The notes below the pieces were generated by a model. That model was not told the origin of the DNA, did no database searches, and saw only the letters and a program-made list of their open reading frames with translations. Source: Callorhinchus milii (Eukaryota). From it: a stretch of 64,000 bases of DNA. The stretch spans positions 14,014,001 through 14,078,000 of the forward strand of contig NW_024704743.1 of the NCBI RefSeq assembly GCF_018977255.1, read 5' to 3'. This document shows positions 1 to 64,000 of the stretch, piece by piece; the first letter of the stretch is position 1; each line of letters opens with the position of its first letter. Made by a program: the position numbers and the translations under genes.

Positions 1-230
1 CAAGGATTACTCCTTTTGGCCCATTTGATCTAATTCTTATGCAGTATCCACCCAACTGCTGACTCAACGGAAACATCAAACTGGAAAACATCAATTACTG
101 ATTTGTAGGTGAACTTCATGCAGGCCATGTATATTTCATTCCCCCCACCCCATGGTAGCCCACCGGGATGCAGAAAGGTCAATAACTTGGGTAAGCCACC
201 TGAATAATGAAACCTGGCCCTCTATGACAC

Positions 231-425
231 ATAATAATAATTCTTCAATTTGATATAGCGCCTTATCACGTCTTCGAAATGTCTCAAAACGCTTCACAGA
301 ATACACAGTAAAGTGAGTTGACTATATTCGTGTGGAGTAAGAAAACGTGTCCAACATTTTGCCCTGCCAGGAATTGAACACAAATCGCTCGCTTGCGAGG
401 GAGTCATCTAACCATCAAGCTACAG
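231..425 (-). mobile_element. tRNA-derived SINE (young family), internally deleted
   Basis: Head and (TTA)n tail match the full copy at 1799-2120. Confidence 0.75.
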
Positions 426-436
426 ATGGTAGTTAC

Positions 437-1172
437 AATAACAATGCTGGCACTTGATATAACTCCTTATCACATTGTCGAGACTTCTCAAAGCGCTTCA
501 CAGGATATACTATAAAGTGGATTGACAGTGGATTTTGTGGGTGAATGTGGCTGCCAGTTTGTGCACACACAATGTCCTACAAACAAATGGAGTGAGTGAC
601 CAATTTTATTTGGGGGATTGTTGGCCAGGACACTTTGAGAAACTCCCTTCTCTTTTCGAATAGTGCCATGGGATCTTTAACGTCTACCTGAACAGGAGGA
701 TGGGACCTCAGTTTAATAATAGTAATCCTTGCATTTGATATAGCGCTTTTCACGTCTTCGAGACGTCTCAAAACGCTTCACAGAATATACTGTAAAGTGA
801 ATTGACTGTATATTTTGTGGGTGCAACGCGGCAGCCAATTGCGCACAACAGTGTCCCACAAACAGTAGTGGATTGAGTGACAAAATTATTATTATTTTTG
901 TTTTCTTGTGGGATTATTATCAGGCAGGTGGAGTAAGGAAACTTGTCCATCAAACCTAGGTCTCTCGCTTGCGGGGCGAGTGCTCTAACCACTGAGCTAC
1001 AGGATTCCTTTTAACATCTCATCCAAAGGACGGCACCTCCGACAATGCAACACGCCTCCAGCACTGCATTGGAGTGTCATCTTAGAAGATGTAATTCCAA
1101 GTCCCATGTGGGGCTTGAATCCACAACCTTCTTACTCAGAGGCAAGAGTGCTACCACTGCATCAGGCTGACA
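437..1172 (-). mobile_element. Deu-domain SINE (SacSINE1-like) interrupted by a younger SINE
   Basis: tRNA head at 1100-1170, Deu core (ggtgccgtc...gatgagatgttaa...agatcccatggcactatt) and L2-type tail; split between 716 and 1010. Confidence 0.8.
717..1008 (-). mobile_element. Young tRNA-derived SINE nested in the Deu-SINE
   Basis: TTTAA at both 712-716 and 1010-1014 (target-site duplication). Confidence 0.85.
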
Positions 1173-1639
1173 CACATAGTTATTTATAACTTATACATTA
1201 TAACTATTATATATTATGTATTATTACTTATAACTTATATATTATAATAGTTATAATACTGTAATATAAAATTGCTAACTACACAGAATAGTACTCTATA
1301 TTTCCATATGGGGTCACATCTCCGGTTATGCTTTTTCCTTATAAGATTCATATCACATCTATACAATGTATCCCAAATTTGCCTGAGACAACTGTTAACT
1401 TCACTAAAATGTCACGAGTGTAACCCCTGGAAGACCTTGCTTACACCCCAGCCCCCCAAAAGAAAAAATATTTTATGGTATTCATTTTATTGGGCTATGA
1501 ATGGCTGAGTGGACCCACTGGGATTTAAACCAGGTCCTAAATCAGACTGAACAGATTGAGCAAGTTAGGAAGGTTATAATTAAACCAGGTACAGTAAGCA
1601 CAATGTACCTCGACTATAAATAACTCTTTTTTTTTTCGA

Positions 1640-1771
1640 CCTTTCTTTTCGACCGCGCCTTTGGTCACCTTCCCACCCCTCCCCCTGGCTCGGTCCCGGG
1701 ATCCTAAACTGTAAAGCGTTCTGAGACGCCGTCCGGCGTGGAGGGCGCTATATAAATCCAAGTTGTTGTTG
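1640..1771 (+). mobile_element. L2-like LINE 3' tail
   Basis: Ends ggcgctatataaatccaagttgttgttg; near-identical tail at about 27320-27423. Confidence 0.7.
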
Positions 1772-1798
1772 TATAATTAGATGTTCCCCTGCTTCCCC

Positions 1799-2120
1799 GT
1801 GGAGTCCTGTAGCTCAGTGGTTAGAGCACTCGCTTTGTAAGCGAGAGACCTGAGTTCAATCCCAGGCAGAGGGGGAAACCTTGGGCAAGTTTCCTTACTC
1901 CACACAGAGCCTAATAATCCCTCCAAAACCAAAACAATAATAAATTGGTCATTTTCAATCCACGACTGTTTGTGGGACATTGCTGTGCGCAATTGGCTGC
2001 CGCGTTCGCCCACAAATATACAGTCAATTCACTTTACAGTGTGTCCTGTGAAGCGCTGTGGGACGTCCTCCCGACGTGAAAAGCGCTATATCAAATGCAA
2101 GGATTATTATTATTATTATT
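1799..2120 (+). mobile_element. Full-length young tRNA-derived SINE
   Basis: A box (TAGCTCAGTGG), B box (GTTCAATCC), L2-like 3' end and (TTA)n tail; highly similar copies at 23384 and 53780. Confidence 0.9.
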
Positions 2121-2685
2121 GTTGCTGAGCGCTTGATCAACAAGTTTGTCATTTAATCGTGTAGACGTGTAAAAGATGAAACTGATGTGAACACTGAGAG
2201 TTTATACCAGTCCAGGAACAGTCATGTATGTCACTCGGGACTGTGATTGCAGACTCCCCTGACCTGGGCTGCACATGGACAACATTCCTCACACACAGCA
2301 CAGAGCTGCGATGCACAGTCTGAGTGTAACGTGGCCTCCTGTGAGGGCAGTGACCACCCGGGACCCCTGTGCCCATCAGTCAGTCCGAGTGCAGTGTTGC
2401 TCGGGGGCCGCCTGTCACCCCCTCGGCGGCGCTGACCACAAGGTCCGGCGGGAACGTCCGCCCCGAACTCCTGCTCCGAGGCGGTTGGCGAGAGGGGGTC
2501 CGACCCGGAACAGTAACGGTGGGGCACCTGCTCACCAACATCCGGAAATTACCAGTGACCTCAACAAGAAGTGTGTGCGGGAGGAGAGAGGAGAGACACC
2601 GACACACACACACACACACAGCGCCGCGGAGACTGTCAGCGGCGGAACCCGGAGAGAGAGCGACCTGTGGAACCTTACCCGGGAG

Positions 2686-3005
2686 GGGCTGTGCGGGGCT
2701 GTGCTGTGCTGTGCGGGGCTGTGCGGTGCTGGGGCTGTGCTGTGCGGGGCTGTGCTGTGCTGTGCGGGGCTGTGTTGTGCGGTGCTGGGGTTGGGCTGTG
2801 CTGTGCGGGGCTGTGCGGGGCTGTGCTGTGCGGGGCTGTGCTGTGCGGGGCTGTGCGGTGCGGGGCTGTGCTGTGCGGTGCTGGGGTTGGGCTGTGCGGG
2901 GCTGTGCTGGTGCTGGGGTGGGCGGTGCTGTGCGGTGCTGTGCGGTGCTGTGCTGGTGCTGTGCGGGGCTGTGCTGTGCGGGGCTGTGCTGTGCGGTGCT
3001 GGGGT
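2686..3005. repeat. Pentamer mosaic tandem repeat (GCTGT/GCGGG/GCGGT)n
   Basis: Directly visible; accounts for the Cys/Ala/Gly and PRTAQ-repeat ORFs. Confidence 0.95.
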
Positions 3006-3059
3006 GGGCGGCATGATCCTGGCTGCCCGCTCGCCGTGTGGGGACACAGCTCCTGGAGT

Positions 3060-3302
3060 GCAGTGAGAGAGGGAGCGGAGCGGAGCCGCCCCCTCCCCCC
3101 CCCCTCCCCCCGGGACACGAGAGCCACACCAGCAGCGCCGGGACGGACAGTCTGACCTGACCCACAGCTCCGGTGTGGGGGGAGAGGAGGAGGAGGGCCG
3201 TGTGACCCTGTGCCTGAGCTGCAGACCCTCTCCATGTCAGCGCCGTCCGGGGCACCTCATCCCCAGTGAGAAGCATTGATCCCCGGAGACCCCGCACTGG
3301 GG
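3060..3302 (+). other. LRRFIP2: Candidate non-coding first exon of LRRFIP2
   Basis: Strong donor GGG|GTAAGT (GT at 3303) inside the CpG island; the 5' boundary is a guess. A second donor AAG|GTGAGA lies at 3516. Confidence 0.5.
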
Positions 3303-3699
3303 GTAAGTCGGGGGTCGGGTGTTGTTGTTGTTGTTCGGGGTGACCGAGGCTCGGCCCCGCGGACACAGCGGCTTTGTGTCAGAGCTCTGTCTCGGGTTCG
3401 GGTCGATCCACTGCCGTTTTGCCCGTTTTTTTTTAAAAAAAAGAAAGTGCCGCTCTGACACTCTCTCTCTCTCTCTCTGGGCGTTGGGAGAGGATTGTAC
3501 ATCAGCAAAGTTAAGGTGAGAGAGAAAGAGAAAGAGCAGCGAAGGCGGTGGGTGTGGAAACGGACTCTGATCTGTTGTTGTTTTCTACACGAAAGCTGTG
3601 TTTTGGTGGTGGTTCGGTGACGGTTTAGCGACGAATCCCCTTCTTTTGCTCATAAGGGAACTGTGTAACTGCTGTTACATTGATCTGTTTGTGTGGGAG

Positions 3700-4489
3700 T
3701 GGAGAGGAGAGAGAGAGAGAGACTCACTCAGTGGGGGGGAGGGAGGAGGGAGAGGAGGGAGGGAGGGAGAGGAGGGAGGGAGGGGAGAGGAGGGGGGAGG
3801 GAGGAGGAGGGGGGAGGAGGAGGAGGGGGGAGGGAGGAGGAGGGGGGAGGGAGGAGGAGGGGGGAGGAAGGGAGAAGGAGGAGGGAGGGGAGGGGGAGGA
3901 GGGAGAGGAGGAGGTGGAGGGAGAGGAGGAGGGGGAGGGAGGAGAGGGGAGGGAGGGAGAGGAGAGAGGAGGGAGGGAGAGGAGGGAGGGAGGGAGCGAG
4001 GGAGGGAGAGGAGAGAGGGAGAGGAGGAGGGGGGAGGGAGGGGGGAGAGGAGGGGGAGGGAGGGAGAGGAGGAGGGGGAGGGAGGAGGAGGGGGGAGGGA
4101 GGAGGAGGGGGAGGGAGGGAGAGGAGGAGGGGGGAGGGAGAGGAGGGGGGGAGGGAGGAGGAGGGGAGGGAGGGAGTGAGGGAGGAGGGAGGGAGGAGGG
4201 GGAGGAGGAGGAGGGGGAGGGAGGGAGGAGAGGAGGGGGGGAGGGAGGGAGGAGGAGGGGGGAGGGAGGGGAGGAGGAGGGGGGAGGGAGAGGGAGGAGG
4301 GGAGAGGAGGAGGAGGAGGGGGGAGGGAGAGGAGGAGGGGAGGGAGAGGAGGAGGGAGGAGGAGGAGGGAGGAGGGAGGCAGGAGGAGGAGGGAGGGAGA
4401 GGAGGGGGGAGGGAGGGAGAGGAGGAGGGGGGAGGGAGAGGAGGAGGAGGGAGAGGAGGAGGAGGAGGGAGAGGAGGAGGGGGGAGGGA
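3700..4489 (+). repeat. About 790-nt polypurine (GGA/GGGA-rich) tract
   Basis: Almost only G and A on the + strand. Confidence 0.97.
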
Positions 4490-4990
4490 TATTGAACCTT
4501 TCCTGGAGATTGCAGGGAGTTCCTTTAAGCACAACTGCTCTGAGCTGAACTTTATTTCCATTTTCAATCTAAAGTCCAAACAATGCAGCAGTTGTACTTG
4601 GAGCAAAGACGTTGTGGTTTATAAGTTTCACTATGTTGGAAAGCCACATCCATCTACAGGTTGAGCAGCAAATCGTGATAGCATTTATTGTGACACTAAT
4701 GATGACTGGATTTCTTCATCATTTCTTTAAGACTTGTTAGATACTGTCATGGTATCACCCGATATGAGTTGATAAGCGTTTTACATCGAAAGAAAACTTG
4801 CAGTTATGTGGCTATGTTTTATGTTGCCTCTATGCAAAGGAGTAAACGTTTGTGAAAATGTCTTTTTCCTTCACAGAACACCCGTGGATTGTCTTCACAG
4901 TACAGTCGTGGACACAAATATATATTTAAACGGGTTTGAATCCTGTCGTCTTGAACTTGTGTGAAGATTTTGTTTGCGCAATTGGAAGAA

Positions 4991-5080
4991 ATGGGGACTC
5001 CTGGAGCTGGAAGGAAACGAACACCGATTAAGGATAGATTCTCAGCCGAAGATGAAGCTTTGAGCCACATTGCCAGAGAG
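4991..5080 (+). CDS. LRRFIP2: LRRFIP2 first coding exon (exon 2; acceptor at 4876, 5'UTR part 4877-4990): [30 protein letters not shown]
   Basis: Matches the LRRFIP2 N-terminus as I recall it ([30 protein letters not shown]); acceptor tctttttccttcacag; donor GAG|GTTGGT. Confidence 0.97.
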
Positions 5081-8000
5081 GTTGGTTGCAATTACAGTCA
5101 GCAAAATGTGTCTATTATGTTATAGAAATCTTGTTATTGTTAGATGGTTGGAATGGGATATCCTTAGTTTCGCTGAGTCAATACAATAGTTTGACATTCT
5201 TTTTACTTATAGGTACAATTAATATTCTGCATGAACTGGTGACAAGCAAACACTCACAGTGTAAAATTAATTTGCAGTGTTGGAAAGAAACATTACTGTA
5301 GGCATAGTCTAATGAGTTGTTAGAAGTAGAAACCACATTATTTCTATTTATTTCTCCCCCTAACCTTATGATGTGATTCATTCTTATCATAATACTAATT
5401 TGTTTCTAGATTTCCCAGCAAAATGAAATGAGACAATATAAAAGTATGTTTTTACTTTCTAAGTAAACAGATAGGATTGTTAATATTCTGTGATAAATAT
5501 ATTGCATAGATTGGTTATAGTTTTAATGTTCATTTATTTAGTTTTCTTATTATCCTTTGCAACGCAAGTAACCTATCAAAAATACAAATACACTTTGAGA
5601 TATGAAATATACATAGAAATCTTAATAACATACCAATAACATGAGTGACTATTATAACTACAAGATCACTTTAGTATCATACTATATGTTTAAGCATACT
5701 TAAGCATAAATCTCCCAAAATTTAAACTAACTTGAATGATAGGTTTAAAAAGGTACAAATAATAGAACGATTCTCCACTTTGAAATTCAAAATTGAAACA
5801 GTTAAGAAGATGCACTTTGAGCATCACTTTTTGGCCTCTTGTTATCATAGTAGCATTCAAGCTCTTCGTTGAGACTAGTGAGAGCTTCATTGAAAGCTAT
5901 TCGCAGAAAATCCACAGTAACCGTAATTCTGCTTTCCATTTCCAGTTGAATGAGGTGCGAAGTTGTGGTGACTGAACACTTTTACTTGATTCAGGATTGT
6001 AAGGTGTTGAGTAAAGTTTTTAGAAGTTGAGATATTCTGTTATCTCTATTGCTTTGGCTTAATAGCAATATATCACTGTCTGATTGTTGTCTGATGTTAT
6101 ATCCTTTCTGGTTTCAAACAAAATTTCACCTTCAGATGGTCAAAACTGTAAACTGAACACACATTCCTATACTTAAATGTGTTGTGCAATATATTGCCCA
6201 TTTCCGAAAGAGTTTCTAAGCCAATTAATAGGTTGTGATACCTAAGATAATGTTTTTGTTACTTCCTTTTGCAATGCACACAAGAGTTATCATTTGATTA
6301 ATTAGTAATGATAATAATAATCCTTGCATTTGCATAGCTCCTTATCGTGTTGTTGAGATGTCTCAAAGCTCTTCACAGAATATACTGCAAAGTATGTAAA
6401 GTATATACTGTGTGTGTGTATGTGTGTGTGTATATATATATATAGCAGAATGTTAGCACTATTTTCCTGCTGCTCTTGAAAACTGTCTCTTTGAGCCATT
6501 CCACACCCAAGTTGGCATTCTGAGATGTGAGCTGAGACGATGAGTGTCGGCAGGCTATTTCACTATGAGGAGCTAAACCCAATCCTGTCTCCACTTTATT
6601 TTCACCAAACACTAAAGACAGTTGTCACTGCGCAGACCAGGGATCCAACTGGAACCTTTCTGGTTTGATTCAGTACCACATCACCCGGGGTGATGAGTTA
6701 TCACTGACTGAGTTATGAGAATTGTTTTAAAATAGCTTTCACATAGAGCTCCAAATTAGAGAAAGGGAACTGTAACTGCAACAGTCTATAGTTTATAGTA
6801 GGTATGAGAGTGTTTTTTTAAATAACATCCTATTTGTATAACTTGTATAGTACATAATGAGTACATGTGGTACTCACTATTTTTCTACAATGTAAATTCA
6901 GGTGGATGACAAATGTTCTAAAATAATCCCTTGCATCTGATTTTTTTTTCCATTAACAAGTAGCCTTGAAAACTTTCAAAACTGCACGAATGTTTATATG
7001 GAGAGAAGGAGGAATTTGTCCGTGGGGTTGGACCACTGTCACATAGGCTTGCTGGTTAACCACAGGCAAATGTGTTGCAAGACAACAGTTGTGAAGCACT
7101 TGCACAAGATCACAAGGCTACTTTAAAATATCTTCCAGTAAACCATATCAATGGATGTTGACCATAATCTGTGCTTATCATTTCCTAATTCTGAAATGTT
7201 TGGATTGAATGAGCAAATATTATTTTAATGTATATTTACTTAAAAATTTACATGGTCCTGGTAATGTTTTCCAAACAATACATAGCTGTTACAAAGAATC
7301 CGGTGATCACACAGGTTGTTTGTAGTACAATAATATAAATTCAAATGGACCCCATTTTTTTTACCCAAATATCCAAATGCACACCAGTCCCAGCAGCACT
7401 TCAGGATGTCAGCTGGCATGTGGCAAATGAAAATGACTGATATCTAGGCAATCAGGTTGCTGCCAAAATCACTTCCTACACGCCGTCAACAACAACAACA
7501 ACAAGATTCCATTTATTGAGCGCCTTTCACGTCGGGAGGACGTCCCAAGGCGCTGAAGGAAGTGATGATGGCAGGGACCTGATGTCCTGGAAGTCACCCC
7601 GTTATAACAGTGGTTGGGATGTTATTGACTTCAGCTGTCGCACTATAACAGGGCTTCTCTATGCTTGTCAGTTATATGTGTATGTGTAGATTGGGTCAAA
7701 CTCTAGCTAGTTGTGTATCCAATAAAGTTGGAAACCAATCTAATAGAAATATTGAGTGTAATAGCGAGAAGATTTAGATAGTTTTAGATCGATCTTCAAG
7801 CAGATAAGAACTTAGTCTGTCTATATTTGCACCATTTTAGCTGACTTACAAGACAAGCTCGTTCTAGGAGATGAGTGGCAAAGCTTCAGAGTGTCGTGGT
7901 CTGTGTTGAGTCACTTGTTGTTTAGAAGTCTTCATGACTAATATGGTTTGCTACAATAGTGGTAGTAGTACTGATGTGACTGATGGCACCAAGCTGGGTG

Positions 8001-11000
8001 ATGGGTCTGGAGTGAATGAAATGTAATAGATGGGTTACAGGATTGAGTGTAAAGAAACATAAGGCCCAGCTAATTCAATGGTAACATTATAGGGTTAGTA
8101 ATGTGGAACAGTAAGAGACTATTTGATAGGCTGAACAGCTTTTTTTCTGTTTCCATGTTACTATCTCTATCTCTATATAATGTCCAGTTGTATCCGCAAG
8201 CAGAATTTTCAGCCTTTTAATAATAATAATAACCCTTACATTTGATGTAGCACCTTATCATGTTGATGGGACATCTTAAAGCGCTTCACAGGATACATTG
8301 TAAAGTGAATTGACTGTATCTTGTGGGTGAAACGCGGCAGCCAATTCTGCAAAGCAGTGTCCCACAAAAAAAAGTAATTCTTTTTAAAAAAAATTAGTAT
8401 GGGAACTGGCTGGCGGATGTCCTGTGAGCTAGTCGGCTTTGCGAGTGTGCAGTCGAAGGGCTGTTGCTCGTTGCTATAGTGCAGGTTGCAATTTTATGGA
8501 TCCCAAACACCACGATGTAACAGGCGTGTGCTATGATCTACAATGGTTGATGGCATTTCTTTTTTATCGGACCAAATCCATTCAACTGGATATACAGTAC
8601 CATCAGAATATTAAAATCACAGATCATGCTCTGATATTCAGCTTTGCTGACAAACTTTTTTAATGGGTCCAATGTCACATGCTTTTGACAACTGGATTGT
8701 AAATACCGTAAAAAAAGATCTTTTTAAAAACAAATGCAAGTATTTTCCCACAAGTGTACAAAATGTGTGTATACACGATAAAATAAATGGCAGATGATTT
8801 GCTATATTTAAGAGCTATTTTAATATGCCCTCATTTAAAACATCAATGTATCTTTAAAATGCAAACATGGAGTAATTTGGTGTAAAGACCAAGTTATTGT
8901 TGCCATACAGTATAAGATGCTCTGTTTTGAGGAAACCGTTCTTCTTTTAGAAATGAAAGAGTATGTGGTGGTGTTATCTGAGGAGCTGCCGTGTTGCTGA
9001 GGAAGGCCAATTGTGCATTTGCTGATCTATACTTAGAAGGGAAAACTGAGTGTTCAGTGCAGTGTCCCCAATCAGATGTCCAACTTTTGGACAGGTGCAG
9101 CCTGCAAGCAATGACTGGTTCATGTATGAAAGTCAGCCTGGGGTGAACTCCAGTGTATCGTGACTTGATGTGTGAGAAATCTGATGCTGGCAGTGGTGGA
9201 AATGTGGCTGTGCATTACAATATTATTATAGATCTTGGCAGATCAAGGCCAGCTGTGGACTTGGGGTGAATTACTTGTTTGATGTGGTAGAGACAAACAA
9301 AATGTTACTCTCTGAAGATTCAATGCAGGACATAGCAGCTGTATGAATTGTTCACTCTAGGTGTTTAATTTCAGTTCAGTACTTTCACATCTGTTTGTGT
9401 CTCTTTACAATACAGCCTGATTTAATTGACACATTTTTGCAGGCAAGAATACAATGTTGTGTGGTGTTGAAAAGGAGAACAATACAGAATCGATGGGGAA
9501 CTCCACCCTGATGTATTTGCTTTAGAGAGATGTAGGAATAGAAAGGATTGAGAGAGACCATTGCAGTTTTGCTGATCCCAAAGTTTCAAAAATCTCATAC
9601 AATTCTCCATCTTATACCCTTCAACCTCCTCTTTGTTTGCATTGGCTTGTTGTAAAGGTAACACTATTGTGTTGTAATCTCAGCTACATGTGGAAATAAC
9701 CAAAAACATATACAGTCGTATCTGAAATACAGTATCTATTCAACTATTTAAGTAACAGATCTGTATTCATCTGAAGGGTTTGCTTTTTAAACAAAAAACA
9801 AGTAATTCAGTTAAAATATTTGGTTTGAGTTGCAGCTTTAAACAATTATTTGAAAAGTGGCATATTTTTTAAGAAAAAGGCTATTATTCTGAATAACCAG
9901 TTTTACGAATCCTATTTTGTGCCCAGTGTTATGCTGACCAAAAATCATTATTATGCCACAGCACTACTTCATTTCAGAGCATAGTTGAGCAGGTGGCCTA
10001 AATGTAGCGATGTGATAGTGACGGTGTTAATACCAGCGCTGTAAAATTCTAGGCTGAGTTTTGGGTAACACGGAAGTGGCAGTGCAGTTAAGCTTTGACA
10101 CCTGATTAACAGAAATTATGAGTAGAGGCCAGATTTTTCTTTCTTTATATGCCTCAGTTCGAACTTTGCCCCGGCACCTATTTGTATTTGAGTGGAGGTT
10201 AACGCAACAAAGGGTTCATTGTTAATACAAGATTGAAGTGATAATTTAGATAATATTTATGTGGCGGGCACAGCAGTATAATGTAGACCGAAAAGGCTGA
10301 ACATCTGTGATTGTTAGTTTATGAGGATAAGAATGACTTTACAGATATCCAACTCCAGAATGATGAATGTCGGACATTGTGGAGATCTAGACATGTGAAG
10401 GGAAGAGCTGAGACAAAGCTGGAAGAGTGATTATTAAGATTGGGTACAAAAGCATATATATATATACAGTCAATTCACTTTACAATACACCTTGCTTCAA
10501 GGCGTCTTGACAACATGATAAGGCGATGTATCAAATATAAGGATTATTATTATTCTACCACTATATTAAATCACTGCTTTCCTCTAAACCATTTATTGGC
10601 AGGTAGTGACGTGGATTTATGCCAGTTTGTTTTGTTGCACAGTCTGTATATTACTACATTGCTGACCATTTTATAGGCAATACACTGCTTCTGTATCCTG
10701 CTAAAATGTTTTTAAGAAATGGTTATTGTGTTTTTAAATTTGCGTGTGCTGTGGAGAGCTATATTGAATAGACAGTATACCAATAGTCTATTTTAGTCTG
10801 GGAAAATATATTGCATCATAAAGTACTTGTAATTCAGAATATTCACTGTCTCTAATAACTGTTGCTGACTCATATTAAATTGTTCACATACTACTCATTC
10901 ATGCTGAAGCTGGATATTGTTATTTCCAGTTGTTAAGTTGTTGCCAGTTTTCGGCCTCCTGTTGGTCTGTGCAGAAATGTACTCTATTGCTGGATGCATA

Positions 11001-11289
11001 TTTATCTCATCAAACATCTGGGCAGCAACATCTGTATTAGCTTGTTTTTTCCTAATAAATCCCTTATACACCTCATTGCGACCATACCCGAGTACTACAG
11101 CCAGTCTATTGGATGACCCATTTCTGTTTAAGATAGCGAATGGTCTTCTTGCACAATTATAAACCCACACTCTAGGTTTTAGCAGTTTCTTATTTAGCCT
11201 GTAGGAATGTGCATTTACTCTTATTAACTCATGGCTTCCTTAACAGGTCAAAATAGACCTCAAAACAGCCACTTCCCTTGACCCACCAC

Positions 11290-11783
11290 AGCTATCCAGC
11301 TACCGGCCCATCTCCCACCTCCCTTTTCTGTCTAAGGTCCTTGAGAGAGCCGTTGCCTCCCAGCTTCGCTCTTTCCTCTCCTCCCACTCCCTCCATGAAC
11401 CCCTCCAATCGGGTTTCCGTGCTGCCCACAACACAGAAACTGCTCTTGTCAACGTCACAAATGACATCGTGACCATGTGTGACCAGGGCTACCTCGTCCT
11501 CCTCGACCTCTCCGCCGCCTTTGATACTGTGGACCACTCAATCCTCCACCGCTTCTCCTCCCACCTCAATCTTCAAGGTTCTATCCTTGACTTGTTCAGG
11601 TCCTACCTTCACCTCGCTTCCTCGCTTGCCTCCTTCAGGGCTGGTCTCAAGACCCTCTTCGATCGTGCCTTTGGTCACCCTCCCACCTCTTTGCCTTCCC
11701 TCACCTGTACCCCACCCCTCCCCCATGCTCGGGTCCTGATCCCTGTCTGTCCAGCGCCTATAAATGTAATTTTGTTGTTGTTG
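11290..11783 (+). mobile_element. L2 LINE fragment (RT segment joined to 3' end)
   Basis: LVLLDLSAAFDTVDH motif; tail ataaatgtaattttgttgttg. Confidence 0.85.
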
Positions 11784-13829
11784 TATGAGGTTTCACAGGT
11801 AAGAATGTCTGAATCGTTGAACACAATGTGATAGAATTTGCAGATTTCATGTCCTTTGCTTCTAATTTGCTGAGACAATAGTTGCAGGGATACTAGTCTG
11901 GAAAAACCCGAAGGAGTTCTTGATTGTGGTAATTCTTGTGTTTAGAAATGCGCAAACTGGTGTGGAACTGATGATTAAATCTGAGAGCATGCAGTTGTGA
12001 ATTTTTGTGTGTTAATTTGTTTCAGTTTGAAGAATGCCATAAGCAGCATTCAGCTACTGCAGCTTCATTAACACTGACACGTAGTAACAGCCAGTGACTG
12101 GAGGAGTGGTTGTTCCTGCAGTACTGGAATACTGACCAGTTCTTATAGTGTCGGAATACAGTCACAAAAGAAAATCTCATTGACGAAAAGGGGGGAAAAT
12201 TCAAGTTTAATAATAAAACCTTTTCGTAATTACACTTGTTCCTCAAATACTAATAATACTGTAGATAAACCATAAGTACACTTGGAAATATTAGTGTGCT
12301 CTTGGGCCGGGGGGGGGGGGGTCAAGATGTGAGAATTGAAATGCAACTTTAAATCAGTTTAAAAGCTGATGATTTGAATGTTGCCAATCAATGAATTACA
12401 ATGCTATGATGTATACTTCCCGAATGTTATATTCCAAGTAATCTCTTGCACATGATGATGTACAATCTCTGTATGTTTAGCTTCTGGAATCAATAACATT
12501 ATTCCTTGGAGCTGTTTGACCCACATGAGTTATTGGCTGCACTTATTTATTGTTAAGTGCACACTGGGGTCCTACCTTCTATCGCAGCAATCAAGACAAA
12601 ATGAAGTCAGTCTATCCAGAATATCACATCAGCTGCTTCCTAGGGGGTAGCAGATGACCTTTTGCCACAGTCACAAAGCAGCGAATGCACATAACCTTTT
12701 TGTACATCTCATTGTTGTAGTTAAATCTTTGTCCACTGACATTTTTTCTCCTTTAGAACTCTTGTCTGTCTTGTATGTGTACAAGTATCAAATCAGGTGG
12801 AAAATGAGCACAATAGCCAAATCTATTTAATTCCTCCTCTTTCCAACTCTTTCCCCTCCCCCACCCAATTGCTATACCACTTAACATTGTTCGATCTGCC
12901 GTGCCATGAGTGGATTGTCAACAGGGGAAACAGTGGGTTGAAATATTGCAGAGATCTGTGTGCTGCAAGTTTTTTAAAAAAAAATGGTTATTGAGCAATG
13001 AAAGTTGCTTCAATTCCTTTTGAGTATCATTTTGTTGTGAAGCAATTAAAAAGGGAGGAGAACAATTCAATGATATGCTAGAAAAACAACTGAAAATTCC
13101 AGACTTAAACTTGGACTCTCCTTTATTTCTATAATTCTTGTTGTATTTAGTTGGCCACCTTAAGTGATGGTAAACATGAAGTGACAATACTGGGTTCAGG
13201 TCAAATGTGTTTTTCTTCAAGGGTGGTGCTGGTGGGGGAGGCCAAGATTATTGAAATTTGGAATGAAATACTCAGTGTTTGACCTAGTATTCATTTTTTT
13301 TCTGGTTCTTTTGATTGTCCTTGTGATGGCAATTACTGCAAATGGAAAAACACTTGGACTTGAACCAGCAAGGTTTTGGTGACTGACTTCCAGACTGTGA
13401 AACGTGGGCATGAGTAAAAATGATTAATGTGATTAACCCTGTGAGTACTTTAGCTTTTTAAATGTGTTATTACTAGTCAGAAATCAGTTTGAGTAGGTAT
13501 GAAAATTGTCAGCCCAGGACTGAAGATGAAAACCATTTTTGCTTTTATTCAGTAGAAACCAATTCAGAAAGAATTACGGGGCTGTTTGATTCTTCTCAGC
13601 AAATTTTGAAACCGTAGAATGGCCTGCAACCAGTGCCATCCTTACATTCAATATAATAATGATACTGATAATAATATTGATGATGATGAGGATGACTTTA
13701 CTTACATTTGGTATAGTGCAACAACAACTTACATTTATATAGTGCCCTGCACGTGGTGTAGTGTCCCTAAGTACTTGACATCTTCAGGCTTGAGGGGCCG
13801 AATGGCCTACTCCTGCTCCTAATTCCTAC

Positions 13830-14395
13830 AGTGGTCCAGTCTGGCATTGATCCAGGGGAGAGCGAGAGGAGAGGTGACTGTAAGCACGATTACAAAGGAA
13901 GGTGCGATTTGAAGGTGGGGAGGGAAGGGGCAAGGCAGAGGGATTGAGTTCCAGAGTTTCGGGGTGTAGTGGCTGAAGGCATGGCCACCGATGGTGGAGC
14001 GGACGGTACAAAGGACAACAGAAGGCCAGAGCCAGCTGAGCAGTGATCGATTGGGAATAAGCAAGTCAGATAGGTAGGGAGGTGAGAGGGCATGAAGGGA
14101 TTTGAAAACGAGTGAGAGAATCTTGAAATCGATCTGTTCGATGTTTGAGAGCCATTGGAACCTGGCAATGACTGGTGTGCTGGGGTCTGGAGTTTCATGC
14201 AGGTGAGTATCCGGGCAGCAGAGGTTTGAATTAATTGGATTTTGTGTGTGGTGGAGCTGTGGAGACCAGCAAGGAGAGCATTGGAATAGCCCAGCCGGGA
14301 ATTGACAAAGCTGTGGACGAAGGTTTCAGCAGCGTTGATTGTGAAGTACGGGCGGAAGCCGGCAATGTGATGGATGTGAAAGGTTCCCTTGGTCA
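13830..14395 (-). mobile_element. L2 LINE 3' ORF2 fragment; short CR1-type tail at about 13790-13828 (+)
   Basis: AETFVHSFVNSRLGYSNALLAGL...KIQLIQTSAARIL; tail gggccgaatggcctactcctgctcct. Confidence 0.85.
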
Positions 14396-15563
14396 GGGAA
14401 CCTTTCAACCTAGTGCCTTTCAAATCAGGAGAGCGTCCCAAAGCACTTAACAGGATGTACTGTAAAGTGACTGTGTGTTTTGTGAGTGATCGCTGAGTGC
14501 CAAGACGTAAAAGCAAGGGTCCTGCTGTTTGTTCAGTTAGATGTTAAAGATCAGAAAAGGTTTAGGTTAAAGGACAGTATATTGGGTTTTCTTTCTTTGT
14601 AATGTTGCAGATGAACTTTTAAGGCTGAGCTAGAAATGTATCTGGGTGGTTTGAAGGATGCAAAGTCTTACAGTAGGACTTTGTCAGTACTGTGTGGAGC
14701 CTGTGACCAGGCTGCAGTTCACTCAGTTGAATAATTGTGTCTGTAATAAATGAATACTCAGGGGATAGTATTAAATGGTTTGTGTGAGGTGAAAGGCATC
14801 CATACCAGGCAATAGAATGTTTAATACTTACTTTGGTCACCCAGTGAGCCTGGTGCGGACTGCCAGATATAGATTAAAGCTCCCTTTACTCAGTTTGAAT
14901 ATTGTGTCTCAACTCCATGCCCAGGGGCACCCTTCCTTTTAAGGTGTGATCCCTCCATTTCCAACAACTTCTAGGGGTGGCGTTTGGCAATTTGGCCAAG
15001 TTCTGGGTCTACACACTGGAGACTGCCCAAGCTCAACTCACATTGAATCCTTACAGCAAGGAGAAATGAGAATATACGTCAAGTGAGCCTGGATTTGACA
15101 GTCATTTAACGCTAGCGAAGTCTTATAAAAAGGTGACTGGGGTGTTTTATGCTGTCTTCTATCTGCCCTTTTAATTCCTTAAAATTGCAGGTCCAAACAA
15201 TCTCCAGAAATAGCAACAAAAATGACTCGACGATTCTTCCACACCATTCAAGTCAAAAATAGGCAATCTACCTTGCGTTGGTACCTAAGCTGTCTAAACC
15301 TGACGAGACTTCACAAATGAAGTTTGCAATTTTGATTATTGCTCAGTTGTAGAGGCAGGTATTGCGACTGAGGGCCATAGGCATTAATATTCTGACTGAA
15401 TGAAAAATTTCCAGGTGAAATGAACCGGTCTTGAAATCATGATTTAATTTAAAGCGCTGAATTTATCCATGTTTGATGCATGAATAAGGATAAAACTACT
15501 TGCATTTATTTAGCACCTTTCAATTGGGGTAGGGCCTCGGAACATTCACTAAACAATGATGTA

Positions 15564-15745
15564 CAGTCAAATCTGTTCTAGCAACTAGCTCCTTTCAGCA
15601 ACCACCCCATGCTAACAACCACCCTAGAACAGCCCAGTCTGTCCCCTCTCTACACATACCAACAAACCCTTACTCAGGGGCCACCCTTATATAAAGGCAA
15701 CTTTGGCCCAGTCCCCTGAAAGGTTGTTGAAAACAGGTTTGACTG
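15564..15745. mobile_element. Tc1/mariner (Tigger/pogo-like) MITE
   Basis: Terminal inverted repeats cagtcaaatctgtt / aacaggtttgactg, preceded by TA on the left. Confidence 0.6.
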
Positions 15746-17604
15746 TTTTTCTTTGTGGGGGAGAGGAGTGGATAAATGAATTGCTAACCATTTACTCTGT
15801 TACTGCGTTTCACCCACAAAATATACAGTCAATTCCTTTACAGTATATCCTGTGAAGCACTTTGAGACGTCTCAAAGATGTGATAAGGCACTATGTCAAA
15901 TTCAAGGATTATTGTATCATTATATATTATAATCTAGGGGAACATTTAACGCAGCTTCTTCAGTTTGTAAGGCATAACTGACCTAAAGTGGAAATCTACC
16001 CTTCAGGTGAGCTCCAAGGTGGAACCTGAACCAGCTACTGGAGCTTTAAATGTAGGTAATTTATTGCTGACATGTAGCAGCAACCAGCTTGGATTCAGTG
16101 GACTCCAAAGGGGAAAAGGAGAGGGGAGGGAGAATTGCAGAGTGTCTGTTTTTAATTACGTATGTTTTGGCAAGCAATTAGCTTTCCTGTATAATTGTAG
16201 GCATTACTGTATATGTAATGGGTGGCAAATATTTCTGTCAAGTGGGAGCCACACAGCAGTTGCACTGCTCACCGTAAAAGACTTTCATAAAAATTATCAG
16301 GAGCAGGGCTACGCATAAGTAAGCTTGTCATTTCTGGGACAAATAACTTTGAGTGGCTGTTCTGACAATGCACATTGAGTTACCAATGGGCTGTGTCGTC
16401 CAGTCAGTTGCAGAGGATGAAATTCCATCTCCAATTTAAAATATGAGGACTAGAATGGGTTTCCACTGTTGCGCAGGCACTTGGTTTGTTGGCTGATTGT
16501 TTCGTTAATCTAGCTTATAAAAAATTGTCTAAATGTCTAAGATTGCAGAAATACTCTCACAAAATATTTTTACTTTTGTGCTTTATGTAAATTAACATTT
16601 GCGATGAATTAGTGGAAACCAACATGGTTCCAAGTGGACTTTAATACTGAAAGTGTTGTCCGAATGCAGGCACTTTCAAACACAATTTTCACACAGCAGT
16701 GAGTTTATTAAAGGTGTCAATTTTGTGTAATTGTCTGACTGCTGCTTATTGATTACCCTCTGTAGCCTTCTTTGCTTTCAAAGGGGGCTACACTTTCAGC
16801 TACACCCAAGGTTACTCCTGTTGAGCTGTTCGTTTTGTGATTGCTTACAGATACAAGCAACAAGCTTAGACTACCCGGAATGGATAGTCTCCAACCAGTT
16901 TCCTAGTCTCTGATCCGAGGAGGCAAAAATATCAAAGGTCTCCCAACAAATTGAAAATTTTTTATATTTTCCAATTCTATCGGTTTGATTCTTAAGATTC
17001 CTGAAGATTAACACATTGTGTCTTTACAGTACAGAAGGTTAAAAAGGTAAAAAATATAAAAGGAGCTAAAATGCAAGATTTATTAGTATTTTCAAAAATG
17101 GTTTCAGCAACTGGTTCTCTTTAAAACACTTTTTTTTGTCACAGGCTGCTATTGGTCCCCCCCCCCACCCCACCACCACGTTTTTTCCAGTTCCTTTGTT
17201 TCTTCCCAGGAGGGTTGAGTGCTCTTTCCAGACAGGTTTTGTAGTTCCCAATACTCATTTGTGTTCTTTGTACCTTAGATGTATTCAAGTTATGAGGAAA
17301 AACTTTGACCCTTGATGGATTGTTACAGTAAACACATTACACTGAATGGTTCTTTTACACCTTGCTCTGAACCAGACTTCAGAGAGTGTCTGCAACAAAG
17401 GTGATTTCAAAGTTTTGCTAGCCTTTGTTCAGTTTTTAAGAAAGTAGTAGATGCATTTTTAAATTATTACTAAAGGACCTAATGGTGATGCAGTAACTCG
17501 ATTTGCCAGTCACTTGGTTGATGTATTCATTTCAGTTTCATTGAGCTAAGGCTAGTACGAGAGATCTGAGTGCTGAATGATTCAATAATATATCAAGATA
17601 TATA

Positions 17605-17746
17605 GACCGTTTTGACGAAGGGTCGTGGACCCGAAACGTTGACTCACTTTCCTTTCTCTATAGATGCTGTCTGACCTGCTGAATGTTCCCAGCGACTTCT
17701 GTTTTTGATTTCAGATTTCCAGCATCTGCAGTATTTTCGTTTTGTA
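17605..17746 (+). mobile_element. Penelope-like terminal-repeat fragment with degenerate hammerhead motif
   Basis: ttgacga-a-gggtc-gtg-gaccc-gaaa-cgtt followed by gatgctgtctgacctgctga...ttccagcatctgcag, which I recall as a shark Penelope-like repeat. Confidence 0.65.
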
Positions 17747-18654
17747 TAAATTTGTCCAATTCAAGGAGCATTACTCCATCCAAACAAGACAGTGTTTGAA
17801 ATTTGTATCTCCGTAAACAAATAGAACAATGTCAAGGGATACGTTCTACTTCCTACATCGCAATTTGAGCAGTGAGTGCAAAATATTGACAGCCATGGAA
17901 CTCAAATTAGTAGCTATTAACAAGCTGTTCCATTTCTAATTAAGATGTTAGGCATTTAAAGATTGAAACCAGGAGTCATTAGTGTGAATAGAGGACTTGT
18001 TAGCTGAATGTTGGAGAGATGTGAGAGTTTATTGATTTATCTACACAGTAAGTGCAAATACAAATTGAGGACTGCTTGACACCAAATCTAGATCTGTACC
18101 ACCTTTTTCAATATCGATAGCGCTTCACAGTTTCTGCTGTTGACTGCAATTAATGTCCAAACTCAGCAAAATAGTCATTGTACTGACCCAGTCCTTTTGT
18201 GTTGAATTCTAATTTACAAATCCACCTCCCATTGTACAGAGATTCTGATTCTGGCATAAAATATACCTAGATATTCTTTTTAATGTTTGGCTTGTAAAAT
18301 ATAGTCAATCAACTGCTAAATTTCAAAGGCAGAAAACATTTCCCATTTTTGGTACTGTGTTTCTGTTGTACATATGCGTTCAGATTGAAATGTTCAATTG
18401 ACTGACATTTTAAATTCCTCATTAACTTCAGGTTTTCATTTGAAAAACATATGCTCAGTGTGTCTACATGATCTGCTCTTGAACACGTTTGTCATCTGAA
18501 AGAAAAAGCTTTGTTTCATTTTTGTTATAGCACTTATAGCTGGTGTTGTGGAGGAAATGAGGGAGTAAGTGTGTCCTGCTGGCAAGCCATGTATGTAATC
18601 TAATCCACTAGAGTAATACATGATGTATTTTTTGGCTTCCTCACTAACGTATCA

Positions 18655-19060
18655 TAATCATCCTTACTTTTGTTGTAACGCCTTTCGTATCAGCGTACGT
18701 GTCATCATGCTTCACAGGATTTTATATTTTTGCGGGCAAAAGTGACGGCCAATTTGTGCACATCAATGACCCACAAACAGCTATGAAGTGAATGACTGAT
18801 TTTATTTGGGGAATTATTGGGCAGGACACCGGCAGAAACTTTCCTCTCTTTTCAAATAGTGCCATGGCGTCTTTAATTTCCATCTGAACAGGCAGATAAT
18901 TTAATGTCTCCTTCAACGATGGCTCTCTGACAATACAGCATTCTCCCAACACTGTACTCAAGTGTCAGCCGAGACTCTGAGCTCAACGTTCCAACGTGGG
19001 GCATGAGCCCACAATCCTTTGACTCTGAGGTAAGAGTACTACCAACTGAGTCAGGTTGGT
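18655..19060 (-). mobile_element. Deu-domain SINE
   Basis: Colinear with 29604-30017 and 437-1172. Confidence 0.8.
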
Positions 19061-19622
19061 TATTATCCAACAATGGTTAATTCTCAGGGAATGCCTCACA
19101 ACCAACACTCCTGGAATCCAAACTGGCTCATTTCTCATCTTTTCCTGCACATCCAAATTAGAAATTGATCTAATTCCCTTCTGAATGATTCAGCCATGAT
19201 TGTATTTACTGCATTCGTTTACAATCAATTTAGTAAATCAATTGGTGAGCAGAAAAAAAATTATGTTTTAGCTTATACTTTTATTTTATAGACAGAATAG
19301 CTTTCTGTGCCTAATTTATAGACACATTATTTTAAAGATAGGTTATGCCATTACTTAATCTTTTTTTTCCAATTAGGGTTAGGCACCCACCCACGTCTCT
19401 TCCTCAATCACCTTATTTAGTTAAATACATTACATGTTGTGACATTATCATGTTTCACTTCTCAATATTTCACTGGTGAAGCATCTGTGCAGTAACGGCC
19501 TATTGATCTGTTTGAATTGATTGCTATTCAACAAAACTTGGCGTCATCTTAGGTGCCTGGCTCATTTGGCACCCTCTTGCTTCTGAGCTGGAAAGTTATG
19601 AGCTCAAATCCCTGTTTTGACC

Positions 19623-21060
19623 CCATCCGCAGACATGGGGTCAACTTTCACATGTAGGCAGACGAAACCCAACTCCACGTCTCTGCCTCCACATTTGACT
19701 CCAGGGCCACTGCCGTCCTGACAGAATGTCTGTCAGACATCAAGTCCTGGATGAGAGCTAACTTTCTTCAGTTGAACGTCAACAAGACCGAGGCTCTCCT
19801 GATTGGCTCCCGTCAGTGCCTCCACACCTCAGGCACTGACCGCATCACCATCCATGGTTGCACACTCCACCTTGCTCAGCCATTCCGGAAGCTTGAGGTC
19901 TTCTTTGACCCTCAACTATCCTTTCTACCCCACATCTGCGCCATGACCCACTTGCTTTCCCCCACCTCTGCAACGTTGCCCAGCTCCGCCACTGTCTCAC
20001 ACCGCAGGCTGCCGAAACCCTCCTACATTACCCTTAAACCTTCATTGGATCGAGGCTCGACTATCCAAACTTATTGCTTGTCGGCCTCCCAAACTCCTCC
20101 CTCCACAGGCTGCTGATCATCCAGAACTCTACAGCCTGTGTCCTCTCCTGCACTAGGTTCCTCGACCCTATCACCCCCATCCTTGCCCAACTCCACTGGC
20201 TTCCCATCACACAGAGGATACAGTTCAAGATCCTGGTCCTCACCTTCAAAGGCCTCCACGGTCTTGCTTCCCCCTACCTCTGGAAACTCCTAACCCCTAC
20301 CATCCTGCTCGCTCCTTCCACTTAGCGGACTCCGGGCCTCTTCACGTTCCCTGCCTTGCTCGGGCGGGCCTTCCGCCACTCTGCCCCCATCTTCTGGAAA
20401 TCCATCCCACAGTCCCTCTGCCTCATCCTCACCTACAAGAGCATTCACGGCCTTGCTCCCTCCTACCTCTCCGACCTACTATCCCCCTACCTACCTGCCC
20501 GTACCCTCCGTTCCTCTGGCTCCGGTCTGCTCCACATCCCCCGCACCAACTGCCCTACCATCGGTGGCCGGGCCTTCAGCCTCTCAGCCCCTAGGCTCTG
20601 GAACTCCATCCCCCAGTGCCTTCGCCGCCTCCTCTCTTTCCTCCTTCAAGGCCGGTCTCAAGACCTTTCTCTTTGACCGTGCCTTCAGCTCCCCTCTCGA
20701 CTCTCTACCCCCTCCTCGCTCCCTCCCTTCCCTCCCCTCACCCTGACCATTTCCCCCCTGCTCGGGTCCTGACCCAACTGTCCAGCACCGTGGGACGTCC
20801 TTCCGATGTGAAAGGCGCTCTATAAATGAAATGTTGTTGTTGCCTCGTCCCCTCCCTCACCACCTTCAAGACCCATCTCAAGACCCTCCTCTTCGACCGG
20901 AGTTTCGATCTCCCTGCTTCCCCCTCTGCCCTCCACCCTTCACGACCCTGACCCCCAGCTCAGATCCATGACTCTGTCTGTCCAGCGCCTTGACGTGACA
21001 GCACCTCCCGACATTAGAAGGTGCTTTACAAATGTAATTTTGTTGTTGTTGTTATTGTTT
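19623..21060 (+). mobile_element. L2 LINE 3' region with a second L2 3' end nested at 20425-20840
   Basis: WMRANFLQLNVNKTE and LHWLPITQRIQFKIL motifs; TGCCTC duplicated at 20419-20424 and 20841-20846. Confidence 0.88.
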
Positions 21061-21204
21061 TGGGAGTTTGAGCTCGGAGACGAGGCTGACATCCCAATGA
21101 AATCCTGAGGGAATTGCTGCATTTTTGGATGTGCTGTTATTTGGATGACACATTTTACCAAGGTGCTGTCTGCCTGTTAAGGTGGATTAAAGATACTGTT
21201 ACAC

Positions 21205-21610
21205 TAATAATAATATTTGCATTTGATGTAGCACTGTTCACATCAGGAAAACATCCTGAAGCACTTTACAGGATGTTTTATTTTAAGTGTGGTGAGTCTG
21301 TACCTTGTGCACAAATTAACTGCTGCATTTATCTACATCAGTTTCCACAAAACAGCCATGGAGTGAATGACCAGTTTTATTTGTGGGATTGTTGGTAAGG
21401 ACACTACGAGAAACTCCCTGCTTTTCAAATAGTGACATGTGGTCTACATAGTCCAATTGAACAAGCAGACAGGGCTTCAGTTTAACATCTCTTCTGAAGA
21501 AGAGCAACTCTGGCAATGCAACATCTCTCTATGTGACACCAAAGTCCTGACTTGAACCTGCAACCTTTTGACTCGGGAGGGGTGAGTGCTACCAACCTTA
21601 ACCAGGCTAA
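21205..21610 (-). mobile_element. Deu-domain SINE (degenerate)
   Basis: Colinear with the other Deu-SINE copies. Confidence 0.7.
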
Positions 21611-22324
21611 CGCCATTTGAAAAGAGAAAATGAGTTTCTCCCAGTGTTCTCGCCAGTAATCCCTCAAATATATTTCAAAAATGTTTTTTTCAATTTCAAT
21701 GGCTCATGAAGCATTGCAAATAGGCTGCCATGTTTACCTACAAATACACTCATTGGCACGCAACCCTGGGTGAGCTATATAAATGCAAGTTGTTGTCGTG
21801 AACATTTCATGCATGTCTGGCAAAGAACAGAAGTAGAACAGAGGATTGAATCAATCTGCTCAGCAGAACTATCTGAATTCAAGTTACTGCCTTTCATTAT
21901 TACTCTGGGTTTCTTTTCAGCTGGTTTATTATCCAATTAAGTACGACCTTTTAACCCAAAAGCATTCATTTTCATTACAAGTCTCTGATGCCACTTCATA
22001 TTAAGCAAAAGTCATTTTCAATGATGTGGTCTTTATGGGTTCATACTTTTTTAGTGATTGTTGGTCATTTCAATTAGACATCTGGTGCCACAAATGGCCA
22101 CTGCTTACAAATAGGGTCGTTTCAGCTGCTAATTATACAACAGCAAGTAATTGAAGACTCTTTTCGTAAATGGAAACCACTTTTATGCTTTTGATATTGA
22201 GCTTTTTGGAAAATTGGTTGGGGGATCAAATGTTGAGCTGAGATAAAAAGTTCAGTAGAGGTCCATAGAACAGTCACAGTGAAGGCATTTCATAATTTTC
22301 CCTTGCATTGATCTGGTGATTAGC

Positions 22325-24335
22325 CAGGGCCTCAGCGTCTCGGACCTCACCATCATCGACAAAGTCATCTCGGACCACTACTTCATCTCTCTTAACTCCT
22401 CAATCCCTTTCCCCACCACCACCCAACACATCTCCATCTCCTAACATTCCTGGAAAATAATCTCCCCCCCCCCCCCCACTCTCCGCTGCCCTGGCGTCAT
22501 CTGAACTCCTTCCCCTCTGGCCTAACTTCCGCACCGACTTATCCTCCCTCCTCGGTCACTCTCCTCCACAACTTCCTCTCCACCATTCTCGATGCCCTTG
22601 CCCCTCTCACCTCCCAAACTGGCTCTTACTCATGCACTTCACCTTGATACACCAGCTACCTCCACTCCCTCAAAGCACAGGTGCATGTGCCGAACGCACC
22701 TACTTTAAATCTAATTTAACAGTCCAATGGTAGATCTGGCTGGACTACATCAAAACGTACCACTCCGCCGTCGCCTCTGCTAAATCATCCTTCTACGCCA
22801 ATATAATCTTGGAGGCCAAGAACAACCCCAGGCTCCTCTTCTCCAACACCAACTGCTCGTCCACCCACCCTCTCATGCTTGGCCCATCCTCATCTCCATC
22901 TCCAACTGAGAGGAGATACTGGAGTTCCTCAGACCAACATCGAAGGGAGCCGCTCAATCGCCTCTGCCCTTTCAACTGTTTTCCCTCCCCATCACCTTCT
23001 CGCACTCCGGCCCCTACCTATCCCTCCCGACACACCTTTGAATCTATCTCCCCCTCCTCTCTCACCACTTGTCCACTGTCATCGTTCCCACCTCCTTAAA
23101 AACAGCCGCCATAACCCCAATCCTCAAAAAAAAAAACTAGACATATCCCTGCTCTCAAACTACCGCACCATCTCCAACCTTCCTTTCCATACATCTGGAA
23201 CAAGTTGTTGCTTCCCAGCTTTGCTGCTTCTTCTCCCTCGACTCACTCTACGAACCTCTCCAATCAAGTTTCCGTGCTTCCCACAGCACAGAAACAGCCC
23301 TGGTCAAAGTGACAAATGACATTTTGTCGATCTGTGACCAGGGCTCCCTCTGTCTCCTCCTGCTTGACCTCTCTGCTGCCTTTAATAATAATAATGATAA
23401 TAATAATCCTTGCATTTGATATAGCGCTTTTCACGTCGGGAGGACGTCCCAAAGCGCTTCACAGAACACACTGTAAAGTGAATTGACTGTATATTTGTGG
23501 GCGGACGCGGCAGCCAATTGCGCACAGCAGTGTCCCACAAACAGTGATGGATTGAAAATGACCAATTTATTATTGTTTTGTTTTTGGAGGGATTATTATT
23601 AGTCGTGTGGAGTAAGGAAACTTGCCCAAGGTTTCGCCCTGACTGGAATTGAACTCAGGTCCCTCACTTGCAAAGCGAGTGCTCTAACCACTGAGCTATA
23701 GGACTCCACAAAGTGGACTTTGACACTGCTGATCATTCTGTCCTCCTCCCCCGCCTCTCCTCTTACCTCAACCTTCATGGTTCTGTCCTTCACTGGTTCA
23801 GATCCTACCTTGCACAACCTCTCCACTTTGTCTCCACAAACAGCTTCTCTTCCAGCCCCCTCACCATCTTGTGAGGTGTCCCTCAGGACTCTGTCCTTGG
23901 TCCTCTTGGTGAAATCATCCGCAGACATGGGGTCAACTTCCATGTGTATGTGGATGACGCCCAACTCTATCTCTCTGCCTCCATCCGTGACCTGCTAACC
24001 CCATATCAACTTGTCCGCTCAGCAGGCTGTGGCCTGCTCCATGTCCCCTGCCTGGCCTGCCCCATCATTAGCGGTTGGGCCTTCAGCTTCTCTGCCCCCA
24101 CCCTTCGGAACTCCATCCCACATTCCCTTCGCGTCACTCCCTCCCTTGTCTCCGTCAAACCACATCTCAAGACCTTCCTCGTCCACCGCGCATTCAGCTA
24201 CCTTCCTACCCCTACCCTCCCTGCCCTCAAGCCCCCTGATCCCAACCCCTGCTCGGGTCCAAATCCTTGATGGTCTGTCACCTTGGGACGTCCTCCCAAC
24301 GTGAAAGTCGCTATACAAATGTCATTTGTTGTTTT
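22325..24335 (+). mobile_element. Internally deleted L2 LINE
   Basis: [28 protein letters not shown] motifs and L2 tail; interrupted by a SINE. Confidence 0.85.
23384..23717 (-). mobile_element. Young tRNA-derived SINE inserted in the L2 RT region
   Basis: Splits the SAAF|DT codons; CTTT at both 23380-23383 and 23718-23721. Confidence 0.9.
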
Positions 24336-24339
24336 GTTG

Positions 24340-24725
24340 CATTGGATTTACTGTAAAATAAGGATTTACCGTAAAGGGTAGTGACTGTATTTTATAGACA
24401 ATTGAGGCTGTCAATTTGCACACTATTTGTTCAAAAACAGCCTTGCAGTGAATTACCAATTTTATCTGGAGGATTGTTGTCAGGCCACTGGGCAAAATTT
24501 CTCTTTTCAAGTAGTGTCATGGGATATTTAATGTCCACCTGAACAGGTAGAGACAGAACTTTGGTTTCAGGTCTCATCCAAGTACGATGTAGCATTCTAA
24601 CAATCTAACGATACAGTCTCCGCCAGCACTGGACTGAGTGACAGCCTGGACTGAGCTCAGAGTTCTGATGAGGTTCTCCAACCCACAACCTGTCTCGGAG
24701 GTGAGAGTGCTACCAACTGAACCAC
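24340..24725 (-). mobile_element. Deu-domain SINE
   Basis: Colinear with the other copies. Confidence 0.75.
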
Positions 24726-26156
24726 ACTTAGAGTATTTGCACTCTGAACCATCAGCAAGCTTTGTTATTCCTTCTTTAAGTTGATTTGGGAGTTTGTCTT
24801 ATCCTCTGGTTTGTGCGAAATTGTTGGAAATTGCTGGCATTAGTGTCTATTTTATCTTGTTAATATCGATCTGCTTTAATTCCTCCCCAATCCACTGCCG
24901 TTTTTCAGTTGTTCCTTTGTTTTATCCTTTAGAAAAAGTCTCATTTCTAGTTGCTTGTGCTTATACTTAAACTCTATGTATGCACAGTTTCTACTACAAG
25001 ACACTAAATGGTCATGGGAAGCCACTTCTTCCTAACCCAGGGTTACAAATCCAAGTGTTGAGATCTGCTAAGATAACTGGTCTCAGATCAGGGACTCAAC
25101 CTGGGATGTTTCTTGTAAGTGTAGCTTAGCATCATAATCAGGAAGTGCATTTTTACGACCAAGCTTCTGTCAGGAGTTTGAACTCAGCTCAAGCTGACCC
25201 TCCAAAATAGTGCTGAGGTTAGGCTGCAATATTGGAGGTGCCATGCTTTGGATGAGATATTGAACTGAAGTCTAGCATTCCTGTTCAGATGGACATTAAA
25301 GATCCTGTATTGCTATTGGAAAAGAGACCAACAATACCCCAGATAAAATTGGTCATTCAACTCATTGCTGTTTGTAGTGCATAAAATTGGTGCCACATTC
25401 GCTTCAAATACACAATCACTCCACCTTCTAGTAAATAGACCTCTTATCAGTGTGAAAGGTGCTACATGAAATGCAAGGATTATATCTTTTAAACAAATTG
25501 CCAGTGGGTTGCGAGGTGTTAGATTGTTTTTGATTCAACCACTGCTATATAAGGTACCAGGTCCCATTACACTCAATATTGTCTCACAATTGTTCTTCAG
25601 AGGAAAATTTGATCCTATCAATCTGAGCTGGATTTAAACCAAAATTCCTGAGGTGAAAGGGCAATGAGCTAACCCACTCCTGAACCCACATTCTTTGTTT
25701 TCTTTTAATGCGTTGCCTGTCGGTACTTTGTGAATGAGAATGCTCCACATTGACCATACAAGACCTGAGATATTGATGCTTGTCAATGATTGAGCCTAAG
25801 CTACATTGTGCTGTAGTTGTGTAAAGACACCATGCCAATTATGTGAACTGCAGGTCAATGAGAGAACAAACTTAATTTGGTATCCATAGCAAATGACTGC
25901 TAATGTAGACTGGACAGAACAAATAGCTGAAACTCAATGTATGCATTTTGGTCCTGTGGTGGGCTTGTTTTATATCCTTGGTAGGTACCCCTTTATTTCT
26001 AAGTGTAAGAGTTGTTTGCAGGGCCTCCTGTTTAGAAGGTCTGCACCAGATGGACTGGGATTATCTGAATGGTTTGGATGGTCTGGATGTTGGGTGACGG
26101 TGGTGGGCATCTCTGTCACCATCTCCACTGCCTGGGCATAGGAATTAGTCTTGAGT

Positions 26157-26339
26157 GGCCATGATGAAAGCCTTCCCGTACAGGCCGCACTTGTGTGCGC
26201 GCTAGGAGCTATGTATGCGCTGGTGAAGGAGGAGGTTGGAGTAGTGGGTGGCGCACAGCGGGCAGGCATAGGGCCGTTCCCCGGTGTTGACGCGCTGGTG
26301 CTGCCGCAGGTTGGAGGTCTTACCGCACAGCGAGCACTG
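26157..26339 (-). pseudogene. Decayed C2H2 zinc-finger fragment, ZNF628-like
   Basis: Minus strand reads [66 protein letters not shown] linker, two shortened fingers, a stop at 26202-26204. Confidence 0.85.
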
Positions 26340-26741
26340 GCTCCTACCAAGCTCTCCTCTGTTCTAGCTCTGACACCCTCAACCTCCACGGTCTCTTCTC
26401 AAATTCAGTGAACCAGTGCGACACCTTGGTGTCTGGTTCGATCTTCTGTTCTTATTTTTCCTTCACATCTGGTCTCTAATCAAGTCTACTTTTCTTCATC
26501 TCCTGCCTCTGCCCTAACTTCACTCTCAAAACTGTTGAAACCCTATCCATGCCTTTGGCGCCTGCTGGCTGGATGTTTCCAACACACTTCTTGCTGTGCT
26601 CCCCAACTCCACCATCCATGAACCTCAATGTATTCAATACTCCATTGGCCACATCAGATTCCTCATGTCCATTAGCCCAGTGCTTGCTAGCTTATACTTA
26701 AGGGATCGATTCAAAGAACTTCACTCTCATTTGTAAAACCA

Positions 26742-26777
<36 letters not shown>

Positions 26778-26889
26778 CCTCCCCCCATCTCTCTGATCTC
26801 CTGTTACACCAACTCACTCTTCTCACACCCTGCTTGGCTAAGTCATATTTGCTGCTCTTTCCTTGCTCTGCCCGCGCGCTACCATTGGT

Positions 26890-28478
26890 GCTTGGACTTT
26901 CTGATTTTATGCCTCTGGAACTCCCCCTCTCTACCTCTGTGTCTAACCGCCTCTCCACCACCAGTCTTCAAGTCAAAGCGTACTTCTTCAACTGTCCCCA
27001 CAGACCCTTCGCCTTCCCCCCCCTCCCCCCACTCTCAGTTGCCTTGGAGTCATCTGAACTCCTTCCCCTCTGGGCTTCCTTCCGCAATGACCTATCCTCC
27101 CCAGTCATTCTTCTTCACAGCTTCTTCTCCTCCACTCTTGATTCCCTTGCACCCCTCACTTCCTGAACTGTCTCGAGCGCAGATGGCAGAAAACTGGCCT
27201 GACAGTTCGCCATCAACTGTGGTTCGAGCACTTCCACAGCTACCGCTGTTCTTTGACGCGAGTGAAAACAGCCTTCTACTCCAACATCATCTTGGAGCCA
27301 AAAAACAATCCCAAAGTCCTTCCTCCCCCTCCCACTGGCACGGCCCCGGGATCCGTTACTGTGAAGCGCTCTGAGATGCCGTCCGGCGTGGAGGGCGCTG
27401 TATAAATCCAAGTTGTTGTTGTTCCTACTCACGAAAGTCACTATGGTACACCAACCACCTCTTCTCCCTTAAAGCACAGATACGTACCTGGCTTACATTG
27501 AACTTAACAGCCCATCGGCAGATCTGGCTGGACTTTACCAAATCCTACCTCTCTGCCCTCGCCTCCGCTAAATCGTTGTTCTACTCCAAGACAATCCTGG
27601 AGGCCGAGGACAACCCCAGGCTCCTCCTCTCCATCACCAACTGGCTCCTCCACCCACCCTCTCATGGCTCACCCATCCTCACCTCCAATGCCAACTGCGA
27701 GGCGATCCTGGACTTCCTCGAATCCAAAGTTAAGGGGATCCACTCAGTTGCTTCTGCCCTTATGTCTACTACCCCCTCCTCCCATCTCCCCCTCTCACCC
27801 CGGCCCCTACCCATTCCTCCCTCCACACCTTCGAACCTGTCTCCCGCTCCTCTCTCACTTCCACTATAACCCGAATGAAACCAGCCACCTGCTCCCTCGA
27901 CCCCATCCCTCTCCTTACCTCCCAGCTCCACCTCCTTGCCCCTCTACTCACAGACATCATAAACCTCTCCCTGTCCACCCCATTAAGAATGGCCGTCATC
28001 ACTCTTATCCTTGAAAAACCCTCCCTGGACCCATCAGAGCTCTCAAACTACCGCTCCATCTCCAACTTCCCTTTCATCTCCCAGGTCCTGGAATTAGTTG
28101 TTGCTTTGCTCCTTCTTCTCTCGCCACTCCCTTCAGGAACCCCTCCAATTAGTTTTCCGCGCCTCCACACCTCAGGCGCTGACAGCATCACCATCCAAGG
28201 ATGCACACTCCACCTCACTGAGTCAGTCTGGAATCTTGGCTCTTTGTTTGACCCTCAACTATCCTTTCTACCCCACTGCCTCGCCCCCTCCTTTGCCTCT
28301 TTCAAGACCCATCTCAAGACCCTCCTCTTCGACCATGCTTTCGATCACCCTGCTTTCCCCCCTGCCCTCCACCCTCCGCAATCCTGACCCCCAGCTCGGG
28401 ACCGAAACACTGAATGTCCCTCGCCTTGGGATTTCCTCCTGACGTGAAAGGCGCTATACAAATGCAATGTTGTTGTTT
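26890..28478 (+). mobile_element. Two adjacent deleted L2 LINE copies
   Basis: TCSLDPIP and NYRSISNFPFIS motifs; tails ending at about 27423 and 28478. Confidence 0.8.
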
Positions 28479-29603
28479 TGTAAAGAAAGAGACCAGCCTT
28501 GCTCTGGACAGGAGGGAAACATGATCTATGCACAGGGGCTGGTTTGCTCATCCATAATGAAATGCCACATGGCTACTCGGCCAGCTTTAGTAAATACAAA
28601 TTTAAAGCGGGCTATGTTTAAACCATATCCTTTTACTTATTTTGTTTTTATGATAAAGACATAATATTCTAAAGCTTAACAGCAGTAATATCAAGTCCTG
28701 CCCCTCAATTTGCACTCTCCTGACACTGGAGACTTGTGGTCATATATAACAGCAGCCCGTGATATCTGTTCTAGCCTAAACTGTGAGCCGTTTATTTATG
28801 GGAGAGGGTAAGGTAGGATTACAGCTAAGCCAATCCTGTATATACCCCTGCATGTTCCAGGACTGCATGGGGAAACAGACAGGCGACACTAAATTAAATT
28901 GTAACTAATGTTACCCTGTCTGTGATTATAAATTCAACATAGGTTTGAACCTGGGGATTTCCTATCTCTGTTGCTCACTTGCACACTGTACAATGCATGT
29001 AATTGCTGGGACATTGGTGGGGAGAAGGAGGAAGAGAGGGAATGGAACTGTTTCTAGTTGAGTGCATGATCTCGAGGGTTAAGTTGAAAAACGCAAACAA
29101 TCAGAATAGAATTTCTACTCTATTTTGTGAGTTGCTGCCTTGAATTCATGAAGCTGTAGAACTAGTAAGGCCTTGCCCAGTTCACTATTTGGAAGAAATC
29201 ATGTGGCTTGGGAGAAGATAGGTGTGAGATCCCTCTTCTGTAATAAATTGCTGGCGACACACCAGCACATCTCTTCAATGTCAACTTCCCGAGGTCCTTC
29301 CACCCAAGGCACAGTCATTGAGATGATCTCTATTGGTGGGAAGAATGTCTCATATAGGCTTGCCGTTTCACACACTGGTTGTACTGTTTGGTTATCTAAG
29401 CATTCCAAGACTGTACCCTGTGTGAAGGAGCCTATAAAAATACAAGTTGTTGTTGTTAGTTGAATTAAGTAGTACTGGGATTGGAGGTTTTAGTTCTTCG
29501 TTCAGATCAATGTCAGAAATAGGACCCATGAGATGGGTCTGCTTTTCTCTAGCAGAGAGATCAAATGTGATGCATTTGCAAGAAACTGGTTTTACATCAG
29601 GTA

Positions 29604-30017
29604 TCAGCCTGGCTCAGTTGGTAGCACTGTTTCGCCTCGGAGTCTGAAGGTTGTGGGTTCAGGTTCAACAGCAGGATTTTGAACTTGCAGTCTAGGTTGA
29701 TGCACCATACACCGATGGGGGGAGTACTGCATTTTTGGAGATGTCATCCTTTGGATAAGACTTGAAAACAAGGTCTCATCCACCTGCTCAGGTGGATATT
29801 TAAACATCTCACCTCACTATTTAAAAGAGACGGGAGTCCTGGCCAGCAATCCACCAAACACAATTCAATCTTGGCTACTTGTGGGACATTGTTCGGAAAT
29901 TGGCCCCCTTGTATTCGCCTATAAAATAGTCATTCTATTTTATGGTAAAATCTTGTGAAATGCTTTAGAGATGTTCTCTGGACGTGAGAAACACTGTTAT
30001 CAAATGCAAGGATTATT
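29604..30017 (+). mobile_element. Near full-length Deu-domain SINE
   Basis: Head tggctcagttggtagcac...gaaggttgtgggttca, Deu core, tail tcaaatgcaaggattatt. Confidence 0.8.
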
Positions 30018-30030
30018 GACAACAGAGAGA

Positions 30031-30470
30031 GGGACTTCAGTTACGAGGAGAGGCTAGAGAAACTGGGATTATTCTCATTGGAGCAGAGAAGGTTAAGAGG
30101 AGACTTAATAGAAGTTTTCAAAATTATGAGGGGATTCGATAGGGTGAACAAGGAGAAAGTATTTCTGTTGGCGGGTGGGTTGGTAACCCGAGGACATCGA
30201 TTTAAAATAGTTTCTAAAATGGAAACAGAGGGGAGGTGAGGAGAAATGTTTTTACACAGCGAGTTGTTTGAATCTGGAATGCATTGCCTGAAAGGGTGAT
30301 GGAAGCCGATTTGATAACAGGTTTTAAGAGCGAAGTTGATAATTATTTGGGGAGGACGAGTTTGCAGGGCTATGGGGAGAGCTCGGGGGAATGGGATTGA
30401 ATTGGATAGCTGTTTTCAAAGAGGTGGCACAGACACGACGGGTCGAATGGCCTCCTTCTATAATTCTATG
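30031..30470 (+). mobile_element. CR1 LINE 3' end
   Basis: SYEERLEKLGLFSLEQRRLRGDLIEVFKIMRG; 3' end gggtcgaatggcctccttct...attctatga. Confidence 0.92.
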
Positions 30471-32178
30471 AGAGAGAGACTGTGTACAAAATGGCTGTCA
30501 TTGCCAAAAAGTCGCTTTATTTAGCAATAATTACTATAAAGCATTTTAAGAACTTTTTGATGTATGAGGTGCTTTAAAAATGCAATTTTTTTAATTCAGT
30601 TTTATGAAGTGGCATTCCAGGTTTGCTCACTGCAGTGAGGTCTGTGCTGTTAGCATTGGCATACAGTCCTTCTTTATTGCAAGGTGTCCAGGTTGCATAG
30701 ATTTAGAGTGTCAGTCTAAAACAGTCTACAAACTGAACTTGAAGAATTCTAAAACACTTAAGTAAAACCATTACATCAAACAATGAGATCAATGTCTCTT
30801 CCTAAGGAGAAAACTTAGAACCATTGGAGATTGACTATTCATTCACCTATTTAAAAAAAACTTACTGAACTGCAGTAAATCCTGTGAAATGCTTTCAACC
30901 ATGTGATAAGGTGCTGCATCAAATACAAGGATTATTATTCAAACAGGATTGTATCCTATGATTATGTAGCGTACTGTGACTATCTTCCTTTCTTTCATCT
31001 TTCCATTACAATGCAGGATGTGTGTATGCATGCTTTGGAGAACTTGTAAATTGGTCTTCCTAACCAGAAGCCAGTGTATTTCCACTTTCTTCTCCTATTC
31101 CTCTAAAAGCTCCTCTGTTACTGTAAACTGACTGGCATGAATGACACAATGCCACTTCACTCAACATCAACTTGTATTGATACGTAAAAGGCTGTCTCAC
31201 ACTACATAGGGTTGCAATAACTGGAAGCAAACTAATTTTTTTTAGTTTTGCTCTGCCATCCTACATAGATTTATGTCTGTCAGTTCAGGTAGACATTAAA
31301 GACCCGATGCACTTTTGAAAAGAAAAGGAAGTTTATTTATAATAATAATATTTCTGTGTCCTGAGCAACAGTCCTCCAAATTTTAATAATTGATAAACAT
31401 GGCTGTTTGTGTGACATTGATGTGCACAAATTGGCTGCTGTTCTTACATAGTCACTACATTTTACAGAAACAAATCTGAAGTCCTTTTAGCCATTTACAT
31501 ATGATAAAGCACTATATTGAATGGAGGTTGCAAGTATTATTATTGAGCATTTTTGATTTGGCCGATCTAGAAGCAGACACATCTATTCTTGACTCTGTCA
31601 AAGTTCCCAGAATTACGAAGAGAAAGGCCAAGTTCTAAGACAACTTATCTTAACATGTCAGAGCTTGTTAAAAGCAGCAAATAAACTTGTCATGTATGAG
31701 AAACGCCTTCTTGAGAAAGTGCAGTGCTCGGTCTAACAAGAACCTGTCAGAGTTTAATAGAAATGACAAAAAAAACTTTTATGATATTAAAAAAAGGAAC
31801 TGAAATAATGCTTGCAAGTCTTTATTGAATACCTGTGGTTTACTCATTTTAATTAGTTATAATTTAAAATTGTTTAATTGTATTATTTCTTTGGGGGGGG
31901 TGTTCCTCGAATGACTTTGCACACCAGAGGTCTGAAATTCCACCTTGTCTTAGCACTAATTTAAGTCTCAATTTAGAAACTGGTTTCCGGTAGCTTTTTG
32001 CACAAAAAAGGCTTCCAAATTGATGCCGAATTGAAGAATTTCCTGCGATTCAGTAATATCTTAAATTTTAATAGCAAGTTGGCCTTACAAGCTAAGACTA
32101 GTTGGGATTTCAGTTCTCAGGTGGTCTTTATCGTGTGCAGCAATACACTACTAACCTCTGTCTCGTTTACCTTCACAG

Positions 32179-32265
32179 GCTGAGGCAAGGCTAGCAGCCA
32201 AGCGGGCAGCCCGGGCAGAGGCACGAGATATCCGCATGAAAGAACTGGAGCGGCAGCAGAAAGAG
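32179..32265 (+). CDS. LRRFIP2: LRRFIP2 exon 3 (87 nt): [29 protein letters not shown]
   Basis: Hallmark LRRFIP N-terminal helix; acceptor cttcacag; donor GAG|GTAATA; phase 0. Confidence 0.97.
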
Positions 32266-34056
32266 GTAATAGGAAATACAGCAAAGAGCGGAAGGGTGTG
32301 GTTTCTCTGCTGACTGTTGGAGGGGTGGGGGGAAGAGGATGAGATGAGTAATAGAATGCAAGCCTACATGCCCAGTAGAGCCGAGACGCTTACTCTTGGA
32401 GAAAGGGAAGGAGCCTGTTTATATTTGCAAGCTCAGGCAGTCATTTCAGCTGGTTCAGCAGTAAACACAGTAATCGAAACTGAGTAGAAAGTTGGCATCA
32501 TTCTCAGCAATTTCAAGCTCTCCAGTGCTATTTCCTACTCTTAAGTAGGATACAAGAGCTGAATGAATGCAGTATTCACGTTATTAAAAGCACAGTAAAA
32601 AGGAAAGCTGGTCGATGCTAAAAGTCTGAGGTGACTTCATCCTTTGTTTACCAAGTGCATTGTGGCAAAACACATGAGGGCTGGATGCTACTTAGTCTAG
32701 GATTTTACATATAGCAAATTCTAGCCTGATTCCTTAAAAAGAAAATCAGTTGGTGACTTTGGGTAATGGGAAGTATCGCATGCCAACTCGTGAGAACTCC
32801 ACTCTGAAAGTGTCTCTGTGGCTTGGTGTGACTGGCATTCAGTGTGTTTATTAAAGAACCCCATTAGAAATCGCTGCATATTTGACCCCAGTGAAAATTT
32901 ACCGCTACATTTGCAGTGACTTCCACTCAAACCCGTTGTGATATAAACTCTTTTCTGTTAAGTCAAACTGATTTGCATTTCTGTTCGCTCCTTACCAGCA
33001 GATTATCCATGCGGAGACGGAAATTTATATATGACTTATGATGGACGTGGTTTCTCACGTCAAATGACTAGATTTTCTCAGACTTTTTTAGACTGTGTTA
33101 AAGATTCCATTCCAAAGGAGTATTGTCCAATGTTAATTTGATTATCGGACTTATGCTGACAACCGCTGCAAGTAGTATTTGGAAACTTGCATATTTTCAA
33201 AGGAAAAATCTCCACAAACTAGAGCCATCTTGAGTTTTTTTTTCCATTGTTGCACACGTATGTGTGAAAGTCATTTTTGCAGTTGATGGTTGTCCTCTTG
33301 CTGGTCGTATGCATTGGTTCCTGAGCCTCGGTCACTCTTGTTGAAAGGTTCCTCACATTACTGCTCAGATGCTGAGGCTCTGACCAGTTGTGGATTCATA
33401 TGGCTGTTTATAACTGTTTCCAGAGTGATCTGATACAGTGATCATTCCTTCGTTGTTTTCTGTCAAACGCTTATCCAGCAAATGTCATCCCAGTGCTCGG
33501 CCTGGCCTAACCCGCAGCTCAAGAATGCTGTTTGACTGTTCATCACTTTGACTTTGTGAAACACTGATATAAACAGATCCACTGAGTTGACATCTAGCAT
33601 GAGTGTTAATATTGTGCAAGTCGTTATGTTTTGGGGGGAAAGGGTTCCTCACAGCTTAAAGGAAACTCTTAGTATCCCACAACAGTTGTGAATTGAGTGA
33701 ACAAATTAATGCTTTTTTTTATGAAGGGATTATTACTCCCGGAAAGCGATCCGCCAGTTGACTTAATACAAGGTAAACAGAGGCATGCGTAGTAAGGAAA
33801 CTTGCCCAAGGTTTCGCCCTGCTCAGGAAACAAACACAGGTGTTCTCCCTTATGAGGCGCGTGTTCTAACCAGTATTCCACAGTAATACCATCAAGTGTT
33901 GAATTTTTTTTCTGTCCAGATATCTTTACCCCATGGAGACTGTATCCCATTGTTGCCCGAGCTGAGATTTTTCCTGCTCGCTCTATTCTCAGTACTGCAC
34001 AAGTTGATGCATTGAATCATCAGGTAGTCCCTATGAAACAACATTGTTTTTACTAT

Positions 34057-34879
34057 TCCTCAGGGCTCTGTCCTCGGTCCCCTCCTCTTCACCCCCTACA
34101 TGCTCCCCCTTGGTGACATCATCCGCAGACATGGGGTAAATTTCCACATGTATTCGGATGACACCCAACTCTATCTTTCTGCCTCCACCCTCAACTCCAG
34201 GACTACTGGCGTCCTAAGTGACTGCCTGTCTGACATCAAGTCCTGGACGAGGGACAACTTTCTCCAACTCAACGTCCGCAAGACTGAGGCCTTCCTGATT
34301 GGCTCACACTAGCGCCTCCGCACCTCAGGCGCTGGCAGCATCGCCTCCACAGCTGCACACTCAACCTCAATAAGCCAGTCAGGAACCTGGGTGTCTTGTT
34401 TGATCCTGAACTCTTCTTTCTCCCCCACATCCACGCCATGACCGGTACTGTCTACCACCACCTCTGCAACATTGCCAGACTCCGCCACTGCCTCACCCCT
34501 CAGGCTGCCGAAACCCTCACCCATCCATTCGTCACATCAAGGCTCGATTACAGGAACTCCCTCCTCATCGGCCTTCCCAACTCTTCCCTTCACAAGCTGC
34601 AGATCATCCAAAACTCTGCAGCTCGTGTACTCTCACACACCAGGCTCCGTGACCCCATCACTCCCACCCTCGCCCGACTCTACTGGTTCCCCATCCCCCA
34701 GAGGATCGAGTTCAAGATCCTCGTCCTCACTTTCAAGGCCACCCACCTCTCTGCCTTCCCTCACCCCTACACCACCCTCCCCCATGCTTGGGCCCCGACA
34801 CCTGACTGTTCAGTGCTTTGGGACGTCCTCCCAACGTGAAAGGCGCTCTATAAATGTAATTTTGTTGTTGTTATTGTTG
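34057..34879 (+). mobile_element. L2 LINE 3' fragment
   Basis: PQGSVLGP...MYSDDTQLY...SRLDY motifs and (TTG)n tail. Confidence 0.92.
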
Positions 34880-37479
34880 TTCCTCATTCCTTGAATAATG
34901 TGGTAGTTAATGGCTTTCTTTTAAAAACTAAAACTACCTTAAAGGGTGGTGTACTGCTTTTCTTTCACTTGCAGTCATTACGTGGTTCTACTGGTTTGGC
35001 CAGTGAAAATATCTGCAGCGTGGTTTTGGGAGGGACGAGTGGGAAAGGGCATGTCTTGTCTTTTAAGTCATACAGTCGCAATACTTCATCTTGTTCAAGA
35101 ATTGGAAAGAAAGGGTGTGTTACAAAACTGAACCATTAGTCATAGGAAAAAAATGATTCCCCATATCTATTTTCTCAGACATCTAAACTGAAGTATATGG
35201 AGGAACTGAATAGTTTCCAGTGGTTGAAAGTACAGAACTGCTTGGTTTGGCCAATTGTTTGTTCTATGTTTATGCCTCAAATTGTTTATTTTTAATGTAT
35301 GTCTGAGGTGGGAGTGGCGAAAGGTTCTTTCCCCTTTGCTTGCGTCCGCCACCCTAGATAATTATACCGATGTAATTATAATAAATTTTAAAAAAACTTG
35401 CATTTGATAGTGAGCCTTTCAAGTCAGTAGGAGATCTTAAAGCGCTTTGTGGGATTTACTGTATAGAGTATTGATTGTATTTTGTAGGCAAATTCAAATT
35501 AGTAAGAGTTTCAAAAATGAAAACAAGTTGAATTTATGTAGCACAACTCATGCAAGAGGAGCATCTCGAGCATGTTTCTCCCACAAAATATACAGTCAAT
35601 TCACTTTACAGTATATTCTGTGAAGCGCTTTGAGACGTCTCGATGACGTGATAAGGTACTGTATCAAATGCAGTATTATTATGATACTGAATGAGATGAA
35701 TTAAAAATGGAAAAGGTAAATTCTGTTGGGCCAGGATGATGTAAATATATGATTGTTTCCAAAATAGTTTCCAAAAAAGCTGGTCCATTTTCAGTGGAAA
35801 CAATATTATGTTCATGAAATGCACAACCGTCATCAGCAAACTACTGATGAATAAACAGTTCTTTGTGCAATTAGCACAGCAAACGCTGTGACAAATGCTT
35901 CCCGGGACATAAGTGGAAGGAGCCTACTGAGCTAATGTTCATACAGCTGGAGCAAGGCAAAATTGTACAAGTGCTGCTTCATCTCGGTACTCTCAACCTC
36001 TAAGCGGACTTTGAAAGCTGGTGAGATCACTGCCTAGGACTGGGTTGAATTCTGGCCAAAACCATGACGTCAAATCCACTGATTATCTGGAAGCTTTGAA
36101 AGTTGACTTATGGTTCTTCAATCGTCAACATGTCTGTCTTCCATCCCTCGCTATAAATATGGCACGAACAGATCAAACTCTGTTGTGTTTTAATTCAGAG
36201 GGAAAATAATTCTTTATGGGGCCAAATAACTTTTTTTTAAAAAAGTTGAAAGTTTAGTTGCTGATTTTTTAAAAAAAAACAATAAAGTGTTAAAAAAATT
36301 GTGCTCATATATAATCTAGTTTGTTATAATCTGTATTTATTCATATATAATTTCAAAAAATGTCTGATCTAATATGTTTGCATGCGAATAAGTTCATTTT
36401 GGGTTTCAATTGCCTTGCTGTTGCAAAAATAAATTCTGAATAGCTCTAAATAGGGAGTAGAATTTATAAACCCAGACTATAGCTTTTAGAAAGACTTGAT
36501 AAAACTGATGGAAATCTGCACGTGATCTTGTAAAGCAGAGTTTATTCCTTAATCCAAGAGGGTTCTGGGCAAAATTGGACCCTTTGTTACCTAATTGCCG
36601 TACTAACCACTATGCAATTAAGGCTGTTGATGTAATTTGGAGAGTTAATGAGAAAATCAGTGTTAAATTTTAATTTGTAATTCTCTAATTGAATCACCTT
36701 TCCCTTTCGAATATTTTACACGTACGTCCCACACACTTTGCAAGCAGTTAAGGACCATTAGTTTGTTTAAATACCTGCTTTTAATTAAGTTGTGCACATG
36801 CTTGAGGTTACTAGGGAGACTATGTAAGCACCGATTACATTCATGCACAACTAGATTTGTTTAAGGCAGCGAAAAGGTAAGTCTGTAATACATTTGCGTT
36901 GTGTTGAGGTAGAGAGGAAAAAGACAGAAAATTAAATATTTAAGAAGACAGAAAAAGAGAACGGAAGACTGAGTAAGAGAGCTAGAGGTACAGAAAAGAT
37001 TTTTTTTCTAGACTGTGAGCTCAAAGTCCCAACATGGGGCTTGAACCCACAACCTTCCAACGCAAAGGCAAGAATGTAATACGAGATGAATTTAGGCTCA
37101 TCTCGTATTACATCTCGTATCATCTTGTTAAAAAATGTATATTTTTGCAAAAAATGTTCCCCTCCCCCTTTTTTTGCACATTGTTTGACACTGAAAATTG
37201 ACCTAGAAAAAAATCTGGATTTGAGATAAAACACTTTAGTGGTCTTTACAAGCAGTATAAGATTCAAACACTCAAGTCAAGTATTACGTGGTTGGGTGCA
37301 AAAATTAGTCTCTTTTAACTCCCAATAATTATGGCTGAACTATTATTTTTCACTTTCAATGTCATTGACCTTTGTACGTTCCGTGAGTGAGATGAAATTG
37401 CCATCTATCTATAGGTTAACTAATGTTGTGAGGCCCTGTCCATTTGGACCTGGCTTTGGACTGCCTAAACTCATCTCGA

Positions 37480-37856
37480 ATTACATTCTTGCCTTTGAGT
37501 TGAAAGGTTGTGGGTTCAAGCCCCATGTCGAGACTTTGAGCTCACAGTCTAGGCTGTCATTCCAATGCGTTGCGCTACATTGTTGGAAATGCCACCCTTC
37601 AGATGAAACGCTAATCCGAGACACCATTTGAATTATTTGAAAAGAGAAGGGAGTATCTTCTGGAGTTTTGGTCACCAATCCCCAGATAAAAAATGGTCAT
37701 TCACTTCATGGCTATTTTGGACATTGCTGGGCGCAAATTGACTGCTGGTTCACCTACATAATACAATCGCTGCACTTCACAGTAAACATCTTATGAAGTG
37801 TTTGAGACGCCTCAATGGCATGATATGGCACTATATGTAATACAAGGATTATTACA
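37480..37856 (+). mobile_element. Deu-domain SINE whose head is also present inverted at 37008-37097
   Basis: Colinear with the Deu-SINE copies. Confidence 0.8.
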
Positions 37857-37881
37857 TTACTGCAGATATTAAATTTATATT

Positions 37882-38220
37882 GTGATCCTGTAGCTTAGTG
37901 GTTAGTGCACTTGCCTCGCACGCGAGAGGAGCTGGGTTCGATTCCTGTGCAGGGTGAAATATTGGGCAAATTTCCTTACTCCACACGCCTCTGTTTATGT
38001 AGCGATAAGTAGGAACCCGGTTGTTGGGCGATTGACAGATTGCTTTTCCGGGGGTAATAATCCCTTAAAAAAAGTTTTAAAAAATGTGTACAATTGGCTG
38101 CTGTGTTTCGCCCACCAAATATACAATCAGTTTACTTTACAGTATATTCTATGAAGCGCTTAGAGACGTCTTGAAGACGTGATAAGGCGCTATATCAAAT
38201 GCAAGGATTATTATTATTAT
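37882..38220 (+). mobile_element. tRNA-derived SINE, longer subfamily
   Basis: Extra block gcctctgttta...taagtaggaacccggttgtt shared with copies at 58756 and 62839. Confidence 0.85.
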
Positions 38221-38338
38221 CATTAAAGGCTGAATTTAAATTTCAGCAGTGAAAGATAATTGTGCTAACCCAGTCCTTCTGAAGTTTCCAAGCAACACTC
38301 ATTTGTCTTTCATTCCTGTGACTTTTGGTGTCCTAAAT

Positions 38339-38548
38339 ATAATAATAATATAATAATCCTTGCATTTGATATAGTGCTTTTCACGTCTTCTAGATGTCCC
38401 AAAGCGCTTCACAGAATATACTGTAAAGTGAATTGACTGTATATTTGTGGGGGAACGCGGCAGCCAATTGCGCACAGCAATGTCCCACAAACATTCATGG
38501 ATTGAAAATGACCAATTTATTATTGTTTTGTTTTTTGGAGGGATTATT
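38339..38548 (-). mobile_element. Young SINE 3' half
   Basis: Matches the 3' part of 1799-2120; tail-to-tail with the previous copy. Confidence 0.85.
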
Positions 38549-39673
38549 AATATATATAAAATATTAATGTAATAATTGGAACTAACTACAGTGGAGCACC
38601 AATATTGCCAATTGACTTTTTTTTAAAAGTTGGTGTTGGTTACCATCTTATTTGCAACAGAAAGTTAAAACTATGACTAAACTTTTGTCATTCAGTTCTC
38701 CCACTTACCTTCAGAAATGTGGGTGCTGTAAAGAAATATGGAATTTGTTATTTTTGCATTCCTACAAGGTATTAATCTTGTTATAAATGTTACTCGTAAA
38801 GCTTTGTCATACAAATTCAGCATGTGATTTTTTCTTACAGTATGATAAACTGGAAGCATCAAAAATCAATTTTACAGATTAAGAAGGAACTTTATATACA
38901 CTTAACTCACTACATCATGCTCCAATTATGTGTGTTCATACCTGTACTTTCTAGGTGTGTGTGGAAAAAATAACTCTAGATACCCATTTGCATTTACTTG
39001 TTAAAGAAAATTGCCGAGTGGTTTGACAGGTTGGACCTAATAGGTAGACATCCTACACGTGTAAATGACTGTGCTCTAATAATCTTTGCATTATAAAGCA
39101 AAAGCTGCACTTACTGTGACCTTGAATTAAAAGAAATGCTCATATTAAAGTGATTTTATTAATGAACTATACCACTGGGACACTCTCTGAAGATGCTGTC
39201 TCTTACTGTTCTGTCAGTGTCAGCATCAACCTTGAGTACCTTGCCCTTTCTTCATAGATGTGCCTAGACTTGAGTGTGCAACTTTAACCACAGTGGAAAT
39301 CATGCTGGCCATGCCAGATGTTGTCCTTACATGATATCTACATCAAATGTTCCTTCATCCAGAGATACTGAGACAAATGGGACCATCCTTACCACCAATA
39401 TAGCTGAGATAAAGCCAGCTCAGATCAGAGATTGAACTTGGGACCTTCCTGTTCTCTATGGTTCAGTAGCACATGAGGTGAGCATTTACCTACTGGGTTA
39501 TAGAGGGAGGTAGTTTTTGCTTCGATGGTCGAGTTTTATATTGCTGATCAATGAATAAGTAAGTGTCCAAACAAACATCAAACTTTATTTTCTCTCCTGT
39601 TTGTTTAGGCTTGTGTAATGATTTTGAAAGTATTGTGCATTGATTTGAACCTGGATTTTGTTTTCCTCTTTAG

Positions 39674-39721
39674 TTTCATCGTCCCTCTGGGTCAAAATGG
39701 GGAGAGATCCATCAGTGGATG
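39674..39721 (+). CDS. LRRFIP2: LRRFIP2 exon 4 (48 nt): FHRPSGSKWGEIHQWM
   Basis: KWGxIxxW motif of the LRRFIP1/2 cassette exon; acceptor ttttcctctttag; donor ATG|GTAGGG; phase 0. Confidence 0.9.
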
Positions 39722-40269
39722 GTAGGGTGTTTTTGGGGTGATGCTGCATTAATGTATGCTGTTAATTACTAATTATTTGATTTTAGGAAAGTAACACACA
39801 ACGATTTACTTACTTTGCTTTGATGTAATGCGCAAGAATGTTATTTATTGTAATTGGCCTAACAGAATAGCACTTTGCTGATGCACATAATTTACAGAAT
39901 GTGACTATTCCAGCGTGTTGTGATTGAACGTTTTGACGAGCTTTATATAAAGCTAAGCCCTTCACCTAGCATTAACATCAGCACAATATGATAGACACTG
40001 TGTCAGCCTCGTTAATTGATGGGGTCTGGCACCACTACTTCTGCATGGAATTGATGGGTTATTCTGCATCTTATTGTCATGCAATTCAGCATCTTATAGA
40101 CTTTCATCTAACTTGGCATCTTACCGCTCCTGTTTTCTTCCAACTGACTTATCAGTACGGTATTGTAGTTGTTGGCCAATTTAGGACCATTTTTTAGAGG
40201 TTTTAATTGTTTCTGCTACATCTTGAGCATGCTAACTGCGAAGGGAGAAAATAGCTCATGATTCTGTAT

Positions 40270-40857
40270 GGATGTCTCTTTTCCCGTGGAGGATTGGTTT
40301 AATATATTTTCCCTCACAGTCTCTATGTGTCCCACTCTCTCTGTCTCTCTGTCGCCCATTAGCCTCTCTCTCTCTCTCTCTCTCTCTCTCAGTCTCTCTC
40401 TGTCTGTCTCTCTCTCTCAGTCAGTCTCTCTCAGTCTTTCTCTGTCTCTCCCACAAAAAACAGTCACTACTTTATAATATAGTCTCTCTCTGTCGCTCTC
40501 TCTGTCTCTTTCAGTCTCTCACTATCTCAGTCTCTCTCTCTCTGTCTGCCAGACATGGGAGGACTCTAACTCCCATGATAATCAGAAAAATGTGTGATAC
40601 ATTTGTTACAGAATATAGATGTATCTCTCTGTCACTACGTGCAGAATATGATGGATTCCTCATTTTGGGGCTTAATTAAAGCATTTTTAATGAGGCTCAT
40701 AAACGATAGGAGATCCTCCCGAAAAAGTGTGCCCATGACACAGACAGATGCAAGACCTTTCAGATGAGGTATAAATCGTGCTCTACGTCAATTGGTTATT
40801 GAGTGATTGACGGATACACTGACACACAGACAGACATGGTCGTTTTATTAGTATAGA
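40270..40857 (-). mobile_element. Probable non-autonomous Helitron 5' portion with (CT/CTGT)n microsatellite
   Basis: Minus strand begins A|TCTATACTAATAAAACG...tgtctgtctg, a Helitron-type 5' end; 3' CTRR end not found; left boundary approximate. Confidence 0.55.
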
Positions 40858-42029
40858 TGACTTGCGGGTGGAAGGCAATGTCCCAAAATAGCTTGTTTGA
40901 GATTCATGAAGAATTCTCAGGGTATTTTGTTTTATCAATTTCTTTCCTTTCTTGAAGCCATTTTGTTTTTATTACCTTCAGTTGAGGGTATGGTTCCATA
41001 AATGGGGCTTCCCTTCCCTGACCCCGTTCACCTGAAACACTGAGACTAATTATATAATGTATATACTCTTTCTACTAATCCTTGCAGTTGATATGCAAGT
41101 TAATGGTCACATTTTGATGACAGCCTTATCATTTGTGTGCAGACAGTTCAAGCAGGTTTAAAGGATGCCCCTGGTGAAGGCAGATAACAGAACAGACTTC
41201 TGAAACCACTGTTGCATCATAAATGTGACCGCAGCCGTTTTGACTTTAGATAAGTTTGAGGGTTGTTTCTTGGGAGCTGCTGGCAGGAGCCTGGAGCTAA
41301 AGTAATATCAGAAATAAGCTTCAACAGTCATTGCAAAACCCAATCAGATTGGACGGGTACTAAATTTAGCTCAAAGGAGGGCTTATGGGAGTTTTCAGCT
41401 CAGAGCAATTGACTGTTGGTCACTGACTTATTTATAGATCTAACACAGTACAAATTGAAATGTACAACTGTAATGTTTGTACATCCAAAACACAGTTTTG
41501 ATTCACTAGTTCCTTTTATTTAAACCTTACACTTCCACTCTCTTCCACAATCTGCGCAGTCACTTTCCCAGAATCCTTTTACACTTGCTTGTTTCTTATT
41601 GTCAATGTCCAATTGCCAATTAAGTCATTAAAACAATATGCAACACAACCACAAATTATATTTATATAGCCCCTTTCAAGTTGGGGGGAGGGTGTCCTAA
41701 GGAGCTGGGCAGTTCAGATATGCTGAATTGTGACATGAACAGTTTGGTCCATTCCTAATTTGAATGTGTTTGTATTGTAATTTAGTTTGCATTTGGAACA
41801 AATGCAAGTTTTTTGGGGCCTCATGTTCCAGAACAGCCAGAATAATGTGTTTGTTCCTCTGCCTTCCAAATTTTCTTCTCCCTTGTACCTTCCTCTCCTG
41901 AAAGCACTGACTCATGGAGAGATATGGATGCCGGTAGCTGCCTGCTCTGTGATAACTCACTCACCAGGCACTCATTCTTCATGTGTCGATCTTAGACTGA
42001 GTGTTTTGGTTGGCAGGCTTCTTAATTTA

Positions 42030-42530
42030 TTTATTTATTTTGGTCAGCATGTGTCTGACACCTGTAGAAACCCATCACCGTGCTTAACAGTATCCAAACC
42101 AAACTGAGAATTCCATGCGTCCCACCTACACATGGAAATCCCAGAGATAGATTGTTGGAATGGAATGTGCACTCTTTCCCCAGAAGGACGCATCCTGCTT
42201 ACCTAATTCCGGAAAGTATTAGGCACAGGTTGGCAAGAGCCAAGGCTTGGGGATCCCAGAGTTTGTGTTGAGATACTTCTGGAGTCCAACCAGCTAAAAC
42301 CTACTGATATCACTGTCTGGCAAGCTCTTCTGTCCAGCTAGGACCACCCTTCCCGTTAGAGCTTTGGCTTGAAGTGTTAACAAGAGCTGAGTGGGCGGAT
42401 TCCCTGCCCCCAGTTACTGATCTGTCTTTCTAGGTCCTACCGATGAGCCAAGCCGGCTGCTCTGTCATTAGGAGTGCCCTGGAATACTGTGGATCCGCCT
42501 GGCTAAGGAACTGGACTACTTAGAGAGTCA
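42030..42530 (+). repeat. Unclassified dispersed repeat (further copies at 44600-44850, 46736-47060, 56900-56990)
   Basis: Shared blocks gcttacctaat..aggttggcaaga, ggcttgcagggttaa..gagctgagtg..atccctgc and gaaacccatca..tgcttaa..gtatccaaac. Confidence 0.7.
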
Positions 42531-43625
42531 CAGTGGGAATTGAACTACCTAGACAGCCAGTTCAACTGCAAGGAGACACTGCCCCCCCCCCCCACCCCCC
42601 AGTCAGCCAGGAAGATAGTCACTAATTATTGGTTGTTCAGTATCTAACAAGCGAGGGTTTGAGTCCTCACTAGATGCCAGGATCTCTGAAATGTGCGAGA
42701 GTATTGCCACAATCTTCCCGTTTGTGCACACAGCAGGCTTTTTAACTTGGGGAAGTCACAGGAGCTTTTATATTGCGTGTTTCATAAGCTTCAAAATACA
42801 TACTTTGCTTGTAACAACAGTGCTTTGCATGTAAGATGGTGCTCTCAACATATGTATGGAAAATTTGCAAGTTACTTGATATTGAGGGGCTAATAATGGT
42901 GGAGTATGTGCTAGCATGTCCATTGTGTGCATTGACGGCCAAAATGTAAATTACAATTTTTTTGCAATAGCATCAACAACATTGTTTTGGAATGTAACGC
43001 TCTTTATGATGACTGTTCAGAAGGAAATGTCAGAACCTGTTCCTCCTTCCCCCCAAAAAAAAATCATGTTGCATTGTGTACATGATTAAATACTTTTTGC
43101 CTGCCCTGTGTAAATGAGCACACCTTAGGAGTGGTTGGGAATCAAAGCCATCAATTGGCAGAGTAAAATGGCACTTTTTCATCAGTATAAACTTCTAGCT
43201 TTACGAAGGTTGGAGCATCTATGTTGTCTTGGGTGGCCATTCTGTGGTTTGCGAAAGGTCGTTTTTAACAACGTGCAAATGGTACGTTGCTGTTCTTGCT
43301 TGTGCTTGAACTCGAAGGTGCTTGTTGCATAGATGTTGTCAAAGATAGGGCTGAGGATGGTTATGAAATCAAAAGTATTTTACTTGTTTTCAGCCAAGAC
43401 TATTTAAAAAAAATTGAATGGTAACTCTCGGTGCAGCTTATTCCGTGATTACATTCTCTAACTTAATGCCACTCTCCACAGCCCCACAAATACTGCTGAA
43501 TAATTTTATTGAACAATATTTTGCCTTGTTTTCTCTTCTCCCAGCATGTTTGAATGTGACAGGTATGATTTAGTCCCTGTGTGTTGTCTTCTTTTCCTAA
43601 TTTCTCTTCACTGTCTTCCTCCCAG

Positions 43626-43676
43626 GAGAATACAGAGCGTGCCAAGCATTCTCATAAGTCTGGCCGATATCATCTG
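43626..43676 (+). CDS. LRRFIP2: LRRFIP2 exon 5 (51 nt, or 55 nt to 43680): ENTERAKHSHKSGRYHL
   Basis: Similar to recalled human EDSERARYSHRSSHHRPYL; strong acceptor gtcttcctcccag; donor CTG|GTTTGT (alternative TTT|GTAAAC). Confidence 0.85.
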
Positions 43677-43765
43677 GTTTGTAAACTCTTCTTTCTTGCT
43701 ATTTCTTTACTTCCATGAGTCCCAACTATTTTAATTTATTTTCTGTTTTATTGTGTGTTATTGAG

Positions 43766-43809
43766 CAACTGTGGATAATGAATCTTATTGCAGTTCTAGC
43801 AGCCAAAGG
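43766..43809 (+). CDS. LRRFIP2: Probable LRRFIP2 exon 6 (44 nt as written): xTVDNESYCSSSSQR
   Basis: Position, size and S-rich ...SQR end fit recalled human GVEDALSIRSVGSHR; donor AGG|GTTAGC; acceptor phase is anomalous (see findings). Confidence 0.55.
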
Positions 43810-45740
43810 GTTAGCACTTCGGATCAGCCGTGCTGATCAGTTTTAACTTACTATGTAATTTGGTATGTGTGCCATTTTCTGTCCACCCACTTTTATTAGT
43901 GAGACATGCCACTGTTATTATGTGCTTCACTCTGATGTAGGGGTCTACTTTGCAATTTTCTCAATTGGATAGAAACTCTATTTGATTGTTCCTGTTTGCG
44001 AGTATGGCAAGTCCTGTAATTTCCAAGATTAGCAAATTCATTGACAAAGTACTGGGAACAAAAACAGACATTTGCATTTTACTCTTTATTCTTTTTTGTT
44101 TTACAAACTTTTTGCCAGCTTTCGTAAATTGAAATTGCATTTGTGAATGTCCCAAGTTAGCCTGCTTTTAACACGATGCCATTCGGGTTGCAGTTAGCAT
44201 TTTGAATTGTATTTGGGAGTATTTCAGAGCTGATTCTAAAAATAATTCAGACTGTCCACAAGTAGAACACTGATAACGGCAATGTGGCTTCATTACTTAA
44301 AGTAATATTGTTCTTATTTTATCTGTTACTGGATATATTTTAAACTAGTTCTGTGTGAGTTAAAGATTTCATTTGAGATTTGCTCGTAGAATGGAATGGT
44401 ATAACTAGAAGCTGACTTGGAGGAGGTACGATTCTAGCCTCTGATGTCTTGGTTTTAGCCAGTAACACAATTTTGTTATAAAATTTAAGATCATGCAGCA
44501 TTGTGAAATTATAGCTGATCTGAAGTTCAAACCCTTCGGCTGCTAGAACTGCACAAGATGCATCATCATGTTCTACGTACATATATATACCACCAATTCA
44601 TGGAAATTTCTCTTTCTCTAGAATGGAATGTACACTTAGAGGGTCACAGCTTGCTTACCTAATTATGAAGAATATTAGGTGCAGGTTGGCAAGAACCAAT
44701 ACTTCCTGGAGTTTAACCAGCTTAAAAACTCACAACTTACCATCGAGAGCACTGCCTGCCTTTCTAGCTAAGACCATCCTGCCTTTCAGGGTGTTGGCTT
44801 GCAGGGTTAACAGGAGCCGAGTGGGAAGAATCCCTGCTCCCAGTAAATTCTGCTCCCAGAATAAATTGGGATGTTTATAAGGGAGACAGATACTTGGGAT
44901 CAAAGGGTAATAACATGTAGAGAAGAGATGGAGAAATGGCTGTCAAAATGGCTGACTTCTGAGTCTTCAAGTTGCCACCACCATCCCTTCCCTGTAGCGA
45001 GTAGGGAGCGACACTGTTGACTTCATGATCTGGAAGTCATCAAATTTAGCTTCCTCTGGCTTCCTGTTTGTCAGCCTTCTGTCAAAATTGACATCTTGCA
45101 CGTTGCTCTCTACTCACTATAGGGACGGAGTGATAGAGACAACGTGAGGACTCATCTTTCTGCCAGAATGAACAGTGAATGTGGAAGCATTGAGCGCAAG
45201 CGCTTGAGCCTTTTCATAGTGCTGCTTGAGATTTTATATATGGGCCTAGACAGTGGGTGTCAATGGGCTAGTCAACGAGTGTTGTCCAGCAACTTTTCCC
45301 TCCCTGCCCTCTCCCCATCCTTTCTGGTCAGACTTATCTGTTTATGATTTAAATAACATACTTGTGATTTGAATTGTGAAATATGCAAATCTCCACCCTG
45401 AGTAATATTTTGGGAGGTTTAAAGCAGATTAATATTTTTGTTAAGGTTTTTACGGATTGAGTGCAGATTATAATCTGTTTTTTGTTCAAAGCACACCTCC
45501 AGTGATCTGGGCGGATCCTACAGAAGCAGTTCAAGGCGAAAAGACTATGTGGTTTGTGCAGTAGCAATTTATGTTAGGATACCAAGGAGCATGCATTAAA
45601 TTGATTGCGGCCAATAATGATTCACAGTAAAAGAATTTCTGCAAGTTGTATGTGTGTGTTTTTTTATCTCTCCATTTTTACTAACTTGAGTGGTTCTGAG
45701 CTGGCAAGACTGAATTTCTTGAAAATCACATCATGCATAC

Positions 45741-46372
45741 TTTATGGAGTCCTGTAGCTTAGTGGTTAGAGCACTCGCCTCACAAGCAAGAGGACCTGGG
45801 TTCGATTCCCGGGCAATGTGAAACCATGGGCATGTTTCCTTATTCCATATGCCCCTGTTTATCGAGCTTTTCCGGAGGCAATCATCCCTTCAAAAAATAA
45901 AAATTTTAATTTGGTCACTTAATCCACGACTGTTTATGGGACACTGCTGTGAGCAATTGGCTTCTGCGTTTTGCCCACAAAACATGCAATCAATTCACAT
46001 TACAGTATATTAGAACATTTGCCGCGCAAGCGAGAGACCTGGGTTTGATTCCTGGCAGGGCGAAAACTTGGGCAAGTTTCCTTACTCCACATGCCTGATA
46101 ATGATCCCTCAGGAAATAAATAAACAAAATAAGAATTTGGTCACTCAATCCATGACTGTTTATGGGACACTGCTGTGTGCAATTGGCTGCCACGTTTTGC
46201 CCACAAATATACAGTCAATTCACTTTACAGTATATTCTGTGGAGTACTTTGAGTCGTCTAGAAGACGTGAAATGTGCTATAACAAAAGCAAGGATTATTA
46301 TTCTGTGAAGCGCTATGAGACGTCCCAAAGACGTGTTAAGGCACTATATCAAATGCAAGGATTATTATTATT
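45741..46372 (+). mobile_element. Two head-to-tail SINE copies with a duplicated tail
   Basis: The head recurs at about 46020; the tail occurs twice (about 46240-46300 and 46300-46372). Confidence 0.8.
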
Positions 46373-48093
46373 AATATTTGTGAAGCTCACTTACAGTAAC
46401 ATGCACAATCTCCTTTTGTTTAACCTTTAATACTGGGTCTCTATCCCCAACCACTCAAAATAATACTGTAGTGTGATTCAGTATAATGCCTTGACACTGA
46501 ACAAAACAACTACCCCTCTGGAAATAATGAACTCTATTCAGAGGAATACATCAGGTTGAGGCTCTCTTAGTAGTCTTATCTTCCTGCATTATTTCTATGG
46601 CTACCATTCATGGTCCAGTGGATTAATGTTTCAAATAGCTATGTTGTGGCTCTTAGCTGGTTTGATATTTCTTCACACAGATGCTTGACAAAAAATGGAC
46701 TACACTTCCCCAGAAGGCCATAGAGGCAGAATGCATTGGAAGGGCAGGGATTCTAATCACTCAGCTCCCATTAACCCTGCAAGCCAAAGCCATAACTGAT
46801 AGGGTATATTGTGTATTGTGGTACTCCAGAAGTTTAACCACCTAAAACAGCATAACTTGCCATTGAGAGGACGGTTTGGCAAGGTTTTCCGCTGTTTGTC
46901 CAGGAAGGACCACCCTATCAGGACCACCCTACCACCATTGGGAGCTGAGTGATTAGAATCCCTGCCCTTCCAAGACCTGCTGATGAGCCAGGCTGACTGG
47001 ACTGACATCAGCAGCATCCTGGAATACTACAGACCTACCTGGCTCAGGAACTACCAAGATTCCAACATTCTGTTCCTAAGCATGTCACGTTGGTGCTGGC
47101 TCAGCTCCAAGGAAACCTTGCTTACCTTTATCTTCTCCTTTTCCACCAACGGATAGTCAAACTGATCATGCAATTCTCTGGTGAACCTCAACTGCCATCA
47201 CACACAGGTGGAAGCCCATCATGGTGCTTTAAGCCCTTACCTAAATAGTTTTATACAATATAATTGTAATTCCTTCAGAATCGTTTTAAGTTGCTTAAAG
47301 CAAAAAAAATGATGGCGTCTAGCTTAATTACTGAAATGTTTGGCCTCTGCTCAAAAGCCCACTGCTTCATTTCTTGCCAGCAGGCATGTTCAAGAAGCTA
47401 TTTTCTTTCTGAAGGGAATTTCTCTTGTCCAGCAAAAGAGTATCTTATAATTGTCGCTTGTGTGGTCGATTTTCCATTAACATGCACTGAGAACTGATTG
47501 GTGAATGTTTTCTTGAGTGTGTTGTTCATTACGTGGCAAAATACTTTGCATTTCTTTGTTCTAAGAGAGCTGAAAGCAAAGCTTGGAGTGTTTTATAATC
47601 ATCATTGAAACGGCTTATTTTAACTTACACTGGAAGTTTCTCTCTGCAGTCGACCTGTGTGGGGTGAAGCACCTATATTGGGAATATGATGGCTTCCCAA
47701 CAAATTGAATGTGCACCTACATGAAGTGGAATTTTGTGTCTGGTGCTGATTGACTGCATGTTGGGTTGTGTTAGATTGCTTCTCATAGAATGGACTGAGT
47801 TCTTTTGTTCTTGAGACTTTCCTCACTAAAGTGCACCACCTTTAGGCTAAACATAGAGTATTGGTGATTGTACAGTGGAATTTGTGGCTTGAACATCTGA
47901 CCTCAGTGTTCAAGGAGTAAACCGATTCACCAGGCCTTTGGTTTTGTGATTCGTTGAGGTGTTAGGTGGAAGAATGCAACCGCATGTGCTGACGTTTTAT
48001 GTCTCATTGATATTTCTTAATTCACTCATCTGTCTGTCTTCTATCATTTCTTGCTCATCTTTTGATCTAATTTTCCTTTTCATTGGTTTATAG

Positions 48094-48144
48094 TCTTCTG
48101 ATGTAAAGGACAAGTCATCCCAGTTCAAGAAACTCTCCCAAGCT
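48094..48144 (+). CDS. LRRFIP2: LRRFIP2 exon 7 (51 nt): SSDVKDKSSQFKKLSQA
   Basis: KDKSS resembles recalled human KDRSS; pyrimidine tract with TAG; donor GCT|GTATGC; phase 0. Confidence 0.75.
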
Positions 48145-48537
48145 GTATGCAATCACTGCTTTGTTGTTATCTTGGCTGCATGGGGTGTTTTATCTGTGCG
48201 TGTGTGTGTATGTGTGCGTGCGCGTGTATGCTTCGAAAGAAAGGCTCAAATTGTCTTTCAAAGATGGGCACTAGCCACAAATGCAAGTTACTATTCACCA
48301 TGTGGAAGTTTTTAGATTGCATAGTACAATGGCACCCTTTCTGGAGAACTTCATCTGAAACATGTGTTCAGATTATTCAGCTGTTACCGTTTTCTCAATG
48401 TTTCTATTCTTCCACATTTAAGTTTATTTAAGAGGGCCAGGGTGGAGGGCAAGAGCAGGCATTTGGTTGTGCTGCATGGGTTATGTACATATTTGGCTCC
48501 TTTTATAACGATTCTTTAATTTGCTTTTCACTCTCAG

Positions 48538-48603
48538 AACTCAGTTTACAGTGATCGCCTCGCTGCCAAGAAGACGCTCTCTAGTTCTAATAAAGACCTA
48601 CTG
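48538..48603 (+). CDS. LRRFIP2: LRRFIP2 exon 8 (66 nt): NSVYSDRLAAKKTLSSSNKDLL
   Basis: KK..S.S.KDLL matches recalled human KKRSSDSHKDLL; acceptor ttttcactctcag; donor CTG|GTTAGT. Confidence 0.88.
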
Positions 48604-48866
48604 GTTAGTTGAGCGGTGCTATATCTGTTTGTTAAATGAGGCAAAGTCCCCAAGCTTCTGTGAAACACTGGGACCCTGAGATGGATTTATTTTTGTCTGC
48701 CTCGTACAATGCTTTAGCGAGGACAAGCATCGTTCTCAATTAGTCGTCTTAATGATGGTGTTTATGCTGGAGTTGTGATAATATTGAGATTTGTTTTGAC
48801 TTGATTCTATGTGATTTGGCAACGGTGCTATATGCATTCATACGTTCTATGATTTGCTTTTTGCAG

Positions 48867-48935
48867 AGTGGAATGTACTACGATCAAAGAAACTACAGCA
48901 CCCTGCGTAACTCTAAACTGCACTCCTACAGTCGG
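48867..48935 (+). CDS. LRRFIP2: LRRFIP2 exon 9 (69 nt): SGMYYDQRNYSTLRNSKLHSYSR
   Basis: Close to recalled human SGLYFDQRNYSSLRHSK; acceptor tttttgcag; donor CGG|GTCTGT. Confidence 0.92.
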
Positions 48936-49389
48936 GTCTGTCCTTTTATTAGTTTCACAATGATTCATGCAGACTGGCCTTGGTGTTTTTGGAGATCGCC
49001 TTCAAACTTGTTTTGTATTTTGTTTTGCTTTAACCCTTTTCAGTCCTGAAAAGTTTTTGGTTTCCCACCTGACGTCAAGCTTTATAAATCTCAGGATTTG
49101 CTTGAGAAATATTTCCTTTGATCCTGCATTTAATAATTAGTACTGTGCATGTGCCATTGTGGACTGCATGTAAATGTTCTCTCCATGTTTATTTTGGTGA
49201 AGATATTTTGTAAAATATTGAATATAGTTCAAAATGTCCCAAAAAGCAATGATTTTGCTTAAATGATGGCTTTTGTATAACTTTTGTCATTGCGTCCACC
49301 ACTTGAGCTGGTAGAATGGCCTCCAGCACTGTAAACCTTCTAAAAGTGGATGACTTGGGAGTCCAACTTACTATTTCTCCACTAATTCC

Positions 49390-49730
49390 ACATGAACTGT
49401 GTTTTTACTGTCCAATCTGAAACTAAGCCACCCAGATCAAGAATGACTAAGAGCTGTGCTGAGTTAGTTGACATCAACACACGATTTTAATACCCTGGCT
49501 TGGGAGTGGGAAAAAATGACCAGGATTTTTGCTTCTGATTGTTCTCCTGTGATTGTTTCTGGAGAGTGCTATGTGTGGCAGATGCCAGCTGAGGACCAGA
49601 TCAGGTTCTATCAGTGTCCTATCAACCGCTGAACAGCGTTCAGTGTCCAGGCTTGCACATGAAGAATGGGTGAAGTCTCAGAGGTCAATTTCCTCCTATG
49701 GAGCCTCACCCCAAATTGTGTTGACATCCT
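49390..49730 (+). mobile_element. Ancient UCON3-like SINE (degenerate minus-strand copies near 6470-6720, 25040-25170, 28760-29010, 39190-39505, 61480-61650)
   Basis: ctgtgctgagttagttga...ccctggcttgggag...cagtgtccaggcttgcacatgaagaatgg resembles the UCON3 consensus as I recall it. Confidence 0.5.
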
Positions 49731-50139
49731 GTACGCTTGATGACAAGCTATAAATAATCAGACTAACCAGTTGATTGTCATATTCTTTATCATTACATTT
49801 GGGGAGGGGGGTGGGGGTTTGGTGGGGGAGGTTAATTTCAATACAAATTGTGGACAAATGCAGCCTTTAGTTGTCTTTTCCCTCTTCTCCTCCTGCTGAT
49901 ATTTTGTTTTTTGTAACTAGAAAAGTGCAAAAAGCCTGCCAGAGGATTGCCCTCATCATTAACTACATGTGGTAATTGAAGCATAAACAAGCATATTCAG
50001 CTAGAAATGGTGCTTCAGTGCTGTCACTTTTTACTATTGTCAGTGAAATTGTCACACCCCTCCTTCCCCCAGCAGCCCGTCATGCTCCGTCACTGTCAAA
50101 CACTCTGGGACGCTACCCTGTGTGAGGGGTGCTCTATTC

Positions 50140-50605
50140 AATACAAAATTAAATTTGTAAAGCACCTTTCATGTCAAGGAGGACGTCCCAAGGTACTGGA
50201 CAGTCAAGGATTTGGACCTAAGCAGGAAGGTTTGGGATCAGCGAGGGTGGAGGGTAGGAGGGAAGACCGAAGGCGCAGTTGAAGAGGAAGGTCTTGAGAT
50301 GTGCCTTGAAGGAGGCAAGAGATAGAGCGAGGCAAAAGGAATATGGGATGGAGTGGCAAAAGGTGTTGGTAGCGAGGCTGAAGGGCCGACCGACAACGGT
50401 GGGGCACGCCGGGCGGGGGATGTGGAGCAGGCCAGAGCCTGCTGAATGGAGTGCGTGGACAGGTTGATAAGGGGTTACCAGGTCGGAGAGGTAGGAGGGG
50501 GCAATGCCATGGAGGGCCTTGAAGGCGAGGACTAGAATTTTGAACTCTATCCTCTGAGGGATGGGGAGCCAGTGGAGCCGGGCGAGGGTGGATGTGCGGG
50601 AGAGA
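50140..50605 (-). mobile_element. L2 LINE 3' end
   Basis: LARLHWLPIPQRIEFKILVLAFKALHG motif and L2 tail. Confidence 0.9.
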
Positions 50606-51372
50606 ACATGAATATAAATGCGAGTTGTTGTTGATAACAAAATACTTTCACCCAGAGTAAAACATTCCTGCCCCATTCTTCTCTTTCCTCCTCCTCCCAT
50701 TTTGTTTTTCTATTTGCTCCCTTTCATATATTTTCTCACTGAATTATTTTTTTGGAAATTAATCCTAATTCATTTGTTTTGTTTTTAAAGTACTGTACAA
50801 TGCTGTACAGTACTTTAACACGGACCAGAAATCCTTGGGCTGGATATCCTTGGGCAATTAAGAGGAATGTGTTGATGTGCTAACTTTAGTTTGGAACACA
50901 CGGCTCTAGCACTTTGGCTCACAATTATGCTTGCAACGCTTCTTAAGGGCAATATTTAAGACCTTTTCTGATGAATATTAAGGAATCTGTATTTTTTTTT
51001 CTGTCATCAATTTGGGAACACTTCTGTAGGACGACATTGCATTTTAATGTAATATTAAGTTTCTGATCAAACCATACAATTCCCTAGATACTACTAATTA
51101 GTCATCACCTTCGGTTCCTTTCTGAAGGATATCCTGCAAAGCTATGTGCTTTTTTATTTGCAATCTTGTAAACTGCAGAAATCATAAGAATACACTTAGT
51201 CCTGATCAAAATCTGCAGTTTCAGCAGTCAGAGAGTCTAGAATGAGTTCCTCCAGAACTGCTGTGAACTGCAAACTTCACCATCCAGAGGAAGGACTGTG
51301 CCTTTCACAGGGAGAATAGGACCCTCAACTTGTAGCCATAATACAAGTCCTGCCCTTTCTGTAATTTGTCAT

Positions 51373-51786
51373 TAGTGTTGTATTGCTCGTGACCTGGGCT
51401 AATAGAAAAGTGTGGAAATATTTGCCAAAAATGCGGGACATTTTGGCAAATTTAGCAGTGGAGTTTTAACAGGGGTGGGCACCAGCAAGGCTACAGGAGC
51501 TCACCACCTCCAGCCTTTCTCAGAGTCTGGCACCGCACACAGACGAGTGAGTGAGACACACTCATAGAATGAGAGACACACACTCAGAGACCCAGAGAGA
51601 GACACAGACACACAAACACGCATACACAGACACACTCACACAGACACTCACAAACACATAGAGACAGATACACACACATGGACTACATGTTTAGCTCGTT
51701 TGCAGCAGAGGAGGGCATTTGTAGCGGATTCCACTGAAAAAGTGCGGCCGCACTTTTCTGTTGGCCCAGATTATGACCCAGCACTT
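51373..51786. mobile_element. Old MITE-like element with degenerate TIRs and internal (CA/GA) repeat
   Basis: 51387-51415 matches the reverse complement of 51748-51776 at 23 of 29 positions; outer ends agtgttg / cagcact. Confidence 0.45.
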
Positions 51787-51890
51787 TCAGTGTATTAAAT
51801 CCATTGATCTAAATGGTTATAGTAATTGCATGATTAATTTTGAATGCACAATTGTAATTAATTGAGATTTTTCCTCCATTTCCAATACAG

Positions 51891-51938
51891 CCTTCTTCAT
51901 TATATAGTGATCCAATAGCAACAACAAAAAGCTATAGG
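51891..51938 (+). CDS. LRRFIP2: LRRFIP2 exon 10 copy a (48 nt): PSSLYSDPIATTKSYR
   Basis: Matches recalled human QSSSLYSDPLATYKSDR; ACAG| acceptor and AGG|GTTAGT donor. Confidence 0.9.
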
Positions 51939-52046
51939 GTTAGTATCACCTGCTTGACACCAGGTCTCATTCTATTGGAAAATATTTGCCTGTTTTACAA
52001 TTCATTTAAAAAAATGTTCATTCAAGTTTTTTTATTTTCATCACAG

Positions 52047-52094
52047 CCTTATTCACTGTATAGTGATCCGATAGCAACAACAAAAAGCTATAGG
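52047..52094 (+). CDS. LRRFIP2: LRRFIP2 exon 10 copy b (48 nt): PYSLYSDPIATTKSYR
   Basis: Tandem copy with intact ACAG| and AGG|GTTAGT; frame preserved. Confidence 0.82.
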
Positions 52095-52205
52095 GTTAGT
52101 ATAAATGCTTGACACGGGTCTCATTCTATTGGACTAAATTGTTTGCTTATTTTACGATTAATTAAAAAACTATTCATTTAAGTTTTTGTTTTATTTTCAA
52201 CACAG

Positions 52206-52253
52206 CCTTCTTCACTATATAGTGATCCAATAGGAACAACAAAGAGCTATAGG
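52206..52253 (+). CDS. LRRFIP2: LRRFIP2 exon 10 copy c (48 nt): PSSLYSDPIGTTKSYR
   Basis: Tandem copy with intact splice sites; frame preserved. Confidence 0.82.
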
Positions 52254-52366
52254 GTTAGTATCACTTGCTTTACACAGGTTCTCGTTCTGTTGGACTAAAT
52301 TGCTTGCCTGATTTACCATTAATTACAAAAAATGTTCATTCAAGTTTTTTTGTATATTCAACACAG

Positions 52367-52411
52367 CCTTCTTCACTATACAGTGATCCAGTAGCAACAA
52401 CAAGTTATAGG
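52367..52411 (+). CDS. LRRFIP2: LRRFIP2 exon 10 copy d (45 nt): PSSLYSDPVATTSYR
   Basis: Tandem copy with an in-frame one-codon deletion and intact splice sites. Confidence 0.82.
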
Positions 52412-52509
52412 GTTAGTATAATTTCCTTGGACAGAACTTATTGTCCTATATACGTTGCTACAGTACCTGTGACTTTTAATGGGAATAAATTCATCCTTTT
52501 TTTCCCTAG

Positions 52510-52554
52510 GCATCTTCTAATTTGGGCACTGGCCTATATCGAAGTCAGAGTTTG
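52510..52554 (+). CDS. LRRFIP2: LRRFIP2 exon 11 (45 nt): ASSNLGTGLYRSQSL
   Basis: Aligns to recalled human ASPTANSGLLRSASL; acceptor tttttttccctag; donor TTG|GTTGGT. Confidence 0.88.
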
Positions 52555-53779
52555 GTTGGTATATTGCAATTGCATGGGCTGTGGTGGTATTTTGCAAGGC
52601 TCTGTAGGGGATAAGAGCAACAATAACTTTTGTGCAACTTAATTTCTTTAAAAAATCTTGTAACTTCCCCAAGCTTTCAATAACATTTTACAGTGTCTAC
52701 CAATGCAGAGTCCAATTTAAATGGTTTCATGTTAGATCACTTTAAGCCAATGATCTAATTCTAAATTTGAAAGCTGTTGTTTGTAGTGCTGCATTCGTAC
52801 TTTATCGTGCATTGTGGAACAAAGGACTGTTGAAAGGCAAACTTCAAGTGATTGACTCAAAGATGAGTAGTGTTGCAGTGAAAAGGCATTTGAGTAAACC
52901 TTAAACTTTAGGGTAATTCAAAGAATACTCTTATACATTAAATCCTATAAAAGACTGAGAAAATTGAACAACGGCTAAGAAATTCAAATAAAAAGTTAAC
53001 TTGTAATATTGCCAGAAACGTTCTGCAGCATCTGGAAGACGGTCACAAAAGCACTTGCACTAGGCCTCTTAGAATTCCCTGTTTCCCTTTACATTTTCTA
53101 TATTGCCTTCTAATTGTGCTGCTTCTTAACAGGATCCATTAATATAGATAATGAGTTTTAAATAGGGATTCCTGGAAATACATTCAGGCTGCCTTGCAGG
53201 AATCCTGCAATCTACTTCAGTGAGGGTTGGAGTGGGGTTCCCGCAGAACATGGTTCCATTTATAAAGAAGATGCTCTATGTGACAGCCTGTGCCTTCTGC
53301 GTATCCTCTGTTTCAGCATTGTTGGTCATCTATTCAGCAACTACACCTGGAAACTTCAAAACACTCTACCTCAATCCCTCTGCCTTGCTCCCTCCTTGCT
53401 CATCTTCAGATTGTACCTGAAGACCTTCTTCCGACTATACCTATGGTCACCTCCCCTCTCTCCCCGGCTTGGAGTCGAGCGAGCTCTGCCAGTGTTGAAT
53501 GCTCTGAGATGCTACTCCGCATTAAGGCCATGATATAAATGCAAGTTGTTGTTTATCAACAAGTCTCACTGAACGAACACCTCAAATTAAACTGCATTGT
53601 TGAGAAGGCAATGTCCTTGTATTGCTATACTCACTGTGCTAATTTTAAACTGCACATGATAGGATTCATGGAGCAAACAGTTTATCAAGTGTCTACCAAT
53701 TCCCAGTTGGTAGTGAAGTGTTCGAGAAATGCCTGAGAGCAAACGTCATTAACACTGCTCTAATAGCATATTTGCTTTT

Positions 53780-54101
53780 AATAATAATAATAATCCTTGC
53801 ATTTGATATAGCGCTTTTCACGTCGGGAGGACGTCCCAAAGCGCTTCACAGAATATACTGTAAAGTGAATTGACTGTATATTTGTGGCGAACGCGGCAGC
53901 CAATGCGCACAGCAATGTCCCACAAACAGTCGTAGATTGAAAATGACCAATTTATTATTGTTTTTGGTTTTGGAGGGATTATTATTAGACTTGTGGAGTA
54001 AGGAAACTTGCCCAAAGTTTCGCCCTCTGCCTGGAATTGAACTCAGGTCTCTCGCTTGCAAAGCGAGTGCTCTAACCACTGAGCTACAGGACTCCACAAA
54101 G
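53780..54101 (-). mobile_element. Full-length young tRNA-derived SINE
   Basis: Highly similar to 1799-2120; TTTAA on both flanks. Confidence 0.9.
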
Positions 54102-55712
54102 GCTTTAAGGCTGAACAAGACAGTTGTGTTGTAAATTGGATAATATTTTGTGACAATGTTTTTTTCTTACCATTTCTTAGCATTTCAGAGTGTCCCGAGT
54201 TTGACAAATTCTTAAGTTGAGTTTTATATTCGAAGCTTTATTTTTTGTTCTTTTAAGAACTAGAGAAAATGCAAGGCTTATTATTGTAGAAAATCTGGCT
54301 TCAAAGTTGAGACTGAATTCAACAATTTGTGAAATGCTATACAAATAAGAGTAATCTAGACCCAGGTGGACTTTCTCCCCTTGCATTTCATTTGAATGAA
54401 ATATACACACTCCAGTCAAATGGAGGAACACTATTTGAGATACCATCTCCTTGAGAGTTAAGTACCATATCGTAGCCTCTGAGGTCAGGTATTCTTCCCC
54501 ACCTTCGCTATCTTTTTGTAACTTTCAACTAGTATACAGCCGCTCTCTCTTCCAAAATCCCTCCCACCTCTTGCCTCTCCTAGATCTTGCTACAAACCTA
54601 TCTCTTAGTTCATTACCTCATCACCTTTCTCCCTATCTTCTTCCACTTTGACCAGTGTCCCACACTATCTATGTAAAGTGTCCTGAGATGTTCACTGTGA
54701 AAAGCGTTCTATGCAGGTACAAGTTGTTATATTCTACCTCATTCCTTGAAAGTAGTTCAGCCACCACATGTGGACGTTTCTCCTCATTTCTCTTTCTGAA
54801 CTGGTGCATCTTGGAGCTTAATTTTTGTGTGTTCAGAGCATCTTCATGTTTCAATTCAATGTTCTACCTATCGTCAAGAACTGAGTTGTTTCAACGTGAC
54901 GCTGTTTATATCAAGGATCGGAGCAAGAGATGTTGCTTTGTGGTACCAAATGGTCAAAGGCGCAATTGTCCCAAGCATTTTTTGCATTTCTCATGCTCCA
55001 TTTAATGACTGAGTATTTCTTCATATTGTGTGTGTATATATAGAAGATGAAAGAATCAGATGCCTCGGTTCGGTAATCTAAATAGCTTCAGTTGAAGCAA
55101 CAATTGCAAAAACACTGGAGTTTAGGGATTATGTCAGAATTGCCACCATAGGCCTCCCTTATCTGAAAATTTCTAATAATCAGGGTTTCCAGTCTGCCTG
55201 ACAAAATGCTGCTTCTTTAACGTTTCTGCCTTATAATTCTCCTGTAGATTGCAAAACGTTTGGTGGAACAGTGCTATTTTCATATCACCTTCAGCACGCC
55301 TTTGTCCAACATTTGCAAGGTGTTTTTACTGACTAACTCAAAGTGGCTTGTTTCTTGTCTGGCTCATTTTGTAAAAAAATTAAACCTGAATTTTATGGGC
55401 AATTCATTCTCTTCCTAAAAACAATATTAGTTTTAATTAATACAGCTGTGTGCATAAGTACTTTATCCCAAAACATTGCACATCATGAGATATACTGATA
55501 TTATCCAAATACAGCGATTTGAATTAAAAATTGCTGCATTGTTTGAGGAAATGAATAATCAGTTAAAAGCTTGTATTTTACTTGTGCAAACTTTTTACAT
55601 AGAGAAAGTTTAATTATAGGGGTAATGCTATTAACCTGAAGGTGGAATGACTGACAGAATTCAGATAGTTCATATGACAATTAAGCTTTTGGCCAAAAAT
55701 CTTTGTTCATAG

Positions 55713-55769
55713 GCATCGCTGCGTGACACGGGACTCTATCATCGAGACCCGAAATACAGTTCAAGAACT
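55713..55769 (+). CDS. LRRFIP2: LRRFIP2 exon 12 (57 nt): ASLRDTGLYHRDPKYSSRT
   Basis: Aligns to recalled human ASLYNGGLYNPYGPRT; donor ACT|GTAAGT. Confidence 0.88.
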
Positions 55770-55889
55770 GTAAGTTTTGTCTTTGGACCTTGTGTGCAAC
55801 GTGTTTTATCTAAAATGTTTCCTGTTTTTAGACCATGGTGGTGGTGGTGGTGTTTTTTTTTAAAAAAAACAACTTCACTTTTTCCACAG

Positions 55890-55943
55890 CCATCCGAGTA
55901 CAGCTATTCCTTCCGATCGAGCTCAGCAAGGAGCAGCCCACTG
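55890..55943 (+). CDS. LRRFIP2: LRRFIP2 exon 13 (54 nt): PSEYSYSFRSSSARSSPL
   Basis: Aligns to recalled human PSECSYYSSRISSARSSP; acceptor tttttccacag; donor CTG|GTGAGA. Confidence 0.92.
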
Positions 55944-57230
55944 GTGAGAGGGGATGATTACTGATGATATTCAGAATAACGTTAACAGTAAATGAATTTT
56001 GTGTGGCTGTACTTAATGCAGTGCAACAAATAGTGAGTAAGTAAAGTAAATCGCAGGTTGATAGGACGAAAATGTATTTGGTGGTAACAAACATCCTTAT
56101 GTTAGTTGAAAGAATGCACTGTGCACTATTGCTTTGCTTTGATATGAAGATCTGGGCGTTGACACTGGCATAGCAGCAACCTAAACTGCGTGTAAATTGT
56201 AGAACAGGAACAGCTCTGCTTGAGATATAGGACAGGTGTTCCTAACTGGTGCTAGCCATTCTTATATATCTCCCCTTCTTTCTGCAATGATCCTTGCCTT
56301 GGGTGCAGTGCAACAGAGTGGGAGTGACTTCCTGAAGGGGGAGACGGTGACATACACTCACGTGGTTCACCCACCCTTACTGGCTCCCGATTTGATGAGT
56401 AGACTCATAGGTGAGATTGGTGACCACAGAATCGTACCCCAGCACAAATCCTCTTGAAGCAAGGAAGATAAATCATTGTGAATAAGAAGATATGCACCAA
56501 TAGAGTCTACAAGAGTTTTTCAAGGGCCTGTTTACATGGTATATTAAATCTGGAATGAGTATGGGAAAGGTTTTAATGCTTTGCTGACTTACTGTATTGT
56601 ATCATCACTGATTTGTGCATATACTGACACAAATAGGATTGGTAGAAACCAGGATTAGGAGCACACCTGTTGCCAATGAAAGTTCCATTCCGTTTGTTAA
56701 ATGTGAAATGCTCTCCTGCAGTTGAGATTGTTTTGTCTAATGGGATGTGGTTCTTTCCTGGTTCTTCTATTTGCCCCCAATAGATTGACTCGAGCTATAA
56801 TGTGAGGAGGCACATGTTCACACCGCTATTAACTTTACACGGTAGTTCCAAGTATGGTTGAGTTGGTTTCTTCTGTGTTGTGATCCTCCCCATAAGTGTT
56901 TTGTTTTTGGACACCTGGCTATCTGACACATGCAGAAACCCATCAACATGCTTAAGAGTATCCAAACAAACAGAGTTCTGTATGTAAGGTCAGGATTGAC
57001 TTACTTCTGGTTATTGCCATGACTGGCTCTGAAAAATCCCGTTAGAAACTACACTTCAGGCATTGTTGAGTTTGGTACTGTTTAGAAATCCGCTATGTGA
57101 TTGCTGCATTTCTGAAGAGAGTGACCAGCTCGGTTTACCGCTTACTACCCTGTGTCTGGAGCTGCTTCAGATAGCCATTGTGTGAGAAGGTTTTTGTCTG
57201 TCATAACTCGTGTACTTTAAACGTTTATAG

Positions 57231-57299
57231 AATTCAGATGATGAAACGCTGAGCACAGTGTCCCAGGATGGCCTCAGTCGTGGCCGCCGTGACAGCGTG
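57231..57299 (+). CDS. LRRFIP2: LRRFIP2 exon 14 (69 nt): NSDDETLSTVSQDGLSRGRRDSV
   Basis: Aligns to recalled human FTNDDTASIVSSDRASRGRRESV; donor GTG|GTAAGC. Confidence 0.92.
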
Positions 57300-58500
57300 G
57301 TAAGCTCTCTGTGCATGTCAGCATGTTTTGGATCTGAGCTGCTGCTAATAATGTTTTCCACTTCACGAGAGATTATTGTCGTGTGTAGAGGAAGCTGAGG
57401 TGGTGAAACTTGGCAAACGTCTTTTTAAAAGATTAAATTTCCATCCCAAATTGCCTGATTGAGGGGCAGTACCTCAGTGTTTTGCTAAGCAATTGCAAAA
57501 TATTGCCCTGCTTATTGTTTATTTGCTAATATTTGGGTGATTAAGACATCTATAGAGACTAAACAGAATTCACCAGCAGCCGATAGTGGCAAAAGAGGTG
57601 TACTGCACAGATCTTTTCCTTGCGCTAAATGCAATATATTGCAATTTGAGTGCCATGTGATCAGTCTCTGAGCTTAAAGTTTAAAAAATATTTTATACAG
57701 TTCTTTTCGTGTTCAGTGAGAGCTCCTTCAGGGCCCTTGCATTACAATGGTTGCTGAATCCATCGTCCACATAGCAGTGGATTAGTGGATGACATCCCTT
57801 TACTTACTTTTCAGTATTAAACCTATTGGTGCAAATCCAGGATGTAACCTCCAACCTGACTTCCAAGTGAGGCAGAGACTCCCTTGTAATTTACATATTT
57901 CAAATCTGAAATGTGAAGGAGTTGCACTGGAATTGCTTTATTAGTGCGTTGGAGGTTTCCTGGTTAACTCCTTCACATATGAAAGGAAGGTTCCTCTTTT
58001 CAGTTGATGTTGCAATTCTTATCATATCTGCAAAGTGTTATTATATCTGCAAAGTGTAAGGAGAAGCAGTAAATGCTTAACCCAATGACCAGGACAGGAT
58101 ATTGTAACAAGGTAGTGTGTGTAGGTCGGAAATGTCTCCAAGAAACAGTTGAGCTATTTGTCACTTTCAGAATTCAGTAACCTGATCAATTAGTGTCAAA
58201 GAGAGTTTCTGAGATCTAATGAGAACATAATCTCTCTGGCTTGAAGCCTCACTTTAGAGTCCTGCCCTTAATGTTAATATGTTTACTTTGTGTGTTTCAC
58301 TGGTCTGAACACAACTCACACAATCTTTAGATTTCCGTGACTCATTCTGTGAAGCTCTTTGAGATGTTTCTTTTACACGAAAGGCATTATATAAATGTAC
58401 GTTATTGTTGACTCTCCAGGAAACAAGCCAAATTTCCTCTTTGTACATTCTGTGTTCTCTTGCTTTTCTTCTTCACTAAACTTTTTGCTTTTCTCTGCAG

Positions 58501-58614
58501 TCTTCTGATTTTTCTGATCAGAGTGAGTCGATAGCTGACTACTTTAGCCGCTCAAACCGCAGGGGGAGTGTGGTATCTGATTTGGATGACTCTACTGTTC
58601 CTGACCTCTTTATT
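58501..58614 (+). CDS. LRRFIP2: LRRFIP2 exon 15 (114 nt): SSDFSDQSESIADYFSRSNRRGSVVSDLDDSTVPDLFI
   Basis: Conserved ADYFSRSNRRGSVVS block; long pyrimidine tract with CAG; donor ATT|GTGAGT. Confidence 0.93.
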
Positions 58615-58755
58615 GTGAGTGAGCAGTTGTGTGCAGCATGGTTTTGCAGTGAATGGTCGAGAAGTGAAGACTGTAATATTTCTGCAACTCATCTGTTAAT
58701 CGTGACTCATGACATTGATGTTGGAACAAACTGACTGAGTAAATGTATGTTTACA

Positions 58756-59129
58756 TGTGGCTTAGTGGTTAGAGCTCTCGCCTCGTAAATGAGAGGACCT
58801 GCGTTCGTTTTCCGGCAGGGCGAAACTTTGGGCAAGTTTCCTTACACCTCACACCTCTGTTTACCTAGCAGTAAGTAGGAACCCGGTTGTTAGTCAATTG
58901 GGGGTTAGCTTTTCCAGGGGTAATAATTACTTCAAAAGTAAATATTTACATATATAAATAATTTGGTCAATCAATCCACAACTGTTTGTGGGACACTGCT
59001 GTGTGCAATTGGCTGCTGCGTTTCGCCCACAAAAATACAGTCAATTCACTTTACAGTATATTCAGTGAAGCACTTTAAGACGTCTCAAAGAAGTGATGAG
59101 GCGCTATATCAAATGCAGTGATTATTATT
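58756..59129 (+). mobile_element. tRNA-derived SINE, longer subfamily
   Basis: A/B-box head, subfamily block and tail. Confidence 0.85.
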
Positions 59130-62100
59130 GTTTAGTGTGAGACCCCTTTACTTGCTAATTTCTGTAATGGTGTGAAAGACATCTCTGTGTATGCACGTTT
59201 CTGAGTTCTGTAACAGCTGTAAAAGTATGTTGAAGGGTCGTTATGTGCTCTGTTTTAAGACTCAAGCCTGTGACTGAACAGTTAAGATGTTGGCCTAATA
59301 TCTCTGGTTTTGGGGCAAGTCTTGTAGCTTTTAAAATGTCTGATTTTATGTGCTCAGCCACTCTTATGGTTGATCATATTCTCCATTGCAGATGGGGAAG
59401 GGAGGGGCAGACAGAAAGAGAGAGAACAAGAGAGGAGTGACAAACTAACACATGTTTGTTGTGGTGTTAGTAGTCACATGGTTTGATTTATAGCTAATGA
59501 TCTAGAGCCAGAAATGAGACCTGTTGGTGCACACATCAACCTAGGGGCATCTGTCCTCGGGCTTATTTTAGATTCGCTTCTAGCATCCAATCATTCAAGC
59601 CTTTTTTTTCCAGCACAAATCTGGTTATGTTGTTCAACATAACACTGTTATGTTGAAGATTTTTAAGTTTTCTCCCCTGAACTCACAAGAAGGCTCCTTT
59701 TTGCTGGGAGAAAATTCCATGGGTGAACTTGGACGTTTTCGTCATGCGTGAGTTTTGACTTTCAGTATTGGCATCTACACGACTGTGGAGGACATCGCAT
59801 GCGAGGCTAATCCTGTCTTTATACAATGTCCCACTTGACTAACTTCAACAGACATCTCTGGATAGAGATCGGAAGTGAACTCTGTCTGATTTTTGCCCTC
59901 CCTGGACAAGGGACTTGAGGGCAATCACAGCATCCGTACTGTTTTGAGCAACTAACTCAATGCAGATTGGGATTCTAATCTGTAATGGACTGGTGTGCGC
60001 CCAGATGGTGCATTTACCTACAAGGACATGTAAAGAATCTGAATGGGTATTCGGTGCGATTGCCAGCTCTTGATGACTGCTTGGCATTTAGAATTAGGAA
60101 CTAAAAGCTTGTATAGTTTAGAGCTCTTGGACTGATTTCTTAGTACAATAATTCTTTTAAACATTATTACAGTTCGTCAGTTGTTGTACTCCCTTGAAAT
60201 GTGATTTGACAAAAAACTAAAATGGATCAACTTTTTGAGGAATAAAGAGACTAATGCTCCCAAATGATGATCCAATATGTATTGCAAGCATAAAGGGACC
60301 TTTTTAATGGTTGATGTAGATTTGTCATTCACATTCTGTGGTAGCAGTATTCTCTCAACGCTAGCTCCAATAAGCAGAAGTAATTGAGAGCTGTGTGCAT
60401 TTATGTACAGTTGCTTAAGAGGCACCATTTACTCGCTTATTCTGATATTTTGTTTAAACAGAAACAATTGTTTATACTGGTTCATGACTTGTCCAATAAT
60501 TTTAGAAGTAATGGGGGGGGTGGGGATGGGGAAGATGAGTTGGTTGGGTGGGTGGGGGATGAATGCTGAGTAGCTCTCGTGAATTTAATAGTATTGCCTT
60601 GTCAAGCTGGAAAATTGTGAATAGAGAGAGAGAGAAATATCTTGTTGGACATGGCAAGTATTAATCAGTGTCCAACATGCTTATGATAAACTGACCGTGG
60701 AAGAATGGCTCGAGAGGAAAACCATGATTACTCATTCATGTACCTTTTGAATTCATCGTGGTGGAGGAGGATAGAAGTCACTGTTGAAATTTGGGAAGAA
60801 TTCCAAATGGGTCTAGGTTTACTCTTTTTATGTAGCATTTTAGAGTGACCAGAAAATTAGCAAATTGTTTAATACGGTCTTCATTTTGAAGCAGTTTTTT
60901 TGTAAGATATTTTAAGAAATCCAGAAGAACAACTTCAAAGTTAAGGAAGAATTCAATCATTTTCCAAATTCTTGGGTCTTAAATGCTATAGAAATTGAGC
61001 CCCAGGTGGAATTCTACTCCCTCCCCATCCTTGTCCTTTTTAAGTTTTGCGTGGATTTCCTCCGCTGAGCTGTGTCACTTCCATCATCAGCAGTAATTTT
61101 TGGGCTCGGTTGTTGGCCAGTGCTTCAGAGAGCCTGTGCTCCATCGTAAGGTTGCTTCCTGTTATAGCTTTGCATTGTAGACTGCTTTTGGCTATATGTA
61201 TCCCAGATGGAACTTTTTTTCCAGGCATATCCCTGGAATGTGGCAAGTAAAATAAACAGTATAATGATGGTACAGCTGCTTCCTGACCCCCTGGGTTACA
61301 TTCTGAGTGCAGAGATGGAGGTTTTGGTGTCTCCTGAAAGGCTGGAGAGTGTCAGCAGATGAGTGTATCAAGTGGGTGGATAATATCTGTAGTGGATGCA
61401 GCCCAGCCTTGTTTTGTGCTCAGCTGATGATCACATATGCACAACAGCAAGCTGTCATGATCCAGATTGAAATCCCTTCCAATTGGGGAGACTTTCTTTC
61501 CTGGTGCGCTGAAGCCAGTTGCAACACTTCAGTTGCCTTCCTGACTCAGATTAGATAACTCAACACAGACGAGGGACAAAACCCAAGAACTTCCTAGTCT
61601 GTGTGGCTAATAGCCACACCACATGATGCATTTGTCACTGAGTTATTGGTGAACTTCCATCTTTTTCTGTTTGAATTTACTTCCTGTTGATCATGTTTCT
61701 CTCCAACATACTTTTCTATCTTCTGTTCCTTTTCATCCTTTTTCTTTTTATTCTTTTTCCCATTTCCTTTTGTTCTCTCTTCACCCCTCTTCTAACTGTT
61801 CTAACTTATTTTTCTCTCCTAGTGTGGCTAATCATCCACAGACACAGAACTCCCCGTGTACCCTGCCTGTTATTCCTGTGGCAGCCCTGACAGTAAATGA
61901 ACCTGATCATGTCCTCGCCCTGTGCCCATCAGGGTCCATAGATAAAGTTCAGAAGCAGGAACGCTGATTCATTTCTTTCTCTTTCTCTCTTCTTCCCTCT
62001 CCCTCCCCCCACCTGCTCTCCCTAAATTGGAGGTACCGGGCCAATTGTAGCATCCAACTGCTGCCCTGACTAAGACAAATGATTCTGACAATAACAAATT

Positions 62101-62838
62101 ACATTTCACTTTGGGAGGATGTCCAAGTCTATTTGGGACGCCCTCCCGACGTGAAAGGCGCTGTGCAGAGTCCATCTCTACACTCAGAATGTTGTTGTTT
62201 ATTTGCCTCAACTACTCACTGGGATAACTTTGCTATGTCACCAGGGCAATTTCCATGGCATATTTTTAATGCTCTTATATCATTTCCTCTATTTAAAAAA
62301 AACTACGAATACATTTATTTGACTCTCGCCTTGTGCACNTTTTTTTTGCAGCTTTTATTTCTTGCGCATGCTCTCCCTCTCTCTCCTTGGAAGCCAAAGC
62401 AGTGCAGATATACGCTGATCAGTAGTCATGGTGCTGAAGTGGCTTCATTGCTTCAGGGATCAAAGGCGGTGTGGAAATTTAAATTTAGTGACAGGTGACC
62501 TACTTCAGAAGTGCTGGCATCATTGTCCCTGCCGGAGTACAGTGCATTTCCTCTGAATTGTTTTGGGTTTAATGGGTCGGCAGAGTCTACTGTTCCAGCT
62601 GATCTAGGTTCTCCTGCATGAGGTGGAAGGGCTGCTGTGCTGTTCAGAAATCGAATGAGGAATAAATGAGAATTAAAGCATTCAGTTAAAATAATAGGAG
62701 GCAGTGGAGAAAGAACTAAAACAAGCGGAGGATAGGAAGTGTTATACTGTAACATCCTAGAGAATGTGAATTGAGGCTGCGAATGTACGAATACAGAAGA
62801 GAGCAAGTAAGTGTCGGTCTGTGTATTTATATCATATC

Positions 62839-63470
62839 ATGGAGTACAGTAGCTTAGTGATTAGAGCTCTCGTCTCACAAGCAAGAGGACCTAAGTTCGA
62901 TTCCTGGCAAGGTGAAACGTTGGGCAAGTTTCCTTACTCTACTCGCCTCTGTTTACCTAGCAGTAAGTAGGAACCTGTTTGTTAGTCGATTGGAGGATCA
63001 CTTTTCCAGGGGTAATAATTCCTTCAAAATAAATAAAATAATTTGGCCACTCAATCCTCGACTGCTGCCACATTTCACCTACAAAATATAGTCAATTCAC
63101 TTTACAGTATATTTTACACTTTACTGTGAAGCGGTTCGAGATTTGATAAGGTGCTATATCAAGTGCAAGGATTATTATTTCTTTTAAACTATCAGTGTGG
63201 CTCAGTTGGTGGTACTTTTGCCTCTGGGGCAGAAGGCTGTGGCTTCAAGCTCCTCGTCGGGACTTGTTCTCATAATACTGGGGGAGGGCTGCGTTATGTT
63301 TGCGATGAAATGTTAAACTGTCTGTTCAGGTGAACGATAAAGATCCCACACCACTATTTGAAAAGAACAGGAGTTTTCTCATCATGCCTTGGTCAACAAT
63401 CTCCCTGATTATTTGGTCATTCACCTCATGGCTGATAAATGCAATTTATTCCTGTTTATAGTTGTTGTCA
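62839..63470 (+). mobile_element. Longer-subfamily SINE followed by a Deu-SINE (from about 63193)
   Basis: Two consecutive tRNA-like heads with their respective bodies. Confidence 0.75.
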
Positions 63471-63509
63471 AAAGTAAGCACAGTACATTGTCTGTTACAA
63501 CAACTATAA

Positions 63510-64000
63510 CAGCAATAAATTATATTTATAGAGCGCCTTTCACATCGGGAGGACGTCCCAAAGCGCTAAACAGTCAGGTGTTGGGGCCCGAGCATGGGGG
63601 AGGGGTGGTGTAGGGGTGAGGGAAGGCGGAGAGGTAGGAGGGTGACTAAAGGCACGATCGAAGAGAAGGGTCTTGAGACCAGCCTTGAAGGAGGCAAGGG
63701 AGGAAGCGAGGCGATGGGACCGTGGGATGGCGTTCCAGCGTGTGGGAGCAGAGAGGCTGAAAGCCCGGCCACCAATGGTCGGGTGGGAGACATGGAACAA
63801 GCCGGAGCCTGCTGAACGGAGGGAGCGGGCAGGTTGGTAGGGAGTCAGCAGGTCAGAGAGGTAGGAGGGGGCAACGCCTTGAAAGTGAGGACGAGGATCT
63901 TGAACTCGATCCTCTGGGGGATGGGGAGCCAGTGGAGTCGGGCGAGGGTGGGAGTGATGGGGTCACGGAGCCTTGTGCGCAAGAGTACACGAGCTGCAGA
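63510..64000 (-). mobile_element. L2 LINE 3' end, running off the window
   Basis: Highly similar to the 3' part of 34057-34879; PTIGGRAFSLSAP motif and tail. Confidence 0.9.

Follow-up and report, generated by a model that had tools for sequence, protein, structure and literature searches.

A fourfold tandem duplication of one LRRFIP2 cassette exon in Callorhinchus milii

Here we describe an array of four head-to-tail copies (a to d) of one cassette exon in the LRRFIP2 gene of Callorhinchus milii, all of them in phase 0 and with intact splice sites. As adjacent homologous exons with their own splice sites and homologous introns, they constitute a tandem exon duplication. The array is real, expressed and, as far as tested, lineage-restricted; it was already included in automatic annotation and represents an ordinary case of exon duplication. 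We hold with good confidence that it arose by the lineage-restricted tandem duplication of a single cassette exon whose copies are used additively, and we think that a tolerated expansion with leaky skipping is more likely than a regulated switch. It provides a clean, small and RNA-supported case of tandem exon duplication in which the copies add up, and leaves general views on splicing and gene evolution unchanged.

The array within the LRRFIP2 cassette block

The 5′ portion of LRRFIP2, read from the plus strand, lies in the window analysed, i.e., the whole stretch of 64,000 nucleotides. Exon 2 matches the Pfam family LRRFIP (PF09738; E 3.5e-12), a search with two other short exons gave no match, and a downstream exon matches C. 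milii proteins at 100% identity, all the 100% matches being named LRRFIP2. Furthermore, the longest RefSeq protein (777 aa) fits, exon by exon, the window together with the 29 kb beyond it, one junction residue excepted; the exon numbers used here are our own count from this mapping. Judged from the family domain, the LRRFIP2-named closest relatives and the colinear exons, the gene is the LRRFIP2 orthologue. Just 5′ of its first coding exon lie long GC-rich and purine-rich simple repeats (2685-4489).

The copies belong to a cassette block (39674..58614, plus strand) of 15 short phase-0 exons, numbered 3 to 17 with the four copies included, the lengths of all 15 being divisible by three. The block is omitted whole in the short isoforms of the RefSeq models, and many differing subsets of its exons are skipped in shark and ray models. 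On the same strand, the array is preceded by exon 8 (48867..48935, 69 nt), whose junction with exon 7 occurs in sequencing runs X2, X4 and X5, and is followed, after a 98-nt intron, by exon 13 (52510..52554, 45 nt). Elsewhere in the block, depth reaches tens of thousands over the stretch 53779-54100 in each of the four runs aligned, with many loose ends; the stretch is probably an interspersed repeat of high copy number, for instance a SINE.

Copy a (51891..51938, plus strand as are all features of the array) spans 48 nt, encodes PSSLYSDPIATTKSYR in phase 0 and is present in RefSeq isoforms X1-X5 and X8. It is followed by intron a-b (51939..52046, 108 nt), by copy b (52047..52094, 48 nt, PYSLYSDPIATTKSYR), found in five of the 15 C. 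milii records, by intron b-c (52095..52205, 111 nt), by copy c (52206..52253, 48 nt, PSSLYSDPIGTTKSYR), by intron c-d (52254..52366, 113 nt) and by copy d (52367..52411, 45 nt, PSSLYSDPVATTSYR), which has one codon deleted and is part of every long RefSeq model. The three introns have GT-AG ends, the four exons are preceded by ACAG and followed by identical donors (AGG/GTTAGT), and the unit of exon plus intron recurs with periods of 156, 159 and 161 nt. The original prediction for this DNA had given these coordinates, peptides, splice sites and periods, all of which are confirmed from the sequence. Tandem Repeats Finder reports a period of 161 with 3.4 copies and 84% matches, whose score of 748 is the highest of the 21 repeats reported in the window. 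The DNA of the array has a single match in the genome, and a six-frame scan of 114 kb returned no further copy beyond a to d, save for one weak match on the reverse strand.

Intron a-b is free of stops in frame, and its retention would introduce a hydrophobic insert of 36 residues between two repeats, for which no RNA support was seen in the aligned runs. Reading of the whole array as one long exon is ruled out by the in-frame stop codons of intron b-c.

The array is held by the RefSeq models of C. milii (XP_042187770.1 to XP_042187777.1; XP_007902237.1), whose isoforms carry a-b-c-d, a-c-d, c-d or d; they contain the same four exons, but as automatic predictions without comment. Among the 15 C. 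milii records, four copies are found in five, three, two and one copies in one record each, and none in seven; the zero-copy models omit all or most of the cassette block, and none of the 15 keeps the block while dropping the four copies. The novelty implied by the original prediction thus does not hold, the array being present in RefSeq models and splice-modulated repeat number being a catalogued class. The literature searched, from which subscription journals are mostly missing, yielded no description of the array. The gene name occurs once in a Greenland shark genome preprint. LRRFIP2 is absent from the main text of ASPRING (bioRxiv 10.1101/2023.04.29.538821).

Joining of the copies in transcripts

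Thirteen sequencing runs were found, none of them recorded as RNA, and four (X2, X4, X5 and X11), all consisting of contigs, were aligned. The runs are guessed to be RNA and carry no tissue label, and the contigs give no expression levels. Exact GT-AG joints connect a to b in runs X2 and X4, the shorter side of this joint being the 48 letters of b, and connect c to d and d to exon 13 in X2, X4 and X5; introns a-b and c-d are thus removed exactly in two and three of the four runs, respectively. The listing, which covers 15 of 73 junctions, does not include 8-a, b-c or 8-c. Run X11 has no junction anywhere in the cassette block and is uninformative either way.

Runs X2 and X4 come from different studies. 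In each of them the a-b, c-d and d-to-13 junctions share one depth figure (70.7 in X2, 38.5 in X4), suggesting one contig per run. A single-contig model yields 32.28 in X2 and 29.44 in X4 for bin 52232-52592, where 32.3 and 29.4 are observed; the bin before it, the lower one, is not fully explained by this model (24.1 vs 28.9 in X2; 13.1 vs 14.9 in X4). Moreover, the spliced four-copy path contains no repeated 31-mer, and an assembly graph would therefore be unable to shuffle the copies. From these data we infer an a-b-c-d message in both runs, including the removal of intron b-c. In run X4, the contig that extends from exon 13 onwards (52510-58614) shows a depth figure five times as high as that of the array contig (195.2 vs 38.5), a step that could reflect either 3′ bias or upstream skipping.

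The direct a-b, c-d and d-to-13 junctions in two runs of two studies indicate that the copies are co-included and not mutually exclusive, in line with the original prediction that inclusion need not be mutually exclusive. Tandem exon duplicates are a classic source of mutually exclusive exons (PMC9013439), and a reading in which each message takes one copy, or in which the extra copies are silent pseudo-exons, would agree with that precedent. It is nevertheless highly improbable in view of these junctions, of introns of 108-113 nt and of the common phase 0 of all copies. In the additive reading that we prefer, the introns are long enough for neighbouring copies to be joined, and since every copy is in phase 0, any subset keeps the reading frame. 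When the block is included, all four copies can enter together, and the upstream ones can be skipped with d retained.

The extent of this skipping is less firmly established. In run X5 copies a and b are uncovered, and a contig running through exons 7 and 8 ends in a tail of 29 letters, whose placement is not listed. Out of five placements of this tail, copy c alone fits both depth bins (1.348/3.365 vs 1.35/3.37 observed), and the tail has the length predicted for a merge of joint 8-c with another path into c. The lack of coverage of a and b counts against a c-like allele of a, though contigs drop variants. A two-copy message with exon 8 joined directly to c is therefore likely in this run, as far as depth can tell. 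The three- and one-copy forms come from gene models with junctions that mis-mapped reads can mimic.

It could also be that all four copies are always included and that the RefSeq skip isoforms are read-mapping artefacts, a proposal that bears on skipping alone and can stand beside the remainder of our explanation. The last 24 nt are the same in a and b, the first 9 in a and c, and the first 14 in c and d, and every 31-mer of the 8-c and a-c junctions is at most one mismatch away from the four-copy path. Furthermore, the skips that would be easily told (8-b, 8-13, a-13, b-13 and c-13) are missing from the models, no skip joint occurs among the 15 of 73 junctions listed, and the majority of tandem exon duplicates become constitutive (PMC8373072). 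On the other side, the contigs of X5, the product of reference-free assembly, do not cover a or b and fit the 8-c join only, and 12 of the 30 31-mers of junction 8-d differ from the full path by at least two mismatches. On balance we regard constant inclusion of the four copies as rather unlikely. The case illustrates that near-identical short exons can give rise to isoform models that short reads cannot separate.

The suggestion that splicing could set zero to four repeats thus survives in part: contigs give four copies in two runs and, by inference, probably two in one, while three and one appear in the gene models just discussed and zero corresponds to skipping of the whole block.

Divergence, origin and distribution of the copies

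The inner introns differ pairwise by 12.4-15.7%, about 50 times the 0.28% that separates run X2 from the reference (19 substitutions in 6872 nt, mostly intronic), taken here as the allelic level. An assembly artefact, or merged haplotypes, would be conceivable given that no DNA run is among those aligned over the array, but this divergence and the occurrence of copy-specific exons in independent runs make it extremely improbable.

The variable codon columns comprise six synonymous changes, three nonsynonymous changes and one codon deletion, in agreement with the original count. Nonsynonymous changes amount to 0.055-0.094 per site vs 0.25 in the introns (Fisher P 0.008-0.046 in three-unit sets), and omega among the copies lies near 0.2-0.3. 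For the synonymous excess, P is 0.006 when all nine changes are taken, uncorrected, and 0.03-0.12 in stricter three-copy counts. These figures are suggestive of mild purifying selection on the copies, in a test based on 8-9 changes, and the coding constraint put forward originally thus appears likely, amino-acid changes being fewer than neutral; splicing enhancers or gene conversion could mimic the synonymous excess. The intron indels had been described as not being multiples of three. This is true of some of them, the gap runs being 3, 3, 1, 1, 1 and 1, of which some break the frame, but two of the three introns have lengths divisible by three, and intron a-b is open in frame.

Regarding the origin of the array, the inner introns are far more alike one another than like the flanking DNA. 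Their 3′ part is weakly similar to the DNA before a (matched by 4-14 of 300 shuffles) and their 5′ part to the intron behind d (12-36 of 300), both values being uncorrected and marginal, and a TTGCNT word stands 60-64 nt before every copy. An unequal crossover would have fused the beginning of the intron downstream of the exon with the end of the upstream intron, forming a chimeric intron, and the resulting unit of 156-161 nt would then have been amplified to four by later unequal crossovers. The intron similarities and the TTGCNT words would fit this sequence of one old duplication followed by unit amplification.

The mutation rate of the epaulette shark is 7e-10 per generation (PMC10587355). 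If the rate is taken to be 0.5-1e-9 per site and year, the duplication would be 70-180 million years old, and under the epaulette shark rate, with assumed generations of 5-10 years, more than 480 million. The latter exceeds the age of the C. milii lineage, which is younger than 480 million years, so that no reliable date can be given.

Cassette exon 7 (48538-48603) resembles the repeated exon (score 32, attained by 0 of 1000 shuffles), and is the sole one to do so among the 11 other block exons tested. This likeness hints that the block may have grown through an older duplication of the repeated exon unit.

Outside C. milii, 250 records were compared (the best 120 of 8000 matches, the best 120 of 515, cluster members and one short match), of which 193 hold one copy, 57 none and none two or more; weak second matches seen at a loose score cut-off disappeared at a strict one. 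These records are predicted proteins, without another chimaera, ray-finned fish or human among them, and other species may carry unannotated copies. By the names listed, the exon is carried by 13 shark and ray species, birds, crocodilians, lizards, sheep, hare and a frog. The array is thus already annotated in C. milii, and is absent from the sharks, rays and tetrapods sampled; the single copy that the original prediction gave for human is matched by the mammal records retrieved, sheep and hare standing in for human. A second holocephalan was found by neither the near-length, the shorter-protein nor the representative-protein search, a blank that is no evidence. Of the 1093 candidates in the shorter-protein search one matched, a single-copy fragment from a tailed frog, and the representative-protein search gave seven, namely the tailed-frog fragment and six repeat-rich proteins, of which the five inspected are unrelated.

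The peptide itself is old and conserved. The sevengill shark version is identical to copy a at 15 of 16 residues, the SLYSDP core is kept in tetrapods, and the peptide is close to bird and mammal versions. Erosion of the motif in many sharks and rays shows that it is not indispensable. In the sevengill shark, the orthologous exon of two models (P0074 and P0075) begins with or without one extra Q, a difference that a tandem acceptor would produce.

Possible function and comparison with known systems

The array would add up to 47 residues to a Ser/Tyr-rich linker of the long isoform, presumably of the muscle type, by repeating an old conserved peptide of the form SLYSDP-hydrophobic-AT that is probably a short docking or phosphorylation motif. 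In an AlphaFold2 model built on a 30-sequence alignment, helices are confident at both ends, pLDDT is below 50 for residues 84-373, and the repeats stand at about 30; with low confidence as a proxy, they are predicted to sit in a disordered linker.

A candidate RBFOX-type element, TGCATG (51827..51832, plus strand), lies 64 nt before copy a. It is intact there only, the corresponding place before b, c and d reading TGCCTG, TGCTTA and TGCCTG. Beside cassette exons of the gene TGCATG occurs seven times vs 2.2 expected (P 0.007), and beside constitutive exons twice vs 2.4.

These observations invite the idea that tissues or stages choose one to four motif copies through splicing factors, thereby tuning how avidly the long isoform binds a partner, with the element retained before the first copy repressing entry at a. 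The differing paths assembled by the runs (a four-copy path in X2 and X4, probably a two-copy path in X5) and the near-identity of the peptide with its sevengill shark, bird and mammal counterparts would agree with such regulation, as would the association of upstream RBFOX-type sites with repression (PMC11874969). The same source reports that repression does not consistently follow the upstream rule; besides, the difference in paths comes from one run and by inference, the runs have no tissue labels, no candidate partner of the peptide was found, and the motif is eroded in rays. We consider regulated choice of copy number unlikely. If true, the array would be an old, selected and splice-controlled avidity dial whose motif has been retained all the way from sharks to mammals. 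It would then also offer a natural lead on what an uncharacterised region of LRRFIP2 does, LRRFIP2 being required for embryonic heart development in mouse. The array singles out a 16-residue peptide of the heart-type block as deserving a partner test, because this peptide is conserved in tetrapods and multiplied here.

In mouse Lrrfip2, exons 4-17 are included in a 110-kDa form detected in heart and skipped in a 55-kDa form, and the knockout causes embryonic death with heart defects (bioRxiv 10.1101/2021.12.14.472540). The C. milii models share these long and short forms, and the repeated exon is single in sheep and hare. Exon 7 of the human short variants is, we presume, a different exon located downstream of the repeated one. 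It constitutes the best-studied splicing event of human LRRFIP2 that we found (PMC9616898).

Alternatively spliced repeats, in which exon inclusion alters how many repeats are present or how they are mixed, are described in nebulin, in the calmodulin-binding motifs of myosin 1b, in LGR5 and in matrilin 2 (PMC7617313; bioRxiv 10.1101/2023.04.29.538821). Like the cases collected by ASPRING, the C. milii copies are similar exons of one gene that are not mutually exclusive; those cases are mostly old and conserved across species, whereas here a disordered peptide of 16 residues is multiplied by four in one lineage. Isoforms that differ in inclusion, by which ASPRING defines such repeats, are proposed by the RefSeq models, where mis-mapping could mimic them, and inferentially in one run.

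With tandem duplicated exon substitutions and mutually exclusive exons (PMC8373072; PMC9013439) the array shares its origin, i.e., tandem duplication with short introns. About 10% of animal genes are reported to have tandem exon duplicates (as cited in PMC9013439), and most of these are co-included (PMC8373072). Mutually exclusive exons replace one another, whereas the C. milii copies join their neighbours and add up.
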